A stretch of 64,000 nt of DNA, taken from positions 109,926,001 through 109,990,000 of the forward strand of contig NC_086101.1 of assembly GCF_963921235.1 (NCBI RefSeq), given 5' to 3'. The stretch comes from Mobula hypostoma (taxonomy: Eukaryota). The notes beneath the pieces are model-generated. The model made no database searches. It saw only the letters and a list, made by a program, of their open reading frames with translations, and was not told the DNA's origin. Below, piece by piece: positions 1 through 64,000 of the stretch. Every line of letters begins with the position of its first letter. Positions within the stretch are counted from its first letter, which is position 1. The position numbers and the translations under genes are program-made.

Positions 1-469
1 CCAGTGTCAACAGACCCCTCTGTCCTCAATGTGGGTGGGTGGGAGCTTCCTGGTGGAGGATTTTGACCCCCCCCCACACTCAGAGGGTCATGTTATTCGG
101 TATTCAGCCCGCCCTTCCTGGTGAGCTTTTCCTACCCCAGTATCAGAATCAGGTTTAATGTCATTGGCATATGTTGTGAAATTTGTTGTGAGACACAAGC
201 CAAACTCTTTTTGACTCCAAATAATTGATTTATTGATTATTACAGAATGTCACTCTGATGGTTCCTGCTCCCTCCCCTTGCCCTTCCCCCTTTCCCAAAC
301 ATTATTCCCCTGTCCTGGCCCCCTTCCCAATCTCAGTCCACAATCGAGACCCATATCAGAATCAGGTTTATCATCACTCACACATCACAAAACTTGGTTT
401 TGTTTTTGCAGCAGCAGTACAGTGCAATATATAAAATTATGTAAGAAGTGATGAAAAGTGTTCATAGAT

Positions 470-860
470 TCAATGGCCGTTTAGAAATCTGATGGCAGAG
501 GGGAAGAAGCTGTTGCTAAATGATTCATTATTGAGTGTGCGTCTGCAGGCTCCTGTATCTCTTCCCCTATGGTAGCAATGCCAAGAGGGCATGTCCCGAA
601 TGATGACTGTCCTTAGTGATGGATGCTGCCTTCCTGAGGCTCCCCATTGAAGATGACCTCGATGCTGGAGAGGATTGTGCCCGCGGTGGAGCTGATTGAG
701 TTTCCAACCCTCTGCAGCTTCCTGTGACCTTGTGCAGTGGCCCCTCCCTACCGAGCAGTAATGCAACCAGTCAGAATGCTCTCCACCAAACACCTAAGGA
801 AATTAGTAAGCATCTTTGGTAATATACCAAATCTCCTCATACCCCTAATGAAGTAGAGGC
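470..860 (-). mobile_element. Rex1/Babar-type LINE 3' fragment
   Basis: Minus-strand frame ends ...NSFFPSAIRFLNGH, the typical C-terminus of Rex1/Babar RT ORFs. Boundaries approximate. Confidence 0.6.
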
Positions 861-1059
861 TGTTGGTGTGTCTTCTTCGTGATGGCATCAATATGTTGGT
901 TCCCGGATAGATTATCTGGGGGGTGGAGATTAGACCGGGTGGGGTATTAAAGTGGGATTAGACTGCAGGGTGTGATTTATTATGTGTGGACAGTGGGATG
1001 AGATGTGTTGAGAGTTTTGGACGTGGAGTTGAGGGGAGTGGGAAACATGCATACTGTTA

Positions 1060-1410
1060 TTTCTCTCTCCCCTCTCCCCCACTCCCTGTCTGATATCTTT
1101 CTCTCCATCTCACTCTGTCTTTGCCATCTTTTTTCTTTTTTCCATTTTTTCCTCTGTCTCTCACCTTATCTCCATCTGTCTCTCTCTATCTCTCTTTGCA
1201 TCTGCATACCCTCTCTTGTTTCACTTTTCAATATTACACTCTCTCCCTTTCTCTCTCTGCATGTCTCTGTACCCTCTCTCTTTCTATGTGTTTCTTTGAC
1301 TCTTCCCTCTCTCCATCCCTCCCTCTCTCTTTCTCTCTTCTTCTTTCTCCTCCTATTCTCTCGAGTCCCTCTCCCACACTCACTCACTCTCCTTCTCTCT
1401 CAATGTTGTC
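1060..1410. repeat. CT-rich low-complexity tract ahead of the gene 1 leader-exon acceptor
   Basis: Degenerate (CT)n run ending just before TTTCCTCTGCAG (AG at 1435-1436). Confidence 0.9.
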
Positions 1411-1458
1411 CATTGTCTTTTGTATTTCCTCTGCAGGTCAGCTCCTGTGCTCCCGGCA

Positions 1459-1522
1459 ATGGCGGCACCCAGAGTCCTCCTGCTGCTCCTCCTCATGACA
1501 CTCACATTCAGCTCTGCAAAGG
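1459..1522 (+). CDS. Gene 1 exon: signal peptide MAAPRVLLLLLLMTLTFSSAK
   Basis: Acceptor ctgcag| at 1436, Kozak-like GGCAATGG, hydrophobic core, phase-1 donor G|GTAAGT at 1522/1523. Confidence 0.88.
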
Positions 1523-1628
1523 GTAAGTCTCCGCCGCCTCACTTTCCTCTGACAAGAACACCCCAACCTTACCACATCTGCAGCACGCTCCAATACTCCC
1601 AAGCTCTCTGGAGATTGGAGGCTAATCC

Positions 1629-3350
1629 TTGGAGTATTTTGCATCAGTCTTCACTGAGGAAGACATCAGCAGTGTACCGGACACTCAAGGGTGGCAGAGA
1701 AGAGAAGTGTGCGCAGTCACAATTACGACAGAGAAAGTACTCAGGAAGCTGAATAGTCTAAAGGTAGATAAATCTCCCGGACCAGATGGAATGCACCCTC
1801 GTGTTCTGAAGGAAGTAGCTGTGGAGATTGCGGAGGCATTAGCGATGATCTTTCAAAAGTCGATAGATTCTAGCATGGTTCCGGAGGACTGGAAGATTGC
1901 AAATGTCACTCCGCTATTTAAGAAGGGGGCAAGGAAGCAAAAAGGAAATTATAGACCTGTTAGCTTGACATTGGTGGTTGGGAAGTTGTTGGAGCCGATT
2001 GTCAAGGATGAGGTTACAGAGTACCTGAAGGCATATGACAAGATAGGCAGAACTCAGCATGGATTCCTTAAAGGAAAATCCTGCCTGACAAACCTATTAC
2101 AATATTTTGAGGAAATTACAAGTAGGCTAGACAAGGGAGATGCAGTGGATGTTGTATATTTGGATTTTCAGAAGGCCTTTGACAAGGTGCCACACATGAG
2201 GCTACTTAACAAGATAAGAGCCCATGGAATTACAGGAAAGTTACATACATGGATAGGGTGTTGGCTGATTGGCAGGAAACAGAGTGGGAATAAAGGGATC
2301 CTATTCTGGTTGGCTGCCGGTTACCAGTGGTATTCCACAGGGGTCCGTGTTGGGGCCGCTTCTTTTAACATTGTACATTAACGATTTGGATTATGGAATA
2401 GATGGCTTTGTGGCTAAGTTTGCTGACGATACAAAGATAGATGGAGGGGCTGGTAGTGCTGAGAAAACAGAGAGTCTGCAGAGAGACTTGGATAGATTGG
2501 AAGAATGGGCAAAGAAGTGGCAAATAAAGTACAATGTTGGAAAGTGTATGATTATGCACTTTGGCAGAAGAAATAAATGGGCAGACTATCATTTAGATGG
2601 GGAAAGAATTCAAAGTTCTGAGATGCAACGGGACTTGGGAATCCTCATGCAGGATACCCTTAAGGTTAACCTCCAGGTTAAGTCGGTGGTGAAGAAGGCA
2701 AATGCAATGTTGGCATTCATTTCTAGAGGAATAGAGTATAGGAGCAGGGATGTGATATTGAGGCTCTATAAGGCGCTGGTGAGACCTCACTTGGAGTACT
2801 GTGGGCAGTTTTGGTCTGCTTATTTAAGAAAGGATGCGCTGACGTTGGAGAGGGTACAGAGAAGATTCACTAGAATGATTCCGGGAATGAGAGGGTTAAC
2901 ATATGGGGAACGTTTGTCCGCTCTTGGACTGTATTCCTAGGATGTTAGAAGAATGAGGGGAGACCTCATAGAAACATTTCGAATGTTGAAAGGCATGGAC
3001 AGAGTGGATGTGGCAAAGTTGTTTCCTATGATGGGGGACTCTAGTACGAGAGGGCATGACTTAAGGATTGAAGGGCGCCCATTCAGAACAGAAATGCGAA
3101 GAAATTCTTTTAGCCAGAGGGTGGTGAATCTGTGGAATTTGTTGCCACGGGCGGCAGTGGAGGCCAAGTCATTGGGTGTACTTAAGGCAGAGATTGATAG
3201 GTATCTGAGTAGCCAGGGCACCAAAGGTTATGGTGAGAAGGCCGGGGAGTGGGTCTAAATGGGAGAATGGATGAGCTCATGATAAAATGGCGGAGAAGAC
3301 TCGATGGGCCGAATGGCCGACTTCTGCTCCTTTGTTTTATGGTCTTATGG
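1629..3350 (+). mobile_element. 5'-truncated CR1 LINE (RT domain plus 3' tail)
   Basis: ORFs 1629-2381, 2269-2940 and 2953-3258 carry KSPGPDG, NYRPVSLT, YLDFQKAFDKVPH, PQGSVLGP and KFADDT motifs; frameshifted; CR1-type 3' end. Confidence 0.95.
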
Positions 3351-3489
3351 TCTAACCCCACTGCTCAAACATGGAAGGATCAATTCATTGGAGAATAAGT
3401 CTCTGTTTAGGTTCATTCAAATATCTGGATATTAGAGGGGTAGCAAAGATCAGGAGTACTGGGAATGAGGCGAGCCACCAACAGTCTGC

Positions 3490-3950
3490 TGGAGAAATGC
3501 TGTGGGACCATAAGACCAGCAAAGGAGCAGAATTAGGCCACTTGCCCCAGCAAGTCCGGTCCACCATTCCATCATAGCTCATTCCTTATTTCTCTCAACA
3601 CTGTTCTCCTGCCTTCACCCTATAATCTTTGACACCCTTACTAATCAAGAACCTATCAATCTCCACCTTGAATGTATCCAATGACTTTGCCTCCACAGTT
3701 GTCTATGGCAATGAATTCCAGATTCACACCTCTCGTTAAATAAATTCCTCCTCATCTCTGTTCTAAAGGGACGTTCTAGAGGCTGTGGCCACTGGTCCTA
3801 GGCTCACCCACCATTCTCTCTACATCCACTCTATCCAGGCCTTTCAATATTTGATAGGTTTCAATGAGATCCCCCCTCATTCTTCTAAACTCCAGCGGGT
3901 GCAGACCTGAAGCCATCAAATACTCCTCGTATGTTAACCCCAAGTTTTGA
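3490..3950 (-). mobile_element. CR1 LINE 3' fragment
   Basis: ORF 3776-4027 contains LEFRRMRGDLIETYQILKGLDRVD. Confidence 0.8.
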
Positions 3951-5119
3951 GCAGAACCTGTGGTAAGAAAAGAATTACTGTATTGACGTTTTGGGTCAAA
4001 GCTGTGCATCAGGGCATGGAGAGGCATGATGGCCCATTGTAACGAGGAGGTGAAAAAGAATTTTGAGGCGGTTGGTGGACGGAGGAGGGGTTGTGAGATG
4101 TCAGCCGGGTACTGCTAGGTGGGGGAGAAGGAGAGTGGGTGGAGTTGGGGGACGCTGATGGGTGAATGATGGATAGAGGCAGACAAAGAGGGGCAAAGAG
4201 GGCGAGAGAGAGGTTAAAGATTAACACAGATTGAGCGGGGAGGTGGGGAGTGTGGCATCTCCTGCTGGAGGGAGATAAGAATCCAGTGAGAGGAGAATGG
4301 CCATTGTTGGTGGGGAGGGGGAAGGAAGATCCTGTGTGGGATGTAGCTGGATGGACCCAGGAGTGGGAGGGAGACAAAGATGACAGATGGGTGCCTGGGA
4401 AAGGAGACTTAAGTGGGAGGCTCAGAGGAGAATCAGAAGGTTGGGGGGAAGGGAGGAATAAAAGAAGAAGGTAAGGGGGCAAGCATTTTGAATGTTAATA
4501 GTTAAGTGATTCATCTTTTAATTGGCACTGTGCCGTGTCCATCAAGATGAGTGATGTATCATAGAATCGTACGTTGTTGAAACAGACCCTTCAGCCCAAT
4601 TCGTTTATGCCGACCCCAATGCCCTCTGAGTTAGTCCCATTTGCCTGCGTCAACCAACTGCTGGACATACTCAGCAAGCCGGGCAGCATCCATGGAGAGA
4701 GAAATAAAGTCAATGCTTCAGGTTTGGCACTTTTCGTTGGAGGTGAGAAAGAGAGAAATGAATTGGTTTAGGTGGAGTCACAAATGATAGAAGTCAAAAT
4801 AAAAACTATTATCAGAGTTACCATACACTACCTTGAGATTCATTTCTTGCAGGTATTTGCTACAAAATAAATGCAATAGAATTTTTGACAACATAAACAA
4901 TGCCATGCAATATTTATTGCTTATTTATTATGATTATTATTTATTTCTTTTTGTACTTGCCCAGTGTGGTGTCTGTTGTATGCTGGTTGAACACCCAGTT
5001 TGGTGCAGTCATTCTGTTATGGTTATTATTCCATAGATTTATTGAGATTGCTGCAAGAAAATGAATCTCATGGTTGTATATGGTGACATATATGCACTTT
5101 GATAATAAATTTACTTTGA

Positions 5120-5710
5120 ACTTGACACAGTGACACAGTTTGAGTGTGACACTGTGTATGTGTAGCCCAGTGTGAGTGTGACACAGTAAGGCTGTGACGC
5201 TGTGAGTGTGACACCTGTGTGATTGTGACACAGTGTGATAGTGACACTGAGTGACTCTGGATGTGAGTGTCACACTGGGTGTGATTGTGACTCGGGGTGT
5301 GAGTGTGGCCAGTGTATGTGGCCCAGTGCGAGCATGACTTCAGGTGTGAGTATGATGCAGTGTGATTGTGACTCTGGGTGTTTGTAACACTTGTGTGAAT
5401 GTGACACTGTGAGTATGACTCTGGGTGCGAGTGACTCAGTGTGAATGCGACACTGTGAGTGTGCGCTGTGTGTGTGACCCAGTGTGAGCATGACTTCGGG
5501 TGTGAGTATGATGCAGTGTGTGCATGGACCAGTGTGAGTGTGACCAGTGGACTCCAGGTGTGAGTATGATGCAGTGTGAATGTTATACACTGCGTGAGTG
5601 TAACTGAGTGTGAATGTGCCACAATGTGAGTGTAACTTTGGTGTGAATGTGGCTCTGGGTGTGAGTGTGACTCCGTGTACAAGTGTGACACAGTGTGAGT
5701 GTGACCCAGT
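5120..5710. repeat. Degenerate GT-rich tandem repeat immediately upstream of the gene 1 V exon
   Basis: Recurrent GTGTGAGTATGATGCAGTGTG / GTGACTCTGGGTG units. Confidence 0.85.
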
Positions 5711-5748
5711 ACCGCTCTCTCCACTGACGTACCTGTATCCCGTTCCAG

Positions 5749-6096
5749 CGAGGATCCAATGCAACAAGCATAAGGAAGACATCGACGCGGTGAGTGGCTC
5801 CTGGGTCCTACTGCCCTGCCAGTTCAACTGGACAGGGGTGGTGCCTGAGGTGCAGCGTGCGGTCTGGCAGAAGGACTCCATGGTGGTGCACAACACAGAC
5901 CCTCAGCAGCAGAAACACCAGGACCGCATGTACGCGGACCGCACCTCCGTGGCCGCCAACTGGTTCGAGAAGAAAGATCCCTCGCTGAATCTGACCGGGC
6001 TCACTGTGAATGACACTGGAATCTACGAATGCAGGGTGAACACCGACCGGCCACAATCCTTCGACACCTGTGCCACCATCAAACTGACCGTCACTG
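5749..6096 (+). CDS. Gene 1 exon: IgV domain, B7/butyrophilin-like
   Basis: Branch-like CTGAC, acceptor ttccag| at 5748, donor G|GTGGGT at 6096; 348 nt, phase 1-1, open. Motifs VLLPCQF (B strand), AVWQK (C), Y.DRTS, SLNLTGLTVNDTGIYECRV (E/F), IKLTVT (G). Confidence 0.92.
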
Positions 6097-6179
6097 GTGG
6101 GTCCCTCGGTGGCTCTTTGACCGTGGGAAGCAGCTCATGCTGCGCCTGGAGTTGGCCGGAGGGGGGAGTTGATGGGGTG

Positions 6180-6730
6180 GAGGGGTGAGGAAGGGGTGGG
6201 GGTTGTAAGGGAAGTGGTGGGGATATAGAGGAGTGGTTAGTGGAAAGGTTGGTGGCGGAGAGTTTAGGAAAGGAGGGGATGGGGATGGAGAGTGTGGTGG
6301 GGAAACGAGGTCCCAGTGTAACCGTTGTTCTACCAACCAGGTGACCCGAGTGAAGGAGGGGAAGAGGTATCCCGAACCTCACCCTATTTTCCTCGTCTCC
6401 CCCACTCCAATCCCCAATTTCACTCCTCCATTTCCCATCTCTCCCATTTCCTCTATCTCCCCTCTTCCCTCACCCCTCTTTGCTTCCCTCCCTCCCTCAT
6501 CCCTCCACACTCCCTTCCTCCCTCCATCCCTCTCCCTTCCTCCCTCCATCCCTCTCCCTTCATCCCACTGCCTCTTCCACTCCTCCACCCACCCATCCCA
6601 GATCCTGCTTCACAGACTTCCCAAACTTTAACCCCTCTCGTCTCCTTTCTAAACTTTAACCCCTTGCCCCTCCCTCTCCCGACCCCCATCCTGTCCCTCA
6701 ATCCTGCATGCTCCTCTCTGTCCTCACCCC
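6180..6730. repeat. Purine-rich then pyrimidine-rich low-complexity intron
   Basis: G/A-rich 6180-6300 followed by a C/T-rich run 6380-6730. Confidence 0.8.
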
Positions 6731-6891
6731 ATGTTTCACCTCGTTGGCTCCCTTACTGTTGGGGGTAGGTGGTAGAAGGGTGGATTGTCTGCAGGTTGGT
6801 TGAGAGTTGCCTCGTCATTGGAGTAAACAGTGGGGATGGGGGGAGTGCGGACAGGTTGAACGAGATGGTGAGACTGTCTCTCGTTGTGCAG

Positions 6892-6965
6892 ATGCTGCCG
6901 GTGCCGTGTTTGGGCCCACTATACTCCTCTTCATTGGCCTGGCGCTTGGAACCTTCTTCAGCTGA
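6892..6965 (+). CDS. Gene 1 last coding exon: C-terminal hydrophobic peptide DAAGAVFGPTILLFIGLALGTFFS* (GPI-signal-like)
   Basis: Acceptor gttgtgcag| at 6891, in phase with the V exon; stop TGA 6963-6965; donor CAG|GTGGGT at 6990/6991 in the 3' UTR. Total CDS 64+348+74=486 nt. Confidence 0.8.
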
Positions 6966-7089
6966 TGGGATCCGGAACAGAACGTGTCAGGTGGGTGGGG
7001 GTGGGCCGGAGTAGTGGGCGCGGCTAGAAGGTCCATCAAATTGCTTCTACCTTCCACCTCACTGTCCCACTCTGTCCGCACACTCTGAA

Positions 7090-7430
7090 TCCCTCACTCC
7101 TCCTCCCTTCCTCCCCTCCTCCTCCCTCCCCTCGTTCCCCCTCTTCTCCTTCCTCCCCTCCTCCCCTCCTCCCCTCCTCCCCTTCCCTCCCCTCCCCTCC
7201 TCCCCTCCCCTCCTCCCCTCCCCTCCTCCCCCTCCGTCCTCTCCTCCCCCTCCGTCCTCTCCTCCCCCTCCGTCCTCTCCTCCCCCTCTGTCCTCTCCTC
7301 CCCCTCTCTCCTCTCCTGCCCCTCCCTCCTCTCCTCCCCTCCCTCCTTCCTCCCCGTCCCTCTCTCCTCCCATTCCTCCTCCCTCCCTTCCTCCTCCCTC
7401 CCTCCTCTTCATTCCCCTCTCCCCCAACCC
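7090..7430. repeat. Polypyrimidine (CCT/CCCCT) tract with about 4 copies of an 18-bp unit CCCCCTCCGTCCTCTCCT
   Basis: Read directly from the sequence. Confidence 0.9.
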
Positions 7431-8199
7431 TGGCCCCACAGGAACAGGCTCTCCAGCCCCCAAACTCTGTGCTGACCATGCTGCTAATCTAACGTGATCC
7501 CCTCTTGCACGTGGTCTCAATCCCCTCAATCTCTGCCTGTGCGTGTGCCTGTCTCAATGCCTGTTAACACTGCCATCGTGTGTTGCGGGTTTATTGATGT
7601 AACTCCATTCGTGGCTGACCCTGAATTCAGGTAATGAATGACATTGATTAATGCGTCCGACAGGACTTTCATTTATATTTTCTAACAAATAGAATTTCTG
7701 ATTTATAAGTAATTTGATCGGCAGTCTGGACAGGGTAGATGTTGAAAGTTGTTGACAGTGGAAGAGTTTTGAACAAGGGGACAGTGCTACAGGATTAGAT
7801 GGTGATCATTTTAAAATTAGGTCTTCTATCAGAGGGCATTGAACCTCTGGAAATGTCTGCCCCTCAGGGAGGATGAAGGCTGGATCAGTCAATATAATGA
7901 CAATGAACAGAGATAAATATTTGGACAGATCAAGGGATTGAGGTTTATGGGGAACAGGCTCAGAAGAGGAGCTGCAGATCAGCAGGAAATGGCTGAGTTG
8001 CCTTGAGAGGTCTAAATGGCCAAATGGTGGCAATGGAGAAGTTCCAGAGGAGGTTCGCAGGCATGATCGCAGGAATGAAAGGGTTAGCGTATGGGGAGTG
8101 ATTGATGGCTCTGGGCTCTTCAATCACAGACCAGGTGCAGGGTTTTGACCCAAAGCATTGATAATTCCTTTCTTCCCACAAATGCTGCTCATCCCTTAT

Positions 8200-11100
8200 G
8201 AGGAGTGAGTGATGGCTCTGGACCTGAACTCACTGAAATAAATGGGAATCAATGAAACTATCCTACATAGCATGTATATCAGCCTGACTGAGATTGGGAG
8301 TTCCTGGTAGTGACACAGGTCGCCTTGTCACCGCTTCAGCTGGACTCCGTTTTGTTTTCTTGTTTGGGATTGCCCGGATGCTGCATAAAACCAAAGGAAA
8401 AGCTGTAGGCCACAATATGCCTTCCTTGTGATACTTTGTCAGTCTTTGTTTGATGATGCCATTCATTCTTTCAGCTTGTCCTGGTGACTATGGATGATGT
8501 GAGCAATGAAAAGACCATTCAATGTTCATCAGTCGACGTAATTCTTAACAAACATTTCCAACGAAATGTGTTCCTTCATCAGAGTTGATATACCAGATCA
8601 ATCCTCATCGAGGAGTATCATCAAACAGATTTTTGGCTATGTGTGTGGCAGTAGCTTTTCTTACTAGGATGGCATCCATCCATCTTGAAAAATTGCCCAC
8701 TAATAATAACGCATCTGAGTATCTTTGGCACTTTGGTAAAGTAATGTAGTCCACTTGTAGATGCAGAAACGGACCAAGTGGGGCAGAAGTACTTAGCTGA
8801 GGTACCTTCTCTGTTGATCTGGTATTTGTTTTGTGGCATGTCATACATCTTGCAGCTCTTTGTTGAGCTTGTATTGCACCACTTTTGGATTCCACCACAG
8901 TTGGGAGTATCTGTCGACCATCTTTTGCACTCCAATGTGTGCTAAGGAGTGTATCTGCTGTGCCAGGTAAGGAAGCAGCTCAGTTGGGGCTACCAGTCAC
9001 TGACTAATGCCATATCTCATGCCCCATCATCGTTTAATAGCCCACCATTTTCCATCCAGTACCACTTTTCTTCATTTGAACACTGATTTTGCGTTTCTTG
9101 AATATCTTGCATGTTCGTATGTGACACAGTGTTAACCTTGGTTCCCGTTATTGGGTTTTCTTATATTTCTTCAATTTTCCTTATTCCTTCTCTCGCTTCC
9201 CATTTTGTAGTTTTATCTTTCCATGGCTTTCCATTGTGGCCGTTTTAGAGTGACCGTTTCATTTTAATACTGTAACTTCAGATGGCAGTTGCATGACTTC
9301 CCTGACTTCTTGTACTAGTTCATTTGTTGATCAGAGCTCCCACGGCTGTAAGAGATCCTCTGTCTCCAAAAATTTCCAAAGTCATGAACAACTCTGGAAG
9401 TGTATTGAGAATATGTGTAGATATTAGCTGATCTTCCTTCTGCTAGCTTACAGGTTTCAGTTAAAGCTTTCAGTTCAGCCTGTGGTGTAGAGGTATCAGG
9501 AGCCAGGTTTCCTGAGGCTATCCCTTTATTTTCAGTGACAACAGCCTAACCAGCCATTTGAATTCCTCCCTTGATAGTTGAGGAGCCATCAGTGTACAGG
9601 ATCAGAACTGGGCTCAGCAAAGACACGTTATGATAATTTGCATCTTTCTGGTGTTACGTACCCCGTAACTGGGTTGCCAAACCAGCAGAAATGGACCACT
9701 TAGTTGGAGTCTGGATTACTGGAACTAAGAAAGTTTTATTAAAGAAATAAGCAACACAGTACTCTAATCAAAAGGATATAAATGCAACAGTTTAGCAATG
9801 ATAAAACACACATGTACACAGAACTAGGATAATAGGATCAATCAAGCTCTATCGCAGTCTAGGCGTAAATGATCAGTTTCAAGTGACGCAAAGTTCAGTT
9901 CAATTTAGTTCAGTTCAGTTCGCAGTAATCGCTGTTGTGCCGTTGGGGCGGGGAGAAGAGAGAGAGCGAAAGCGAATGAATATTCAAAACGGATTCCAAA
10001 CAGACCTTCGATATTCCTCGCAGTTAGCTTTCGGGCGAGCCCTTTGTGATGTCTTCTGAGGTCACCGACTGTGACCCCTCTGTTCCAGATACGATTGTTC
10101 TGCGGTGAACCCGGCACCCAGGCAAGGGCGGACACACACACCGGGTTCCCGCCCGACCGTATCTTTCTACCCTGTGCGTCTATGGCTGGTCCCGCGACCA
10201 GACCTCCAAAACTCCCACCAACTTGTGGGGGCAAACCACTTTCAGGGTCTCGTTACCTCGTGGAGTTGTGTGTCTGGTGCCTTAGCGAACCTGTCCCTTT
10301 TTATCCCCCTGCTGGGGTATTGCCTGTCCATCAAACTTCAAACAGTTCAGGGTTGAAAGCCACCGGTCTCTGACAATACTCGGAACTGTGTCTCCTTTTC
10401 GTTAATCCGTCTCGTCTCTCATTAACATTTCTGAATGTTCCCCCATTGTCCTCTTATCGGCATCAATCTTCTGATAACTTGGTCTGTCGTCACACTGGCA
10501 TGTTACTGTTCTTGTACAGTCATGATCATCTTAATGATCATGTCCACTGACAGCAGTGTATATAAGCCATAAGACTTTTGCTCTACCACTGCAGTTGCAG
10601 GACCAGGCCTAGTCATTTTTACAACTGTCTTAACGTCTCCATTACATCTGTAATTGTAGCCCGAAGTTGTGCCATCCAATCAACGTTTTTGTTTCCTTGA
10701 GGTCGGGGGTCGAGCTTGCTTTTGCCCTTGTGGTGAAGTTGATTTCTTATGCCAAGAAGTTCTCGCCCAATGTCCTCTTCTACCACGTATCCAGTTCCAT
10801 TTGTTCTGCTGGTTAGCAAATGGAGACCGTTGATCCCTCTGTATCAATCTTATTCAGACGTTGATATTCCGCTCCACTTGCTTAATAGCTTATACCAGTT
10901 CACTGCAGGAAACAGCAAGTATTGTAACAATTTGCTTTTGTTACCTTCACCATTTTTGCAACATCTGGTTTCAAGCCATCCATGAAAGTCAACTTGAGAG
11001 GGCCACATATAGCCTCTTCGACATATCTTTGTTTATTCCTGGGACCCCTGAGTAATTGAACCAAATTATCCTATAGCAGCTTTCACGCTCAGAAACATCC

Positions 11101-11870
11101 TCTGAAGGCTTTTGTTTGTAATTGGCCACTTTCTTCCAATCAATCTTACTTGGGGCTTACACCTCTAACAATGCCTTAATTACTTCCCAACCAGCTGGTA
11201 AATTCTGTTTATCCTCTCCAATGCGATCTTCAACTTACCGTGTCAACTGTTTTAATTGTTGAGTTGTTAGCATGGGAACTAAAAATTTGAAAGCCATCAT
11301 ATAGATGAAATTTGCATATATTATTAATTTGTTGAAGTTCAGCCCAAGTCTTAAAGCTGCCCTTTTTAGGATGTGAAATTCCTTGGACCATTTGTCAATT
11401 ATTTTCTAGATCCGGTGGCTGATGACAAACCTCCTTTTTCCTTGCATACTCTCCATCGTCATTCCTGCGTGTTTTTGCTCTCTTAGTTTTTACTGGGCCA
11501 AGTCTTGCCATGGCCGCCAGACCAATTACCTCATTACTGTCATCATCACTTGAGCCACTAGGGGTCTCTATTGAGTCAGTATCACCTCGCAGTTCCTTGA
11601 GTTCCCAAGCTGTCACTGTTTCTGAGGACCCGTCAGCGTTGGCTGCCTGTCAACATGATTGACGTCACCATTAACACCGCCCACTGAGTTGGCTAAACTG
11701 CCCACCGAAGGTCCTCCAGATGCTGTGCAGATTTGCCTCATTTCACTTTGCAAATTTAAATAGAGCTTCTGACCAATGGCATTCTTGGCCCGCTGTTTCT
11801 TCACCCATTCCATTAATGCAGAGATCTGTTTTTTTGGTTGATCAATTATCCTTTTCATACTATAGGAAGA
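8200..11870 (-). mobile_element. Degenerate class I (gamma/epsilon-like) endogenous retrovirus: gag-like region, RNase H, integrase
   Basis: RNase H motifs ILYTDGSS (~9580-9605) and QAELKALTETCKLAEGRSANIYT (~9420-9490); integrase CMTC and PFLHLQVDYITLPKC...FSRW (8605-8898); NGIIKQRL...WPTAFPLVL..IR (8263-8466). The gag assignment of 10500-11870 is weaker. Confidence 0.8.
9652..10494 (-). mobile_element. Solo LTR (843 bp) inserted in ERV pol
   Basis: Termini TGTTACG...CGTCACA, 4-bp TSD CTGG (9648-9651 and 10495-10498), AATAAA on the minus strand near 9735. Confidence 0.88.
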
Positions 11871-11874
11871 AGTA

Positions 11875-12200
11875 CAGTGGACGTTTCGGGTCGAGACCCT
11901 TCGTCGGGACTAACTGAAAGAAGAGATAGTAAGAGATTTGAGAGGGGGAGGGGGAGACCCGAAATGATAGGAGAAGACAATAGGGGGAGGGATGAAGCCA
12001 AGAGCTGGGAGTTGATTGGCAAAAGGGATACAAGGCTGGAGAAGGGGGAGTATCATGGGATGGAAGGCCTTGGAAGAAAGAAAGGGGGAGGGGAGCACCA
12101 GAGGAAGACGGAGAACAGGCAAGGAGTTATTGTGAGAGAGAAAGGAAGAAAGAAAGAAAGAATTAGGGATAGGGTAAGAAGGGGAGGAGGGGCATTAACT
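11875..12200 (-). mobile_element. Penelope-like element terminal fragment with a degenerate hammerhead motif
   Basis: Reverse complement of 11875-11912 reads AGTC-CCGACGA-AGGGTCTCGACCC-GAAA-CGTC; the same family recurs at 25.3, 26.6 and 47.0 kb. Confidence 0.7.
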
Positions 12201-12525
12201 TCTTACCCCATCCCTAATTTATTATTGGCTGATTAAATATTTGCAGAGATCAGGTATACAGATGTACCCAGTAAGGTGGGCACTGAATGTACCTGCACGA
12301 TTAGTACAGATGATCGCATGGATATTGAGGGCTGAATGGCCTTTTTCTGTACTGTGCAACTTCAAGACAGTTTTGAACATTCTTGTCCCTAACCCAATGG
12401 CAATAATCTTTATAACCTAGGTCCATCCTTGTGAATAGTAAATTGGAGGATAATGTGGGGTTGGCATACTTAAAAGCAAATATTAGTGGTTAAAGCATGA
12501 ATGATTCTTCTTTTCTTGGTTTCAG

Positions 12526-12624
12526 GTCTTGTACATATAATCTGAAGCAAGCACTTCAAAAGACAAGATGTTGTGTGCCTGTTCGTTTAGGAACTGATGC
12601 CAGAACTCCCCAACTCTAATTAAA
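12526..12624 (+). other. Candidate non-coding terminal (3' UTR) exon of gene 1
   Basis: Strong acceptor TTCTTCTTTTCTTGGTTTCAG| at 12525 and ATTAAA at 12619-12624; no transcript evidence. Confidence 0.3.
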
Positions 12625-12789
12625 GTGAATCTTTGCATGTGACTTCTGCCTCACCATCCGTGTCCCACCCATGTCTTCGCTGTGTCCTCATCCATTGCCC
12701 ATTGCTTTTCCCACCTCTTCTCATTAGGGAAGGTGCCACTCAGGCTCTGTGTGTCTTCTGTGAACTTGGTCTCTGGGGTCCCCTATCAG

Positions 12790-13290
12790 ACAACTGCAGG
12801 AGATAGGCAGGCGGACAGATGAACAAAGAGAACAAGAGATAGATAACAGGAGAAAGAAAGGGAGGAGAGACAGACATAGAGAAAGAGAGATGGACCGACA
12901 GACAACAGAGAAAGAGAGTGTGACAATGGAGAAAGCGAGAACACAGAGAGAAACACAGACAGCTGACAGAGAGAGAGGGAGACTGAGAGAGAACAGAGAG
13001 AGAGGCAGATAGAGATGACAGAAAGGGTGACAGAGAGAGACAGACAGATGATACACAGAGAAAGTGAGAGAGACTGCAGAGAGAAAGAAAGACAGAGGGA
13101 GAGAAAAAACCGAGAAATAGACAAAGGGTAAGAGAGAAACACTGCAAAAACAGATAGAGAGAAAAACAAAGAAAACAGAAAGAGAGAGAAAAACACAGAA
13201 AAACAGATAGAAAGAGAAACAAAAAGTGAGACAGATGGAGAGAAAGACTGAAGGAGGGAGGAAGTGAAGGAGGGAAAGAGAGTCATCTTT
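12790..13290. repeat. GA-rich (CT-rich on minus) low-complexity tract
   Basis: Degenerate (GA)n/(GACA)n run. Confidence 0.9.
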
Positions 13291-14626
13291 CTTGATGCAA
13301 ATCTGCAGTTGTGAGTGTGTGAGGGTTGGTAGTCAGTGGTTGGGCGGGGGGGTGGGGTTGCTGTCAGGGGTTTGTCAAGCTGATGTCACAGTGTGTATGA
13401 AGACCCTCCCACAGTGCCTCTATCCTCTCTCTCAGCAAGGAGATGCTGGCGGTTGAGACAGACCCCCTTATCCCTTGTCCGGACCAGCACTGAATCTGCA
13501 GTTGGTAAGTGGTGCTCGTGGAGTTTTGGCATGGGGGAATCACCATATGAGAGATCAGTAACTCTCAGTCCTAATCCTGTTTATTAATTTAAAACATAAT
13601 CACAATCCCCTAAATCACTCCATTCCGTTTCTAATCTCCAATTCCACTTATTAGCCGTTAACCTCCGCAAGAAGTTCCTAGCCTTAACTACTAACTTAGT
13701 TCTTGCTCCTAACACTGAACTGTAATAACCAGTGTTACTGATCTCTAATGATGAATTCATGTCCCCACCTCCAGCTGTCTGGATTTGACCACCATTCTGT
13801 AGCTATTAAGAAATTCTCTAATGATTCCTGGCCCAGATTCCCGGGATAGGAACACTAATATTTATCCCAGTCACTAGTCAATAGTTACACTCACTAATGA
13901 TACCAAAGCTAACCTCTAGTGCAAAATCTTAATCATTAATTAATAACTAATCACTAGTATTAACCACTTACCACTAATTGAAACAATAACCATTGACTGT
14001 TATCTAACTCTAAAACTAACCCACTAAACCTCCAGCCTAACCACTAGCTACCACCCTTAACACCCAGCCAAGTTTAACCAGTAATTCCACCTGCTAACTT
14101 CAACTTTTTTGTATATTATGGAGATTGAGGGGGGATTAAACAGAGAAGTGTACAGAAGAAATCAGGATTAGTCATAGGATTCATTTATTTAGCTACATTA
14201 TGCTTGTTCTTCACATATTATAGAAGTTCTTAACCATGTCATTACTCATTAATCACAATGTATCTACTATCAGTTAACCTTCTTCACCAGCAACCATAAT
14301 TCCAACCAATGACATTGATCCTAACTAACAATAGTCCATTGGCACGAAATAAGCATTCAGCTCTGTATTGCCATGGAAGCCAAATGTTGACCTGATCCAG
14401 AAGAAATCCTTGTGTGTTATTCAGGTGTAACAATAATTTTACTGAATCCCAGAGCATTTGTGGGAATGTCAATTCTCAAGCACTGTGACCTTAAGTAGGG
14501 TGTAGGTGCATTTTTCCCATCATTGCAATTATGAGAACATGTAAGCTTTGAACCACCCACCCAAGATCTGCTGCATTGCTGAACCACAATGACATGGTTC
14601 CTTCTCTCCCCCCTGCCCCGCCCCCC

Positions 14627-14960
14627 CGTTCACGATCAGTTGACTCCGCGCTTGGAATTGCCGCTGGGCACTGGTGGCTTCCACGATGACCTTTGCACTC
14701 AGATACCTGGGATGACTAACACAGATCTGGGCTCTCAGGAGATCACCAGAGAACAGGACGCACCGACTGGCAGGAGGAACTCGTAGCTCCGAGTGTGATA
14801 AACTACAAACGCCCAGTACACAACAGCCCTCTTCCAACCATTCATGCTTTTCTTTTTATTGTGTGTTTGGGAGGTGAGGTACACCGCAAGGTCACCCCTC
14901 GTTCAGTCAGACAGGGAACAGGCTACAGTGGGCCTTTGGCATGTAGGAGAATGTTTAGTA
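14627..14960 (-). pseudogene. Decayed Ig-domain exon
   Basis: Minus strand gives GVTLRCT (14881-14895), a Trp codon turned to TGA 13 residues later (14842-14844), SCSLVIS (14738-14758), GI-ECKVIV across frameshifts (14688-14707) and SQLIVN-G; the donor position reads GG instead of GT. Confidence 0.65.
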
Positions 14961-15019
14961 CCCTTCAGTCAGAGAACAAGAGACATTGTTTCCTGAAGGT
15001 CACTGTTCAGATGCCAGAC

Positions 15020-15400
15020 CTGCGTTCTTTTATTCATCTGGAATCTCATTCCTGGCCATTTCACTCTTCCGTTTATCGCAGAGTCACGGTGTTTAATTGT
15101 GAAAATTAGTAATGATTCTGAGCGTCCTTGAGGAGAGGCTTGTGAGCCGTCGAAACCCTGATGATCGTTAACCTTGCTCTTGTAATTGTTAATTCCCCTT
15201 TCATTACCCTGGTTTCTGTTGTTGTTCCTTTGGTGTTCACAGTCCCCAGTAGAGCCGTTGATGTCTGTTTCCCCCTTTGGTGACACCTTGGTGATGTACA
15301 GTATGTTATTGGTACCCACCTCTCCATTGGTGTGTAGTTCAGTATATTTCTGGTGCCTCTGTCTTTCACGTGCACTCCCAATTGGAACCACTTCCATATC
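15020..15400 (-). pseudogene. Possible second, more decayed Ig V-like exon
   Basis: NYKSKV...SLLIFTIKHRDSAINGRV (15062-15085 resembles D.G.Y.CRV with the Cys lost); LYW and ITYCT in other frames. Confidence 0.35.
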
Positions 15401-16539
15401 TCTGTCAGTGTGTCCCTGCTCTCACTCTCTCTCCCCCTCTGCCCCTGCCGCCCAATTTCATGTTGCCCATCTAATGAACTCGCTGATCTAAACACAAGCC
15501 TTGGCTACTATGCAAAGGCAACTCCTGCTCCACTAACCTTGCTCACTAAAGCCTGCCTTCCCCAACTAATTGAATATGAAACCAACTCCTGGTACCTTCA
15601 AGAGCTGTGGAACTGGATGGCGAAGGGCAGGGTGTGGGAGTGGTCTTGGCTGTTTCAGTCCGAACCCATTTTGCTAATCAGTGATCTTATTCCTGACCTA
15701 TACGTGTTCTTGCATGCATTTTGAGAAAGAGACTCTTTTGTGACGCTGTTTGATGTGTTACTACTAATCACTGTGTCATGGCTACTGACTGCTCTTTCAC
15801 CGGTAGAATAAAGCTGTGTCTTATGCACCTTTTCCAATCTGTCTTGGATATATTCTTTATTCTTTCACAAATCCTAATAGCTTTGGCTTCCACTACATTC
15901 TGATTTCTGGTGGCAGTCACGGGAGGACTTGAATCCCTCACACCCAAGGAGCAAGTACAATTAACCGGATAATCCAATGTTTATTTACAATGCGGAGTAG
16001 GCCTTTTCAGCCCTTCCAGCAAAACTGCCCAGCAATCTTCTGATTTAATCCTCACCCTAACCTAATCCCAGGACACTTTAACAATGGCCAATTAACCCAC
16101 TAACTGGCACCCACAAAATGCTGGCGGAACTCAGCAGGGCAGGCATCATCTATGGAAAAGAGTAAACAGTCAACGTTTTAGGCCAAGACCAGATTTTTCT
16201 TTTCCAGTCCTAACAAAGAGTCTCAGCCCAAAATGTTGACTGTTTACTCTTTTCCACAGATGATACCTGCCCTGCTGAGATTTTCCAGAATTTTGTGTGC
16301 TTTGCTTGGATTTCCAGCATCTGCAAATTTTCTTGTGTTTGTGAACTAGTACATCTTTGGACTGTGGGAGGAAACTGGAGCACCCAGAGGAAACCCATGT
16401 GGTCACAGAGAGAATGTACAAACTTCTTACAGGCCATGTCAGGAATTGAACCCTGCTACTAGGGGCTTGCTATTGGCAACAAATACACAAATTGCTGGAG
16501 GAACTCAGTAGGCCAGGCAGCATCCATGGAGGTAAATGA

Positions 16540-17100
16540 ACACTGAGTGGCCACTTTATTGGGTACACCTGTACACCTGCTTGCAAATGCAAGTATCTAA
16601 CTGGCCTATCTCAGCAGCAATGCATAAAACCATGCTGACGTGGTCAAGGGGTTCAGTTGTTGTTTGGATCAAATACCGCATTGGGGAAGAAATGTGATCT
16701 AAGGGACTTTGACCGTGGAATGATTGTTGGTGCCAGATGGGGTGGTTTGAGTATCTCTGGAAACTGCTGCTCTTGGGATTTTCATGCACAACTGTCTCTA
16801 GCATTTACAGAGAATGGTGCAAAAAACAAAAAAAAAACCAGCAAAGTGGCATTTCTGTTGGTAAAGCACCTTGTTAATTGGAAAAGTCAGGGGAGAATAG
16901 CCAGACTGATTCAAGCTGACAGGAATGCAACAGTAACTCAAATAACCATGTGTTACAACAGCAGTGTGCAGAAGAGCATCTCTGAACACACAACACATTA
17001 AACTTTGAACTTACAGCTGCAAAACACCACAGACATACACTCAGTGGCCATTTTTTAAGGTACAAGAGGTACCTTAATTATGTAGTCACTGTGTGTATAG
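16540..17100 (+). mobile_element. Internally deleted Tc1/mariner element
   Basis: CACTGAGTGGCCACTTTATT.GGTACA termini; ORF 16657-17001 GKKCDLRDFDRGMIVGAR...ADRNATVTQIT is a Tc1 transposase N-terminal DNA-binding region. Confidence 0.85.
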
Positions 17101-17769
17101 TCAATCTTTTGACCCAAGACCCATTATCAGGATTGGAAAGGAAGGGGGCAGAACCCAGAATAAAAGGATGGGGGAGGGGAAGGAGTACAAACTGCAAGTC
17201 ATAGGCAAGACCAGGTGAATGGGAGGGTATTAGGCTGGGTGGGGGAGGACGGATGATATGAGAAGCAGGTCAGTGTGGGAATAGGAGGTGGAATTGAAAT
17301 AGGTGGCCACAGGAAGATCCTAGCCATTACAGCGAACAGAGCAATTGCATCGGCAAGTGTTTTTTTTATGGTCACGTGCACGTGCACTGTACTGCTGCCA
17401 CAAAACAACTAATGACACAATATACACGGCTGTGATTCTGGCTGAACTTGAGCTACAGTAAAAGGCTTTTATCTATTGCGATACAGCACGGAATAACCCC
17501 TCCCAGTCCTTGGAGCTGCGCTGCCCAGCGATCCCCCGATTTAACTCTAGCCTAATCACGCAACAACTTATGGTGCCTTACTAACCGGTATGACTTTGAA
17601 CTGTAAGAGGAAATCAGAGCACCCGGTGGAAACCCTCACATTTCACAGGGAGGATTTATAGACTCCTTACAGATGACATCAGAATTGAACTCCGAACTCC
17701 GATATTTGACCAGCAGCCAACCCAGACACTGGGCATCGGAGGTTTGGAGAGGAGGGGAATTCAATCAGG

Positions 17770-19730
17770 TCCACCCCCTGGGAGTAAAAGGCAGCAATGG
17801 GTCAGAGTGGTGATCTTGAGGCTTCAGCCAGAGAAAGTAAAAGAAGGAAAAGCTCAAGTTTTTTTTTTCGTTCCCTTCTTTATATCTGCTCAGCTTGGAA
17901 AGCAGAGATGTCAGGCAGGATAGTGAAATGCTCCTCTCGCGGAACGAGGAAAGGCGGAGAGATCTCCAGTGACCACGACGACTACAACTGCGAGCAGTGC
18001 TTCCAGCTGCAGCTTCTACCAAACCGCATTAGGGAGTTGGAGCTGGAACTGGATGTAGTCCAGATCATTCAGGAGGCTGAGGGATCTATAGCGAGGTAGT
18101 TACACTCAAGGTGCAGGACACAGGAATCTGGGTGACAGGGAAAGGGGTTAAAGAGCCAGTGTAGAGCACCCCTGTGGCCACCCCCTCAACAACAGCTATA
18201 TCATTTTGGATATTTTTGGGTTGGGGGTGTTAGGGATGACCTAACAGAGGGAAGTTGCAGTGGTTGGCTGTCTGGCACTGAGTCTTCCTCTGTGACTCAG
18301 AAGGGAAGTGGGGGGAGGGGGAGGGAAGAAGAGGCACGCTGTGTTGATTGGGGATTCATTAGTTAGGGGAACGGACAGGAGTTTCTATTGGCGAGAACGA
18401 GAATCCTGCATGGCATTTTGCCTCTCAGGTGCCAGAGTCCAGGATATCTCGGATTGAGTCCTCAGCATTCTTCAGTGGGAGGGTGAACAGCCAGAAGTCA
18501 TGGTCCACGTAGGTACTAATGACATGGGTAGCACGAGTGACGGGATACTCAATAGGGAGCTCAGGGAATCAAGTACTAAGATAAGTGGCAGAATCTCAGG
18601 ATTGCTACCCATGCCACATGCTAGTGAGGCCAAACTAGGAAGATTATAGAGTAATGCACGGTTAAAGAGTTGGTGTTGGAGGGAGGGCATAGGATTTTTG
18701 GATCTTTGGGTATTCTTCCAGGGAACATGGGACATGTATAGAAGGGATGGCTTGCACGTAAACTGGAGGGGGACTAATACCCTGGCAAGAAGGTTTGTTA
18801 ATGCCGCACAGTGAGGTTTAAACTGGAGTTGCAGGAAAATGAGAATCAGAGTGCCAGAACAGATAGTGAAGAGGCTGTGGAGGCAAGATGACCTCAGATA
18901 AAGTTAAGAACTAAAAGGTAGGGTCTTGAGCTGCATATATTTCAATTCAAAAAGTATCATGGGAAAGGCGGCCCGTAGGACCGAAGATGAGGTAGCTGGT
19001 TTACAAACAGAGGCAAAGTGTAGTGAGGAGAGACTGTTGATAGGGCAAAACTGCAGTCAACAAGATGAGCTGCAAGTAAAAGGCAGACAAAATTGGAAAA
19101 GGTGATTGCGGGACTGAAGGTGTTGTATCTGAATGCACGCATTATACGGAATAAGGTCGACGAACTTGCAGCACAGCCACAGATTGCTAGGTACGATGTT
19201 GTAGGCATCACTGAATCATGGCTGAAAGAAGCTTAATGTCCAAGGGTACAGGTTGTAACGAGAGGACAGGCAGGAAGGCAGAGGGGATGATGTTGCACTG
19301 CAGGTAAAAATGAAATCAAATTGTTAGAAAGAGGTGATATAGGGCCAGAAGGTGTTGAATCATTGTGGATAGAGCTAAGGACCTGAAAGGGTAAAAGACC
19401 CTGATGGGGGTTTGTATACAGACACCCAAACAGTAGTTGGCCTACAAATTACAATGGGAGAAGGTAGAAAATGCATGCTAAAAGGGCAATGTTACAATCA
19501 TCATGAGAACTTCAATATACAGGTAGTTTGGGACAATCAGTTTTGTGCTGGATTACAGGAGGGGGAATTTCCAGAGTGTCTATGAGATGGCTTTTTAGAG
19601 CAGCTGGTGGTTGAAACTACGAGAGGGTCGGCTATTCTGGATTGTGCAATGATCTAGAATTGATTAGAGAGCTTAAGGTAAAAGAACCCTTCGAGACAAG
19701 TCATCATAACGTGATCAAATTTAACCTGAA
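17770..19730 (+). mobile_element. Degenerate CR1 (ORF1 zinc-finger/esterase region and start of ORF2 endonuclease)
   Basis: CSAW...CEQCFQLQLL..RIRELELELD; VHVGTNDM; YLNAR.IRNKVDEL; many stops. Confidence 0.8.
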
Positions 19731-19739
19731 TATATCTGA

Positions 19740-20380
19740 ATGACCTGACTTGGTCCAACCAATCAGAGTTCACCGCCAAGAAGGCCAACCAGCACCTTCA
19801 CTTTCTGAGAAAACTAAAGAAATTTGGCCGGTTCCCTAAAACCCTCACTAATTTTTATAGATGCACCATAGAAAACATTCTTCTAGGGTGCATCACAACC
19901 TGGTATGGAAGTTGTCCTGTCCAAGACCAAAAGAAGCTGCAGAAGATCATGAACATGGCGCAGCACATCACACAAACCAATCTTCTGTCCGTGGACTCAT
20001 TTTACACCGCACGCTGTCAGAGCAGTGCTGCCAGGATAATCAAGGACAAGACCCACCCAGCCAACAGACTTTTTGTCCCTCTTCTCTCCAGGAGAAGGCT
20101 CAGGAGCTTGAAGACTCGTATGGCCAGATTTGGGAACAGCTTCTTTCCAACTGTGATAAGACTGCTGAACAGATCCTGACCCAGATCTGGGCCGTACCCT
20201 CCAAATATCAGGACCTGTCTCTCAGTTTTTTTGCACTACCTTACTTTTCTATTTTCTATTTATGATTTATAATTCAAATGTTTAATATTTATTAATTTTT
20301 ACTATTTTTAATATGTTTAGTATTTAATATTTGTAATCCATGGAACGGGAAGCGCAGAATCAAATATCGCTGTGATGATT
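19740..20380 (+). mobile_element. Rex1/Babar LINE 3' fragment
   Basis: HPANRLFVPLLSRRRLRSLKTRMARFGNSFFPTVIRLLN with an AT-rich tail. Confidence 0.8.
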
Positions 20381-20499
20381 GTTTGGTGACAGTAAAGTAA
20401 AGAGAAGGAGAAGCTGCATTCATATATATATCAGTATTTCAGTATAAGAAAGGGAATTAGAGGTATGAGAGAGGAGTTGGCAGTTTGTTCCACACACTC

Positions 20500-21230
20500 A
20501 CGACACTCTGAGTGAAGGTTTACCCTCAGGTTCCCTTTGAACCTTTCACCTTTCACCCTAACCCATGAACTCCAGTTTTAGTCCCACCCAACCTCAATGG
20601 AAAAAGTTTGCTTTCATTTACTCTATCTGTACCCTTCATAATTTTGATTCCTCTATTAAATCTCCTCTCAATCTTCTACGTTCCAAGGAATAAACTCCTA
20701 ATATATTTGATCTTTCCATACAAGTCAGGTCCTCCAGAACTAGCAACATCTTTGTAAATTTTCTCTGTATTCTTTCAACCTTATTTGCACCTTTCCTGGA
20801 GGGAGGTGACCAAAACTGCACATAATATTCCAAATTCAGCCTCACCAATATCTTATACAACTTCAATATAACATCTCATCTCCTGTACTCTGAGTTATGA
20901 AGGAAGCCAAGGTACCAAAAGCATTCGTTCTGACTCTATCAAGTTGTGATGCTACTTTCAATGGATTCTGGGCTTTTATTCCCAGATTCCCCTGTTCTAC
21001 TGCACTCCTCAGTGCCCTACTATCCACAATGTAAGACCTACCATGGTTGGTCCTACCAAAATGCAACGCCTCACACTTGTCTGCATTAAATTCCATCTGT
21101 GCTTTGCAGTCCACGTTTCCAGCCAGTCCAGATCCTACTGCAAGCCATGATAGTCTTCCTTGTTGTCCACTGCATCCCCAATCTTGGTGTCATCTGCAAA
21201 TTTCCTGATCCAGTTAACCACGTTATCATC
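20500..21230 (-). mobile_element. CR1 RT 3' fragment
   Basis: MEFNADKCEALHFGR; LYKILVRLNLEYYVQFWSP. Confidence 0.85.
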
Positions 21231-21789
21231 CAAATTGTTCAGCAGGACAAGATTTCAGCCTGAAGCACCAACTGTACTTTTTTCCATAGATACCGCCTGG
21301 CCTGCTCTGTTCCTTCAGCATTGTGTGTGTGTGGCTCGGATTTTCCAGCACCTACAGATTTTCTCTTGCTTGTCACAACACATAAAGTTACAATCCAGCA
21401 CATACAGTCACAAAGTAATATTAGCACAAGTACCTGAGTGACATGGACTAAAGATAGGTTGACATAAAGTGGGAGATGTACTTAGCACCCTCTACCTTTA
21501 ATATTCAAACTGATGAACAGCATCGCCTTCCTTACCATCCTACCCACTTGTGTGGCAACTTTCAAGGATCTATGGACTTGTACTGGAAGATCCCTGTGTA
21601 CTTCAGTGCATCAGGGGTCCTGCCTTTTGCTGTATACTTTCCTCCACACGTCCCGCTAAGCTGCGGGGGTGCGTGGCCTCATAGTAACTGAAGTGCACCC
21701 ACGCACATAGCCTTTGTTGCTGTGCAGCTGTTTTTAAATATATAACACAAAAACATTTCCTCAAAAACAGATTAGACAGGACAGACAAA

Positions 21790-24640
21790 AGGTCCCATTC
21801 TGAAGTGGGAGGGTGATCAGCCAGATGTCATGGTGCACATCGGTACCAATGACATAGCAAGGAAGAGTGAGGAGGTCCTGGAAAGTGAGTATAGAGAGCT
21901 TGGTAGGAAGTTGAAACGCAGGACCTCAAGGGTGGTAATCTCAGGATTGCTACCTGTGCTAGGTGCCAGTGAGGGTAGGAATAGGATGCTCTGGAGGAGG
22001 AGCAAGTGGCTGAGGAACTGGTGTAGGGGGCAGGGTTTCAGATTTCAGGATCATCGGGATCTCTTCTGGGGCAGGTGGGACCTGTACAAGAGAGACGGGT
22101 TATACTTGAACCACAGGGGGACCAATATCCTTTCAGGGAGGTTTGTTAGTGCTATTAGGGAGGCTTTAAACTAGATTTGCAGGGGGATGGGAACCAGAGT
22201 GCCAGAGCTGACAGTGTGGCTGGGGTGAAAATAAATGATGTTGAAAGTTTAAGCAAATCCACTGATAGAAAGGTTGTGAGTGGTGGTAAAAATCTTCTGA
22301 GGTGTATATATTTCAATGCTAGGAGTATTGCGGGGAAGGCAGATGAGTTGAGGGCGTGGATTGACACGTGGAATTATGATGTTGTAGCAATTAGTGAAAC
22401 TTGGCTACAGGAGGGGCAGGACTGGCAGCTTAATATTCCACGGTTCCGATGTTTCAGATATGATCGAGGCAGAGGAATGAAAGGTGGGGGAGTAGCATTG
22501 CTTGTTAGGGAAAATATTACAGCAGTGCTCAGGCAGGACAGATTAGAGGGCTTGTCTACTGAGTCCTTATGGGTGGAGCTGAGAAACAGGAAAGGTATGG
22601 CCACATTAGTGGGATTGTATTACAGACCACCCAATAGTCAATGAGACTTGGAAGAGCAAATCTGCAGAGAGATAGCAGGCAACTGCAGGAAACATAAAGT
22701 TGTGGTGGTAGGGGATTTTAATTTTCCATACATTGATTGGGACTCCCATACTGTTAGGGGTCTAGATGGTTTAGAGTTTGCAAAATGTGCTCAGGAAAGT
22801 TTTCTAAATCAATACATAGAGGGACCAACTAGAGGGGGTGCAATATTGGATCTCCTGTTAGGAAACGAATTAGGGCAAGTGACAGAAGTCTGTGTAGGGG
22901 AGCACTTTGGTTCCAGTGATCATAACACCATTAGTTTCAATTTGATCATGGACAAGGATAGATCTGGTCCTAGGGTTGAGGTTCTGAACTGGAAGAAGGC
23001 CAAATTTGAAGAAATGAGAAAGGATCTAAAAAGCGTGGATTGGGACAGGTTGTTCTCTGGCAAAGATGTAATTGGTAGGTGGGAAGCCTTCAAAGGGGAA
23101 ATTTTGAGAGTGCAGAGTTTGTATGTTCCTGTCAGGATTAAAGGCAAATTGAATAGGAATAAGGAACCTTGGTTCTCAAGGGATATTGCAACTCTGATAA
23201 AGAAGAAGAGGGAGTTGTATGAAATGTATAGGAAACAAGGGGTAAATCAGGTGCTTGAGGAGTATAAGAAGTGCAAAAAAATACTTAAGAAAGAAATCAA
23301 GAGGGCTAAAAGAAGACCTGAGGTTGCCTTGGCAGTCAAAGTGAAGGATAATCCAAAGATCTTTTACAAGTGTATTAAGAGCAAAAGGATTGTAAGGGAT
23401 AAAATTGGTCCTCTTGAAGATCAGAGTGGTTGGCTTTGTGCGGAACCAAAGGAAATGGGGGAGATCTTAAATAGGTTTTTTTGCGTCTGTATTTACTAAG
23501 GAAGCTGACATGAAATCTATGGAATTGAGGGAATCAAGTAGTGAGACCATGGAAACTGTACAGATTGAAAAGGAGGAGGTGCTTGCTGTCTTGAGAAAAA
23601 TTAAAGTGGATAAATCCCCGGGACCTGACAGAGTGTTCCCTCGGACCTAGAAGGAGACTAGTGTTGAAATTGCGGGGGCTCTGGCAGAAATATTTAAAAT
23701 GTCGCTGTCTACGGGTGAAATGCCGGAGGATTGGAGAGTGGCTCATGTTGTTCCGTTGTTTAAAAAAGGATCGAAAAGTAATCCGGGAAATTATAGGCCG
23801 GTGAGTTTAACGTCAGTAGTAGGTAAGTTATTGGAGGGAGTACTAAGAGACAGAATCTACAAGCATTTGGATAGACAGGGGCTTATTAGGGAGAGTCAAC
23901 ATGGCTTTGTGCGTGGTAGGTCATGTTTGACCAATCTGCTGGAGTTTTTCGAGGAGGTTACCAGGAAAGTGGATTAAGGGATGGCAGTGAATATTGTCTA
24001 CATGGACTTCAGTAAGGCCTTTGACAAGGTCCCGCATGGGAGGTTAGTTAGGAAAATTCAGTCGCTAGGTATACATGGAGAGGTGGTAAATTGGATTAGA
24101 CTTTGGCTCGATGGAAGAAGCCAGAGAGTGGTGGTAGAGAATTGCTTCTCTGAGTGGAGGCCTGTGACTAGTGGTGTGCTACAGGGATCGGTGCTGGGTC
24201 CATTGTTATTCGTCATCTATATCAATGATCTGGATGATAATGTGGTAAATTGGATCAGCAAGTTTGCTGATGATACAAAGATTGGAGGTGTAGTAGACAG
24301 TGAGGAAGGTTTTCAGAGCCTGCAGAGGGACTTGGACCAGCTGGAAAAATGGGCTGAAAAATGGCAGATGGAGTTTAATACTGACAAGTGTGAGGTCTTT
24401 GCACGTTGGAAGGACAAACCAACGTAGAACATACAGGGTTAATGGTAAGGTACTGAGGAGTGCAGTGGAACAGAGGGATCTGGGAATACAGATACAAAAT
24501 TCCCTAAAAGTGTCGTCACAGGTAGATAGGGTTGTAAAGAGAGCTTTTGGGACTAGGACAGTGGGACTAGGCAGAAAATGGTTCGGCACAGCCAAGAAGG
24601 GCCAAAGGGCCTGTTTCTGTGCTGTAGTTTCTATGGTTCT
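21790..24640 (+). mobile_element. CR1 LINE, ORF1 end plus ORF2 (APE endonuclease and RT), internally disrupted
   Basis: VHIGTND (ORF1 esterase); YFNARSI, ISETWL, VVGDFN, SSDHN (endonuclease); NYRPVSLT, FSKAFDKVPH, QGSVLGP, KFADDT (RT); several in-frame stops. Confidence 0.95.
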
Positions 24641-25289
24641 ATGGTTCTCAGCCCAGAACGTTGACTACCTCTTCCAATAGATGCTGCCTGGCCTGCTGCG
24701 TTCCACCAGCATTTTGGGTGTGTTGCTAGAAGTGGACCATTTGGATGATCTAATGAGGATTAAGATGTAACTTTAATCTGGTTGCAAAATTAATCTGGAC
24801 ATTGTTTATAGGCCACGGATTTGTGATACAGACAGATACAGAAAAGTTGACAAAACTTGAAAGAACTTCTTTGTTGTATTTCATTATACCCTCAGTTAAT
24901 AAATAAAATCAAAAGTATGTGATATTTTTCAATTTCTATTCTAAATATTCTCAGTATGCATTTACAAAAATATTAAAGTGCTGTGCAGATTTCGGGTTGT
25001 GTAAAAAGTTTCTTGAAATTTCCAAAAAATTGGAGGGAACACTGTTTTGCTCTTAGCCTTTGAAAATGCAGCACCACACATTTATCCAGATTAAACTCAA
25101 TCCTCCATTTCCCTGCCTGCACTTCCAGCTGGTCCACATTCACTGAACCCTTTGACAACCTCCCTTACAATCCACAACTTGACCAATTCTTCTGTCGTCT
25201 CCAAGATTGCGAATCAGCCCAGCTAAGTGTTGGACCAGGTCATTTACACAGAGTGGCCACGTTATCCGGTACCTCCTTTACCTAACAAA

Positions 25290-26689
25290 GCGCCACCAAG
25301 TGTATATTATGGAAAAGAGTGTAGCCGACATTTCAGGCTGAGAACCTTCATCAGGACTGGAAAAAAAAAAGATGAGGAGCCAGAGTAGGAAAGTGGTGGG
25401 AGGGGAGGAAGAACCACAAGGTTCTTAGGTGAAACCGGGAGGGGTGAAGTAAAGAGCTGGGAAGTTGATTGGTGTAAGCTATACAGGACTGGAGAAGGGG
25501 GAATCTGACAGGAGAACACAGAAGGCCATGGAAGAGAGAAAGTGGGGAGGCGGCACCAAAGGGAAGTGATAGGTTGGTAAGGAGATAAGGTGAGAGGGAA
25601 ATGGGAATGGAGAATAGTGAAGTGGGGAGGGTTGGGGACATTACTGGAAGTTCAAGAAATTGTTGTTTATGCCATTGGGCTGGAGGCTACCCAGGCAGAA
25701 TATAAGATGTCGCTCCTTCAGCCTGAGTGTGGCCTCATTGTGACAGGCCAGAGACTGAATTGTCGGAATGGGAATAGGAAATGGAACTGAAAGAGGTGGC
25801 CACTGGGAGATTCCCCTTTTTCTGGCGAATGTGCTCAGCAAAACTGTCTTGCAATCTACGTCGGGTCTCACTGGGAGGCCACGCTGGGAGCACCGGACAC
25901 AGTATTTGACCCCAACAGACTCACGGGTGAAGTGTCACCTCACCTGGAAGGACTGTTTGGGGCCCTGAATGGTAGTGAGGGAGGAAGTGTAGGGGCAGGT
26001 GTAGCACTTGTTCTGCTTGCAAGGAAAAGTGCCAGGAGGGAGATCAATGGGGAGGGACGAATGGACAAGGGAGTCGTGTAGGGAGCGATCCCTGCGGAAA
26101 GCAGAAAGTGGAGGGGAAGATGTGCTTGGTGGTGGGATCCCGTTGGAGGTGGCAGAAGTTACAGAGAATTATGTGCTGGTGGGATGGTAGGTCTACCAGA
26201 AAAAGCAGGGACTCCCATTTTAGTTCCACTTCCCATTCCCATTCCCATTCCAATATGTCAGTCCATGGCCTCCTGTGCTGTCGCAATGAGGCCGCACTTC
26301 AGGTTCAATGAACAACACCTTATATTCCATTTCGGTAGCCTCCAGCCTGATGGTATGAACATTGATTTCTCGAACTTCCAGTAATGCACCCCTTCCCACC
26401 TTCACCAATTACATTTCCCTCTTACTATATATCCTTACCAGCCTATCACTGCCTTCCTCTGGTGCTCCTCCCGCTTTTCTTTCTTCCATGACCTTCTGTC
26501 TTCTCCGATCAGATTCCCCTTCTTCAGCCCTGTATCCCTTACAGCAATCAACTTCCAGGTCTTTACGCCACCCTTCCCCCTTCCGGTTTCACCTATCACC
26601 TGTGATTCTTCTTTCCCTGCCCCCACTTTCTTATTGTGACTCCTCATCTTTCTTCCAGTCCTGAGGAAGGGTCTTCACCCAAAACGTTG
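25290..26689. mobile_element. Two Penelope-like GIY-YIG 3' fragments in inverted (divergent) orientation, each ending in a hammerhead-like motif
   Basis: Minus copy ERHLIFCLGSLQPNGINNNFLNFQ (25641-25871) and plus copy EQHLIFHFGSLQPDGMNIDFSNFQ (26184-26384); the plus copy resumes after the Gypsy insertion at 31001. Confidence 0.8.
25322..25360 (-). ncRNA. Minimal type I hammerhead-ribozyme-like motif (best preserved copy)
   Basis: Reverse complement CCAGTC-CTGATGA-AGGTTCTCAGCCT-GAAA-TG-TC-GGCTA: intact core, stem II AGG/CCT, GUC site, stem I AGTC/GGCT. Confidence 0.55.
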
Positions 26690-27261
26690 TGGCATGATCT
26701 TGGTGGTGGCACCCTCTACCCGGCCAAATTTTAGCCCTCTTGTTTGGATGGATGCTGTGTGTTGTGTCCCCTGTGAAACATCAGTACCCCGAAATAACAT
26801 TCAGTCCACAATGTGCGGTTAAACGATTACGATTTTATATTTAAGTATGGGGTTAGTAGAGAAACAAAAGAAAAGGAAAACAACTAAGAGGCACCAATAA
26901 TCTCATAAACATGTCCAGTGCACAAACGTTGGAGCTCATGGATTCCCTTTCGCTGATCCTCCTTTGCTAGTCGGTCCCTGGGTTCCTGCCCTGAGCCCAG
27001 GCCCAGCAGGTCCGGCAACCATCTCCTCAAGCTACGTCTTCTCTCCTCATCCTCCTCGCGCCTTCTCCACCAAATCTCACACAAACTAACAGCTTTCACA
27101 CAGACAGAAAGAATAACATCTATCACTATTGGTTAGCAAATGAATACATGTCCCGTTATCACTAATTATAACCTAAACATGCTGCTATAGAGAACCACTG
27201 CCTCAGCAGTTAACAGTACAGAGTTCACCCTAGCAGTAACATAAAAGAAGAAACCCTTACA
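26690..27261 (-). repeat. 3' LTR of the Gypsy element (terminal 21 bp deleted)
   Basis: Homologous to 30387-31000; ends CCCTTACA next to the PPT (CTCTTCCCCC on plus). Confidence 0.9.
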
Positions 27262-27739
27262 CTCTTCCCCCACCAAATTTAGTCATGTCCTCATGACTTC
27301 TAAATAACTCGCCAACCCTTCCTGCAGACACAAACCTCAGTCCAGGTACAAACAGTGACATTGCTCCCCAAACAGTAGACCTTATGCCCTGTTCCCCAGG
27401 CGCTACGTAGGCCAACCTATCTGGGAGTTTCCTGGTCCTCCGAGACCTCTGTACCCCCTCACCCAAACCCTTCAGGGTCGGACTCTACTGGGGATACCTT
27501 GGGTCTGCTTGCCGAATCCTCTCTCAATCTCTCACTCATGCCCCCCCTCCCCCCCCCACCGTCTCTTCTTCAGGGTCCTGCAGTAACCCAGGCTGCCCAC
27601 AGCTAGCCACCCCCACCTCACCTGACTCAGTGGGAGAAGGGCCAGGAGTCTCTTCATCCAGCAAGGGGAAGTTAGCGAAAGGCAGTATGTACCACACCTC
27701 CATCTCATCATCTGTCGAATCTGTATTCTTCCCCTTTTT

Positions 27740-28300
27740 CTCGATCGGTAGCTGCTGGTTGGTTCTCTCCACGCTGGAGCACTTGGCCTGGACTGCTTCT
27801 GCAGTCTCTTCAGCCTCCCGTAATCCAGACGACAGCTTCCTCTTGGATTCCTCCAACTCTCGCCGCAGTCTCAGCTGTTCTGACTAATGCTTCTTGGCCA
27901 TCTCAGTCTGGGACTCAGTTACTCCATCAGCTTCTTCCACCCGACGTGAAAAGCAGCAGGTAAAGAGTGTTCAGCCTCCAGTTTAGTGTTCACTGAAATT
28001 ATCTCCAGTTTTTTCTTCCTAATTACTTTTTCCAGATCAACTTTCAGTTTTCCCACTTCATTTAAACTGTCGATGGTCATCTTCTCATTCCCTTCAAGCT
28101 TCCGCTTCCCTCTTCCGAGATCTGGCCGCAACTGCTTCACCTCCTCGGAAGTGTAGTCAAACCCCCCTCTCTGGGCTCTCGATTTTCTGTTGGCCTTAGT
28201 CAGACAGCTTTCTTTGTCTTCCCCAACTTGCAAGTCTTCCAACTGGTTCTGGATCACTTTCTCCAGTCTCTGCTGGGAATTCTGTCTCTCCGTCTTCACT
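27740..28300 (-). pseudogene. Intronless myosin heavy chain rod fragments (closest recalled match MYH16-type) inside the Gypsy element
   Basis: [18 protein letters not shown]...[44 protein letters not shown]; [21 protein letters not shown]; ESKRKL...[21 protein letters not shown]. These match three separate sarcomeric MYH rod segments. Confidence 0.8.
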
Positions 28301-30344
28301 TCAAACTTGATCCCATAGAGACAGTCACTCACGAGCTGCGACCTTCACCAGACCTGGCACGTGTCCAGCGAAAGCTTTAACTCTTTAGTTCTCAGCCGCT
28401 CGTGCAACAGCCTCGCTTCATATTCTTCTGAGGCAGATCCAAATACTAGGAGATCATCCAAATGCACCAAAAATCCAAATGATTTCACATCCCCCACCGT
28501 CTTCCTCATGCCCCGCTGGAAAGTTGCAAGGGCTCCAGATATGCCCTGGAACGTCTTTTCGGATTGCAAGAATCCCAGGGGACTTATAACGGCCGTCTTC
28601 TCCTTGTCAGCCTCACTCATTGGGATCTGGCAACATCCACTCCTCAGATCCAGCACATTGAACCACTTCACACCTCTCAAACAGACCAGCGCGTCTTCCA
28701 CCCTCGGGACCGCATACTGGTCAGGGACTGTGCTCCTGTTCAGAGTCCTAGAACCCACACAACCTCCACACACGCTACCTATGTCTTCCACGGCTGCAGG
28801 GGCCAGTCGCCATGACCTCTCTGTCACCGAGGTGTCTTCAGCAGTCAACTCCCCCCTACCCCTTTGTGGTATTTCGGAGCATCCACTAAGAGGGCTTCAC
28901 TCTCAGATACTCCCCCAGGCCGTACCACCATTAGCTCTTATTTAACTTCGGTACCTTGGCCAATGCTGCCATACACGTCCTCACAAGCAGCTCGAAACAC
29001 TGCGTGCACAGATAATGCCCCCAGACAGCTCTCACCCGCCTTCCTCTGGCAGGCCCCCATGTGCTTCTACACAAGTGGGGTGTGGATCCCCTCCCGAGTT
29101 GACATGCTTCCCGTCTCAACAGTGTCCGGACACATCAGCTCTAATGACTCACAAACCTCAGACACCCACACCTTGGCCTCCGAGAACTCCAGTTTCACTG
29201 ACCAATAATCGTCTTCTGGATGATCCCCAGTACGGATACTCCAAATCTCCAACTCCCTGAATGGTGTCAAAAGTAAATGCTTCAAATACCAGTTGTAAAA
29301 CAAACTGTACAGCAACTTGACCTGCGCCCCAGTGTCAAGGATGGCCTTAGCATAGCTTCCATGTCTCTGTAACGACACACAGGGGTGTGGTCCCTCTAAG
29401 CTTTCAGGAATAGGGTCTTTTCCTTTCGGGAGTTCCTTGGTACATTGCTGGGAACATGTTCCCCCAGAGACCCCAAGCCGTTCCCCTACTGGGCCTCCAC
29501 TAAGTCTCCCGACACCTCTCTGATCAGCTGAACAACTGAGGGAAGGGCTGATCCCCTTAAATGATCCCCCTGGCACTGCAAGAAATTTAGCTGCCCTCTT
29601 AGCCAGAGAAGATACACTGAAAACTTTCCCCCAATCTCCTGACACTGGTATGGAAAGCCCCCCAGGTGCTGTATGTTACTTCCAATTGAGCCAAATGCAT
29701 TTTCCCACACTTTCAGATAACTGGCCGTTGTCACTATGGGGTAATTGACCCTGACAGTTGTAACATCATCAGCAGCCCACCTACTCAAACTTTCAACCAA
29801 TCCCTGTCACTTTCCCTCAACCGAGCACTGCCTCTCATCTAACAACTGAGAGATTCGTTCCGCCCACATCTTGTATGCCTCCACCCCTTTAGGGGTGGGC
29901 ATTATTCCAAAGGAAAAACTGAGTCTGCCGTAGTGGGAACATCTATTCGCCAGAGAAACAAAGGTGGACACTAACTCAGAATTCTCACTCTTCACTTGGG
30001 GACGAGGGCTGATTAAACATTCCAATTCAGACCACTCTTCCCCCTCCCTCCTGACAGTATGGACAGCCCCTGGCCCCGCCTCACCCAGGGCACCCATAGA
30101 CACTGGCAATCCCACCTCTGTGACGTCAGCGCTAGCCCCCACTAAAGAAAGGTCTGAGCCTGCCATTTCGTCAATTTTTTGCACTACGACTTCAAACTCA
30201 CCATCAGCTTTAACCATACCCAAAAATCAAATTAACAATTCATCCAAGGTATGAATATCCAGCCCATTACTAACCCCAATCCCACAGAGGCACACCAGCA
30301 CTGATTTAAACAGGGCAAACACACAGCACCCTACAAAAATCCAT

Positions 30345-30362
30345 ATCCCGGACAAGCCCCCA
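30345..30362 (-). promoter_or_regulatory. Primer-binding site complementary to tRNA-Pro
   Basis: Reverse complement TGGGGGCTTGTCCGGGAT versus canonical TGGGGGCTCGTCCGGGAT (1 mismatch), 3 nt from the 5' LTR end. Confidence 0.88.
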
Positions 30363-30365
30363 CAT

Positions 30366-31000
30366 TGTAAGACTTGCTTTGCCTAGTGGCATGATCTCGA
30401 GGATGACACCCACTCCTCGGCCAAACTTTAGCACTCCTGTTTGGGTGGATGCTACATGTTGTGTCCCCTGTGTAAGATCAGTACCCTGAAATAACATTCA
30501 GTCCACAAGGTGCGGTTAAATGATTAAGATTTTATATTAATTTAGATTAATTTATATTAATTAAGATTTTAAGTATGGGGTTAGTAGAGAAACAAAAGAA
30601 AAGGAAAACAAATAAAAGGTGCCAATAATCTTATAAGCATGTCCAGTGCACAAACATTGGAGCTCACGGATTCCCTTTCGCTGATCCTCCTCCACTCGTC
30701 GTCGACCCCTGGGCTCCCGCCCCGAGCCCAGGCCCAGCAGGTCTGGCAACCATCTCCTCAAGCCACGTCTTCTCTCTTCATCCTCCTCACGCCTTCTCCC
30801 CCAAGCCTGCGCAAGCTAACAGCTTTCACACAGACAGAAAGAATAACATCTATCCCAATTGGTTAGCAAATGAATACAAATCCCATTATCACTAATTATA
30901 ACCCAAACATGCTGCTATAGAGAACCACTGCCTCAGCAGTTAACAGTAGAGAAGTCATTTTATTCACCTTAGCGGTAACATAAAAGAAGAAACCCTTACA
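30366..31000 (-). repeat. 5' LTR of the Gypsy element
   Basis: Perfect inverted termini TGTAAG...CTTACA; adjacent PBS; TSD follows. Confidence 0.92.
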
Positions 31001-31134
31001 GTTGTCTTTACAGTTTTCCACAGATGCTACCTGCCCTGTTCAGTTCCTCCAGCAATTTGTGTGTGTTGCTTGGATTTCCAGTGTAAGCAGATTTCTTTTG
31101 TTTGTTAAGAGTGTATATTCATTGTCTTCTGCTC

Positions 31135-31590
31135 ATCCACTCCTAGATTCACCATGTTGTGCATTCATAAATCCTCTTCTGTACACCACTGATGTAGCAC
31201 ATGGTTATTTGAGTTCCTGTTGACTTGGATCAGTATGGCCATTTTCATCTGACCTATCTCATTAACAAGGTGTTTTCTCCCACAGAACTGGCTGTCACTG
31301 GATGTTTTCCATTTTTTGCACAATTCCCAGACAGCTGTGCGTGAAAATCCCAGGAGATCAATAGAATCTGAGATACTCAAACCACTCTATCTGGCACCAA
31401 CAATCATTCCATGATCAAATTCCCTGAGATCCAATTTATTCCCATTCTGATGTTTGGTCTGAAGAACAACTGAACCTCTTGACTGTGTCTGCATGCTTTT
31501 ATGCATTCAGTTGCTGACAGATGATTGGCTGATTAGATATTTGCATTAACGAGGGGTGTACAGGCGTACTTAATAAAGTGGCCACCGAGT
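31135..31590 (-). mobile_element. Tc1-derived deletion element (5' of duplication unit A)
   Basis: Same family as 16540-17100; TAATAAAGTGGCCACCGAGTGTA terminus. Confidence 0.8.
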
Positions 31591-31805
31591 GTACCTGTAG
31601 CGCTGTCTGTAACCCTGAGAGAATCTGAACAGGACGTTGGACCCAGGGGAAGGGTTGGGAAATGATTGGAGGGTGTCAAAACCTGGAACGGATATGGAGA
31701 CAGAGAAATGTGGAAAGCAGAAGCAAAAACACAAAAACAGACGGGGAGGGAGACAGAGTCTGTGTGACCAAGTCAAAGGGTCTACACCCAGGGTGAGAAA
31801 GGTCC

Positions 31806-31848
31806 ATGGGTTCTACACTGTACCTGATGCTACTTCAACTCATGCTGG
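31806..31848 (+). CDS. Gene 2 leader exon MGSTLYLMLLQLML
   Basis: Kozak GTCCATGG, hydrophobic 14-mer, phase-1 donor G|GTGAGT at 31848/31849; joins in frame to ARSSGSG-FRVQQ of V-A. Confidence 0.82.
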
Positions 31849-32400
31849 GTGAGTAGACCCAGCTCTAGTCGTCACCCCTTCACTCAAGAGTTTGACAAGA
31901 GGGGAGGGATGTTTTCAATAGTGGGTGCGTCTGGGACCAGAGGGAATATCCTCAGAATAGAAGTAAGTCCCTTTACAACAGGGATGAGGAGGAATTTGTT
32001 CAGCCAGAGTGTGGTAAATCTGTGGAATTCATTGCCACAGACAACTGTGGAGGCTACGTCTCTGGGTGTACTTAAAGCAGAGTTCAATGGTTAATGACTA
32101 ATAAGGGTGTTAATGGTTAAGGGAAGAAGGCAGAAGAGTGGCTATGAGGGGGATAATAAATCAGCTGGGATTGAATGGTGGAGCAGACTCGATGGAACAA
32201 ATGGCCTAAATGTGCTCCTAGGTCTTATGGTGTAATGGTCACCTCTTCCTCCCCACCCCTCTTGTCTTAGGGTGAAGGTTAGTCCATCAGCTAGGGGGGC
32301 AGGGGCTTGTCTGGTGCCGAGTGTTACAGGCTGCTTGTCTGCCAGCTGAGATGCGGTCAGAGGTTCCCAAATGACTGTTTGCTCCCTCCCTTTCCCTCAG

Positions 32401-32769
32401 CACGGTCCAGTGGAAGTGGGTTTCGGGTGCAGCAGGCAAGCAACGTGGAAGGTAAAGAGGGTGAGTCCGTCACTCTCCCCTGCTCCTTCACGTACCCGGA
32501 CACCTCCACACCCAGACGCATCGACATTAGATGGAGAGTCGGTAACTACAACGGCACATATATATTCAGTTCCTTACTGAACCACACCACCCACGAATAC
32601 CGAGGCCGGATTGAGTTCCTGGGCTCCCCACTGCAAGACAAGACCGGTTCTATCCACTTACACCGGCTGAACCAAGTGGACTCCAACACCTATTTCTGTG
32701 GCATGACCATGTTTGGGGAAGAAAATAAGATGTGGCAGGGCGCCTCAGGGACCATCCTGAAAGTGAACG
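32401..32769 (+). CDS. Gene 2 IgV exon A, PILR-like
   Basis: Acceptor tttccctcag|, donor G|GTGAGC; 369 nt, phase 1-1, open; VTLPCSFTYP, IRWRVGNY, YRGRI, GSIHLHRL..DSNTYFC, WQGASGTILKVN. Confidence 0.92.
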
Positions 32770-32924
32770 GTGAGCTGGTGCTTCCAAGTTTTCTTCTTCT
32801 TAGCTGGATAATGATTCCAATCAATCTGAAAACACCCTTCCCCCAAAACACACACATGCACAGCCCTCCTGAGAGGCTCATTGACCAGGTGAATGTTTTC
32901 ATTTCCAAATGTTTCAACACCTGC

Positions 32925-33495
32925 ATACACTCAGTGGCCACCTCCTGTATCTAATACAGTGGCCACAGTGCGTATGTTCATGGCCTTCTGCTGCTGTAGC
33001 CCATCCACTTTGAGGTTTGATGTTTAGTGTGATCAGAGATGCTCATCTGCACACCAACACTGTAACACATGGCTACTTGAGTTACTGTCGCTTCCTGTCT
33101 GCTTGAACCCGTCTGGCCAACATCCTCTGAAATTTTTCAATAATAAAGCATTTTCACCCACAGAACCGTCAATCACTGGATTTTTTTTGTTTTTTTTCAC
33201 ACCATTCTCTGTAATCTTTAGCAATTGTTGTGTGTGAAGATCCCAGGAGATCAATAGTTTCTGGGATTCTGAATCCACTGTGTCTGGCAACAACAATTAC
33301 TCCATGGAGTCACTGAGTCAAAGTCACTGAGATCAAATTTCGTTCCCATTCTGATATTTGGTCTGTGCAACACCTTAACCTTTTGACCATGCCTGTGTTT
33401 TACACACTGTGTTGCTGACGCATGATTGGCTGATTGGGTATTTGCACTTATGAGGACCGTACAGATGCACCTAGTAAAATGGCCACTGAGTTTCC
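32925..33495 (-). mobile_element. Tc1-derived deletion element (5' of duplication unit B)
   Basis: CACTCAGTGGCCAC / GGCCACTGAG termini; same family. Confidence 0.8.
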
Positions 33496-33707
33496 AAGTA
33501 GCACAGTCTGAGAGTAAATGAGCAGAAGGTTGGGCTGAGTGGAGGTGCTGGGAAATGATTAGAGGGTGCTGAAATTAGAAACTGATGTGGACACAGAAAT
33601 GTGGCAAGCAGAAGCAATAACTCGGATACAGACGGGGAGTGAGGCAGGGTCTGTGTCACCGAGGCAAAGGGTTTATACCCAGGGAGGAGTGTCGGCCGAG
33701 AGGGTTC

Positions 33708-33750
33708 GTGAACTCCAGCCTGTGGCTGATGCTGCTGAAACTCACGTGGA
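33708..33750 (+). pseudogene. Inactivated paralogous leader exon of unit B
   Basis: GTGAACTCCAGCCTGTGGCTGATGCTGCTGAAACTCACG aligns to leader A; ATG>GTG, and the donor position reads ATGTTG. Confidence 0.7.
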
Positions 33751-34279
33751 TGTTGTGGACCCAGCTCGAGTTGCTCTAGACCCAGCTCAGGAGTTTGACA
33801 AGAAGGGAGGGGTGTTTCCAGTAGTGGGGGAGTCTGGGACCAGAGGGCACAGCCTCACAATACACCCTTTACAGAAGTGAGGAAGGATTTCTTCAGCCAG
33901 AGCGTGGTAAGTCTGTGGAATTCATGGCCACAGACGGCTGTGCAGGCCATGTTATTGGGCATATTTAATGTGGAGTTTCAAAGGTTATTGATTAGTAGAG
34001 GTGTCAACTGTTAAGAGGAGAAGGCTGAAGAATGGCCTTGAGAGGGATAATAAATTATCTGGGATTGAATGGCAGAGCAGACTCGATGGAACGAATAGCC
34101 TCTCTCCTAGGTCTTATGGTTACATGTTCCTCCCTCCCCTCTTTTCTTAGAGTGGAGTTTAGTCTACCAGCCAGGGCAGGGGCTTGTTAGGTGCTGAGAG
34201 TATTATGGACTTGTTGCCTGCAGGATGAGATGCGGTCAGAGGTTCCCAAATGACTGTTTTCTCCCTGCCTTTCCCTCAG

Positions 34280-34648
34280 CACGGTCCAGTGGAAGTGGGT
34301 TTTGGGTGCAGCAGGCAAGCAACGTGGAAGGTAAAGAGGGTGAGTCCGTCACTCTCCCCTGCTCCTTCACGTACCCGGACACCTCCACACCCAGACGCAT
34401 CGACATTAGATGGAGAGTCGGTAACTACAACGGCACATATATATTCAGTTCCTTACTGAACTACACCATCCACGAATACCGAGGCCGGATTGAGTTCCTG
34501 GGCTCCCCACTGCAAGACAAGACCGGTTCTATCCACTTACACCGGCTGAACCAAGTGGACTCCAACACCTATTTCTGTGGCATGACCATGTTTGGGGAAG
34601 AAAATAAGATGAGGCAGAGCGCCTCTGGGACCGTCCTGAAAGTGAACG
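34280..34648 (+). CDS. IgV exon B, near-identical to exon A
   Basis: Intact AG/GT, 369 nt, open; 7 substitutions versus A (R>W, H>Y, T>I, W>R, G>S, I>V, one silent). Confidence 0.85.
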
Positions 34649-34794
34649 GTGAGCTGGTGCTTCAAAGTTTCTGTTCTTGGTTGGATAATAATTGTGATGA
34701 GCCTGAAAACAACCGTCGTACAAACACCTCCCCAGAGGCTGTCTGACCAGCTGAATATTTCGACCAGTTCATAGTTTTCATTTCCGAATGTTTC

Positions 34795-35020
34795 AACGCG
34801 GCAGCGTGGTTAGCGTAATGCTGTTGCAGTGCCAGCGACTCAGGTTCAATTCCCGCTGCTGCCTGTCAGGAGGTTGTAGGTTCTCCCTGTGCTCACGTGC
34901 GTTTCCTTCAGGTGTTCCGGTTTCCTCCCACAGTCCAAAGACCTACAGGTTTGTAGATTGATTGATCATGCTGGCGTTGGGCTGAAAGGGTCTGCTACCA
35001 TGCTGTATCTCTAATTAAAA
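34795..35020 (+). mobile_element. tRNA-derived V-SINE-type element
   Basis: A/B-box-like head (GGTTAGCG...GGTTCAATTCCC) and core TCCGGTTTCCTCCCACAGTCCAAAGAC. Confidence 0.8.
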
Positions 35021-36102
35021 ATGTAAAATGTCTGCAATATTTTCTTTAAAGTTTCAGAGAGCTCTCATCGCTAGGCATCATTGGGGAGTGCTGTGGCCCT
35101 GAATCAGAGTCCGAGACCTTTGCAATATTTTGCTCTAGTTTTTATTTGCCAGAAGCAAAATCATGTTGTTTTGTGACAGCACTACAGTGTAAAGATATAA
35201 TTACTTTCTTTTCAAATCTTTTTATTGTTATATTATACAAAAGAAATAACACGAGTACATTGAAATAACAACACTTACAATGTCTGTTAAAAGACATTAT
35301 CTTAAAGATTGAAAAATTGTGATAACAAAAAACCTACCAAGCAGAAAAAGTGAGACAATTACTAAAAATAAAGTGATATAATTACTAAAAATAACAGAGG
35401 ACAAATAACAAGGTTCATGGGACTGCAGACCATTCAGAAATCTGATGGCAGAGGGAAAGAAGCTGATCCTAAGATGATGAGAGGCATCAACTGTGTGGAT
35501 AGCCAGAGGCTTTTTCCTGTGGTTGTAATGGCTAACACAAGGGGACATATTTTGTAGGTGCTTGGAAGTAGGCACAGAGGGACTGCCTGAGATAAGTTTT
35601 TCACACACGGAGAGGTGAGTGTCAGTGACAGCGGTAGAGGTGGATACAATAGAGTCTTTTAAGACACTCTTAGATAGATACATGAAGCTTAGGAAAATAG
35701 AGGGCTATGTGGTGGGGAAATTCTAGGCAGTTTTCTAGAGTAGGTTACATGGCTGGCACAACGTTGTGGGCCGAAGAGCCTGTAATGTGCTGTAGATTTC
35801 TATGTTCTAAATCATTGAGTATGGGTCTTCAGACTGCTGTATCTCATCCCTGATGGTAGCAACGAGAAGAGAGAATGTCCTGGATCATGAGTGTACTTGA
35901 TCATGGATGCCACCTTCTAGAGCTGTTTACAGTCATTATTCTGATTGGGGCGGTGTCCTGCTCTGTGGGCAGTGCTACCTTTAAGAGGACATGGCTTCAG
36001 AAAGACGTTCAGTACCTCTGGGACCCTGTGTAATTACTGGACCTCTGGGCTAGTCTGTCCCACCCCAGGGTCTGTGGTAACCTGACCAGAAGTAACGAGG
36101 TC

Positions 36103-36104
<2 letters not shown>

Positions 36105-36147
<43 letters not shown>

Positions 36148-36172
36148 CCTCTCTCTCTCTCTCTCTCTCTCT
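36105..36172. repeat. (CT)n microsatellite
   Basis: Read directly from the sequence. Confidence 0.95.
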
Positions 36173-39100
36173 CCCATATGACTTTCATATGGGTGGTGGT
36201 TTTTACTGTAGTCAGTGAGGGTGCATGTTTACCTGTAGCAACATACAAAACACTAGAAGAGGGCTTTACTCTTTGGAGCAAAAGAGGATGAGAGTAACTT
36301 GGTAGAGGTGTATAAGATGCACACATCAAATGGACAGCCAGAGACTTTCCCCTAGGGTGGAAACGGCTGATACGAGGAGGTATCAATTTTAAAGTGAATG
36401 GAGGAATTTATGGGGGGGAGAGGGATGTCAGAGGCAGACCCAGCGAGTGGTGGGTGCGTGGAACACCCAGCCAGGGGTGGTGGCAGAGGCTGATACACTA
36501 CAGACATTTAAGAGACTCTTAGATAGGCACATGGATGATAGAAAAAAATGGAGGGCTATATAGGAGGGAAAAGTTAGATTGCTCTTAGAGTAAGATAGAA
36601 CAGTATAGCACATGAACAGGGCATTCAGACTACAATGTTGTGTCAAACCAACTAAAAAGGAATTGAAAAACACCCAAACTCTAATCTGTCCTACTTACAC
36701 AATATCCATATCCCTCCATCTTCCTCACATCCATGTGCCTATCCAAATGTCTCTTAAAAGCCTCTAATATATTTGCCTCTACCACTATAACAGGCTGTGC
36801 ATTCCAGGCATCCACCACTCTCTGAGTGAAAAACTTACCCCTCACACCCCCTCCTCTGAACTGACCCCCTCTCACCTTCAATGCAGCCTTCGCCACCAGA
36901 GGAAACAACCCAAGTTTATCCAGCCTCTCATATAACCATATAACAATTACAGCATGGAAACAGGACATCTCGGCCCTTCTAGTCCGTGCCGAACGCTTAC
37001 TCTCACCTAGTCCCACCGACCTGCACTCAGCCCATAACCCTCCATTCCTTTCCTGTCCATATATCTATCCAATTTAACTTTAAACGACAACATCGAACCT
37101 GCCTCAACCACTTCTGCTGGAAGCTCGTTCCACACAGCTACCACTCTCTGAGTAAAGAAGTTCCCCCTCATGTTACCCCTAAACTTTTGCCCTTTAACTC
37201 TCAACTCATGTCCTCTTGTTTGAATCTCATGATAGCACATACCCTCTAAACCAGGCAGCATTACAGCACAACACACCTCTTCTAGACCCTCTCCAAAGAC
37301 TCAACATCCTTCCTATAGTGGGGTGATCAGAGCTATATGCAATAATGCAGATGTGGCCTAGCCAGAATTTTTTATAAAGTTGCAATATAACCTCTTGACT
37401 TTTGGACTCGGTGTCTTGAATAATAAAAGCAAGCATTCCATAAGCCTTCCTAACCATCCTATTGACCTGTGTAGCCACTTTCAAGGAGCTATCCCAAGAT
37501 CCCTCTGCTCAGCAACACCGTTAAGGATCTTGCCCTTAACAGTGTACTGTCTCCTTGCATTTGCCCCACCAAGGTGCACCACCTCACATTTATCTGGGTT
37601 AAACCTGATGTGACATTTCTCTGCCCTTATCTGCAACAGTAGGTTGAAAGGTCAGCGTGTCATCGTGGGCCAAAGGGCCTGTGTCGTGCTGCAATGTTGT
37701 ATGGTCTGTATTCTAAGTCAATCGGTCAGGCTGCATCTGTAAAGAGGAATAGACGGTCACTGTTTTGAGATGAGACTCTTTATCCAGACTGAAAAACAGA
37801 GGGTAGAGAGCCAGGATAAAGAATGGGGTGGGGTGGGGAAGGTATAGAGCAGGAGCTGGTAAGCGATCGGTGGATCAGGGCAGGAGCGGTGACAGGAAGA
37901 TGGAGGAGTGGGGTAGTGGGAACAGAAAGAGAAGCTGGCAGGAGGTAGTTGGAGCTGACCACGGGCTGCAGGTTCAGCTTGACATCTGAAACTTTGACAA
38001 ACCTCTATGGATATGTAGTGGAGAGAACATCATTGAAATATTCCCACAATTTATGGACTCACTTTTAAGGACACATCATCTCATGTTCTCAATATTTCCT
38101 GCTTACTTATTAATATAATTTCTTTGCCTTTGTATACAAACAGTTTGTTGTCTGTGCACACTGGTTAAACACCCAAATTGGTGCATCTTCCATTGATTCT
38201 GTTATGGTTATTATTCTATTATGGATCTATTGAGTATGCCCCCAAGAAAATGAATCTCAGGGTTCATGGTGACATGAATGTAGTTTGATAATAAATTTAC
38301 TATGAACTTTGAACTTTTGAGAAGCAGGTGGATCATGGAACCAAGTGAGGGAAGTAGGGAGGGAAAATGGGAACAAAGGGAGGAACATTGTACTTTGACT
38401 CAAAACTCTGACCAACCATTTCCCTCCACAGATGCTGCTCGACCCGTTAAGTTTCTCCAGCAGTTTGTCTGCTGCTCCAGATTCCAGCACCGATGGTCCC
38501 CTCCTGGACTGTTGGTGCGGTTTCCAGTAGGAAGTAGGCAGTAGGTGGGACCTTGGGCAGGGGTGGAGAAATGATGGGAGGGTGTCGAAACCAGGTACGG
38601 ACGAGGAGACAGGGAGATGAGAACAGCAGAAGCAACAACACAGAAATAGACTGGGTGTGGGGCAGAGTCTGTGTCTCCGAGGGAAGGGGAATACATCTGT
38701 TCTCGCTGATTACCTGGATTCTGACAACTTGCAGTCACACTCATGCACAAGGAGAATGGATCAGCCCTGTCACTGACTTGTTCCGAAGCTTAGAATTGTC
38801 AAATTTTGTCTAGTAATCTGTATGCAACTTCATCTTTGTCCTGATCCTTGAGCAATTTCTAATTCCATCATTTGAATATACATTCAGTGGTCTCTTAGGT
38901 ACCTCCTGTACCTAATAAAGTGGCCACTGAGTGTATGTTCATCGTCTTCTGCTGCTGCAGTCCATCCACTTCAGGGTTTGACGTGTTGTGCTCTCCAAAA
39001 GGCAATTCTGCTCACCACTGCTATAGCACATGATTACTTGAGTTACTGTCGCCTTGCTGTCAGCTTGAACCTGTTTGACCATCCCCAGACCTCTCTCATC

Positions 39101-39397
39101 AATAAGGCAATTTTACGCACATAACTGTCACACACTGCGTTTTGTTTTTGCATTTTTTTACACCATTCTCTGTAAACTCTGTAAACTGTGAAAAGCCCAG
39201 GTGATCAGCAGTTTCTAAGATACTTTCGTACAATTCTCTGTAAACTCTTATAGACACTGTTGTGTGTGAAAGTTCCAGCTCAGTCGTTTCTGAGTTACTC
39301 AAACAGATCCGCCTGGCACCAACAATCATTCCACAGTCAAAGTCACTTATATCACATTTCATCACCATTCTGATGTTTGGTCTGAACATCAACTGAA

Positions 39398-40650
39398 TGT
39401 CATAAGCGGGGCATTGGGAGTGGACCCAAATGCAAGACACAGACACTGAAGTACAAGGAACAGGACTAGGACTAGAGTTAAGCAAGCAAGGGAAGTGGGG
39501 AAGAAAGGATGCTGGACATTGACACAGGCTCTGGATGAGACCAGGATGCAGGGCCTGGTCTAGAACATGGACAAGAAACATGGAACCCGGACAAGGAACT
39601 AGGAACAAGGAGCCTGGACTAGGAACACAGAACTCTGGAACTAGAGCCTGGACAAGGACCCGCAACCTAGGTCTTGGTTGGGACTAGCAACCTGGGTCCT
39701 GACTCGGAACCGGAACCTGGGTCTAGGCTAGGACTTGGGCCTAGGATCTTGGCAAAGACAGGACGTAGCTACAGAACAGGATGTGGAACTCCTGCACAGG
39801 ATGAGGCACATGGGCGAGAACACAAAGCCTTGACTTGGACAGAACGAGGTTCTTGGACGTGGCTTGGACAGAACGAGGTTCTTGGACTGGACGAGTTTCT
39901 TGGACATGGCTTGGATTGGACGGGGTACTGCTGGGCTGGGCGAAGCACAAGGACAGGATGAGACCCCAAAGCCTTGACTTGGTCTTGGGAGACAGGAATG
40001 CAGAACACAGAGCCTTGGTCTTGGGAGACAGGAACGCAGAACACAGAGCCCTGGCCTTGGGAGACAGGAATGCAGAACACAGAGCCTTGGCGTTGGGAGA
40101 CAGGAATGCAGAACACAGAGCCTTGGCCTTGGGAGACAGGAATGCAGAACACAGAGCCTTGGACTTGAGAGACAGGAACACAGGGACATGGAACACAGAG
40201 CCTGGACCCCTCCTTGGGGACAGGACATGGGGCCGGGGCTCTACACAGAATGCTGAACACGACGAGATGGTTCCCAACACTAGGTAGCAGCAAATGGCCG
40301 GACCTACCTAGCGAAGGCATGGACACAGAGAAAGTTCAAAACAACAATGGACAGTTCCTTATCTAGATGCAGCAAGGCTCCGGTCTTGCTCTGGCAGTAG
40401 AACCTGACAGCAATACAGGCGAGGACGCAGGCGAGGTTGCAGGGAAGGCTTCAGGAGGAAGGTGAAGGGAAGGGAACAGTCCAGCAAATGAAGCTGAACC
40501 CAGGAGCTATTTATGTAGCCGGCCCAAAACAGAATCATGCGCCTCAGTTAAGGCACACAACAGAACAAAGGAAAACCAGAAAACCTGGAATACGGATTGA
40601 TGGACCAGACTGTGAACTGGAATACGGTCTTCACAGACCGGACCATGACA
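39398..40650. mobile_element. Solo LTR (1253 bp) with 5-bp TSD
   Basis: TGTCAT...ATGACA perfect inverted ends; TSD CTGAA at 39393-39397 and 40651-40655. Confidence 0.88.
39979..40180. repeat. 36-bp minisatellite, 5 full copies plus a partial copy, inside the solo LTR
   Basis: Unit TTGGYCTTGGGAGACAGGAAYGCAGAACACAGAGCC. Confidence 0.95.
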
Positions 40651-41799
40651 CTGAACCTCTTGACCATGTCTGCATGCTTTTATGCATTGAGTTAATGTCA
40701 CATGATTGGCTGATTGAGGCCTTTTGTTGGCTGGATTGACCAAGGATATTGTGTCCTAGCTGTCTATGTGATACGCAAGCCAAGGCAGCAGCTCATGTAG
40801 CAGGCTCCCCCTCTCCACTCATCTGATGAATCCCAAGGAAAAACCAAGACCGATACCATTTGGCACCAGTGGCGTCGTAGGAGTTGTCTGTCAATTTTGA
40901 ACAACCTAGGGGCACCTTAAGGATTCCAGCTCTGGATTTTCCTTGGAGTGTACTCCTGAAGCCTTCCCCATGAGTGGGTATAGCTGCAAGGCAGTGGAGG
41001 TTGGAGATCAGTTTTCCTTCTCCTAGATGAGCTGCCAACCATGGCTAATGAGCCTCATCTGCCCAAAGTGACTGGTTTTAAGGTGCTAGTGACCCCACTC
41101 CCTTCGCCCTTTCTCCTGTCAGTAGAAACAGTTCCACCAGGCTTAGTAGCTAAGCCACCGGTGAAGGCCAGGAGTTGAACTTGGTTCTCAGAGTCTATTT
41201 GCGGCGCATGCCATTGGGAGCATATAATAGGTAGTAGGAGGTTACCTCCATTACTACCCCTGGCTATCAGAACCTTAGGAAACCAAGGTTAAGAAATGGC
41301 TGATTAGATATTTTCATTAATGAGCAGGTATACGGTTGTACTTGATAAAGAGGCATCGAGTGCACAAATACCAATCACCATATAGACTTCAGCTGTTAAA
41401 TCCAATTCAATCAACGTGTTAAAGGCTAATAATATTTGAGAATTAATTAAAGTAACTGTTCAATGGCAGGTAACAGTAAACAAGCTTTCCTCTGTCAGCA
41501 CATCACCTTAACCCTTGCCTGCTACAGCGTCCATTTATCCAGGGACAGGGTGCCAGTACAAGAGGACTCCACACTGATACTTGGCAGTTTTTATTATGTC
41601 CTACGATGTACTGCTGCCGCATAAAACAAATTTTACGACATATGCCAGTGATATTAAAATTGATTCTGATTCTGATGTCCACAGTCTGGAAACGTGGAAG
41701 CTGCAGGTCATTCGGAGTTGGAACCTGGTACTGGGGAAGGGAAATTTGATACATCAGCCAAACGACGGAGGATTGTCTGATGATGAGAGAATATATTTA

Positions 41800-42080
41800 A
41801 TTATTTATATTTATTTAGCGATACAGCACGGAACAGGCCCTCCCAGCTATACGAGCCGCACCACCCAGGAATCCACTGATTTAACCCTAGCCTAAACACA
41901 GGACAATTTACGATGACCAATTAACCTATTAACCGGTACGACCTTGCACTGTGGGAGGAAACCGGAGCACCCGGAGAAAACACACGTGCAGACGGGAAGG
42001 ACGTACACATTTTCCTAGAGCGGACACCGGAACTGAACCCGAACTCTGATGCCCCGAGCTGTAATAGCGTTGCATTAAGT
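41800..42080 (-). mobile_element. tRNA-derived V-SINE-type element
   Basis: CTGTGGGAGGAAACCGGAGCACCCGGAG core on plus, i.e. the reverse complement of the V-SINE core. Confidence 0.8.
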
Positions 42081-42216
42081 TATGGGCTGGTTTTCTGTCC
42101 ACAGTCTGAGGGCAGGGGCTTGTCTGATGCTAAGAGTATTATGGGTTGATTGGCTGCCTGGTGCAATGTGGTTGGAGGTTGCCAAAATGACAGTTTGCTC
42201 ACTCCCTTTCTCTCAG

Positions 42217-42599
42217 CGCAGACTGATGGATGTGGGTTCTGGTTGGAGAATCCGGCATACATAGAGGCTATAGAGAAGGGGACTACTACTCTTCTCTGCT
42301 CCCTCACTTACCCAGATATCTACACACCCGGAGACATTCATATCTCATGGAAAGTTGATCATTTCAGGACAGATATATTCACGTTTTTGCTAAACAAGAC
42401 AATTGGTGAATACCGAGGCCGGATCGAGTTGCTGGGCAACCGTCTTCGAGACAAGATGGGCTCCATCCGCTTACATCGGCTGAAAGGAAGTGACTCCAAT
42501 TTCTATTTCTGCCGTGTGACAATTTTGGAAGATCATCATCAGCTGATAGAATGGCAAAGCATCTCGGGGACGTTTCTGTCAGTGAGAAATGGGTCCTGA
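42217..42599 (+). CDS. IgV exon C, PILR-like, homologous donor lost, reads into NGS* stop
   Basis: Acceptor tctctcag| at 42216; open frame ...DIHISWKVDHFR...YRGRI...DSNFYFCRV...WQSISGTFLSVR; roughly half the residues identical to A by hand alignment; ATGGGT at 42589-42594 where A/B have GTGAGC; TGA 42597-42599. Confidence 0.75.
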
Positions 42600-43740
42600 A
42601 TCCTTACCCTGACCTCTGCTCTTGTCTGAAGGTTCTTTCAATTAATTCCCGTGCTTCAATCCAGCTTCATGTCTTCACATTTTCACACTGCAGGGCAACA
42701 GTCCACTCGGCCTACCTCGGCTGACTTACATCCGTATTAATTAACTCACATCCGTCCTACCGAAGGCTTTCGGCCTGAAACATGGACGGTACTTTTTTCC
42801 CCCAGAGATGCCGCCTGGTCTGCTGAGTTCCTCGAGCATTTAGCGTGTGCTCCTTGTATTTCCAGTATCTGAAGATTTTCTCCTGTCCGCACTAATCTCA
42901 TCTCCTGGCACTTGGCCCCCTCACCTCCTATCCATGGATAGTTCATGTACTCGTCTAGACCCTTCCTAAATATATCTGTCACTCTGCTTCCGCCCCACTC
43001 TCTGGCCGCGAGTTCCAGGTACTTACCACTCTCTGGGTGAGAAAGTTCCCTCTCAGACACCCTCCAAATCCCTTACTCCTCATCTTGACATTTTATATAT
43101 GAAGTTGTAAAATATTGTGAATGTGAAATGAGAAATATTTCCTTTTATCTACTCTGTCTGTACTCTCATGGATATGTGCACCTCAATCTTGTTCCTTTCA
43201 AACCACCTCCATTCCAGGGAATGAAGACCCATCACTGAAGCACATTGTCCCAGATAACATCCCATGAAGATTCTCTGCACCATCTCCAGTGAAAACACCC
43301 CTGTCCCGCTCTTCCTCAGCACTGCATGGTCCTGGCCTCATTAATGCACCCAGTGTTTTTCAGCTCACACTTATCCGGATTAAACTTCTTAGGTGATTTC
43401 CCAGCCTCATTTTACCAACACATTGGGATTGAGTATAGAAATGATTGCCCTCCACACTGTCAACAATTCCATTGATCTTTGCCTTGTTCTGCAGGGAACA
43501 CTGCAGCACAATACAGGCTCCTTGGCTCATGATGTTGTGCCAACCTTTTATCTTACTTTAAAATCAGTTTACACCCATCCCTCCTACATAGTCCTCCATT
43601 TTCCATCGACGAGGTCCCTAACTTCTAGTTTTGTAAAAGGCCCCTGATGTATCTTCCACTACCCCAGCTCCTCACATGGTGTCAGTTTCTCTGCCCTCTT
43701 CTCCTGTCCCGAAGTCACTGCGCTGAATTCCATCTCACAG

Positions 43741-43896
43741 GAGGCTCGTTGACCCCCAGAGTGACCGCAGTAACTCTAAGGATGCGGAAGCTGAGCCAAG
43801 GCTCCATCCTGATGATCCGGTCAGCGCTGGTTTTCGGACTGCAGGCAGTGGAGTGGACCGTGGGCACTTACCTGATCAAGAGGAGCCCAGTTGCAG
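43741..43896 (+). CDS. Candidate stalk plus transmembrane exon with intramembrane Arg (GSILMIRSALVFGLQAVEWTVGTYLIKR)
   Basis: Polypyrimidine acceptor catctcacag|, donor GCAG|GTAACT; 156 nt, phase 1-1, open; hydrophobic stretch followed by KR. Polar Q/E in the segment lowers confidence. Confidence 0.55.
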
Positions 43897-43963
43897 GTAA
43901 CTTGCGTTTTCTGACGACGCAGGTCACTGCCGGACCGAATGACTCACATCGGCCTCCCGTTAG

Positions 43964-43980
43964 ACTTGACGTACTGGTGA
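43964..43980 (+). CDS. Candidate last coding exon (D)LTYW*
   Basis: 67-nt intron with CTCAC branch and ctcccgttag| acceptor; in phase; TGA at 43978-43980; GTGAGT donor at 44003. Confidence 0.3.
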
Positions 43981-44489
43981 GGGCCGCAGTATCCGGCACC
44001 ATGTGAGTCTCTGAATGGTGGCTCCATACTCCATTACACTCCTTCCTCCTTAACCCGATGTTCACACCTCTGTGATTCTTGGCATACCGAGCCTATCCTT
44101 CCCTTCCCCCCACCACACCTCCATCAAAAAGTAGGAGCAGGACGAGGCTACTTGGCCCAGCATATCTGCCCCATTATTAAAGTCAGTTTGGCTGATGTAC
44201 CCCAGCACTCATCTTCCCTTCCCTGCCGGTTGCCAGGAGCGTCAGTACTGTAAGGTCCATCTCCTTCCCATCTGAAGTGATCTCGGCTCAAGGATCAAGA
44301 ATTCCAGAGAAGCCCCAACTTCCACACCAGTGGTAAATAACCGCCCCCTCTGATGGATGTAAAGAGAATGGAGAGATATACTTGTGTAGCCAGGTTACTT
44401 AAGTATGCCTTTAATAGTTTTATTAGTTCAGAACAGCATAGTATGCTGAATGGCCTGTTCCTGCACTGTTCTGCTCTATCCTCATTGGC

Positions 44490-45050
44490 GACTTTATTAG
44501 GTGCAGGAGTGGAACCCAGTCTGGTCTTCTAGTTCAAGTTCAAGCGTATACAGTTAAAGGAAACAGTATCTGAAACAGTTTCTACCGCTGTAGCCCAGGG
44601 TTCGACGTCCTGTGCGTTCAGAGATGCTCTTCTGCAGACCACTGTTGTAACCCATGGTTATTTGCGTTACTGTAGCCTTCTTGTCATCTGGAATCTTTCT
44701 GCCCATTCTCCTCTGATGTCTCACATTAACAAGGCACTTTCATCCACAGAACTGCTGCTCACTGGATATTATGTTTCATTTGTTTGTTTTCCGCACCATT
44801 CTCTGTGAATTTAGGAGGCTGTTGTATGTGAAAATCCCAGGAGATCAGCAGTTTCTGAGATACTCAAACCACTCTATCTGGCACCAACAATCATTCCACG
44901 ATCAAAGGAACTTAGCTCACATTTCTTCTCTATTCATGTGTTTGGCCTGAACAACAACGGAACCTCTTGATCACGTCCACATGTTTTTATGCATTGAGTT
45001 TTTACCACATGATTGGCTGATTAAGTACTTGCATCAACTAGCCGTTGTAC
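44490..45050 (-). mobile_element. Tc1-derived deletion element
   Basis: Same family as the other copies. Confidence 0.75.
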
Positions 45051-45149
45051 AGGTGCTTATTGCCTGTACCACTGTAATGTTATTCTTCGGTGGCTGATAG
45101 ACAATTCCCACCAGTGATTTTTTTTCCCCTTTGCTACTCCTACTCTCCA

Positions 45150-46660
45150 CCCAGATGGATTCAACATTCTGCTCCTTAGATCTTATATCGTCTCTCACTA
45201 TCATCCTGACCTCACACCACCTCCCTTACCTTCCTGCCTATCCTTCTAATTAACCTGATAGCCTTGGATATTTAATTCCCAATCCTGTCCACCCTGCAAT
45301 CATGTTTCTGTTTTGGCCACTAAATCATACCCCTTTGTACTGATTTGTGCCACAAGTTATTTCGAATACAACGGGCATTCAGATAAAGTGCCCTTACATT
45401 CATTGTGCCTTTAAAATCGTGTAATTTTTTCTTTTTTGCACTTGACTTTTCTTCACTCCACTCTTACTTTTCTCCTTTTTATCTTTTCCTCTTGCTTTAT
45501 CTTTATCAACACTTTTCTCTTTTCTTTATCCATACTTCTCCAACGTGTTGAACCCACCTCCCTACTATTTAGTTTAAAGCTCTATCCAAACCCCTAGTTA
45601 TGCCATTCGCCAGGATCCAGGTCCCATTACATTTCAGGTGGAGCCCATCCCATTGGAATAGCTTCCTCCTTCCACAATACTGGTGTCAATTTCCCATGAA
45701 TACAAACCCACTTCTCCCACACCAATCCTTGAGCCACATATTTAACTCTCTAATCTTCTTGACCCTATGTCAATTTGCGCATGACTCAGGTAGTAATCCA
45801 GAGATTACCACCTTTTCGGTTCTGCTTTTTAATTTAGTCCCGAGCTGCTCAAAATCCCTCAGCAGAATCTCTTTCCTCATTCCACCCACATGGACCACGA
45901 CAACTGGATCTTTCCCCTCCCACTACAAGTTCCTCTGCAGGCCAGATAAGATGTCGCAAACCTGGGCACCATGCAGGCAACATAGCCTTTGGGATGCTCT
46001 ATCCTCACGACAGAGAACTCAGTCTATTCCCCTGGCTGCACTATCCCCAATTACCATTACACTTCCCTTCTTTCCCCCCTCTTGAATGGCTCCCTGAACT
46101 ATGGTGCCACAGTTAGGTTGCTCATCCTTTCTACAGCCCCACTCTCATCCACACTGGGAGCAAGAATCTCAGACCTGTTGGACAAGCTCAAGGGCTGAAG
46201 CTCCTCCAGCATTATTTCTTGGATCCCACTACCCGCCTCACTTGCTGTCACACCCTGACCACAGACCGAATTTGAGGCAGCTAATCTAATGAGTGTGACT
46301 ACCTCCTGAGATAGAGAATCCAGGTAACGCTTCCCCCTCCCTGGTGTGCCACAATGTTTGAAGCTCATTTTCCAGGTCATCAACTTTGTGTTCCTCGAGC
46401 AGCCAACACCTGCTGCGGATGTGGTCACCAGGAACCACAGTGGGGTCCACCAGCTACCACTCCTACACTAGTCGACTCACATAATGGCCACTCCGCTTTG
46501 ACCCCGCTTTACTTTTATTTGCTCCTGCTAATGAATCATGAATTGATTGGTCTGCCACTAATTTGGCAACACTGCGAAACTTTCCTTTTTAAAACTCTTC
46601 TCCCCGATCTGTGCAAAGCTCGGTCTTTCTGCGGATTGACTGGTCCGCCACTCATGGGAA
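45150..46660 (-). mobile_element. CR1 5' portion (ORF1 and start of ORF2)
   Basis: ELQPLSLSNRSEIL motif and ORF1 esterase-like remnants on the minus strand. Confidence 0.7.
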
Positions 46661-46679
46661 AAGTATTCCCCATACATAT

Positions 46680-46965
46680 TGTGGGGCAGCACAGTAGCCT
46701 AGAGGTTAGCACAATGCTTTACATTATAGACAACCTGGGTTCAATTCCCATTGCTGCCTATAATGAGCTTGTATGTTCTGCCTGTGACTATGTGGGTTTC
46801 CTCAGGTGCTCCAGTTTCCTCCTACAGTCAAAAGACATACCAGTTGGTAGGTTAACTAGTCATTGTAAATTGTCCGCTGATTAGGCTAGGATTAAACTGG
46901 GGGTTGCTGGCGGCTTGGAGGGCCAATTCCGTGGAGAATCTCAATAAATAAATAAACAAATAAAG
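46680..46965 (+). mobile_element. tRNA-derived V-SINE-type element with (TAAA)n tail
   Basis: tRNA-like head, CTCCAGTTTCCTCCTACAGTCAAAAGAC core. Confidence 0.8.
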
Positions 46966-46974
46966 AACTCCTCA

Positions 46975-47230
46975 AACACGAGTAAATCTGCAGATGCTGG
47001 AAATTCAAGCAACACGCACAAAAAATGTTGGTGAACGCAGCAGGCCAGGTAGCATCTAAAGGAAGAGGTACAGTCGATGTTTCGGACCGGGACCCTTCGT
47101 CAGGACTAACTGAAAGAAGAGATAGTAAGAGATTTGAAAGTGGGAGGGGGGAGGGAGAGATCCGAAATGATAGGAGAAGACAGGAGGGGGAGGGATGGAG
47201 CTAAGAGCTGGAAAGTTGATTGGCAAAATA
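46975..47230 (-). mobile_element. Penelope-like terminal fragment with hammerhead motif (47071-47108)
   Basis: Reverse complement TTAGTC-CTGACGA-AGGGTCCCGGTCC-GAAA-CA-TC-GACTG. Confidence 0.7.
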
Positions 47231-47786
47231 AAGAACTCCTAACAAATTTGACAGACATAATTTCCCCATCATGAAACTATTCTAACTCTGCTTCATCAGG
47301 TTAACACTTTCCAAAAAGTTCTGCTATTGATTGTAACAATTATCTCCTTAAATCAGTCAAGCTTGTCAGAAATCATTTCACAGAAGTTCGTGCACTGAAA
47401 GAGAGCACAAGCTGAAGAGATTTGCTTGCTTGGGGAGGTCTGAACGGAAAGGGTTGTGTTCCAGTTACTACACCATCCAGTGCACACATCTTTCTCTGAT
47501 TTCAGCCCTTAGTTTCATACATAATTAAAATCACCAGTTATCATAGACATTCTCTCTCCTTTCTGTTCCCTTTGGACTGAAGATACAAAACCACCAGGCT
47601 CAAGGACAACTTCTGCCCTGCTGAATGGTCTCCTTATACGATAAGGTGAACGCTTGACCTCACAATGTACGTCGTTATGGCCTTACACCTTATTGCTTGC
47701 CCGCACTGCACTTTCTCTGTAACTGTATGAACCTTATTCTGCATTCAGTTATAGTTTTCCCTTGTGCCACCTCAGTGTACTGCTAT

Positions 47787-48466
47787 GAGGGGAGAAGATG
47801 GCGGCGCGACGTAGCGCATGCGGCCGCTCTGAATTGGTATCGTATTTGTTAAATAGGGGCTGTGCACAATCCTGATTTGATGGAGACAGATGTGAAGAAG
47901 CACGGAGAAACTTCTGAAATGCCTGCTTCGCTGACACTGCTACTATGCGATCGAGAATCTCTGGAGGGGAAGGCCCCAAATCCTCGGCTTTGCCTATTGT
48001 CTATTGCTGGGGCCAGGGTCGAAGCGTTCGGCAGAGATGGTGCTTGGTGCTCGTGTCAGAGGGCTGGTCAGAGGCTAGAAGTTTTCGGACGGACTCAGAG
48101 TCGGACTGTGGTTGGGTGCTACCAGGATGCTGCATCGGCAAGTTTGCGGCGCTAGAAGCTCATGGCAGGGAGAGTTTCTCCCTTCAACCATTTGCGTGAG
48201 ATTATGGGACTTTCGAGAGACTTTGAGACTTTTTTTTTACCGTGCCCATGGTCTGTTCTTCATTAAATTACGGTATTGCTTTGCACTGTTGTAACTATAC
48301 GTTATAATTATGTGGTTTTTGTCAGTTTTTTTAGTCTTGGTTTGTCCTGTGTTTCTGTGATCTCATTCTGGAGGAAGTAATTGTATCATTTCTTAATGCA
48401 TGCATTACTAAATGACAATAAAAGAAGACTGCATGTCCTCATAATGTAATGTAATCTAATCTAATC
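47787..48466 (+). mobile_element. Short non-coding retroposon (AAGATGGCGGC head, (TAATC)n tail), copy 1
   Basis: Homologous along its length to the reverse complement of 49787-50425. Confidence 0.8.
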
Positions 48467-49527
48467 TCTCTGGAAAGTTTTTCTCTGTATCTCGGTACAA
48501 TAATCTGATTTGCCATTGTACTTATCTGTCCAAACAGGTAGCTTCATGGTAGTGGTCATAAGGTGACTTGGATCACTGGCATTTAATCTTCCCACCTTCC
48601 CAAATGTTAGCGACTAAGTGCAAAACCAAAGTTTCTGTGCTGCGTGGATGTGTCCTTGGGTCTTTGAGCACTACCTATAACAGGTGCATTATCCTTAGGT
48701 CCTTGGTTTAGACCGTAAGACATAGGAGCAGAATTAGTCCATTTGGCCCATCGAGCCTGCTCCGCCATTTCACCATGGCTGATCTATTTCTCTCTCGCCC
48801 CATTCTCCTGTATTCTCCCCATAACCATTGACGCCCTGACTAATCGAGAATCTATCACCTCTGCTTCAAATATGTCCAATGGTTTGGCCTCCACAGCTGT
48901 CTGTGGCAATGAATTCCACAGATCCACCACTCACTAGCTAAAGGAATTCTTCCTCATCACTGTTCTCTAGGGACATCCCTCTTTTCTGAGACTGTGCCCT
49001 CTGGTCCTAGACTCCCCCATTATTAGAAACATCCACTCTATATAGGCCTTTCAATATCCGATATTCATTTTTCTAAACTCCAGTGAGTACAGGCCATCAA
49101 ATGCTTCTCGTACATTAACAGTTTGATTCCCAGAATCATTCTCGTGAACTTCCTCTAGACCATCTCCAATGCTAGCACATCCTTTCTTAGATAAGGTGTG
49201 CAACATTGCTCACAATACTCCAAGTGTGGCTTGGCCTATGCCTTATAAAGATTCAGCAATACATCTTTGCTTTTGTATTCTGACCCTCTTGAAATGAATG
49301 CCAATGATTGTCTGACTCAGCACCGTTGCAGGGTGTGGGAACCCGTGGCCTTGCAGGTCAGACTCCAGAAATCCCTGACCTATGAGGCCTGTGGGGGGAT
49401 TTCACTGTCAGTTGAATTCTGGTTCATATTTAAATGTAAAACAGAATAAAATAGGTGAAAAAAGAATAAGGGACTGTACTTTAAAGCATCTACGATCTTA
49501 GAAATACGCTGTGGATCTTTATGGTAG

Positions 49528-49615
49528 GTATTGCAGGCACAGCTGGCAGGATACAAGGCTGCAATTGTGCACAATGTGGAATCAGACAAACTACTCAGCA
49601 TGCGCTGGAGCAGTG
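49528..49615 (+). CDS. RNF167: RNF167 (PA-TM-RING E3 ligase) PA-domain exon [29 protein letters not shown]
   Basis: ggtag| acceptor, G|GTGAGT donor, 88 nt, phase 0-1; matches recalled human RNF167 [29 protein letters not shown]. Confidence 0.85.
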
Positions 49616-49786
49616 GTGAGTTTCAACACTATAACTGAAACAAGATGTTGCTGATACTACCACTTCTAGTGAATGATCTCTGACGTACATAATGAGCGGG
49701 AGATAGCTTTGACTCATGTCATTCTACAGACGTGCAGTAGAGAGCATCCTAACATGCTGCATCACTGCATGGTAATAAAGCGGTCT

Positions 49787-50425
49787 ATTAGATTAGATTA
49801 GATTATTAGATTATGAGGACACGCAGTCCTCTTTTATTGTCATTTAGTAACGCATGCATTAAGAAATGATACGATGTTCCTCCAGGATGATATCACAGAA
49901 ACACAAGACAGGCCAAGACTAAAAAAACTGACAAAAACCATATAATTATAACATATAGTTACAACAGTGCAAAGCAATACCGTAATTTGATGAAGAACAG
50001 ACCATGGGCACGGTAAAAAAAGTCTCAAAGCCTCTCGCAAGTCCCATCATCTCACGCAGACGGTTGAAGGGAGAAACTCTCCCTGCCATGAGCTTCCAGC
50101 GCCGCAAACTTGCCGATGCAGCATCCTGGAAGCACCCGACCACAGTCTGACTCTGAGTCCGTCCGTAAACTTCGAGCCTCCGATCAGCTCTCCGACACCG
50201 AGCACCGAGCACCATCTCTGCCAAGCGCTTCAACCCCGGCCCCGGCAACAGGCAATAGCAAAGCCGAGGATTTAGGGACTTCCCCTCCGGAGATTCTCGA
50301 TCGCACAGTAGCAGCGGCAGCGAAGCAGGCATTTCAGAAGTTTCTCCAGATGTTCCTCTGTGCTTCTCACATCCGTCTTCGGAGCGGCCACGCGCGCTTC
50401 GTCGCGCTGCCATCTTCTCCTCCCC
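49787..50425 (-). mobile_element. Short non-coding retroposon, copy 2 (inverted relative to copy 1)
   Basis: Same head and tail; lacks about 50 bp of the 5' part present in copy 1. Confidence 0.8.
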
Positions 50426-51195
50426 TTCTGTGTCACTGGCAGTGAGCTCCCAATCTGTAGCCACCTGCACACTGCTGTTCAGCACCAGATCCTCAAGACT
50501 TTTGACTTGACCTGTAGATAAAGCACTTTTAAAACACAGGACAGTACAGCGCAGTACAGGCCCTTCAGCCCACAATGTTGTGCCAGCCCATTAACCTACT
50601 CCAAGACCAATCTCTTCCGTCCCTCCCACATGGCCCTCCATTTTTCTTTCATCCATGTGCTTTAATCCGTTGTGGAAAGCAAAGGAAGAGATTGGTGGGG
50701 CCCTGGCAGAGGCCTTGAACTCCACGCAATCTTTCCTTGTAACTCAAACCCTCCAGTGCAGACAACATTCCTGCAGATCTGTTCTGCATCCTCTCGAGCT
50801 TGACCACATCCTCTCACTATTGTGTTGACCTGAATTGCACACAATACTAGAAGACTGGTGAGTGGCTTATGTTGTGCTTTATGTAGGAACAGTTGCAAGA
50901 ACAAGACAGGGAACTATATGCCTTGTGGTGGGAAAGTTACTAGAATCGATTGTGAGGGATGGGATGTATTTGCATTTGGAAAGGCAGGGACTGATTAAAG
51001 ATAGTCAGCTGGCTTTGTTCATGGGAGATCAAGCCCAGTGAATTAGACTGAGTTTTTCCAAAAAGGATTACTAAGGCCAGTGGACATTGTTCATGATTCA
51101 AGTTTATTTGTCACCGTACGTTGCCACATACAGTGAAATGCATTGTTTGCATGAACAGCCAACACATCTGAGGATGGGCTGAGGATAGCCTGTAA

Positions 51196-51661
51196 AGCCC
51201 AATTTATACTTCTGCGTCAAATGTACGCCATAGGTACCGTGCACCCTACGCCGTAGGGTGACATGCACCTCCCCAAAAATGTAACTCACGCGTCGCGGCG
51301 ACACAGACCGCAACAACTGTGATTGGTCCGCTTGGTAGCATCGCATTTCCTCCTACGCATTTACGGTTGCTTTTCTCGGCCATGTCTGTACACGAATGCG
51401 AAATAAATGGTTGGAGACGATGAACCAAATCGTCAAATCTACCTGCCGACATCCAAAAATATTTGAAATGCATTTCCTCGTCCATTTCTCTCACAAAGAA
51501 ACTCAACACAATGGCATAGAAAACCCACTGCCAACCAGCATTTTGGTGGTGAATTGCAGAGCAATGCTGACACAACTACGCATGCTCGCTACGGCGTAGG
51601 GCTATGCAAAAGTATAAATTAGGCTATGGCGTAGCCCATACGCACAAGTATAAATCAGCCT
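51196..51661 (-). mobile_element. PIF/Harbinger deletion derivative
   Basis: 22-bp imperfect TIRs (AGCCCAATTTATACTTCTGCGT / ACGCACAAGTATAAATCAGCCT), TAA TSD, transposase remnant [27 protein letters not shown]; an extra partial TIR at ~51611-51625. Confidence 0.8.
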
Positions 51662-54071
51662 TAAGTGTCGCTGCACATTGTTCAGTAGAACAACACAGAA
51701 TGCAACAAGCAACAAAGCCACAACAGTAAAAAATGAGCCCAGTTCCTCCTTCCCAGACTAGGATATATTTGCTCCTTTAGCTCCAGGACATGCCTCCAGG
51801 AAACACGGATTCAGCCTGCAGATATTGGGCTTTGATTTCCCAGGCAGACTCATGGAGATTCGTAGGCTCGGCTCTCGCCAGTGGGCCTTGACTTCCGGAC
51901 TTGTTATTCATCCACAGGCCTGGTCCTAGGACACGCCAAACACCAGACCCTGAAATCCAAAATTGCGGATGGCAGGGACCCAAACACTAGTCCTTGAACT
52001 CCAGTCTCACCTTCTTACAAACCCAGGGGTTCCTCCTGCCCGCATGGAGATCCGACTCTGGAACCTGCTGACGACTCACTGATCCGGGGCTGCCAGGCAT
52101 CCAGTATCTGACCACAGACGTCCAATATCTGTGTTGCTGGCCTTCGAAGGCAGATCAGAGACTTGGACTCTGCCTGACCTCTAATTCCCCCATATCCCAG
52201 TCCTTAGAACCCTAAACTTATCACGACTCCCCTCTCGTCCCCAAAACTATCCTTACGAAGCTAAAATATAATTAAAAATTACACAGTTATTAAACAGCTA
52301 ATTCTGAGCTGTGGTTAAAGTAGTTTAAGGTTCAAGTAGTACAAAGACTTTAACAAGTTGTTTGATAAGGCCCGGTTTGGTAGGGTGGACAGGAGGTTAG
52401 CGTACATGGGATCCAGGATATACAGCAAATTAGATTGGTATTAAGAGGCAGCATTTGGTGGGGGGGGGGGGTGCTTTTCAGATTAGAGACTTTAACCAGT
52501 GATGTGCCATGGGGATCAGTACTGAATCCTTTATTGTTTTTTGGAGTGAAAGTAGGTGGTGCGATTAGAAACTTTTCAGATGACACCAGAATTGGTTGCA
52601 AAGTGACAGTGAAGGTTATTTCAGGGTGCAACAGGATCTAAATGAATTGAGAAAGTGGATCAAGGAATGACAGATGGAATTTAACTCAGACTCGTCCAAA
52701 GTAGTGCATTTGGGAAGTTAAACTAGACTATGACAGACAAGATTCCTGGGGAGTGTTATTGAGCTGTGCATCCGAAGTAGTGCAATCTCTCAAATTGAGT
52801 ATGATGTTCTCCTATACGGGGTTATTCCCTTAAAGGAGAATGCCACTGCATGACTTCGTTTAGCATGGGGAGGTTGATGCTCAGGCAGCCACCACACAGT
52901 CCTTGACGGATCAGGGTCAGGGTCCAGTGGCATGGAGTGCAAGACTACTGAGGACCCTTCACTGCTGCAGCTTTTCTTCGCTCCCATCGTGATGTGTTAC
53001 TATCTTTCGCCACCTCCACTGCTGAGGTCTTGGTTGAATTGCTCTTTGTCTGGTTCCTCCCCCTTGACCCTCCTGGAGCTAAGCTCCAAACAGCATTGCC
53101 CTTGGGGTCTCAGCAACTCACAAGCCTCTCCGCCATGACAAGGTGACGATCCTCGGAGTGGGCAAATACATAGTTCCTTGAAAGTGGTGACTTGGGTAGA
53201 GGGTATGGTGAAGAAGGACTCTGGTATTCTTTCTTCAGTGGCTGAGGCATTGAGTATGGGAATTGAGATGTCAGTTGACAGCTGTACAAATCACCTGGCC
53301 CATTGTGTGCAATTCAGGTTACCACACTACAGGAAGGATGTGATTAAGCTCGAGAGGAAGCACAACAGATCACAGGAGATTCATGGGCCTGCACTGGAGG
53401 GTTTGAGTTGCAAGGAAAGATTGGATTGTATAGGCTGAGACTGTTTTCCCTACAGCATTAAAGGCTGAGGGTTAACTTTATAGAAGTTTATAGAATTATG
53501 AGGGACATAGATATGGTAGTCTTTATCCCAGGGTAGAGAAGTCGCGTATAAGAGGGTTTAGATTTAAGGTGAGAGAACAAAGATTTAAAAGGGATCTGAG
53601 GGACAATTTTTCTTTGACACAGATGTGGTGTTTATGTGGAAAGAACTGGTAGAAGAAGTGGTAGAGACAGGTGCAATTACAATGTTTAGAAGCCAGTGGG
53701 ACAGAAACATGGATAGGAATGAAGGATATAGGCCAAATGCAAGCAAATGGGATCAGCAAAGATAGATATTTTGGTTGGCATGGACTAGATGGGCTGAAGA
53801 GCCTGTTTGCATTGATTTGTAACTCCAGGAATCTATAATGTCAGGGTCTGGGAATGGCTTTGCAGCCAAAAGCTGGTGCTGGTTGGTATGGTGCCAATTA
53901 AAGTGTTCTTAAAGCAGAGATTCCTAACCTGGGGTCCACAGACCCCTTGATTAATGGTAAGGGTCCATGGCATAAAAAAGGTTGGGAATCCCTGCCTTAA
54001 AGTGTGCTTCCTTAAGCTCTGTCTGTGGAAGAAACTTACAGAATCCATTGCCGATGTTTTTAATTTTGCAG

Positions 54072-54162
54072 AGGAAATCAAACGTCAGATCACAATCCCA
54101 TCGGTGTTCATAGGGACCCATGCCTCTCAGTACCTGAGGTCTTTGTTCACTTACGACAAGGG
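54072..54162 (+). CDS. RNF167: RNF167 PA-domain exon [31 protein letters not shown]
   Basis: ttttgcag| acceptor, GG|GTAAGT donor, 91 nt, phase 1-2, in frame with 49528-49615; matches RNF167 [31 protein letters not shown] better than RNF13. Confidence 0.88.
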
Positions 54163-54879
54163 GTAAGTGCATAATGTGTTTGTTTAACAATAAACTTCAC
54201 ACACCGAGTAAATCCAAATCAATTTATTATAAGTACATGTATAAGCAGCCCTTGAGATTAATTTTCTTGCGGCATTCACAGTAAATAAAAACAAAATAAT
54301 AATAATAATAATAATGATAAATAAATAAACAATAAATAACAAGAACATGGGATGAAGAGTCATTGAAAGTGAGTTTATAGATTGTGGGAACAGTTCAGTG
54401 TTGGGGTGAGTGAAGTTATCCCCTCAGGGGTTCAAGAGCCTGTTGTCTGAGGATGACTGGACCTGAACCTTGTGGTGTGGGTCCTGAGACTTCCGTACTT
54501 CCTTCATGATGAAGCGAGTCTTCCTGCGACAGCACTCCGTGTACATGTGCTCAGTGTTGGGGAGGGCTTTACCCAAGATAGACTGGGCTGTATCCACTAT
54601 TTTCTGTAGGCTTTTCTGTTCATGGGCATTGGTGTTTTCATATCAGGCCACAGATTCTTTTTAAATCTTTCTTCTCACCTTAAATCTTTGCCCTCTAATA
54701 TTCGACTCCCTTACCCTGGGATAAAGACTATCTATAGTGTGGCCCAAAACATTGTTTGTTCACTCTTTTCCATAGATGTTACCTGGCCTGCTGAGTTGGT
54801 CCGGCATTTTGTGTGTGTTGCTTGGATTTCCAGCATCTGCAGATTTCCCTTTGTTCGTGACTGAACCAGGTTGCACAAC

Positions 54880-55350
54880 CAAGTTTCAGGAATTGTGTAC
54901 AGGAACATCTGTGCTGAGTATGGACTGGACACTCCCAAGTCCAAATGGGAAACACCCGCAAAGGTAGTGGAGAAGGACAGAGCGAAGATCCTGTGGGACT
55001 TCCAAATACAGACTGACGAGTAGGTACTGGCCAACCAACTAGACATAGTCATTATGGACACGGAACAGAAGAAAGCAAAAGTAATAGATGTGGCGGTTTC
55101 AAATGGTAGTAACATCAGGAAGAAAGAATATGAGAAGCTGGAGAAATAGCAGGGCTTGAAAGAGCAGATAGAGAGGATGTGGAAGGTTAAAGCCAGAGTA
55201 ATGCCAGTGGTGATAGAAACACTTGGAGCTGTACACCTGGACAAGAAGAGTGACTCCAACAAATCCTGGGAGCAACATCTGAGATCTCGGTCCAGATGAG
55301 TGCGCTATGAGGAACAGCAAGGATACGAGACCTCTGGAGGAGGACCTGAG
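54880..55350 (+). mobile_element. R4/Dong-type LINE, restriction-like endonuclease C-terminus
   Basis: KILWDFQIQTD...NQLDIV...VIDVAV...KEYEKLEK...MWKVKARVMPVVI..LG with stops. Confidence 0.75.
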
Positions 55351-56329
55351 ATTGAGGGAAAAATACACATACACACCACCCATAAAGGGTGAGATTCCTA
55401 TATAGTATATATAGTAGTTAAATAAGTAGTGCAAAAATGTATATATAACAGTAGTGAGGTAACGTTCATGGGTTCAATGTCCATTCAGAAATCGGATGGC
55501 ATAGGGGAAGCCATTCTTGAATCATTGGGTATCTTCAGGCTCCTGTACGTCCTTCCCGATGGTAGCAATGAGAAGAGGGCATGATCTGGGTGATGGGGGT
55601 TCTTAATGATGGATGCCTCCATTTTGAGGCATTGTCCTTGAAGATGTCTTAGATATGATCTTGTTTTTGATATGCCTAATATTCTGACTACTCATTCCAT
55701 CTTGTAGACTTCTGTCTGGTCACCCCTCAGCCTCCTTCGTTACAGGGAAAATTACCTCGGCCAATCCCATTCCTCCAAACCAGTCATCACCTTGATGAAT
55801 CTCCTCAGTACACTCTTTCTAGCACAACCACGTTCTTGCAATGATTGGGTGACAAGTTCTGCAGATAATACTCTGAAGCCACAGTGGCATCGCAGTTAAC
55901 CCTGCGCTACTCTTGCTTGGTGCAACTGTAACGAAACCCAAATTCCCTCGGGATCAATAAAGTATGTCTATCTATCCATTACTGCTCGGGGTGCCGGAGT
56001 TCAGAGTTCAGTTCTGGCGGTGTCTCTTAAGGCGTCTGTATGTCCTCCTCTGGAATGCATGTGTTTCCTTTGGGTGCTCTGGTTTCCTCCCGCATTCAAA
56101 GATGTGCCAGTGAGTAGGTTAATTGATCATTCTAAATTGTCCTATGATAAGGTTAGGGTTAATTTGGGGTTGCTGGGTGCAATGTGGTTCAAAGGACCAG
56201 AAGGGCCTATTCCATACAGCATCTCAATTGATAGACAGATAGACAGACAGATGCCTAACCAGTGTTGTATAAATTTGCTATATCCCAGCTCTTATATTCA
56301 AGTTCAAGTTTATTGTCACTCAACCATAC

Positions 56330-57110
56330 ACATACACAGTTAAACAAAACAGCATTGCTCTGGAACCAAGGTGCAAAAAGCAGTGCATGCAACATATAAA
56401 ATAATATTTAAACAATAATAATAACAGATATTAAAAAATTCTGTTGATGTACAGATTGGCATAAAGTGCATATTCGACATACAGTTAACTATACAAAAGT
56501 ATAATGCTACTGGCGCTGTGATAAATAGTGGTAGCAGGGGGCTCAGAAGTCTCACCAGCCTGGGGAAGAAGCTGTTACCCAGCCTAACAGTCCTTGTTCT
56601 TATACTGTGGTACCTTCTGCCTGACAGTAGGAGATCAAAGAGATTGTGAGATGGATGTGGGGGGAGAGAGGCCTCAGTGATTCTCTCAGCAGTCCTCACA
56701 ATCCATTGTAGGGTTTTGTGGTCAGATACCTTGTTATTCCTATACCAGACGGTGATACAGCTGGTCATGACATGCGTTGATGCTCAAGTAGAATGTGTTT
56801 AGAATGGGGCTGGAGAGCTTTGCTTTCCTCAATCTCCCTGGAGTGAAGGCGTTGCTGTGCTTTCTAGACTGGAAAGGTGGTGTTGAGGCATCAAGTGAGA
56901 TCATCTGTGATGTGAACTCTAAGAAACTTGTTAATCCTGCCTCATTCCACAGAGGAGTGGTCAGCCTGCACCTTCCTGACATCCACAATCATCTCTTCAG
57001 TCTTGTCCATATTGTTGTGTTTGCACCCATCCATAAGCTGTTCTACTTCCTCTCTGTACGCCAACTCATCATTGTTGTTGATGAGGCCAGCCACTGTTAC
57101 ATCTGCAGCA
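56330..57110 (-). mobile_element. Rex1/Babar LINE 3' fragment
   Basis: CITVWY...LQWIVRTAERI...HPSHNLFDLL.SGRRY.SIRTRT.RLGNSFFP. Confidence 0.8.
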
Positions 57111-57119
57111 AACTTAATA

Positions 57120-58140
57120 AGACCATAGATATAGGAGCAGAACTAGGCCATTTGACCCATTGAGTCTATTCCGCCATTTCATCATGTCTGAAGCAACTTT
57201 CCTCTCAACCCCAATCCACTGCCTCTACTCCCCCCCTCCATATCCCTTCATGCTGTGACCAATCTAGAATCTATCAATCTCTGCCTTAAATATACATAAT
57301 GATTTGGTCTCCATGGCTGCCTGTGGCAACGACTTCCACAGATTCACCACTCTCTGGCTAAAGAAATTCCTCCTATCTTTGTTCTAAAGGGACACCCCTC
57401 TATTCTGAGGCTGTGTCCCCTGGTTTTAGACTCTTTCACCATAAGAGATATCCTCTCCACATCCACTCTATCGACACCTTTCACCATTCAATAGGTTCAA
57501 TGAGCTCACCTCTCATTCTTCTACATTCTAGTGAATACAGGCCCAGAGCCATCAAATGCTCTTCATATGCCAAGCCATTCAATCTTGGAATCATTTTGGT
57601 GAACCTCCTTTGAACCCACTCCAGTTTCAGCACATCCTTTCTAAGATAAGTGACCCAAAACTGCTCACAATACTCCAAGTGAGGCCTCATCAGTGCTGTA
57701 TAAAGTCTCAACATTACATCCTTCTAGTTCTCTTGAAATAAATGCTAACATTGCATTTGCCTTCCTCGCCACAGACTCAACCTGAAAATTAACATTTAGA
57801 GAATCCTGCACAAAGACTCGCAAGTCCCTTTGTGCCTCAGAGTTTTGTATTTTCTCTCCATTAGAAAAGTCACCTTTTCATTTCTTCTACCAAAGTGCCT
57901 ATCCATACACTTCCCAACACTGTATTCTATCTGCCACTTCTTTGTCCATTCTCCTAATCTGTCTGGGTCTGTCTAGCCTCTCTACTTCCTCAAAATTATC
58001 TGCCACTCCACCTATCTTTGTATTGTCTACAAACTTTGCAACAAAGCCATCAAATTCCATCATCCAAATCATTGGCATATAATATAAAATGCATCAGTTT
58101 CAACACAGACCCCTGTGGAACACAACTAGTCACTGCAGCC
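57120..58140 (-). mobile_element. CR1 RT 3' fragment and tail
   Basis: LYTALMRPHLEYCEQFW...RRMRGELIE; CVPQGSVL..YANDLD. Confidence 0.85.
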
Positions 58141-59809
58141 AACCAGAAAAGGCTCCCTTTATTCCCTGACCTGCTGAGTTCCTCCAGCATTTTGTGTGTG
58201 TTGCTTGGATTTGCAGCATCTGGAGATTTTCTTTTGTTTCTCCTTTGTCTCAAACCACATTGTGTTCCAGTCTCTAATAGTAGCTTGCCATATTCATCAT
58301 CCTTCACCCCATCCCTCTGCAGTGTCACTTTCATGGAGCTGTGGATTTTGACCCCTAGGCCTCTCTATTCATCAATAAAATGAATATTATCTGCTTACCA
58401 ATGGTCTATCAAACTTCCCATCAGCTTTATATCCAGATGTGGGCCTGGGTAAGCTCTGGTGCAATTCACACTACCACCAATTTCCATGCCATCCATATCG
58501 TTGCTCTTTTTTTTTTCCTACATCTATAGCAGGTTGTTATGTATATCACCAACAGCAAAGGCCTCAGAACTGAAGTCCTCGATGTCACCACTAGTCACAG
58601 ACTTCCAATCAGAAGAAAATCCTTTCTCCACTATGTATGCTTCTTAAAATACCTTCAGTGATCCAGTCTCTATAACCCTCTGGGGAAGAAATTTATAGAG
58701 ATTCACCAAAATTCTAAGCTTAAGGTAAAATTTATTATCAGAACACATACATGTCACCACATACAACCCTAAAATTCTTTTTTGACACCCTCTGCAAAAA
58801 GAAATTCTTAAATCCCTCAGTCTCCAATGACTAGCTGCTTATTTTGCATCTATGTTCCCTCATTGAAAATTTCAACACATGTGAAAACATCTCAGCATAT
58901 GCCTTAGGATCTCAGTGGGTTTCAATAAGATCCTCCCAGGTTATGACAGGTTCCTGTCAGTTCAGGGTACTGCTGATTGAAGTTATCCATGCCAGTTCAG
59001 GATCTTGATGCTTGTAGAGTAGTAGCTGTTCCTAAGTGAGGTGGTGTGGGACTTAAGGCTCCTAAACCTCTTTCCTGATAGTGGTAGAGAGAACAGGATG
59101 ATGGGGATCCCTGACGTTGGATGCTTCTTTCTTGTAGCAGCGCTCCATGTACATATACTCTATGGTGGGGTGGGATTTTCCTGTCTAGGCTGTATTTACC
59201 GCCTTTCTAGAGCTTTTGCCATTCCTGGACAAGTTTCCATGGTTCCCATGTGTCTTAATCTTCAATGAGGAACCTTGTCAAAAGCTTTGTCATGCCCTCA
59301 TCAATTACCCTGTCAAAATATACAATCAAGTTTGAGAGACATGACTTCCCCTCCTCAAAGCCATGCTGACAATCCCTGTTAAGTCTATGCTTTCCCAGAT
59401 CTGAGTAGTTCCTATCTTTAAGAATATCTTCCAATAATTTCTCTACAACTGCTGTAAGGCTCAGCTGCTTATAATTTTGTGGTTTGTTTCTATTGCCCTT
59501 CTGTCTATTCTCCAGTCTGCTGGGACCTCACCTGTAAAGAGGATATAAAGATCTCTACCAAAGTCCCAGCAGTCTCCTGTGTTGTTTCTCTCAATAGCTT
59601 GGGATAGATCCTGTCAGGCCTTTGCATCCATACTAACTTCAAAGTTCAAATTAAATATGTTCTCAAATAACATACATGTTACCATATACCAACTTGAGAT
59701 TCAGGTTCATGTAGATGTTCATAGTAGAACAAAGTAATATATAAAATTTTACACTTTAAATAGAGTCATAGAACACTACAGCAAAGAAAGAAACATTTTA
59801 GATTAGATT

Positions 59810-61331
59810 AGATTCAGCTTTATTGTCATTGTACAGAGTACGGATACAAAGCCAATGAAATGCAGTTAGCATCTAACCAGAAATGCAAAGAATAGTATTA
59901 TTTACAAAATAACTGCAAACAAAAAGTAAGTGCTACAGCACACAAATATAAAAGTACTGAGATAGTACAATATTAGCGCAATACTGCTTAGCACTGTGAT
60001 GTGAGGTTCAGCAGGGTCACAGCCTCAGGGAAGAAGCTCTTCCTGTGCCTGCTGGTGCGGGAGCAGAGGCTCCTGTAGCGTCTACCAGATGGGAGGAGAG
60101 TGAAAAGTCCATGGTTAGGGTGAGATGCATCCCTGATAATTCTTTTCACCCTGCCCAGGCAGTGTTTATAGTAGATGTTCTCAATGGTGGGCAATTGGAT
60201 GCCGACAATCTGCTGGACGGTTTTCACAACACGCTGGAATGCTTTGCGGTCCAATACAGGACAATTGCCATACCACACTGAGATGCAGTTGGTGAGTATG
60301 CTCTCAATGGTACAGTGGTAAAAGTCCGTCAGTATCCTGGGACAGAGGTGAGCTTTCTTGATGCTCCGCAGGAAATAAAGACGCTGTTGCGCCTTTTTGA
60401 TCAGGATGGAGGAGTTCAGGGACCAGGTAAGATCCTCAGAAATGTGGACACCAAGGAATTTGAAGCTTGATACATGCTCCACTACAGCTCTGTTGATGTA
60501 GATGGGGACGTGAGTGTGGCTCCTAGCATGCCTGAAGTCCACAATGATCTCCTTGGTCTTCTGGGTGTTAAGGGCCAGGTTGTTGTCGGCACACCATGCA
60601 GCCTCGTCCCTGTGGGCCATCTTGTCATCCCCTCTGATCAGGCCAACCACCGTGGTGTCGTCTGCGAACTTGATAATGGAGTTAGAACCACGTACGGGAA
60701 TGCAGTCATAGGTGAAAAGGGAGTACAGAAGAGGGCTCAGCACACAGCCTTGAGGCACGCCGGTGTTCAGGGTGAGAGTGGAGGAGGAGAGGTTGTCTAA
60801 CTTAACTGATTGGGGTCTGTTAGTCAGAAAGTCCAAGGTCCAATTGCAGAGTGATACACTGATACCAAGCTGGCGAAGTTTGGCGATCAGCTTGGAGGAG
60901 CTCACGGTATTGAATGCCGAACTAAAGTCAATGAACAGCATTCTGATGCAAGAGTTGGGGCTGTCCAGGTGGGTCAGGGCAGAGTGAAGTGCCGTGGAGA
61001 TGGCATCCTCTGTTGACCTGTTGGTGCGATAGGTAAATTGATGAGGGTCCAGGGTAGAGGGCAGACAGGATTTCAGATGTGATAGAACCAGTCTCTCAAA
61101 GCACTTTGCAATGATGGGGGTGAGTGCAACTGGGCGGAAGTCATTCAGGCCCGTGGCAGTGGAATGCTTCGGCGCTGGCATGATGGTGGTGATCTTGAAG
61201 CTTGTGGGGACAACTGCCTGGGCCAGGGACAGATTAAAAATGTCCGTGAAGACCCCGGCCAACTGCCCTGCACAGACTCTGAGCACACGGCCGGGTATTC
61301 CATCCGGACCAGCTGCCTTCCGTACATTCAC
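59810..61331 (-). mobile_element. Rex1/Babar LINE, 5'-truncated, with an open 447-aa RT ORF (59988-61331)
   Basis: [56 protein letters not shown]. Confidence 0.95.
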
Positions 61332-61334
61332 CCT

Positions 61335-61793
61335 TTTGGACCATCTAGAGATTATTTTACAGCTTTATAAAATCCTGGTTAGAACACATCTGCAGTATTG
61401 CATACAGTTCTGGTCACCCCACTATAGGAAGGATATTGAGGCTTTGGAGAGGGTGCAGACGAGGATGCTGTCTGGTTTAAAGGGTATATGCTATGACGAG
61501 AGGCTAGTTAATCTTGGGTTGTTTTCTCTGGCACATTGGAGGCTGAGGGGAAATCTAATAGATGTTTACATGATTATGAGAGGCACAGATAAAGTGGACA
61601 GAGAGTATCTGTTCCCCTGGGGTTGAATTGCCTAATACCGGAGGGCATGCATTGAAGGTTTAAGGGGGATGTGAAGATAAGTTTTTTTTTAAACTTAGAC
61701 AGTGGTGGATGCCTGGTATAGTGGTAGAGGCAAATACGTTGGAGGCTTTTAAGAGGTGTTAGGTAGGCACATGAATGTAAGGAAAATGGAGGG
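61335..61793 (+). mobile_element. CR1 3' fragment interrupted by the Gypsy LTR
   Basis: [32 protein letters not shown]. Confidence 0.85.
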
Positions 61794-64000
61794 TGTCACG
61801 TGACCAGCAACAATGAATATAGAAATGTGTCAGGTTTTATAAACAAATAAACATTTATCAAACTCTGCTCAAAATTAGTAAAAAGATAAACAAACGAAAA
61901 CCTTAACCGGAAGTAAACTGCTATGCAGCCATTTAACAAACCACTAAACTCATTACTAGTTCTTAAAGCAGTAAATGCAAACACAGTCTTAAAGTGGTAA
62001 ATTAGAACACAGTTCTTAGAATGGTAAATTTGAAAGTCCAACAGATTTATACAGTCAATTGGGAGAAACTTTCCTGAGGTAAAGAATTCCTCGAAGACTT
62101 GACATTACTGCCGATCCCAGCCAGAACCTGCCTTGTCCGCAGGACTCATGTTGACAGAAATAAAACAGTTTAAGGGCACTGACCTTTTTCCTCCATAGAC
62201 TAGATACTGCACAAACTTTTCTGCTGCTTTTAGCAGAGGTTATCTCTTGGAGATCTCTCTTACTTGAACAAATTCAATAAAGGTTGATCCTATCCAAAAC
62301 CGCTGAACTACTCCTTCAGGTTCCCATCTTCACTCTCCAATATTACTGAAAAGGTACGTCAACAAACCTGGCAGCGATTGGTTAAACTGCCGGCCCAACA
62401 CTTCTGTACCTTACAATAGAAAGTAAAACTGTTAAAACAAAACTGCGTAATAAAAAAATACGCAGCAATACCGAGTAACTGACGAAATAAATTTAAAACT
62501 CAACTGGGAAAACTAACTGCGTCAGCAGGGGTCTACCCTTATATAAACCTGCTGAGAACAGGTCATCACATGACCTCACATCGGCAGGAAATTTTACATC
62601 ATGTGACCTCCACAAGACCATTACATTATCCTCATAAAACAGTCACAAGATATCCATGAAGTATGTAACACTTCCATCCAAAAAAATTTTGGTCTTTTAG
62701 GAGCAAAATTTTAACAGTTAACTATTTACCAAAAAAAAACAAATATATAAAATTTACAACTTATACAATATACACAGCATTATCATACAGCATTTTGCAA
62801 ACTAATATACAGTAGCAGTGTTACAAGTGTTAAAATATCACTCCATTAAAAAAAATTACATTGTACATTTAACATCTAGGTACACCATCAGCGATCATAT
62901 TATCTTTACCTTTAATATGGGTTATCAAAATATTATACTCCTGTAATATCAAACTTTGTTGCTAAATTGGAGTTTGATTTATTTCCTTAACCATTTTCTT
63001 TAACTGAGCCCAGACCTACAACATAACAAAGGTGAGTCACAGTGGCATGGCCAAATTCACTCTTAGCTAAGTTAATAGTTAAGTTAGCTTTTAAAAGTCT
63101 CTCAAATAGTTTCTCCACCGCAGTAATATATGCTTTCCAAGTATTATTTCCTGTCACTAAATCATCAATATGGGCATCTGTATCTTTTAACCCATGAATC
63201 ACACTATTAAACATCTGTTGGAAAGTTCCTGATGCATTCTTCATCCAAAATGGAAGAACATTACATTCATATAACCCAGATGGAATTACAAGTGCAGAAA
63301 TCTCTCTATCTCTATCCGTCAATGGAACACACCAATAACCTCTTAACAAATTAATTTTTGTAAGAAACTTTGCTTGCCCAACTTTATCCACACAATCATC
63401 TAACCTAGGGATTGGATATGCATCAGTTTTTGTCACAGCATTCACCTTCCTATAATCTGTACAAAACCTAATACTATTGTCTGGCTTAGGCACCATAATA
63501 CACGGTGAACTCCAATTTGAATTAGAAGGTCTAATAATATTATTCTCTAGCATATACTTAATTTCCTGTTCAGAAAGTTCACATTTTTCCTTGTTCATCT
63601 GATACGGATGTTTTATGGGTTTTGCGTCTCCAACATCTACATGTGAAGCTATGGTGGTTCTTCTAGAACGTCTGGAAATAAATCCCTATATTTAAAAATT
63701 AACTGTTTCATCTGCTCTCTCTGCTCTGGCTGTAAATGAGATATTTTCTCATCAATATTTTCTAGAATTGTTGAATTTGGTAACCTGGCAGAAATAACGT
63801 TGGATTTAAAATGAATTTCAGATGAATCATCCATTAAGCTTTTAGAAAGATCAGACTCATTATTGACCACAATAGTCATAGTAGCAGCCTCTCTCTCATA
63901 ATACGGTTTTATCATATTTATATGACACAGCTGTGTTGGCTTTCTTCGATTTGGAGTTCTTATCAAGTAATCCACATAATTTACTTTAGATTTAATCTCA
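61794..64000 (-). mobile_element. Gmr1-type Gypsy element, 3' part (integrase tail, RT, RNase H end, 3' LTR 61794-62670)
   Basis: LTR ends TGTCACG...GTAACA with a purine tract (GGATGGAAG on minus) next to it; RT SNWSSPCIMVPKPDNSIRFCTDYRKVN; integrase-tail TPNRRKPTQLCHINMIKPY lies upstream of RT. Confidence 0.88.

Follow-up and report, generated by a model that had tools for sequence, protein, structure and literature searches.

LOC134346907 of Mobula hypostoma, a gene lying in a window of 64,000 nucleotides (the whole stretch of DNA analysed), probably encodes a very small GPI-anchored surface protein. Its precursor is best read as a cleavable signal peptide, one V-set domain of B7/butyrophilin (B7/BTN) type and a C-terminal GPI-attachment signal. 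The gene is real and functional and has three coding exons. It is already known to NCBI as an uncharacterised prediction, and the protein has never been studied.

When the window sequence is read directly, the coding exons of LOC134346907 (ATG 1459-1522, 5749-6096 and 6892-6966) join into a reading frame of 161 aa, with canonical splice sites and with every coding boundary in phase 1. The translation ends in DAAGAVFGPTILLFIGLALGTFFS followed by the stop codon, the ending already given in the first-pass annotation, and the product agrees letter for letter with XP_062904813/4, 'uncharacterized protein LOC134346907 isoform X2 [Mobula hypostoma]' (NCBI). Isoform X1 (224 aa) differs solely by an N-terminal extension from an upstream exon. 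Such extensions, both in isoform X1 and in the models of other species, are not conserved, therefore the methionine at 1459 is taken as the real start. The features of the locus are as follows.

1437..1522, + strand: exon 1, with a 5' UTR of 22 nt (1437-1458), the start codon at 1459 and the predicted signal peptide M1-A22 (up to the first base of codon 22); acceptor ctctgcag|G at 1437, donor AAAGG|gtaagt at 1522.
1523..5748, + strand: intron 1, phase 1, with a LINE-type reverse-transcriptase fragment (~1629-3258; RT motifs in translations of its open reading frames) and other repeats.
5749..6096, + strand: exon 2, the whole V-set domain (A22-T137) in one exon; borders ccgttccag|C ... CACTG|gtgggt.
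6097..6891, + strand: intron 2, phase 1, CT-rich and of low complexity, with GT...AG boundaries.
6892..6966, + strand: exon 3, coding part, with D138-A-A (putative omega region), the spacer GAVFGPT, the hydrophobic ILLFIGLALGTFFS and the stop (TGA 6964-6966); acceptor ttgtgcag|A at 6892.
6967..6990, + strand: first 24 nt of the 3' UTR, up to a GT donor after 6990; the transcript goes on in one or more exons beyond 7100.

Expression of the gene is evidenced by transcript contigs from four runs representing three related organisms. In all four the contigs cover 1437-1522, 5748-6095 and 6891-~6992 at a depth uniform within each run, and the unique stretches of the introns (4074-4455, 5220-5601 and 6175-6747) have no coverage at all, which shows that spliced transcripts use exactly these exons. 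The junctions 1522/5749 and 6096/6892 were deduced from piece coordinates and bin depths. In every run the first bin corresponds to ~86 nt of exon 1, exon 2 appears as one 348-nt piece within contigs of 671-3788 nt, and the bin 6939-7100 holds ~54 covered nt, so that coverage stops near 6992; past exon 3 the contigs go on for another 375 to ~3255 nt. The repeat parts of intron 1 show very high contig depth, which comes from other copies of the repeats. None of the aligned contigs skips 6892-6990. Since the transcripts cover the three exons without unique intron, the C-terminal exon is indeed used, with no C-domain or TM+tail exon in its place; nor did tblastn, with the second domains of the paralogues among the queries, find an exon of this kind elsewhere in the window. 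The earlier proposal of three in-phase exons giving a 161-aa protein is thus borne out by the sequence, by identity with the NCBI record and by the contigs, which fit both proposed junctions.

As judged from its sequence, LOC134346907 is conserved across sharks and rays. Orthologues are 80-81% identical in the stingrays Hemitrygon and Hypanus and 48-50% identical in the sharks Heptranchias and Rhincodon, and the three-exon arrangement is shared, as seen at the Heptranchias locus, where exon 3 ends in the same TTCTTCAGCTGA. The signal peptide is conserved in the orthologues as well. It could be argued that the model is an annotation artefact or a decaying pseudogene whose exons are in phase by chance and which makes no functional protein, given that it lies in TE-rich DNA and that in one related organism nonsynonymous changes outnumber synonymous ones by 6 to 2. 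In the other related organism, however, a single nonsynonymous change stands against 5 synonymous ones, the reading frame is intact in 3 organisms, the two relatives among them, spliced transcripts occur in 4 runs, and rays and sharks alike have kept the frame, the four cysteines and the C-terminal exon. This explanation is already largely refuted and hardly credible.

By sequence and by fold, the N-terminal domain is a V-set of B7/BTN type. The product of exon 2 matches the Pfam V-set family at 8.4e-11, and a family profile run against PDB finds its best single-domain matches in CD276 (5e-16), VTCN1 (7e-16), MOG (1e-15), PD-L1 (6.5e-13) and BTN3A1 (3e-12). An AlphaFold2 model built on an 85-row alignment reaches a pLDDT of 90; its best Foldseek matches are the PD-L1 IgV domain, B7-H4, ICOSL and MOG, and the ESM Atlas structure matches are headed by clusters of CD276, BTN (BTN1A1-like), PD-L1, MOG-like proteins and HHLA2. 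All structure searches (n=4; Foldseek and ESM Atlas) returned B7/butyrophilin-like domains. The grouping with B7/BTN suggested in the first-pass annotation therefore holds, the profile scoring best on CD276, VTCN1 and MOG and the structures being in agreement. Four conserved cysteines (C26, C45, C116 and C129) and N-glycosylation sequons at N48, N102 and N109 are found in the domain. C45 and C116 form the canonical B-F disulfide, and C26 and C129 are expected to make a second, family-specific pair.

The V domain shares with B7/BTN proteins the pattern W-Q...V-V-H...Q-D...R-T...A-S-L-x-L...D-x-G-x-Y-x-C, and B7-H3 (CD276), B7-H4 (VTCN1), MOG, PD-L1 and the butyrophilins likewise carry their V-set in one phase-1 exon. 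MOG is, like the Mobula protein, a V-only member of the B7/BTN group. Identity to B7/BTN proteins is nevertheless just 15-25%, and the C26/C129 pair and an R-T-x5-W-F motif of the Mobula protein are absent from them. In contrast to B7/BTN proteins, the Mobula protein lacks a membrane-proximal C domain, a TM segment and a cytoplasmic tail: no constant-type Ig domain follows the V domain, which leads straight to the hydrophobic end, and in place of a type I TM segment with a tail the protein stops one residue past the hydrophobic stretch. It does not belong, then, to the B7 family proper, with its V and C1-like domains, TM segment and tail.

On sequence grounds the protein can be placed as one orthogroup of an unnamed multigene family of B7-like V proteins in elasmobranchs and amphibians, distinguished by the extra cysteine pair C26 and C129. 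Family invariants are C26, C45, F47, W61, R86, W93, G112, Y114, C116 and C129; in a 26-sequence alignment the columns of C26, C45, W61, R86, W93, Y114, C116 and C129 are invariant or conserved to at least 90%, and the Mobula protein fits them. A signature regular expression of the family matches 38 of the 168 proteins fetched. In the tree the protein sits in its orthogroup clade with support of 81/84, within one of three elasmobranch subfamilies. NCBI has automatically named members of the family VTCN1-like, CD276 antigen-like, MOG-like and ICOS ligand-like, and in Heptranchias the family genes are clustered on one chromosome. The Mobula orthogroup is the shortest form and lacks both a stalk and a second Ig domain; elsewhere in the family the V domain is extended by a long polar stalk, by another Ig domain or by a true TM segment with a basic tail. 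The second domain of the two-domain relatives is I/C2-like and not of the C1-like type of B7, so it is the V domain alone that carries the kinship with B7 proper. As far as seen here, the family occurs only in cartilaginous fish and amphibians. GPI-like ends are found in several further members, and an N-A-A-G-A-V omega region is retained in subfamily B. The molecule had been put forward as an unusual one; a single V domain with a GPI-type end stands, but within a multigene family having several such ends it is less singular than supposed.

Cartilaginous fish also possess single-V receptors of the CD28 family, CD28H-like 1-3 and CD28X, which occur in some non-mammalian tetrapods as well and were lost in mammals (PMC11599192). 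The Mobula protein resembles them in its single V domain and in a proline at C+7 after the F-strand cysteine, cf. Y-x-C-x4-E-I-P (PMC11599192). Its FG loop reads N-T-D-R-P, without E-I-P or P-P-P, and the TM segment and cytoplasmic signalling motifs of CD28H-like and CD28X are missing. The combination of FG-loop motif, TM segment and cytoplasmic Tyr-based motif described for the CD28 family (PMC11599192) is accordingly not present. Six accessions of the four-cysteine family do not appear in the supplements of PMC11599192, and both sequence and fold matches favour B7/BTN ligands over CD28-type receptors.

Thy-1 has a precursor of ~161 aa with a single V-like Ig domain, two disulfides, three N-glycan sites and stalkless GPI attachment at the end of the domain; the Mobula protein is alike in overall architecture. 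Thy-1 is presented as a small GPI-anchored IgSF protein in PMC6416198. An elasmobranch orthologue of Thy-1 outside the B7 lineage would share the 161-aa precursor, the one V-like domain, the four cysteines, the three sequons and the GPI-type end, and a Thy-1 cluster does occur among the ESM Atlas feature look-alikes (score 0.93). The profile and fold searches nonetheless brought out no specific relation to Thy-1, and such orthology is very improbable. Thy-1 is absent from the 30 best Swiss-Prot fold matches, which include PD-L1, MOG, ICOSL and VTCN1, and from the PDB profile matches, which are V domains of B7/BTN. The closest paralogues, unlike Thy-1, include proteins built of V, a second Ig domain and a TM segment, and the extra cysteines of the Mobula protein fall, by sequence position, where strand A ends and inside strand G, and not at the attachment residue.

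Both ends of the precursor carry features of processing signals. On inspection, the core of M1-A22 is rich in Leu and its -3/-1 positions are occupied by small residues (S-S-A or A-K-A), as in a signal peptide, and the segment is a helix in the AlphaFold2 model. At the other end D138-A-A, invariant in the orthogroup, is followed by the 7-residue spacer GAVFGPT and a final run of 14 hydrophobic residues, moderate in hydrophobicity and rich in Gly/Pro, with no K/R in the tail and a single residue after the best hydrophobic window. Small residues at omega and omega+2, a spacer of ~5-10 residues and an uncharged hydrophobic end, all scored by rule, are thus in place, and the C-terminus fits a GPI signal; on these rule-based features GPI anchoring is the most likely outcome. 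The features named in the first-pass annotation, D138-A139-A140 and a hydrophobic end without basic residues, were found and are conserved in sharks and rays up to the stop. Such anchoring has a possible precedent: B7-H4 was proposed to be GPI-linked, being partly sensitive to PI-PLC (PMC3817299).

The common ending of the orthologues is T-DAA-x7-LLxxGLAxxxFS-stop. The exon 3 tail is conserved in the Hemitrygon, Hypanus, Heptranchias and Rhincodon proteins, in Heptranchias also at the DNA level through the stop, and ray and shark share 13/24 residues in the tail and 54/115 in the V domain, which would seem more than is expected of a peptide that is merely cleaved off. This conservation, similar to that of the V domain and including LLxxGLA and the terminal F-S, could reflect helix-helix contacts in a tail-less type I membrane protein, whose 20 C-terminal uncharged residues would remain as a TM helix, leaving practically nothing on the cytoplasmic side; within the bilayer this helix may contact a partner chain. 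The uncharged stretch G141-F160 (~20 residues) is long enough to span a membrane, and its 19-residue Kyte-Doolittle mean of 2.05 (1.97-2.31, with 3-4 Gly/Pro, among the orthogroup tails by the same rule) lies within the TM range. Yet 4 of its residues are Gly or Pro, and most true TM segments of the family (2.0-3.3) exceed it in hydrophobicity. In the true-TM relatives 14-61 residues come after the segment, in most cases with 1-7 K/R among the first 12, whereas the Mobula segment is followed by one residue and no basic stop-transfer residues. The invariant small D-A-A stands 9-10 residues upstream, as GPI signals require. A tail-less TM protein is an unlikely alternative to the GPI-anchored form.

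A mainly secreted V-domain decoy, which loses its hydrophobic end or quickly sheds its anchor and whose functional form is not membrane-bound, is rather improbable. Soluble forms are described for GPI proteins and for B7-H4 (PMC2760136), and no stalk separates the V domain from the putative omega site; against this, all complete orthologues retain the hydrophobic C-terminal exon, and no transcript without it occurs among the aligned contigs.

If the GPI-anchored form is correct, the signal peptide would be cut off after A20 or A22, and the V domain would fold and take up to three N-glycans. GPI transamidase would then cleave at the invariant D138-A-A, with D138 as the most likely omega residue, and pass the domain to a GPI lipid. 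The product would be a glycoprotein of ~115 residues, its V domain sitting almost directly on the outer membrane leaflet: a Thy-1-like architecture made from a V domain of the B7 lineage. Having no cytoplasmic part, the protein could work only through another receptor, as its ligand or co-factor at the cell surface in trans or in cis, or else in a soluble form after shedding.

The threshold at which lymphocytes become active is set by B7/butyrophilin ligands and their CD28-type receptors, and as recently as 2024 new CD28-family receptors that have no known ligand were reported from sharks (PMC11599192). It may be speculated, with considerable reserve, that the four-cysteine family, of which the Mobula protein is the minimal, stalkless, V-only form of GPI type, is the missing ligand set for the orphan CD28H-like 1/2 or CD28X, or else that the Mobula protein is a Thy-1-like cis regulator of B7 lineage. 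Were either true, early jawed vertebrates would have had a system of lipid-anchored checkpoint ligands that humans lack. No new principle is involved, as single-Ig GPI proteins (Thy-1) and possibly GPI-linked B7-H4 are already known. The gene nevertheless illustrates how a B7-type V domain can be reshaped into a Thy-1-like minimal surface protein. It can be said that LOC134346907 encodes a conserved, expressed, V-only and probably lipid-anchored B7-like candidate ligand or regulator, and as such it bears on the B7/CD28 network of early jawed vertebrates, which is still being reconstructed.

The coding part of LOC134346907 was read directly from the sequence, and all its splice sites are canonical with phase 1 at every coding junction.

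Exons of LOC134346907 in window coordinates (slash: exon border)
1437-1522, forward strand: exon 1, with an AG acceptor before 1437, ATG at 1459 and the end AAAGG/gtaagt
5749-6096, forward strand: exon 2, from ccgttccag/C to CACTG/gtgggt
From 6892, with the donor GT after 6990, forward strand: exon 3, start ttgtgcag/A, TGA at 6964-6966

The joined coding sequence gives a protein of 161 aa with the C-terminal end DAAGAVFGPTILLFIGLALGTFFS, which confirms the three in-phase exons proposed by the first-pass annotation. In every residue it matches NCBI XP_062904813/XP_062904814 ([quoted passage not shown]); the gene is already predicted in NCBI and is uncharacterised there, and a literature search on LOC134346907 or on the family described below found no paper. 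Isoform X1 (224 aa) is longer solely at the N-terminus, where it is extended by an exon lying upstream of the window. The corresponding extensions in models from Hemitrygon, Hypanus and Rhincodon have unrelated sequences; they are therefore regarded as translated 5' UTR, and the conserved start is the methionine at 1459.

The window itself is TE-rich vertebrate DNA (G+C 45.7%, CpG observed/expected 0.34, zero N). Intron 1 holds a LINE-type reverse-transcriptase (RT) fragment at 1629-3258 (+), with ORFs carrying YLDFQKAFDKVPH and FADDTK motifs, whose copies are very abundant among the transcript contigs, reaching depths in the thousands. Further retroelement ORFs (21830-24680 (+), 27500-30250 (-), 59988-61331 (-) and 62987-63975 (-)) occupy much of the window and comprise LINE endonuclease and RT, LTR-retrotransposon fragments and a 447-aa RT ORF. 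Long CT-rich and GA-rich low-complexity tracts at 6370-6700 and 7040-7530, either side of the last coding exon, give rise to spurious long ORFs on both strands.

Expression was assessed by comparing transcript contigs of four public runs with positions 1400-7100; two runs come from an organism that shows no difference from the window in this interval, and the other two from two close relatives. Exon 2 is found as a single 348-nt piece in one contig per run (1211, 700, 671 and 3788 nt), and within each run the positions of exons 1, 2 and 3 share one depth value. Converted to covered length, the bin depths amount to about 86 nt for exon 1 (1437-1522), and to about 48 nt and about 54 nt for the intervals 6891-6938 and 6939-6992. 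Depth is zero on the unique intron parts 4074-4455, 5220-5601 and 6175-6747. Such exon-only depth indicates spliced transcripts with exactly the proposed exons, the two coding junctions being deduced from piece coordinates and depths. Exon 3 is used, and transcripts skipping 6892-6990 were seen in none of the four assemblies; the exon ends at the 6990 donor, 24 nt downstream of the stop codon, and the contigs continue into one or more 3' UTR exons beyond 7100. Elsewhere in the window no paralogue, C-domain exon or TM (transmembrane) and tail exon was found, including by tblastn with the second domains or TM and tail regions of paralogues. The ORF stays intact despite substitutions in both relatives, one with 1 nonsynonymous and 5 synonymous, the other, from sequencing run X18, with 6 and 2, mostly in the V domain (differences in the CDS at window positions 5863, 5881, 5938, 6039, 6061 and 6921). 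These counts hint at fast evolution of the V domain and are too small for selection to be called.

The only Pfam match of the product is V-set. When the profile of its family was compared with PDB, the best single domains were CD276 (5e-16), VTCN1 (7e-16), MOG (1e-15), PD-L1 (6.5e-13) and BTN3A1 (3e-12), while JAML and pIgR rank high solely through the summing of several domains. A single-sequence AlphaFold2 model (pLDDT 45) was discarded and replaced by a model from an 85-row alignment, which reached pLDDT 90. The best Foldseek matches of this model in PDB are PD-L1 IgV, sialoadhesin V, B7-H4 and ICOSL, those among Swiss-Prot models are PD-L1, MOG, TIGIT, TMIGD2 and ICOSL, with no entry for Thy-1 among the 30 best, and those among AFDB clusters are CD276, butyrophilin and PD-L1. 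An ESM Atlas search ranks MOG-like, HHLA2 and BTN1A1-like clusters first; a Thy-1 cluster is present among the language-model look-alikes. Sequence profile and structure searches thus support the B7/butyrophilin-type V domain that had been recognised at first reading. Full B7 membership is not supported by the predicted architecture, as the protein is without a C domain, a TM segment and a tail, and the second domain of the two-domain relatives looks I/C2-like, unlike that of B7 proper.

Other kinships were considered and rejected. A siglec/sialoadhesin reading (fold match of 27% identity) is contradicted by the presence of the canonical B-F disulfide and by the lack, across the family, of a conserved Arg after the F-strand cysteine. 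A PVRIG/TIGIT-like reading was prompted by PILR-like genes downstream; the TIGIT matches are weak, and PVR-type motifs were not recognised in the product. Three PILR-like V-set exons lie there (32307-32954, 34225-34746 and 42150-42599, all (+)) and weakly resemble the family (tblastn E about 1e-4 to 1e-3). A CD28H-like reading was dismissed on motifs and architecture, since the product shows none of the motifs that PMC11599192 gives for CD28H-like and CD28X; six family accessions sought in the supplements of that paper were not there.

The family in question is a four-cysteine B7-like V family of elasmobranchs and amphibians, whose hallmark is the canonical Ig cysteine pair, an extra cysteine pair and an R-T-x5-W-F motif. 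C45, F47, W61, R86, W93, G112, Y114, C116 and C129 (numbering of the 161-aa precursor) are invariant in an alignment of 26 sequences, and C26 is conserved in at least 90% of them. The sequence signature is present in 38 of 168 fetched proteins; members of known source come from sharks, rays, caecilians, frogs and salamanders, and NCBI has automatically named them VTCN1-like, CD276 antigen-like, MOG-like or ICOS ligand-like. Teleost multi-V proteins, placed at the top of the HMMER list by summed score, have no extra cysteine pair and are not counted here; they look like merged tandem V-TM genes. The C-termini of the family vary: a short GPI-like end (this orthogroup, and subfamily B, which keeps N-A-A-G-A-V), a long polar stalk with a GPI-like end, TM with a basic tail, V+Ig2+TM, and V+Ig2 with a GPI-like end, as in P0084. 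Four members lie on one chromosome of Heptranchias, three of them (L001, L002 and L004) at 24.26, 24.45 and 24.80 Mb of Heptranchias perlo CM068671.1 in a cluster of about 0.6 Mb; L004 is flanked by another V-set gene (294 aa) on the upstream side and by a 509-aa amino-oxidase gene on the downstream side. P0084 sits on a contig as long as this chromosome. P0059 and P0070, both of Heptranchias, are nearly identical in the V domain but differ at the C-terminus, with a GPI-like end in one and a TM segment and tail in the other, and P0147 of Rhinatrema is without the second Ig domain found in its close relative P0055. Both pairs suggest recent duplication or alternative splicing that may switch anchoring mode and domain number. 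The first-pass annotation had presented an unusual single-V GPI-type molecule; this reading stands, its singularity less so, as the gene's orthogroup is one within a multigene family in which several members are of the GPI type.

Orthologues were collected by an exhaustive HMMER search, with names obtained through cluster look-ups.

Orthologues of the LOC134346907 product
Hemitrygon akajei: 81% identity
Hypanus sabinus: 80% identity
Heptranchias perlo: 50% identity, 168 aa, auto-named "VTCN1-like"
Rhincodon typus: 48% identity
Chiloscyllium: partial sequence

In a maximum-likelihood tree this orthogroup is one clade (support 81/84), apart from two other elasmobranch subfamilies and the amphibian groups. 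The layout of Heptranchias locus L001 matches that of the ray (leader exon, single V exon, small terminal exon), and its exon 3 aligns to ray exon 3 through the common TTCTTCAGCTGA end. All complete orthologues finish T-(x)-DAA-x7-LLxxGLAxxxFS-stop.

This C-terminus has the textbook layout of a putative GPI signal. D-A-A is invariant in the orthogroup, 9-10 residues upstream of the hydrophobic core, and with omega at D138 both omega+1 and omega+2 would be Ala, followed by the spacer GAVFGPT and 14 hydrophobic residues to the end; the rule-based features put forward earlier (D-A-A, a terminal hydrophobic stretch, no basic residues) are present. Across the five complete sequences of the orthogroup, Kyte-Doolittle means of 1.97-2.31 are obtained for the best 19-residue window, which contains 3-4 Gly/Pro. 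A tail-less TM protein, in which the uncharged C-terminal stretch stays as a membrane-spanning segment, is a live alternative because this stretch is about 20 residues long and the tail is as well conserved as the V domain when ray and shark are compared (13/24 vs 54/115 identical). However, only one residue and no K/R follow the hydrophobic window of the orthogroup, unlike in family members with a true TM segment, where a segment of Kyte-Doolittle 2.0-3.3 is followed by 14-61 more residues; in every such member except one, the first 12 of these include 1-7 K/R. For a GPI-anchored product, B7-H4 is a precedent as a possibly GPI-linked B7 member (PMC3817299).

The observation and the reading of the first-pass annotation stand. 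Gene structure, transcription, conservation among orthologues and the B7/butyrophilin-like V fold are established by the analysis, and the following course can be proposed for the GPI-type protein. Cleavage of the signal peptide would occur after A20 or A22, disulfides would link C45 with C116 and C26 with C129, and up to three N-glycans (N48, N102, N109) might be added, after which transamidation near D138 would leave a stalkless V domain of about 115 residues tethered to the outer leaflet. Having no cytoplasmic part, such a protein could act only through partners, and its function as a ligand, a cis-regulator or a shed decoy is a matter of speculation. A possible connection with the orphan CD28-family receptors found in non-mammalian vertebrates is the most interesting prospect.

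Follow-up and report, generated by a model that had tools for sequence, protein, structure and literature searches.

In the literature, PILRs are viewed as a small family of single-V receptors. Mammalian PILR alpha and beta carry the motifs ISW...HF, YFCRV and WQSI.GT, the same as one V exon (V-C) of the ray locus described here, and, like the ray family, they are paired activating and inhibitory receptors with a basic residue in the membrane span (TM) of the activating form, which is Lys in PILR beta and Arg in the Mobula hypostoma locus. Mammalian PILRs have a single V domain without the B-strand Cys, whereas the ray domains are encoded by several V exons and keep this Cys. The F-strand Arg of PILR alpha binds sialic acid (PMC13358205), and V-C keeps the equivalent Arg. 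The same review of the PILRs makes no mention of sharks or cartilaginous fish (PMC13358205), and no relevant study was found in our literature searches on shark PILR, PILR evolution and skate MDIR.

Batoid two-V PILR-like receptors are known from RefSeq predictions alone, which place them in several rays and a sawfish, in activating (TM Arg) and inhibitory (ITIM) forms: Hypanus sabinus LOC132396364 (activating) and LOC132396977 (inhibitory), M. hypostoma LOC134346254 and LOC134346255, models of Hemitrygon akajei, and Pristis pectinata LOC127586541. The order leader-V1-V2-TM(Arg)-short tail is seen in the models P0162 of H. sabinus and P0157 of M. hypostoma, two-V partners bearing ITIMs (P0161, P0163, P0165, and P0004) occur in four species, and one model, P0160 of M. 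hypostoma, has three V domains. With two-V activating models and a three-V model already in RefSeq, the architecture can no longer be called undescribed, as the initial annotation of this DNA had proposed.

The sequence analysed was M. hypostoma NC_086101.1, positions 109,926,001-109,990,000 of the forward strand, a stretch of 64 kb which we refer to as the window and within which all positions below are counted. According to tblastn and exon searches, the window contains three V exons of the PILR-like family and one TM exon. V-A, V-B, and V-C are the sole paralogous V exons detected by tblastn (E 1e-33 to 1e-84), all three pass the Pfam V-set threshold, and they lie in one orientation behind a single intact leader, an arrangement that departs from the single V domain of PILR. 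These are genuine exons of a PILR-family immune receptor gene, and we think that the locus as a whole is best explained (with a probability of roughly 0.55) as a lineage-specific paralogue in an elasmobranch PILR-like paired-receptor family. The leader, the three V-set exons starting in phase 1, and the TM-like exon proposed in the initial annotation were all found, together with further elements:

31630..31786, + strand: promoter-like 5' region, copy 1, immediately 5' of the intact leader, 76-78% identical to copies 2 and 3
31806..31848, + strand: leader (signal peptide) exon, MGSTLYLMLLQLML plus 1 nt; 43 nt, ATG, hydrophobic core, donor G/GTGAGT, phase 1
32290..32400, + strand: conserved 3' end of the intron preceding V-A; homologous stretches at 34170-34279 and 42107-42216
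32401..32769, + strand: V-A exon, V-set, V1 lineage; 369 nt, AG acceptor, GTGAGC donor, phase 1-1, Pfam V-set E 3e-12
33552..33760, + strand: 5' region copy 2 and dead leader, without ATG and with the donor lost
34280..34648, + strand: V-B exon, near copy of V-A; 369 nt, AG acceptor, GTGAGC donor, phase 1-1
38539..38695, + strand: truncated 5' region copy 3, 76% identical to 31630-31786, without recognisable leader
42217..42599, + strand: V-C exon, V-set, V2 lineage; good acceptor, no in-frame donor, frame running into TGA at 42597-42599
43741..43896, + strand: stalk and TM exon, activating type (Arg in the span); 156 nt, phase 1-1, the acceptor orthologous to that of relatives being probably 43762
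43897..44006, + strand: read-through tail of 36 residues without Tyr, TGA at 44004-44006; ATTAAA follows at 44176

Sequence, fold, and tree support the identification of V-A, V-B, and V-C as PILR/Siglec-type V domains. Human PILR alpha is the top PDB sequence match of V-C (E 4.5e-10), and PILR alpha is also the best full-domain PDB match of V-A (E 2e-9), while the Siglec sequence scores of the ray domains are below the PILR scores and the pIgR matches cover residues 15-103 only, with an E-value summed from several domains. The likeness of V-C to PILR motifs, noted in the initial annotation, was borne out by HMMER, which aligned DIHISWKVDHF, YFCRV, and WQSISGT with DVRISWRRGHF, YFCRV, and WQSIEGT of human PILR alpha. 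A structural comparison with PILR alpha, also suggested earlier, agreed: for the predicted fold of V-C (pLDDT 88.6), Foldseek ranks 1-5 are PILR alpha/beta (TM 0.81-0.85), and the next fold matches are Siglecs, namely, sialoadhesin, Siglec-15, Siglec-7/8, and MAG (TM 0.7-0.85). In Siglecs, however, the single V domain is followed by C2-set domains, and no C2-set exon was found in the window.

The B-strand Cys of V-C stands opposite a Phe in human PILR, and the canonical Cys had been regarded as a departure from PILR. This does not hold, since the Cys is retained in every aligned non-mammalian PILR-like sequence and the Phe is present in the mammalian ones only; the canonical Cys was thus rejected as a separator from PILR, as mammalian PILRs alone are without it. 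The V domains of CD300, pIgR, TREM, and skate MDIR have an extra Cys pair beyond the canonical one. No such pair exists in V-A and V-B, whose only Cys residues are the two canonical ones, or in V-C, which has one additional Cys, at residue 6, before the A strand.

In the V-domain phylogeny, the ray domains fall with NCBI-named PILR proteins, in a set whose base is poorly resolved. The chondrichthyan clade (99/95) lies in a set that also contains bat PILRB and PILR-named proteins of lizard, turtle, and caecilian, the basal branching being ambiguous; besides the ray domains, this broad, poorly resolved clade takes in gar and lungfish proteins that bear the name Siglec-15, and the names of most of these relatives are automatic annotation. 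V-A and V-B join the two domains (d1/d2) of H. akajei model P0002 (100/99), sister to the V1 domains (99/93), whereas V-C groups with the V2 domains (86/69) within the two-V batoid clade (99/94), on a branch of 0.32 versus 0.02-0.14 in the other V2 domains. Elsewhere in the window, a single-V exon (5793-6095) shares 51% identity with the part fused onto a cat-shark PILRA model; when this single-V gene at 5.8 kb was considered as a marker of the mammalian PILR locus, the PDB search gave no specific match.

The initial annotation had proposed that the locus arose by tandem duplication of leader plus V, and self-alignments of the window agree with this, since the repeat units comprise 5' region, leader, and V exon. 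The 5' region occurs in only three copies in the window, each 5' of a V unit. The intact leader exon encodes a peptide similar to shark PILR-like leaders such as MGSALRLILLQL. Aligned to unit 1, the dead leader of copy 2 has GTG/GAG in place of ATG and GATGTTG in place of GGTGAGT. Copy 3 is located between V-B and V-C, and its alignment to unit 1 collapses at the expected leader position; a leader-like ATG near 38757 was rejected, as the alignment gives it no support. At the 3' end of the intron, the V-A and V-C units share 80% identity, compared with 69% for the exons themselves, and the translated counterpart of the intron before V-A corresponds to the N-terminus of H. akajei model P0002.

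V-A is 80% identical to this H. akajei model, the gene span of which (2451 nt) equals the spacing of V-A to V-B in the window, and the tandem V1-lineage pair is common to M. hypostoma and the red stingray (H. akajei). The two M. hypostoma exons differ at 7 of 369 nt (6 amino-acid-changing, 1 silent), whereas their flanks are merely 75-80% identical; this pattern indicates exon-limited gene conversion. Among the columns conserved in the family, V-A departs at 0/30, V-B at 1/30, and V-C at 9/32, and V-B has lost one conserved Trp (WQ to RQ). Both V-A and V-B read YFCGM, with Gly in place of the sialic-acid-binding F-strand Arg of PILR alpha; since they are without this Arg, any ligand of theirs would not be the one bound by classical PILR.

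V-C carries YFCRV, with the F-strand Arg, and WQS, and yet it is the exon without an in-frame donor. A donor scan found no phase-1 GT donor for V-C; its one strong donor, TCA/GTGAGA at 42582, would end the exon in phase 0, and reading through it leads to the stop at 42597-42599. V-C would stay in frame if a weak donor, TGG/GTCCTG at 42593, were joined to the upstream one of two tandem acceptor AGs (exon start 43760), and this route from 42593 to 43760 counts against a decayed or skipped V-C.

Over 40 residues, the TM exon shares 72% identity with its counterpart in a red-stingray protein named PILRA by NCBI, and it is 67-72% identical to the TM exons of the models P0162 (H. sabinus) and P0001 (H. 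akajei). Its Arg, at position 6 of the span, is conserved in six relatives and kept from sharks to rays. However, the span has Gln and Glu where all six compared relatives have Leu and Val, and its best 19-residue Kyte-Doolittle mean is 1.42, below the usual TM threshold of 1.6 and below the 2.16-2.51 of the relatives. Gln and Glu in membrane spans are tolerated by some multi-subunit receptors, which counts against reading these changes as decay. The locus thus has the basic TM residue and the short ITIM-less tail of an activating member, with a span of weak hydrophobicity (1.42). The absence of an ITIM, claimed earlier, is confirmed; the tail of a few residues is not, since the six-residue tail exon proposed for it would require an intron (43897-43922) of 26 nt, too short to splice, and was rejected, the TM exon instead reading through to give 36 residues. 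The conserved tail exon of the relatives (D..R.KKET.QETQL), searched with four tail peptides, is absent from the window. A search for inhibitory paralogs nearby had been suggested; no inhibitory TM/ITIM or tail exon was found within the 64-kb window, and ITIM partners exist in the relatives.

Translation of the splice frames showed that leader-VA-VB-TM and leader-VA-TM are both open and in frame, in support of the leader-VA-(VB)-TM splicing proposed in the initial annotation. Of the two regions inspected in the four M. hypostoma small RNA runs listed (31600-35000 and 42100-44100), neither showed exon coverage or junctions, the signal being TE-derived only, and the sole exact RNA piece is an unspliced 173-nt contig spanning the V-A donor. 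Taken together, the features give the following picture. Among stingrays, devil rays, and sawfish, the family norm is leader-V1-V2-TM, either activating (Arg, short tail) or inhibitory (ITIMs). In this M. hypostoma copy, the V1-lineage exon is doubled to V-A and V-B and homogenised by exon-limited gene conversion; V-C has lost its in-frame donor and has many core substitutions, the TM exon bears polar and acidic changes, the tail exon is absent, and one more copy of the 5' region, without a leader, stands between V-B and V-C. The most likely membrane-bound product, as predicted from the exons, would join leader, V-A, V-B, and TM, with V-C skipped. Provided that this product enters the membrane, a signalling adaptor would be recruited by its Arg, as in mammalian PILR beta, and any ligand of V-A/V-B would be other than the classical one of PILR.

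How much of this still works can be read in several ways. The rear half of the locus (V-C, TM exon, and tail) looks worn or partly decayed, and the M. hypostoma copy may be non-functional; decay of this half is not proven, because the TM frame is open for 52 codons and the Arg and good splice sites are kept. An intact single gene, whose leader-VA-(VB)-TM product is a competent tandem-V activating receptor at the cell surface signalling via an adaptor on the TM Arg, would account for the open frames of both products, the good splice sites at the leader, V-A, V-B, and TM exons, the core residues held in V-A and V-B, and the Arg conserved from sharks to rays, and it has precedents in the two-V activating relatives P0162 and P0157. 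We consider it rather unlikely, as the span falls short in hydrophobicity and has Gln/Glu at the Leu/Val positions of six relatives, there is no tail exon of the kind conserved from sharks to rays, the adjoining V-C is disabled, none of the four small RNA runs covers the exons, and no species has a recorded V-A-type protein with a TM, P0002 itself ending in intron read-through. Given a V-C that is not spliceable in frame, a weakened TM, and a missing tail exon, a competent activating receptor is only one among several readings.

The same defects, shared by V-C, TM exon, and tail, would also fit two adjacent units, namely, a V-A/V-B gene with a secreted product or none and a pseudogene remnant of a separate activating two-V gene, in which case the whole stretch may be untranslated. 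Such a remnant would comprise the 38.5-kb 5' fragment, V-C, and the TM exon, its V1 and its tail having been lost. The third 5'-region copy between V-B and V-C and the long branch of V-C speak for two units, as does H. akajei, where P0002, the V-A-type pair, and P0001, a V2-TM gene, have separate gene models with no other gene listed within 10 kb of either. However, no V1 remnant was found between V-B and V-C, and the window contains no alternative TM or terminal exon for V-A/V-B, the search for further C-terminal exons having used those of 150 relatives as queries. Moreover, the V-A/V-B core is nearly unchanged despite a residue difference of about 20% from the stingray orthologue, which argues that V-A and V-B are translated and selected, and we regard two units as improbable. 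It is likewise doubtful that V-A/V-B form a selected Arg-less ligand module with a new, non-sialic-acid specificity which has captured its TM exon from an adjacent activating gene that has decayed. If so, the locus would be a new tandem-V activating receptor within a batoid-specific PILR expansion from one V domain to two or three. Our preferred reading remains that of a lineage-specific PILR-family paralogue.

The database survey shows that elasmobranchs hold a sizeable paired PILR-like family, with an activating membrane-span motif conserved from sharks to rays and a V domain that was doubled in the stingray, devil ray, and sawfish members and tripled in a single one. This is of use to comparative immunology and allows automatic names such as "turtle homolog B-like" and "pIgR-like" to be corrected. 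The M. hypostoma locus does not open a new kind of system; it adds a sub-lineage, in which gene conversion keeps a duplicated V1-type domain uniform, and is an example of exon gain and loss in such clusters. With the single-V PILR-like genes of sharks, chimaeras, and skates (for instance, the PILRB array L001 of Amblyraja radiata and the PILRA/B models of Scyliorhinus torazame), it shares the chondrichthyan clade (99/95), and these genes have the same TM(Arg) motif, a short tail in activating forms, and tandem arrays, but only one V exon per gene. The batoid two-V receptors share with the locus the V-domain clade, the order of parts (leader, V1-type, V2-type, stalk/TM), and the TM motif ILMIR...W.VG.YLIK with its Arg. 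The exon order and lineages of the locus fit leader-V1-V2-TM, with a V2 exon that is without a phase-1 donor. Unlike these receptors, the locus has no in-frame donor at its V2 exon, has Gln/Glu in the TM, and is missing the tail exon, and its duplicated V1-type exon belongs to a separate sub-lineage that it has in common only with H. akajei P0002.

The PILR-like locus of the Mobula hypostoma window consists of a leader, three V-set exons and an exon encoding the membrane span (TM exon), arranged as follows (slashes in donor sequences mark exon ends):

31806-31848 (+), leader exon, 43 nt, with an ATG start, a hydrophobic core and the donor G/GTGAGT, ending in phase 1
32401-32769 (+), V-A exon, 369 nt, phase 1-1
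34280-34648 (+), V-B exon, 369 nt, a near copy of V-A, phase 1-1
start at 42217 (+), V-C, the third V exon, beyond 7.5 kb of transposon-rich DNA 3' of V-B
43741-43896 (+), TM exon, 156 nt

The AG acceptors of V-A and V-B are pyrimidine-rich and their donors read GTGAGC. When each V translation was searched against the whole window by tblastn, only these three V exons were retrieved (E 1e-33 to 1e-84, with the next matches at E >2), and each scores above the Pfam V-set threshold; the leader, V exons and TM-like exon recognized in the initial annotation are therefore real, in agreement with their coordinates and splice sites. A short tandem array (39960-40230, +; units of ~54-58 nt, 85% identity) lies in the transposon-rich DNA separating V-B from V-C, and a (CT)n microsatellite of ~60 nt occupies 36108-36170.

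The locus belongs to the PILR family. The best match of V-C among all PDB sequences is human PILR alpha, over the full domain (E 4.5e-10), and the alignment displays the PILR motifs named in the initial annotation, together with the contrast it had drawn in the B strand, where the Cys of V-C is aligned to a Phe of human PILR alpha. For V-A, too, the PILR alpha match extends across the whole domain (E 2e-9); its slightly better scores against pIgR are partial and summed across several domains. With the AlphaFold model of V-C (31-sequence alignment as input; pLDDT 88.6, pTM 0.82), Foldseek placed PILR alpha/beta at ranks 1-5 (TM 0.81-0.85), followed by sialoadhesin, Siglec-15 and other Siglecs. 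When V-A was used as the query of an exhaustive HMMER search, 390 proteins were retrieved with E no higher than 0.001, the window's own gene being absent among them; names obtained for 30 of the 390 include PILR alpha/beta labels in bat, lizards, turtles, caecilians, elephant shark, skate, numbfish, cat shark and sharpnose sevengill shark. The F-strand Arg of the YFCRV motif, a sialic-acid contact in PILR alpha (PMC13358205), is retained in V-C and aligned to Gly in V-A and V-B.

An IQ-TREE tree was built from 63 V domains, with same-gene isoforms and the majority of multi-domain amphibian matches omitted. V-A, V-B and V-C all fall within the clade of batoid two-V receptors predicted in RefSeq (support 99/94), nested in a chondrichthyan clade (99/95). 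V-A and V-B cluster with both domains of P0002, a Hemitrygon akajei model (100/99), and this set is sister to V1, the first V domains of the two-V receptors (99/93); V-C groups with the second domains, V2 (86/69), among which its branch is the longest. Toward the tetrapod PILRs the base of the tree lacks resolved branching, and some of the proteins there bear the name Siglec-15; strict orthology with mammalian PILR is therefore only likely.

P0002, named 'turtle homolog B-like' by NCBI, comprises two V-A-type domains, with translated intron on the N-terminal side and intron read-through on the C-terminal side, and its gene span of 2451 nt equals the V-A to V-B spacing in the window; the tandem pair therefore predates the split of M. 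hypostoma from the red stingray. There are 7 differences in 369 nt between V-A and V-B (six alter an amino acid, one is silent), and this high identity is restricted to ~32340-32790 amid flanks of 75-80% identity with many gaps, the signature of a recent exon-limited gene conversion. A 1.8-kb unit (31165-32918) containing a transposon end, a 160-nt 5' region, leader, intron and V exon recurs at 33033-34797 with 78% identity, the second leader being dead through loss of both ATG and GT donor. The 5' region is present a third time, at 38539-38695 (76% identity), its alignment ending where the leader would be expected; no further copies were found elsewhere in the window, and no V1 remnant between V-B and V-C.

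The last ~110 nt of the introns preceding the V exons (32290-32400, 34170-34279, 42107-42216) are 80% identical between the V-A and V-C units, against 69% for the exons, and the stretch is kept in H. akajei, where P0002 translates it as its own N-terminus; it may be a splicing or regulatory element. Intronic repeat pieces at 31942-32055, 33766-33879 and 34906-35000 have very high summed RNA-run depth (word depth in the tens of thousands) and derive from an abundant, transcribed interspersed repeat family, with further copies at 3020-3815, 48708-49034 and 57122-57424.

The V exons differ in conservation, scored at alignment columns with at least 80% agreement among the other 30 sequences. Core departures number 0/30 in V-A, 1/30 in V-B (the Trp of the WQ motif) and 9/32 in V-C, including Pro27, Phe30 and Gln12. 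V-A has diverged from its stingray orthologue at about 20% of residues but at no core position, which argues for translation of V-A and V-B and for selection on them. The leader, V-A, V-B and TM exons together (937 nt) are open and in frame, as are leader, V-A and TM.

V-C, the TM exon and the tail carry defects. The 3' end of V-C reads AGA A/AT where the exon of relatives ends in ...LSVR plus one base, and a donor scan of 42540-42700 found no phase-1 GT donor. The strong donor TCA/GTGAGA at 42582 is phase 0 and, spliced to the TM exon, gives ...GTFLSEAR and a stop; read-through gives ...LSVRNGS with a stop at 42597-42599. The sole in-frame rescue, unlikely to be in use, joins a weak donor (TGG/GTCCTG at 42593) to the upstream AG of a tandem acceptor (exon start 43760). 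The TM-exon acceptor orthologous to that of relatives, by alignment to P0162 and P0157 (two-V receptors of Hypanus sabinus and M. hypostoma), is 43762, with 43741 an in-phase alternative. In the membrane span, SILMIRSALVFGLQAVEWTVGTYLI, the Arg is conserved, and Gln, Glu and Thr replace Leu, Val and Ile of the closest ray relatives, P0162 and P0001 (an H. akajei V2-TM model named PILRA); the best 19-residue Kyte-Doolittle mean is 1.42, below the customary 1.6 and the 2.16-2.51 of relatives.

The tail of a few residues proposed in the initial annotation (acceptor 43923) was discarded, as it implies a 26-nt intron, far under the lengths spliced by vertebrate spliceosomes. Neither the tail exon common to sharks and rays (D..R.KKET.QETQL), nor an inhibitory-type exon, nor any other C-terminal exon of 150 relatives was detected in the window. 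Read-through of the TM exon adds 36 residues without Tyr until 44004-44006, with ATTAAA at 44176.

The four RNA runs listed for the species are small: one contains 6% of V-A words, and none was shown to contain the TM exon. On 31600-35000 and 42100-44100 they cover transposon pieces only, besides an exact 173-nt contig of depth 2 (32713-32885) that spans the V-A donor unspliced and may be genomic DNA or pre-mRNA. These data are neutral on expression.

We favour, at roughly 55%, the reading of the locus as a partly decayed paralogue of the PILR-like receptor family. Its likely membrane product would be leader-VA-VB-TM with V-C skipped, and adaptor pairing could occur through the span Arg, after the precedent of PILR beta/DAP12. 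The rear half may be decaying, or may be what is left of a distinct activating gene, whose surviving 5' fragment would lie at 38.5 kb. A fully competent tandem-V activating receptor, consistent with the open 937-nt frame and the conserved Arg and opposed by the weakly hydrophobic span and missing tail exon, is improbable; two separate units yielding no membrane product, to which the stray 5' fragment could point and against which the conserved cores of V-A and V-B and the lack of a V1 remnant between V-B and V-C stand, are slightly more doubtful still.

For the tandem-V activating receptor of cartilaginous fish that the initial annotation took as undescribed, RefSeq predictions already exist in several species; a literature search found no papers on it. 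P0162 (LOC132396364, 320 aa) has the order leader-V1-V2-stalk-TM with Arg-short tail, shared by P0157 (306 aa) with a shorter tail. Two V domains, an uncharged TM and ITIM-type motifs occur in P0161 of H. akajei (384 aa; I.YSVV and CLY.DV) and P0004 of Pristis pectinata (371 aa); P0165 of M. birostris (381 aa; two V, uncharged TM) has a tail diverging ahead of the ITIMs, which its isoform P0164 contains, and P0163 of H. sabinus (344 aa) is a two-V, TM-skipping isoform with an ITIM-type tail. Three V domains are present in P0160 of M. hypostoma (461 aa), and two or three tandem PILR-like V domains in the caecilian P0006, P0009 and P0013 (358-699 aa).

The Amblyraja radiata contig JAAGWR010000720.1 (~2979-34644) carries four tandem [V]-[TM] units with a ~10 kb period, the stalk/TM exon lying 1.2-1.7 kb downstream of each PILR-like V exon; in the skate these form an array of single-V genes. 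In Heterodontus francisci, P0003 and its isoforms, named pIgR-like, string together three near-identical V-stalk-TM(Arg) units and a fourth, uncharged TM with a long tail, and are most likely a tandem gene array fused by automatic annotation. A single V-set exon at 5793-6095 (+), with no specific PDB relative, shares 51% identity (E 1.4e-34) with the N-terminal portion of P0166, a Scyliorhinus torazame model named 'PILRA', where its counterpart is fused with a PILR-like V domain and TM(Arg) exon; P0166 probably merges two genes, and this V gene is thus kept beside PILR-like genes in both shark and ray.

The locus is of a known kind, the PILR-like paired receptors, for which RefSeq already predicts multi-V forms; within that kind it is a new and unannotated member, set apart by an additional, duplicated V1 exon. 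Of greater interest than the locus itself is a by-product, the wider and apparently unpublished pattern in which the PILR V domain was doubled specifically in batoids, in paired forms that are activating or inhibitory. Members from shark, chimaera and skate are single-V, with the span motif IL.IR...L..W..GIYL common to the activating ones; the window locus has three V exons, whose order, V1-type, V1-type, V2-type and TM(Arg), is that of the batoid two-V receptors plus one extra V1 copy.

Follow-up and report, generated by a model that had tools for sequence, protein, structure and literature searches.

Two neighbouring V-set exons of a PILR-like receptor locus in the ray Mobula hypostoma, which we call V-A and V-B, have been made near-identical by recent non-allelic gene conversion within an old tandem duplication. 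They lie in a window of 64,000 nucleotides (NCBI RefSeq assembly GCF_963921235.1, contig NC_086101.1, positions 109,926,001 to 109,990,000 of the forward strand), and all coordinates below are those of this window. The conclusion is well supported because V-A and V-B pair with each other in the tree, while the pairing of V-A with its positional counterpart in a stingray is rejected. A first-pass annotation, made from the sequence alone, had proposed an old duplication with a recent conversion tract, and that proposal is now backed by a step in sequence identity, by homogenised silent sites, by read-derived contigs, by a second organism and by clustering within species.

Layout of the locus and extent of the tract

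Self-BLAST resolves two collinear tandem units on the forward strand, unit A (31165..32918) and unit B (33033..34797; also seen in the identity plot and in per-segment divergence), which are 77.9% identical across 1813 columns. Unit A runs from a TE copy through a promoter-like stretch, leader, CR1-like TE and intron to the V exon; the duplicated unit measures ~1.8-1.9 kb, and the two V exons are 1.9 kb apart. Exon V-A (32401..32769, forward strand) encodes a V-set Ig domain of the PILR/Siglec fold (Pfam V-set, E=3e-12), as exon V-B (34280..34648, forward strand) encodes a V-set Ig domain that carries the change W111R. Both exons are 369 bp long and of phase 1-1, with intact splice sites (cag acceptors and G/gtgag donors) and reading frames from 32403 and 34282.

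In unit A the signal peptide is encoded by a leader exon (31806..31848, forward strand) that begins at an ATG, leaves one base of a split codon ahead of the GT donor at 31849-31850 (phase 1) and resembles the leaders of ray PILR-like proteins. The counterpart of this exon in unit B (33708..33750, forward strand) is probably dead, because alignment and direct reading show that GTG replaces the ATG and that TG stands where the donor GT would be. Further downstream on the same strand are a third V exon, V-C (42217..42590), which is ~72% identical to V-A and V-B and lies outside the conversion, and a stalk and transmembrane exon (43741..43896, phase 1-1) whose membrane span contains an arginine and which matches the activating-type ray PILR-like proteins P0156 and P0013 at 60-72% in tblastn. 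Among paired receptors, a charged residue within the membrane marks the activating form, and ITIMs mark its inhibitory partner. On reading the sequence of V-C, we did not see a GT at the homologous phase-1 donor.

Three V exons thus stand upstream of the sole transmembrane exon, and the locus does not have a single-V-domain layout; RefSeq models of other rays join two to three such V domains per protein, and in the red stingray (Hemitrygon akajei) protein XP_072906125 the first domain, V1, is joined directly to the second, V2. Since the unit B leader has neither start codon nor donor and all V exons are of phase 1-1, V-A and V-B probably encode neighbouring domains of a single activating receptor of the PILR-like type, and the conversion would therefore have taken place between exons of one gene. 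The most likely predicted transcript would run leader - V-A - V-B - (V-C) - charged transmembrane exon. Our search for RNA found no sequencing run recorded as such, and the one run of possible RNA gave an unspliced 173-bp contig at depth 2.

Within the two units, positions 32348-32784 and 34227-34663 align over 437 columns with 0 gaps and 9 differences (p=0.0206), in agreement with the hand count of the first-pass annotation. Seven of these differences are exonic (32424, 32583, 32590, 32733, 32739, 32747 and 32754), and the other two (32381 and 32388) are both in the upstream intron. The true start of the tract is 32347, one base earlier than first given, and the first mismatch 3' of it is at 32785. 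Alignment, identity plot and read contigs together place copy A at 32347..32784 (forward strand; exon V-A with 54 bp of the intron before it and 15 bp of the intron after it) and copy B at 34226..34663 (forward strand). In a sliding-window plot of 31165-32918 against 33033-34797, the check suggested with the original claim, identity steps from ~0.7 to 0.96-1.0 at 32347 and drops again past 32784, a rise from about 72% to 98% and back. The flanks, which had been judged by eye to be about 70-75% similar and to contain indels, indeed differ at p=0.19-0.29 in the collinear parts of the tandem unit as against p=0.021 in the tract (binomial P=7e-38), with 91 gap columns in the alignment of the upstream flank and none in the tract.

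The earlier statement that the tract edges lie near the splice sites has to be qualified, because V-C and the stingray likewise conserve the final ~50 bp of the upstream intron; the 5' edge may reflect constraint in part, or a stretch of homology that lets conversion resolve there.

Orthology, a second organism and patchiness

V-A and V-B pair in the tree at 100/98 support, which is the within-species clustering that the first-pass annotation expected of conversion, and the AU test rejects a tree that constrains V-A to group with H. akajei V1 (p=0.0009). The AU tests do not separate V-B as donor, V-A as donor and independent clustering within species (alternatives p=0.13 each). When the intron 5' of H. 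akajei V1 is translated, it agrees better with the V-A flank (63% over 41 residues) than with the V-B flank (52% over 33 residues), and 11 consecutive residues of the better match correspond to DNA of which the V-B flank has lost a part; the positional orthology of V-A and V1 rests on these 41 translated intron residues, taken from a protein model.

A second organism, organism B, is ~2% diverged in the flanks and has both copies, each on its own flank. Its V-A copy carries the V-B letters at 32754 and 32785, and the difference at 32754 is a new change in the M. hypostoma lineage rather than a remnant. At the equivalent sites 32651 and 34530, M. hypostoma has T in both copies and organism B has C in both, the sole both-copy change among the differences listed; the comparison of contig differences covers those listed sites, and 34 others, including 15 of the 17 on the contig of the organism B V-B copy, lie outside it. 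The V-A copy of organism B keeps the family-consensus residues R85 and V101, where both copies of M. hypostoma have H and M (at these two residues the V-A copy alone is visible in organism B), and at residue 78 its V-B copy retains R, against Q in both M. hypostoma copies (here the V-B copy alone differs). We infer that the last homogenisation took place near or after the split from organism B.

The conversion tract is probably patchy. Perfect runs of 158 bp and 142 bp separate the clusters of differences within it (P=0.018, uncorrected, for the summed length of the two longest perfect runs), the two copies of organism B share 32399-32539 only, with the 3' 275 bp on separate contigs, and the H. 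akajei V1 and V2 domains are identical at 24 of their last 26 residues as against 75 of the 96 before. Such a pattern would follow from several nested or patchy conversions, with the 3' cluster at 32733-32754 and the 5' differences as remnants outside the newest tracts. We give this reading somewhat less than an even chance, as the numbers are small, the P values are uncorrected, the stingray contrast is weak (Fisher P=0.16) and 32754, itself part of the 3' cluster, is a new change. It refines the main explanation rather than opposing it.

Taken as a whole, the account that we favour, and hold to be very probable, is one of old duplication in a PILR-like locus, short conversion, differences that are neutral or small patches, and a single gene. 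A leader-plus-V unit in a ray PILR-like receptor locus would have been duplicated in tandem long ago, and one or more short non-allelic conversions would then have overwritten ~440 bp centred on the exon and wiped out a divergence of ~25%. Most of the nine present differences would be recent mutations of effectively neutral kind, or else small patches left unconverted. The tract would be confined to the exon and the splice-adjacent intron because only there did the paralogues keep enough identity for heteroduplex formation and resolution.

Selection, assembly and constraint

Six amino-acid changes distinguish V-A from V-B (R8W, H61Y, T63I, W111R, G113S and I118V), with one synonymous change at S115, and the count of six non-synonymous changes among seven exonic differences agrees with the first-pass annotation. 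An AlphaFold model of V-A (pLDDT 91) has PILR alpha and beta as its top six Foldseek matches (TM 0.84-0.87), and phmmer reaches PILRA at E=2e-9 over the full domain. In this model the changes map to the beginning of strand A (residue 8), the short C'' strand with its loop (residues 61 and 63) and the G strand (residues 111, 113 and 118). The earlier assignment of changes to the C'' loop and the G strand is therefore right as to placement, but the clustering of the differences exceeds chance only weakly (four inside 22 bp of the G-strand part, P=0.035, uncorrected).

The further suggestion, that diversifying change followed the conversion, is not supported. With NG86 site counts for the exon of 282.7 nonsynonymous and 83.3 synonymous, six nonsynonymous differences to one synonymous give a dN/dS of 1.78 (binomial P=0.50, Fisher P=1.0), which is the neutral expectation, and the few differences look like chance; a high replacement share among very few sites is no evidence of selection. 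An adaptive diversification of the C'' and G-strand faces for different ligands, subsequent to conversion, might be read from the predominance of nonsynonymous differences and from the 22-bp cluster, and the family is of the immune paired-receptor type, in which the literature shows selection of this kind to be common. We nevertheless think it unlikely: besides the neutral ratio, two of the changes are CpG transitions, patchy tracts account for the clustering equally well, and the V-A exon shows no excess between M. hypostoma and organism B (5 nonsynonymous and 5 synonymous changes). At W111R, V-B has lost a tryptophan, and relaxed constraint is suggested to fit this change at least as well as adaptation, because the tryptophan is kept in all other aligned family members that have the segment.

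A broader speculation, which we consider improbable, is that rays build multi-headed PILR-like receptors through leader-plus-V duplication, that recurrent patchy intragenic conversion keeps the membrane-distal heads alike, and that escapes in the G strand such as W111R are selected for ligand preference. If true, it would place conversion-plus-escape inside one polypeptide, and not between inhibitory and activating genes.

Both copies are real and not an effect of assembly. The read-derived contigs (k=31) stem from a de Bruijn graph whose bubbles had been popped. Since the assembly was probably made from the same sample as the best DNA run, that run is not fully independent of it. A shared contig over 32347-32732 has a depth of 24.5 against 13.6-14.9 for single-copy pieces, that is, ~1.7x to about double. 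Both upstream-flank contigs end at the equivalent of 32376, the flanks merging at the tract start at 32347, and separate contigs over 32703-33001 and 34582-34861 each hold their own 3' variant cluster and continue into their own flank with 0 mismatches. One of the contigs is mosaic, mixing letters of V-A with those of V-B.

A collapsed or mis-polished assembly, which the first-pass annotation had named as the finding that would undo its claim, is contradicted by the double-depth core and the copy-specific contigs. It might still be argued that pasting or polishing transferred one exon sequence to a diverged paralogue, or that the region was collapsed or falsely duplicated, as near-identical repeats 1.9 kb apart are liable to polishing errors and the same-organism contigs give one letter set at the three 5' sites as well as at 32583 and 32590. 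The core depth, the mismatch-free joins of both 3' variant clusters to their own flanks and the presence of both copies in organism B, with a shared unitig over 32399-32539, lead us to reject such an artefact, which we regard as very improbable.

Exon constraint cannot explain the near-identity of V-A and V-B, because synonymous and intronic sites are homogenised as well and the domains are only 74-84% identical in protein sequence to V1 and V2 of H. akajei. Within the tract, 1 of 83.3 synonymous sites (P=6e-9), 1 of 54 four-fold sites (P=9e-6) and 2 of 68 intronic sites (P=3e-6) differ, each tested at the flank rate of 0.2345. Purifying selection alone, with an old duplication present everywhere and an exon held identical by strong constraint, is rejected as scarcely credible: exons are usually more conserved than introns, and the splice-adjacent intron is conserved too in V-C and the stingray, but silent and intronic sites here match no less well than replacement sites, the stingray version of the domain departs by 16-26% in protein sequence and V-C by 28% in DNA, and the orthologue pairing fails the tree test.

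Comparison with known receptor systems

The long homologous repeats of complement receptor 1 and the kringle IV repeats of apolipoprotein(a) are cases of intragenic homogenisation of tandem domain exons. The ray exons would be alike in that adjacent repeat-domain exons of one protein are kept similar by unequal exchange or conversion; the units of those two proteins are larger and often variable in copy number, whereas the ray tract is ~440 bp inside a 1.9-kb unit that has otherwise diverged.

The closest parallels in immune receptors are V-set exon conversion in the mammalian PILRA/PILRB pair (Wilson et al. 2006, cited in PMC13358205) and the conversions between Siglec-5 and Siglec-14 and between Siglec-11 and Siglec-16 (PMC5701461, PMC4042635). 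The ray exons share with these the domain fold, with PILR alpha and beta as best structural matches, a short homogenised tract on the ligand-binding V exon within units that have otherwise diverged, and the grouping of paralogues by species. They differ in that the ray partners are tandem V exons 1.9 kb apart, probably of one activating-type gene, whereas the PILR and Siglec partners are V exons of one inhibitory and one activating gene; in addition, the host is a cartilaginous fish. CEACAM paired receptors show concerted evolution of their N-domain exons (PMC2832619, PMC5112662, PMC7042247), again a homogenisation limited to Ig V-type exons, in fast-evolving clusters of immune receptors, and one that was detected through exon trees in conflict with flank or position. 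The CEACAM partners are genes whose signalling tails oppose each other, and pathogen-driven selection has been argued for them, whereas the ray exons offer no such evidence.

V-A and V-B are thus a new example of a known process and open no new question. As a clean case with sharp bounds, they extend to rays the exon-scale conversion known from mammalian PILR, Siglec, CEACAM and KIR genes, here acting on tandem domain exons of what is probably a single gene. V-domain trees in the ray PILR-like family will not follow orthology, a warning to annotators and phylogeneticists alike. Our literature search found no papers on PILR in sharks or rays, and in a database search with P0001 the closest match was the H. 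akajei protein itself, followed by one of 57% identity. In PILR, a conserved F-strand arginine serves sialic-acid binding (PMC13358205); V-A and V-B are without it, having a glycine after YFC, whereas V-C and most V2-type ray domains have the arginine (YFCR).

Tandem duplication and tract

V-A (32401-32769) and V-B (34280-34648), both 369-bp exons of phase 1-1, belong to the two units, A and B, of a collinear 1.9-kb tandem duplication in the window (31165-32918 versus 33033-34797; 77.9% over 1813 columns), each unit running from a highly repeated element through a promoter-like stretch, the region of the leader exon, a CR1-like element and an intron to the exon. Both encode a V-set Ig domain (Pfam PF07686, E about 1e-12). 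The top six structural matches of a model of this domain (built on a 22-sequence alignment; pLDDT 91) were human PILR alpha/beta (TM 0.84-0.87), with sialoadhesin and Siglec-15 next, and PILRA matches the whole domain in sequence (E=2e-9). In all runs the segments 31227-31607, 31862-32242, 32878-33512 and 33767-34147 reach contig word depths of 1e4 to 6e5, which marks them as interspersed repeats of very high abundance; since they are placed alike in units A and B, their insertion predates the duplication. At 38530-38700, 3.5 kb before V-C (the locus's third V exon), the promoter-like stretch of ~170 bp that precedes leaders A and B occurs a third time (~75% identity), with no recognisable leader exon behind it.

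In a sliding plot, identity between the units rises from ~0.7 to 0.96-1.0 at 32347 and drops after 32784, which bears out the tract limits of the first-pass annotation, save that the start lies one base before the 32348 given there. The gap-free alignment of the 437-bp segments shows nine differences (9/437; p 0.0206), two intronic and seven exonic, of which six are nonsynonymous and one synonymous, exactly as first counted by hand. The flanks on both sides are diverged, as had also been claimed, with p at 0.19-0.29: 0.24 in the transposable-element part upstream, 0.27 in the promoter and leader part, 0.19 in the CR1-like part, 0.24 in the intron immediately before the tract and 0.29 downstream.

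The upstream intron end (~50 bp before the exon) is conserved in V-C and in the red stingray, H. akajei. Between V-A/V-B and V-C (32347-32400, 34226-34279 and 42163-42216) it is better conserved than the exons, as it is between the Mobula sequence and H. akajei, where 18 residues of the translation agree throughout; this stretch is possibly a splicing element, for example a branch point and pyrimidine tract. Conversion would probably have started and resolved where identity between the units still sufficed, and the tract hugs the exon because exon and intron end were probably the only part of the unit with enough identity left. Conversion between old paralogues ordinarily behaves like this.

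Constraint, assembly and the reality of two copies

Protein constraint as the cause of the tract's identity is ruled out by identity at silent sites together with divergence of the exon from its relatives. Only 1 of 83.3 synonymous sites differs (P=6e-9 at the flank rate), 1 of 54 four-fold sites (P=9e-6) and 2 of 68 intronic sites (P=3e-6). The V-A/V-B exon is ~72% identical to V-C (42217-42590), and its domain shares 74% and 84% protein identity with the two V domains, V1 and V2, of the closest database protein, P0001 of H. akajei (XP_072906125); by these comparisons the exon is not slow-evolving.

Assembly collapse or mis-polishing is argued against by depth and by copy-specific contigs on their own flanks among read contigs (de Bruijn graphs, k=31) from the window's own organism (X1). 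There, both upstream-flank contigs stop at the position corresponding to 32376, and 32347-32732 is covered by a shared contig at depth 24.5 (13.6-14.9 in all single-copy pieces). The copies part again at 32703 and 34582, where the contigs 32703-33001 and 34582-34861 begin, each with the four 3' diagnostic letters of its own copy and 0 mismatches. Two copies that are real and almost identical would give this pattern. In the shared contig the letters form a mosaic, V-A's at the 5' sites and V-B's at 32583 and 32590; this reflects popped bubbles, so the absence of a variant from the contigs is meaningless.

Orthologues, donor and timing

Conversion predicted within-species clustering, and V-A and V-B pair with 100/98 support. 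In a tree of 21 ray V domains the arrangement is (H. akajei V1, (H. akajei V2, (V-A, V-B))), with 92/82 at the next node; forcing V-A to H. akajei V1, in line with positional orthology, lowers the log-likelihood by 27 units, and the AU test rejects it (p=0.0009). The flanks lend positional orthology of H. akajei V1 and V-A some support: the P0001 model begins within the intron upstream of V1, so that its translation can be compared, and it matches the V-A flank at 63% over 41 residues, including an 11/11 stretch, versus 52% over 33 residues for the V-B flank, where the DNA coding that stretch is partly deleted.

AU topology tests do not separate the donor directions (p=0.13 for both alternative topologies). 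Residues 1-96, in which V-A and V-B share 84/96 and 82/96 with H. akajei V2 versus 72/96 and 71/96 with V1, favour a V2-type (V-B) donor. Over residues 97-122 the two domains within each species resemble each other, with 24/26 shared in H. akajei, where this segment may also have been homogenised independently.

A second organism, B (X5 and X6, one sample), ~2% diverged in single-copy flanks as reckoned from the listed contig differences, has both copies, each on its own flank. The two copies share a unitig over 32399-32539 only; for the 275 bp at the 3' end of the tract each copy has its own contig, and these contigs, taken whole, show 11 and 17 differences from the window. At 32754 and 32785 the V-A copy of organism B shows the V-B letters, so these differences arose in the window's lineage. 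At 32651/34530 both window copies have T and both organism B copies C; its V-A copy has R85 and V101, the state of nearly all relatives, and its V-B copy R78, where both window copies have H, M and Q, respectively. Homogenisation may thus have occurred about the time of the split from organism B or later, possibly in both directions, and the tract divergence of 2.1%, close to the organism divergence of about 2%, agrees with this; the reading is suggestive only, because the patterns rest on the differences listed and 34 lie outside these, including 15 of the 17 on the V-B-copy contig. At 32769 the last V-A exon base in organism B is A rather than G, so that the split codon reads Thr instead of Ala and the match to the donor consensus is weaker.

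The first-pass annotation also proposed diversifying change after conversion, which may have occurred but for which we find no support, because the ratio of changes is neutral, the V-A exon differs from that of organism B by five nonsynonymous and five synonymous changes, and the clustering of differences fits patchy tracts. Under neutrality, six nonsynonymous differences out of seven have P=0.50, given 282.7 nonsynonymous and 83.3 synonymous sites (dN/dS 1.78, Fisher P=1.0). The reported clustering is present in mild form (P=0.018 to 0.035, uncorrected); patchy or nested tracts account for it no worse than selection, if not better. Polarised with relatives, V-B carries Y61, I63, R111 and probably W8, and V-A carries G113 and I118. 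Since W111 is kept in every aligned domain that has the segment, R111 of V-B seems to reflect either relaxed constraint or an altered function.

Gene model and known systems

In leader A (31806-31848) both an ATG and a phase-1 GT donor are present; its relic in unit B (33708-33750) has GTG for the ATG and TG for the donor, leaving V-B without a leader of its own, which suggests its use as an internal exon. The V-B splice sites are perfect despite the relic leader (33708-33752). All V exons are of phase 1-1, as is a transmembrane exon (43741-43896) with an arginine within its hydrophobic span and 60-72% identity to P0156 and P0013, ray proteins of activating type. RefSeq models of Mobula, Hypanus, Hemitrygon and Pristis have two or three such V domains per chain, and in P0001 V2 follows V1 directly. 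From these features we infer one gene, leader - V-A - V-B - (V-C) - transmembrane exon; among the runs searched, no spliced RNA supporting it was found. Nearest to the transmembrane exon are P0013 of H. akajei and P0156 of Hypanus sabinus, and an arginine in the span is of activating-receptor type.

At 42570-42600 V-C has GG, not GT, at the homologue of the V-A/V-B phase-1 donor, and its frame continues to a stop five residues past the domain's last strand; splicing at the sole GTGAGA close by would be in phase 0 and would meet a stop within the transmembrane exon. By its sequence V-C may be a skipped, terminal (secreted form) or dead exon. The position of the sialic-acid arginine of PILR and Siglecs (PMC13358205) is glycine in V-A and V-B; V-C keeps the arginine.

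V-exon conversion like that of V-A and V-B has been described for mammalian PILR alpha/beta (PMC13358205), for Siglec-5/14 and Siglec-11/16 (PMC5701461, PMC4042635) and for CEACAM and KIR genes. The conversion reported here is real and tidy, and the process itself already known; our search returned no literature on PILR-like genes in sharks or rays. In P0154, a three-V Mobula hypostoma protein (XP isoform X2), domains 135-258 and 260-383 are identical at 117/124 residues and mutual nearest relatives, which looks like a further instance in which tandem V exons were duplicated or homogenised recently. Another protein model, P0002 (667 aa), repeats a module of V domain, stalk and transmembrane segment three times almost identically, and appears to fuse several near-identical PILR-like genes of a tandem array into one prediction.
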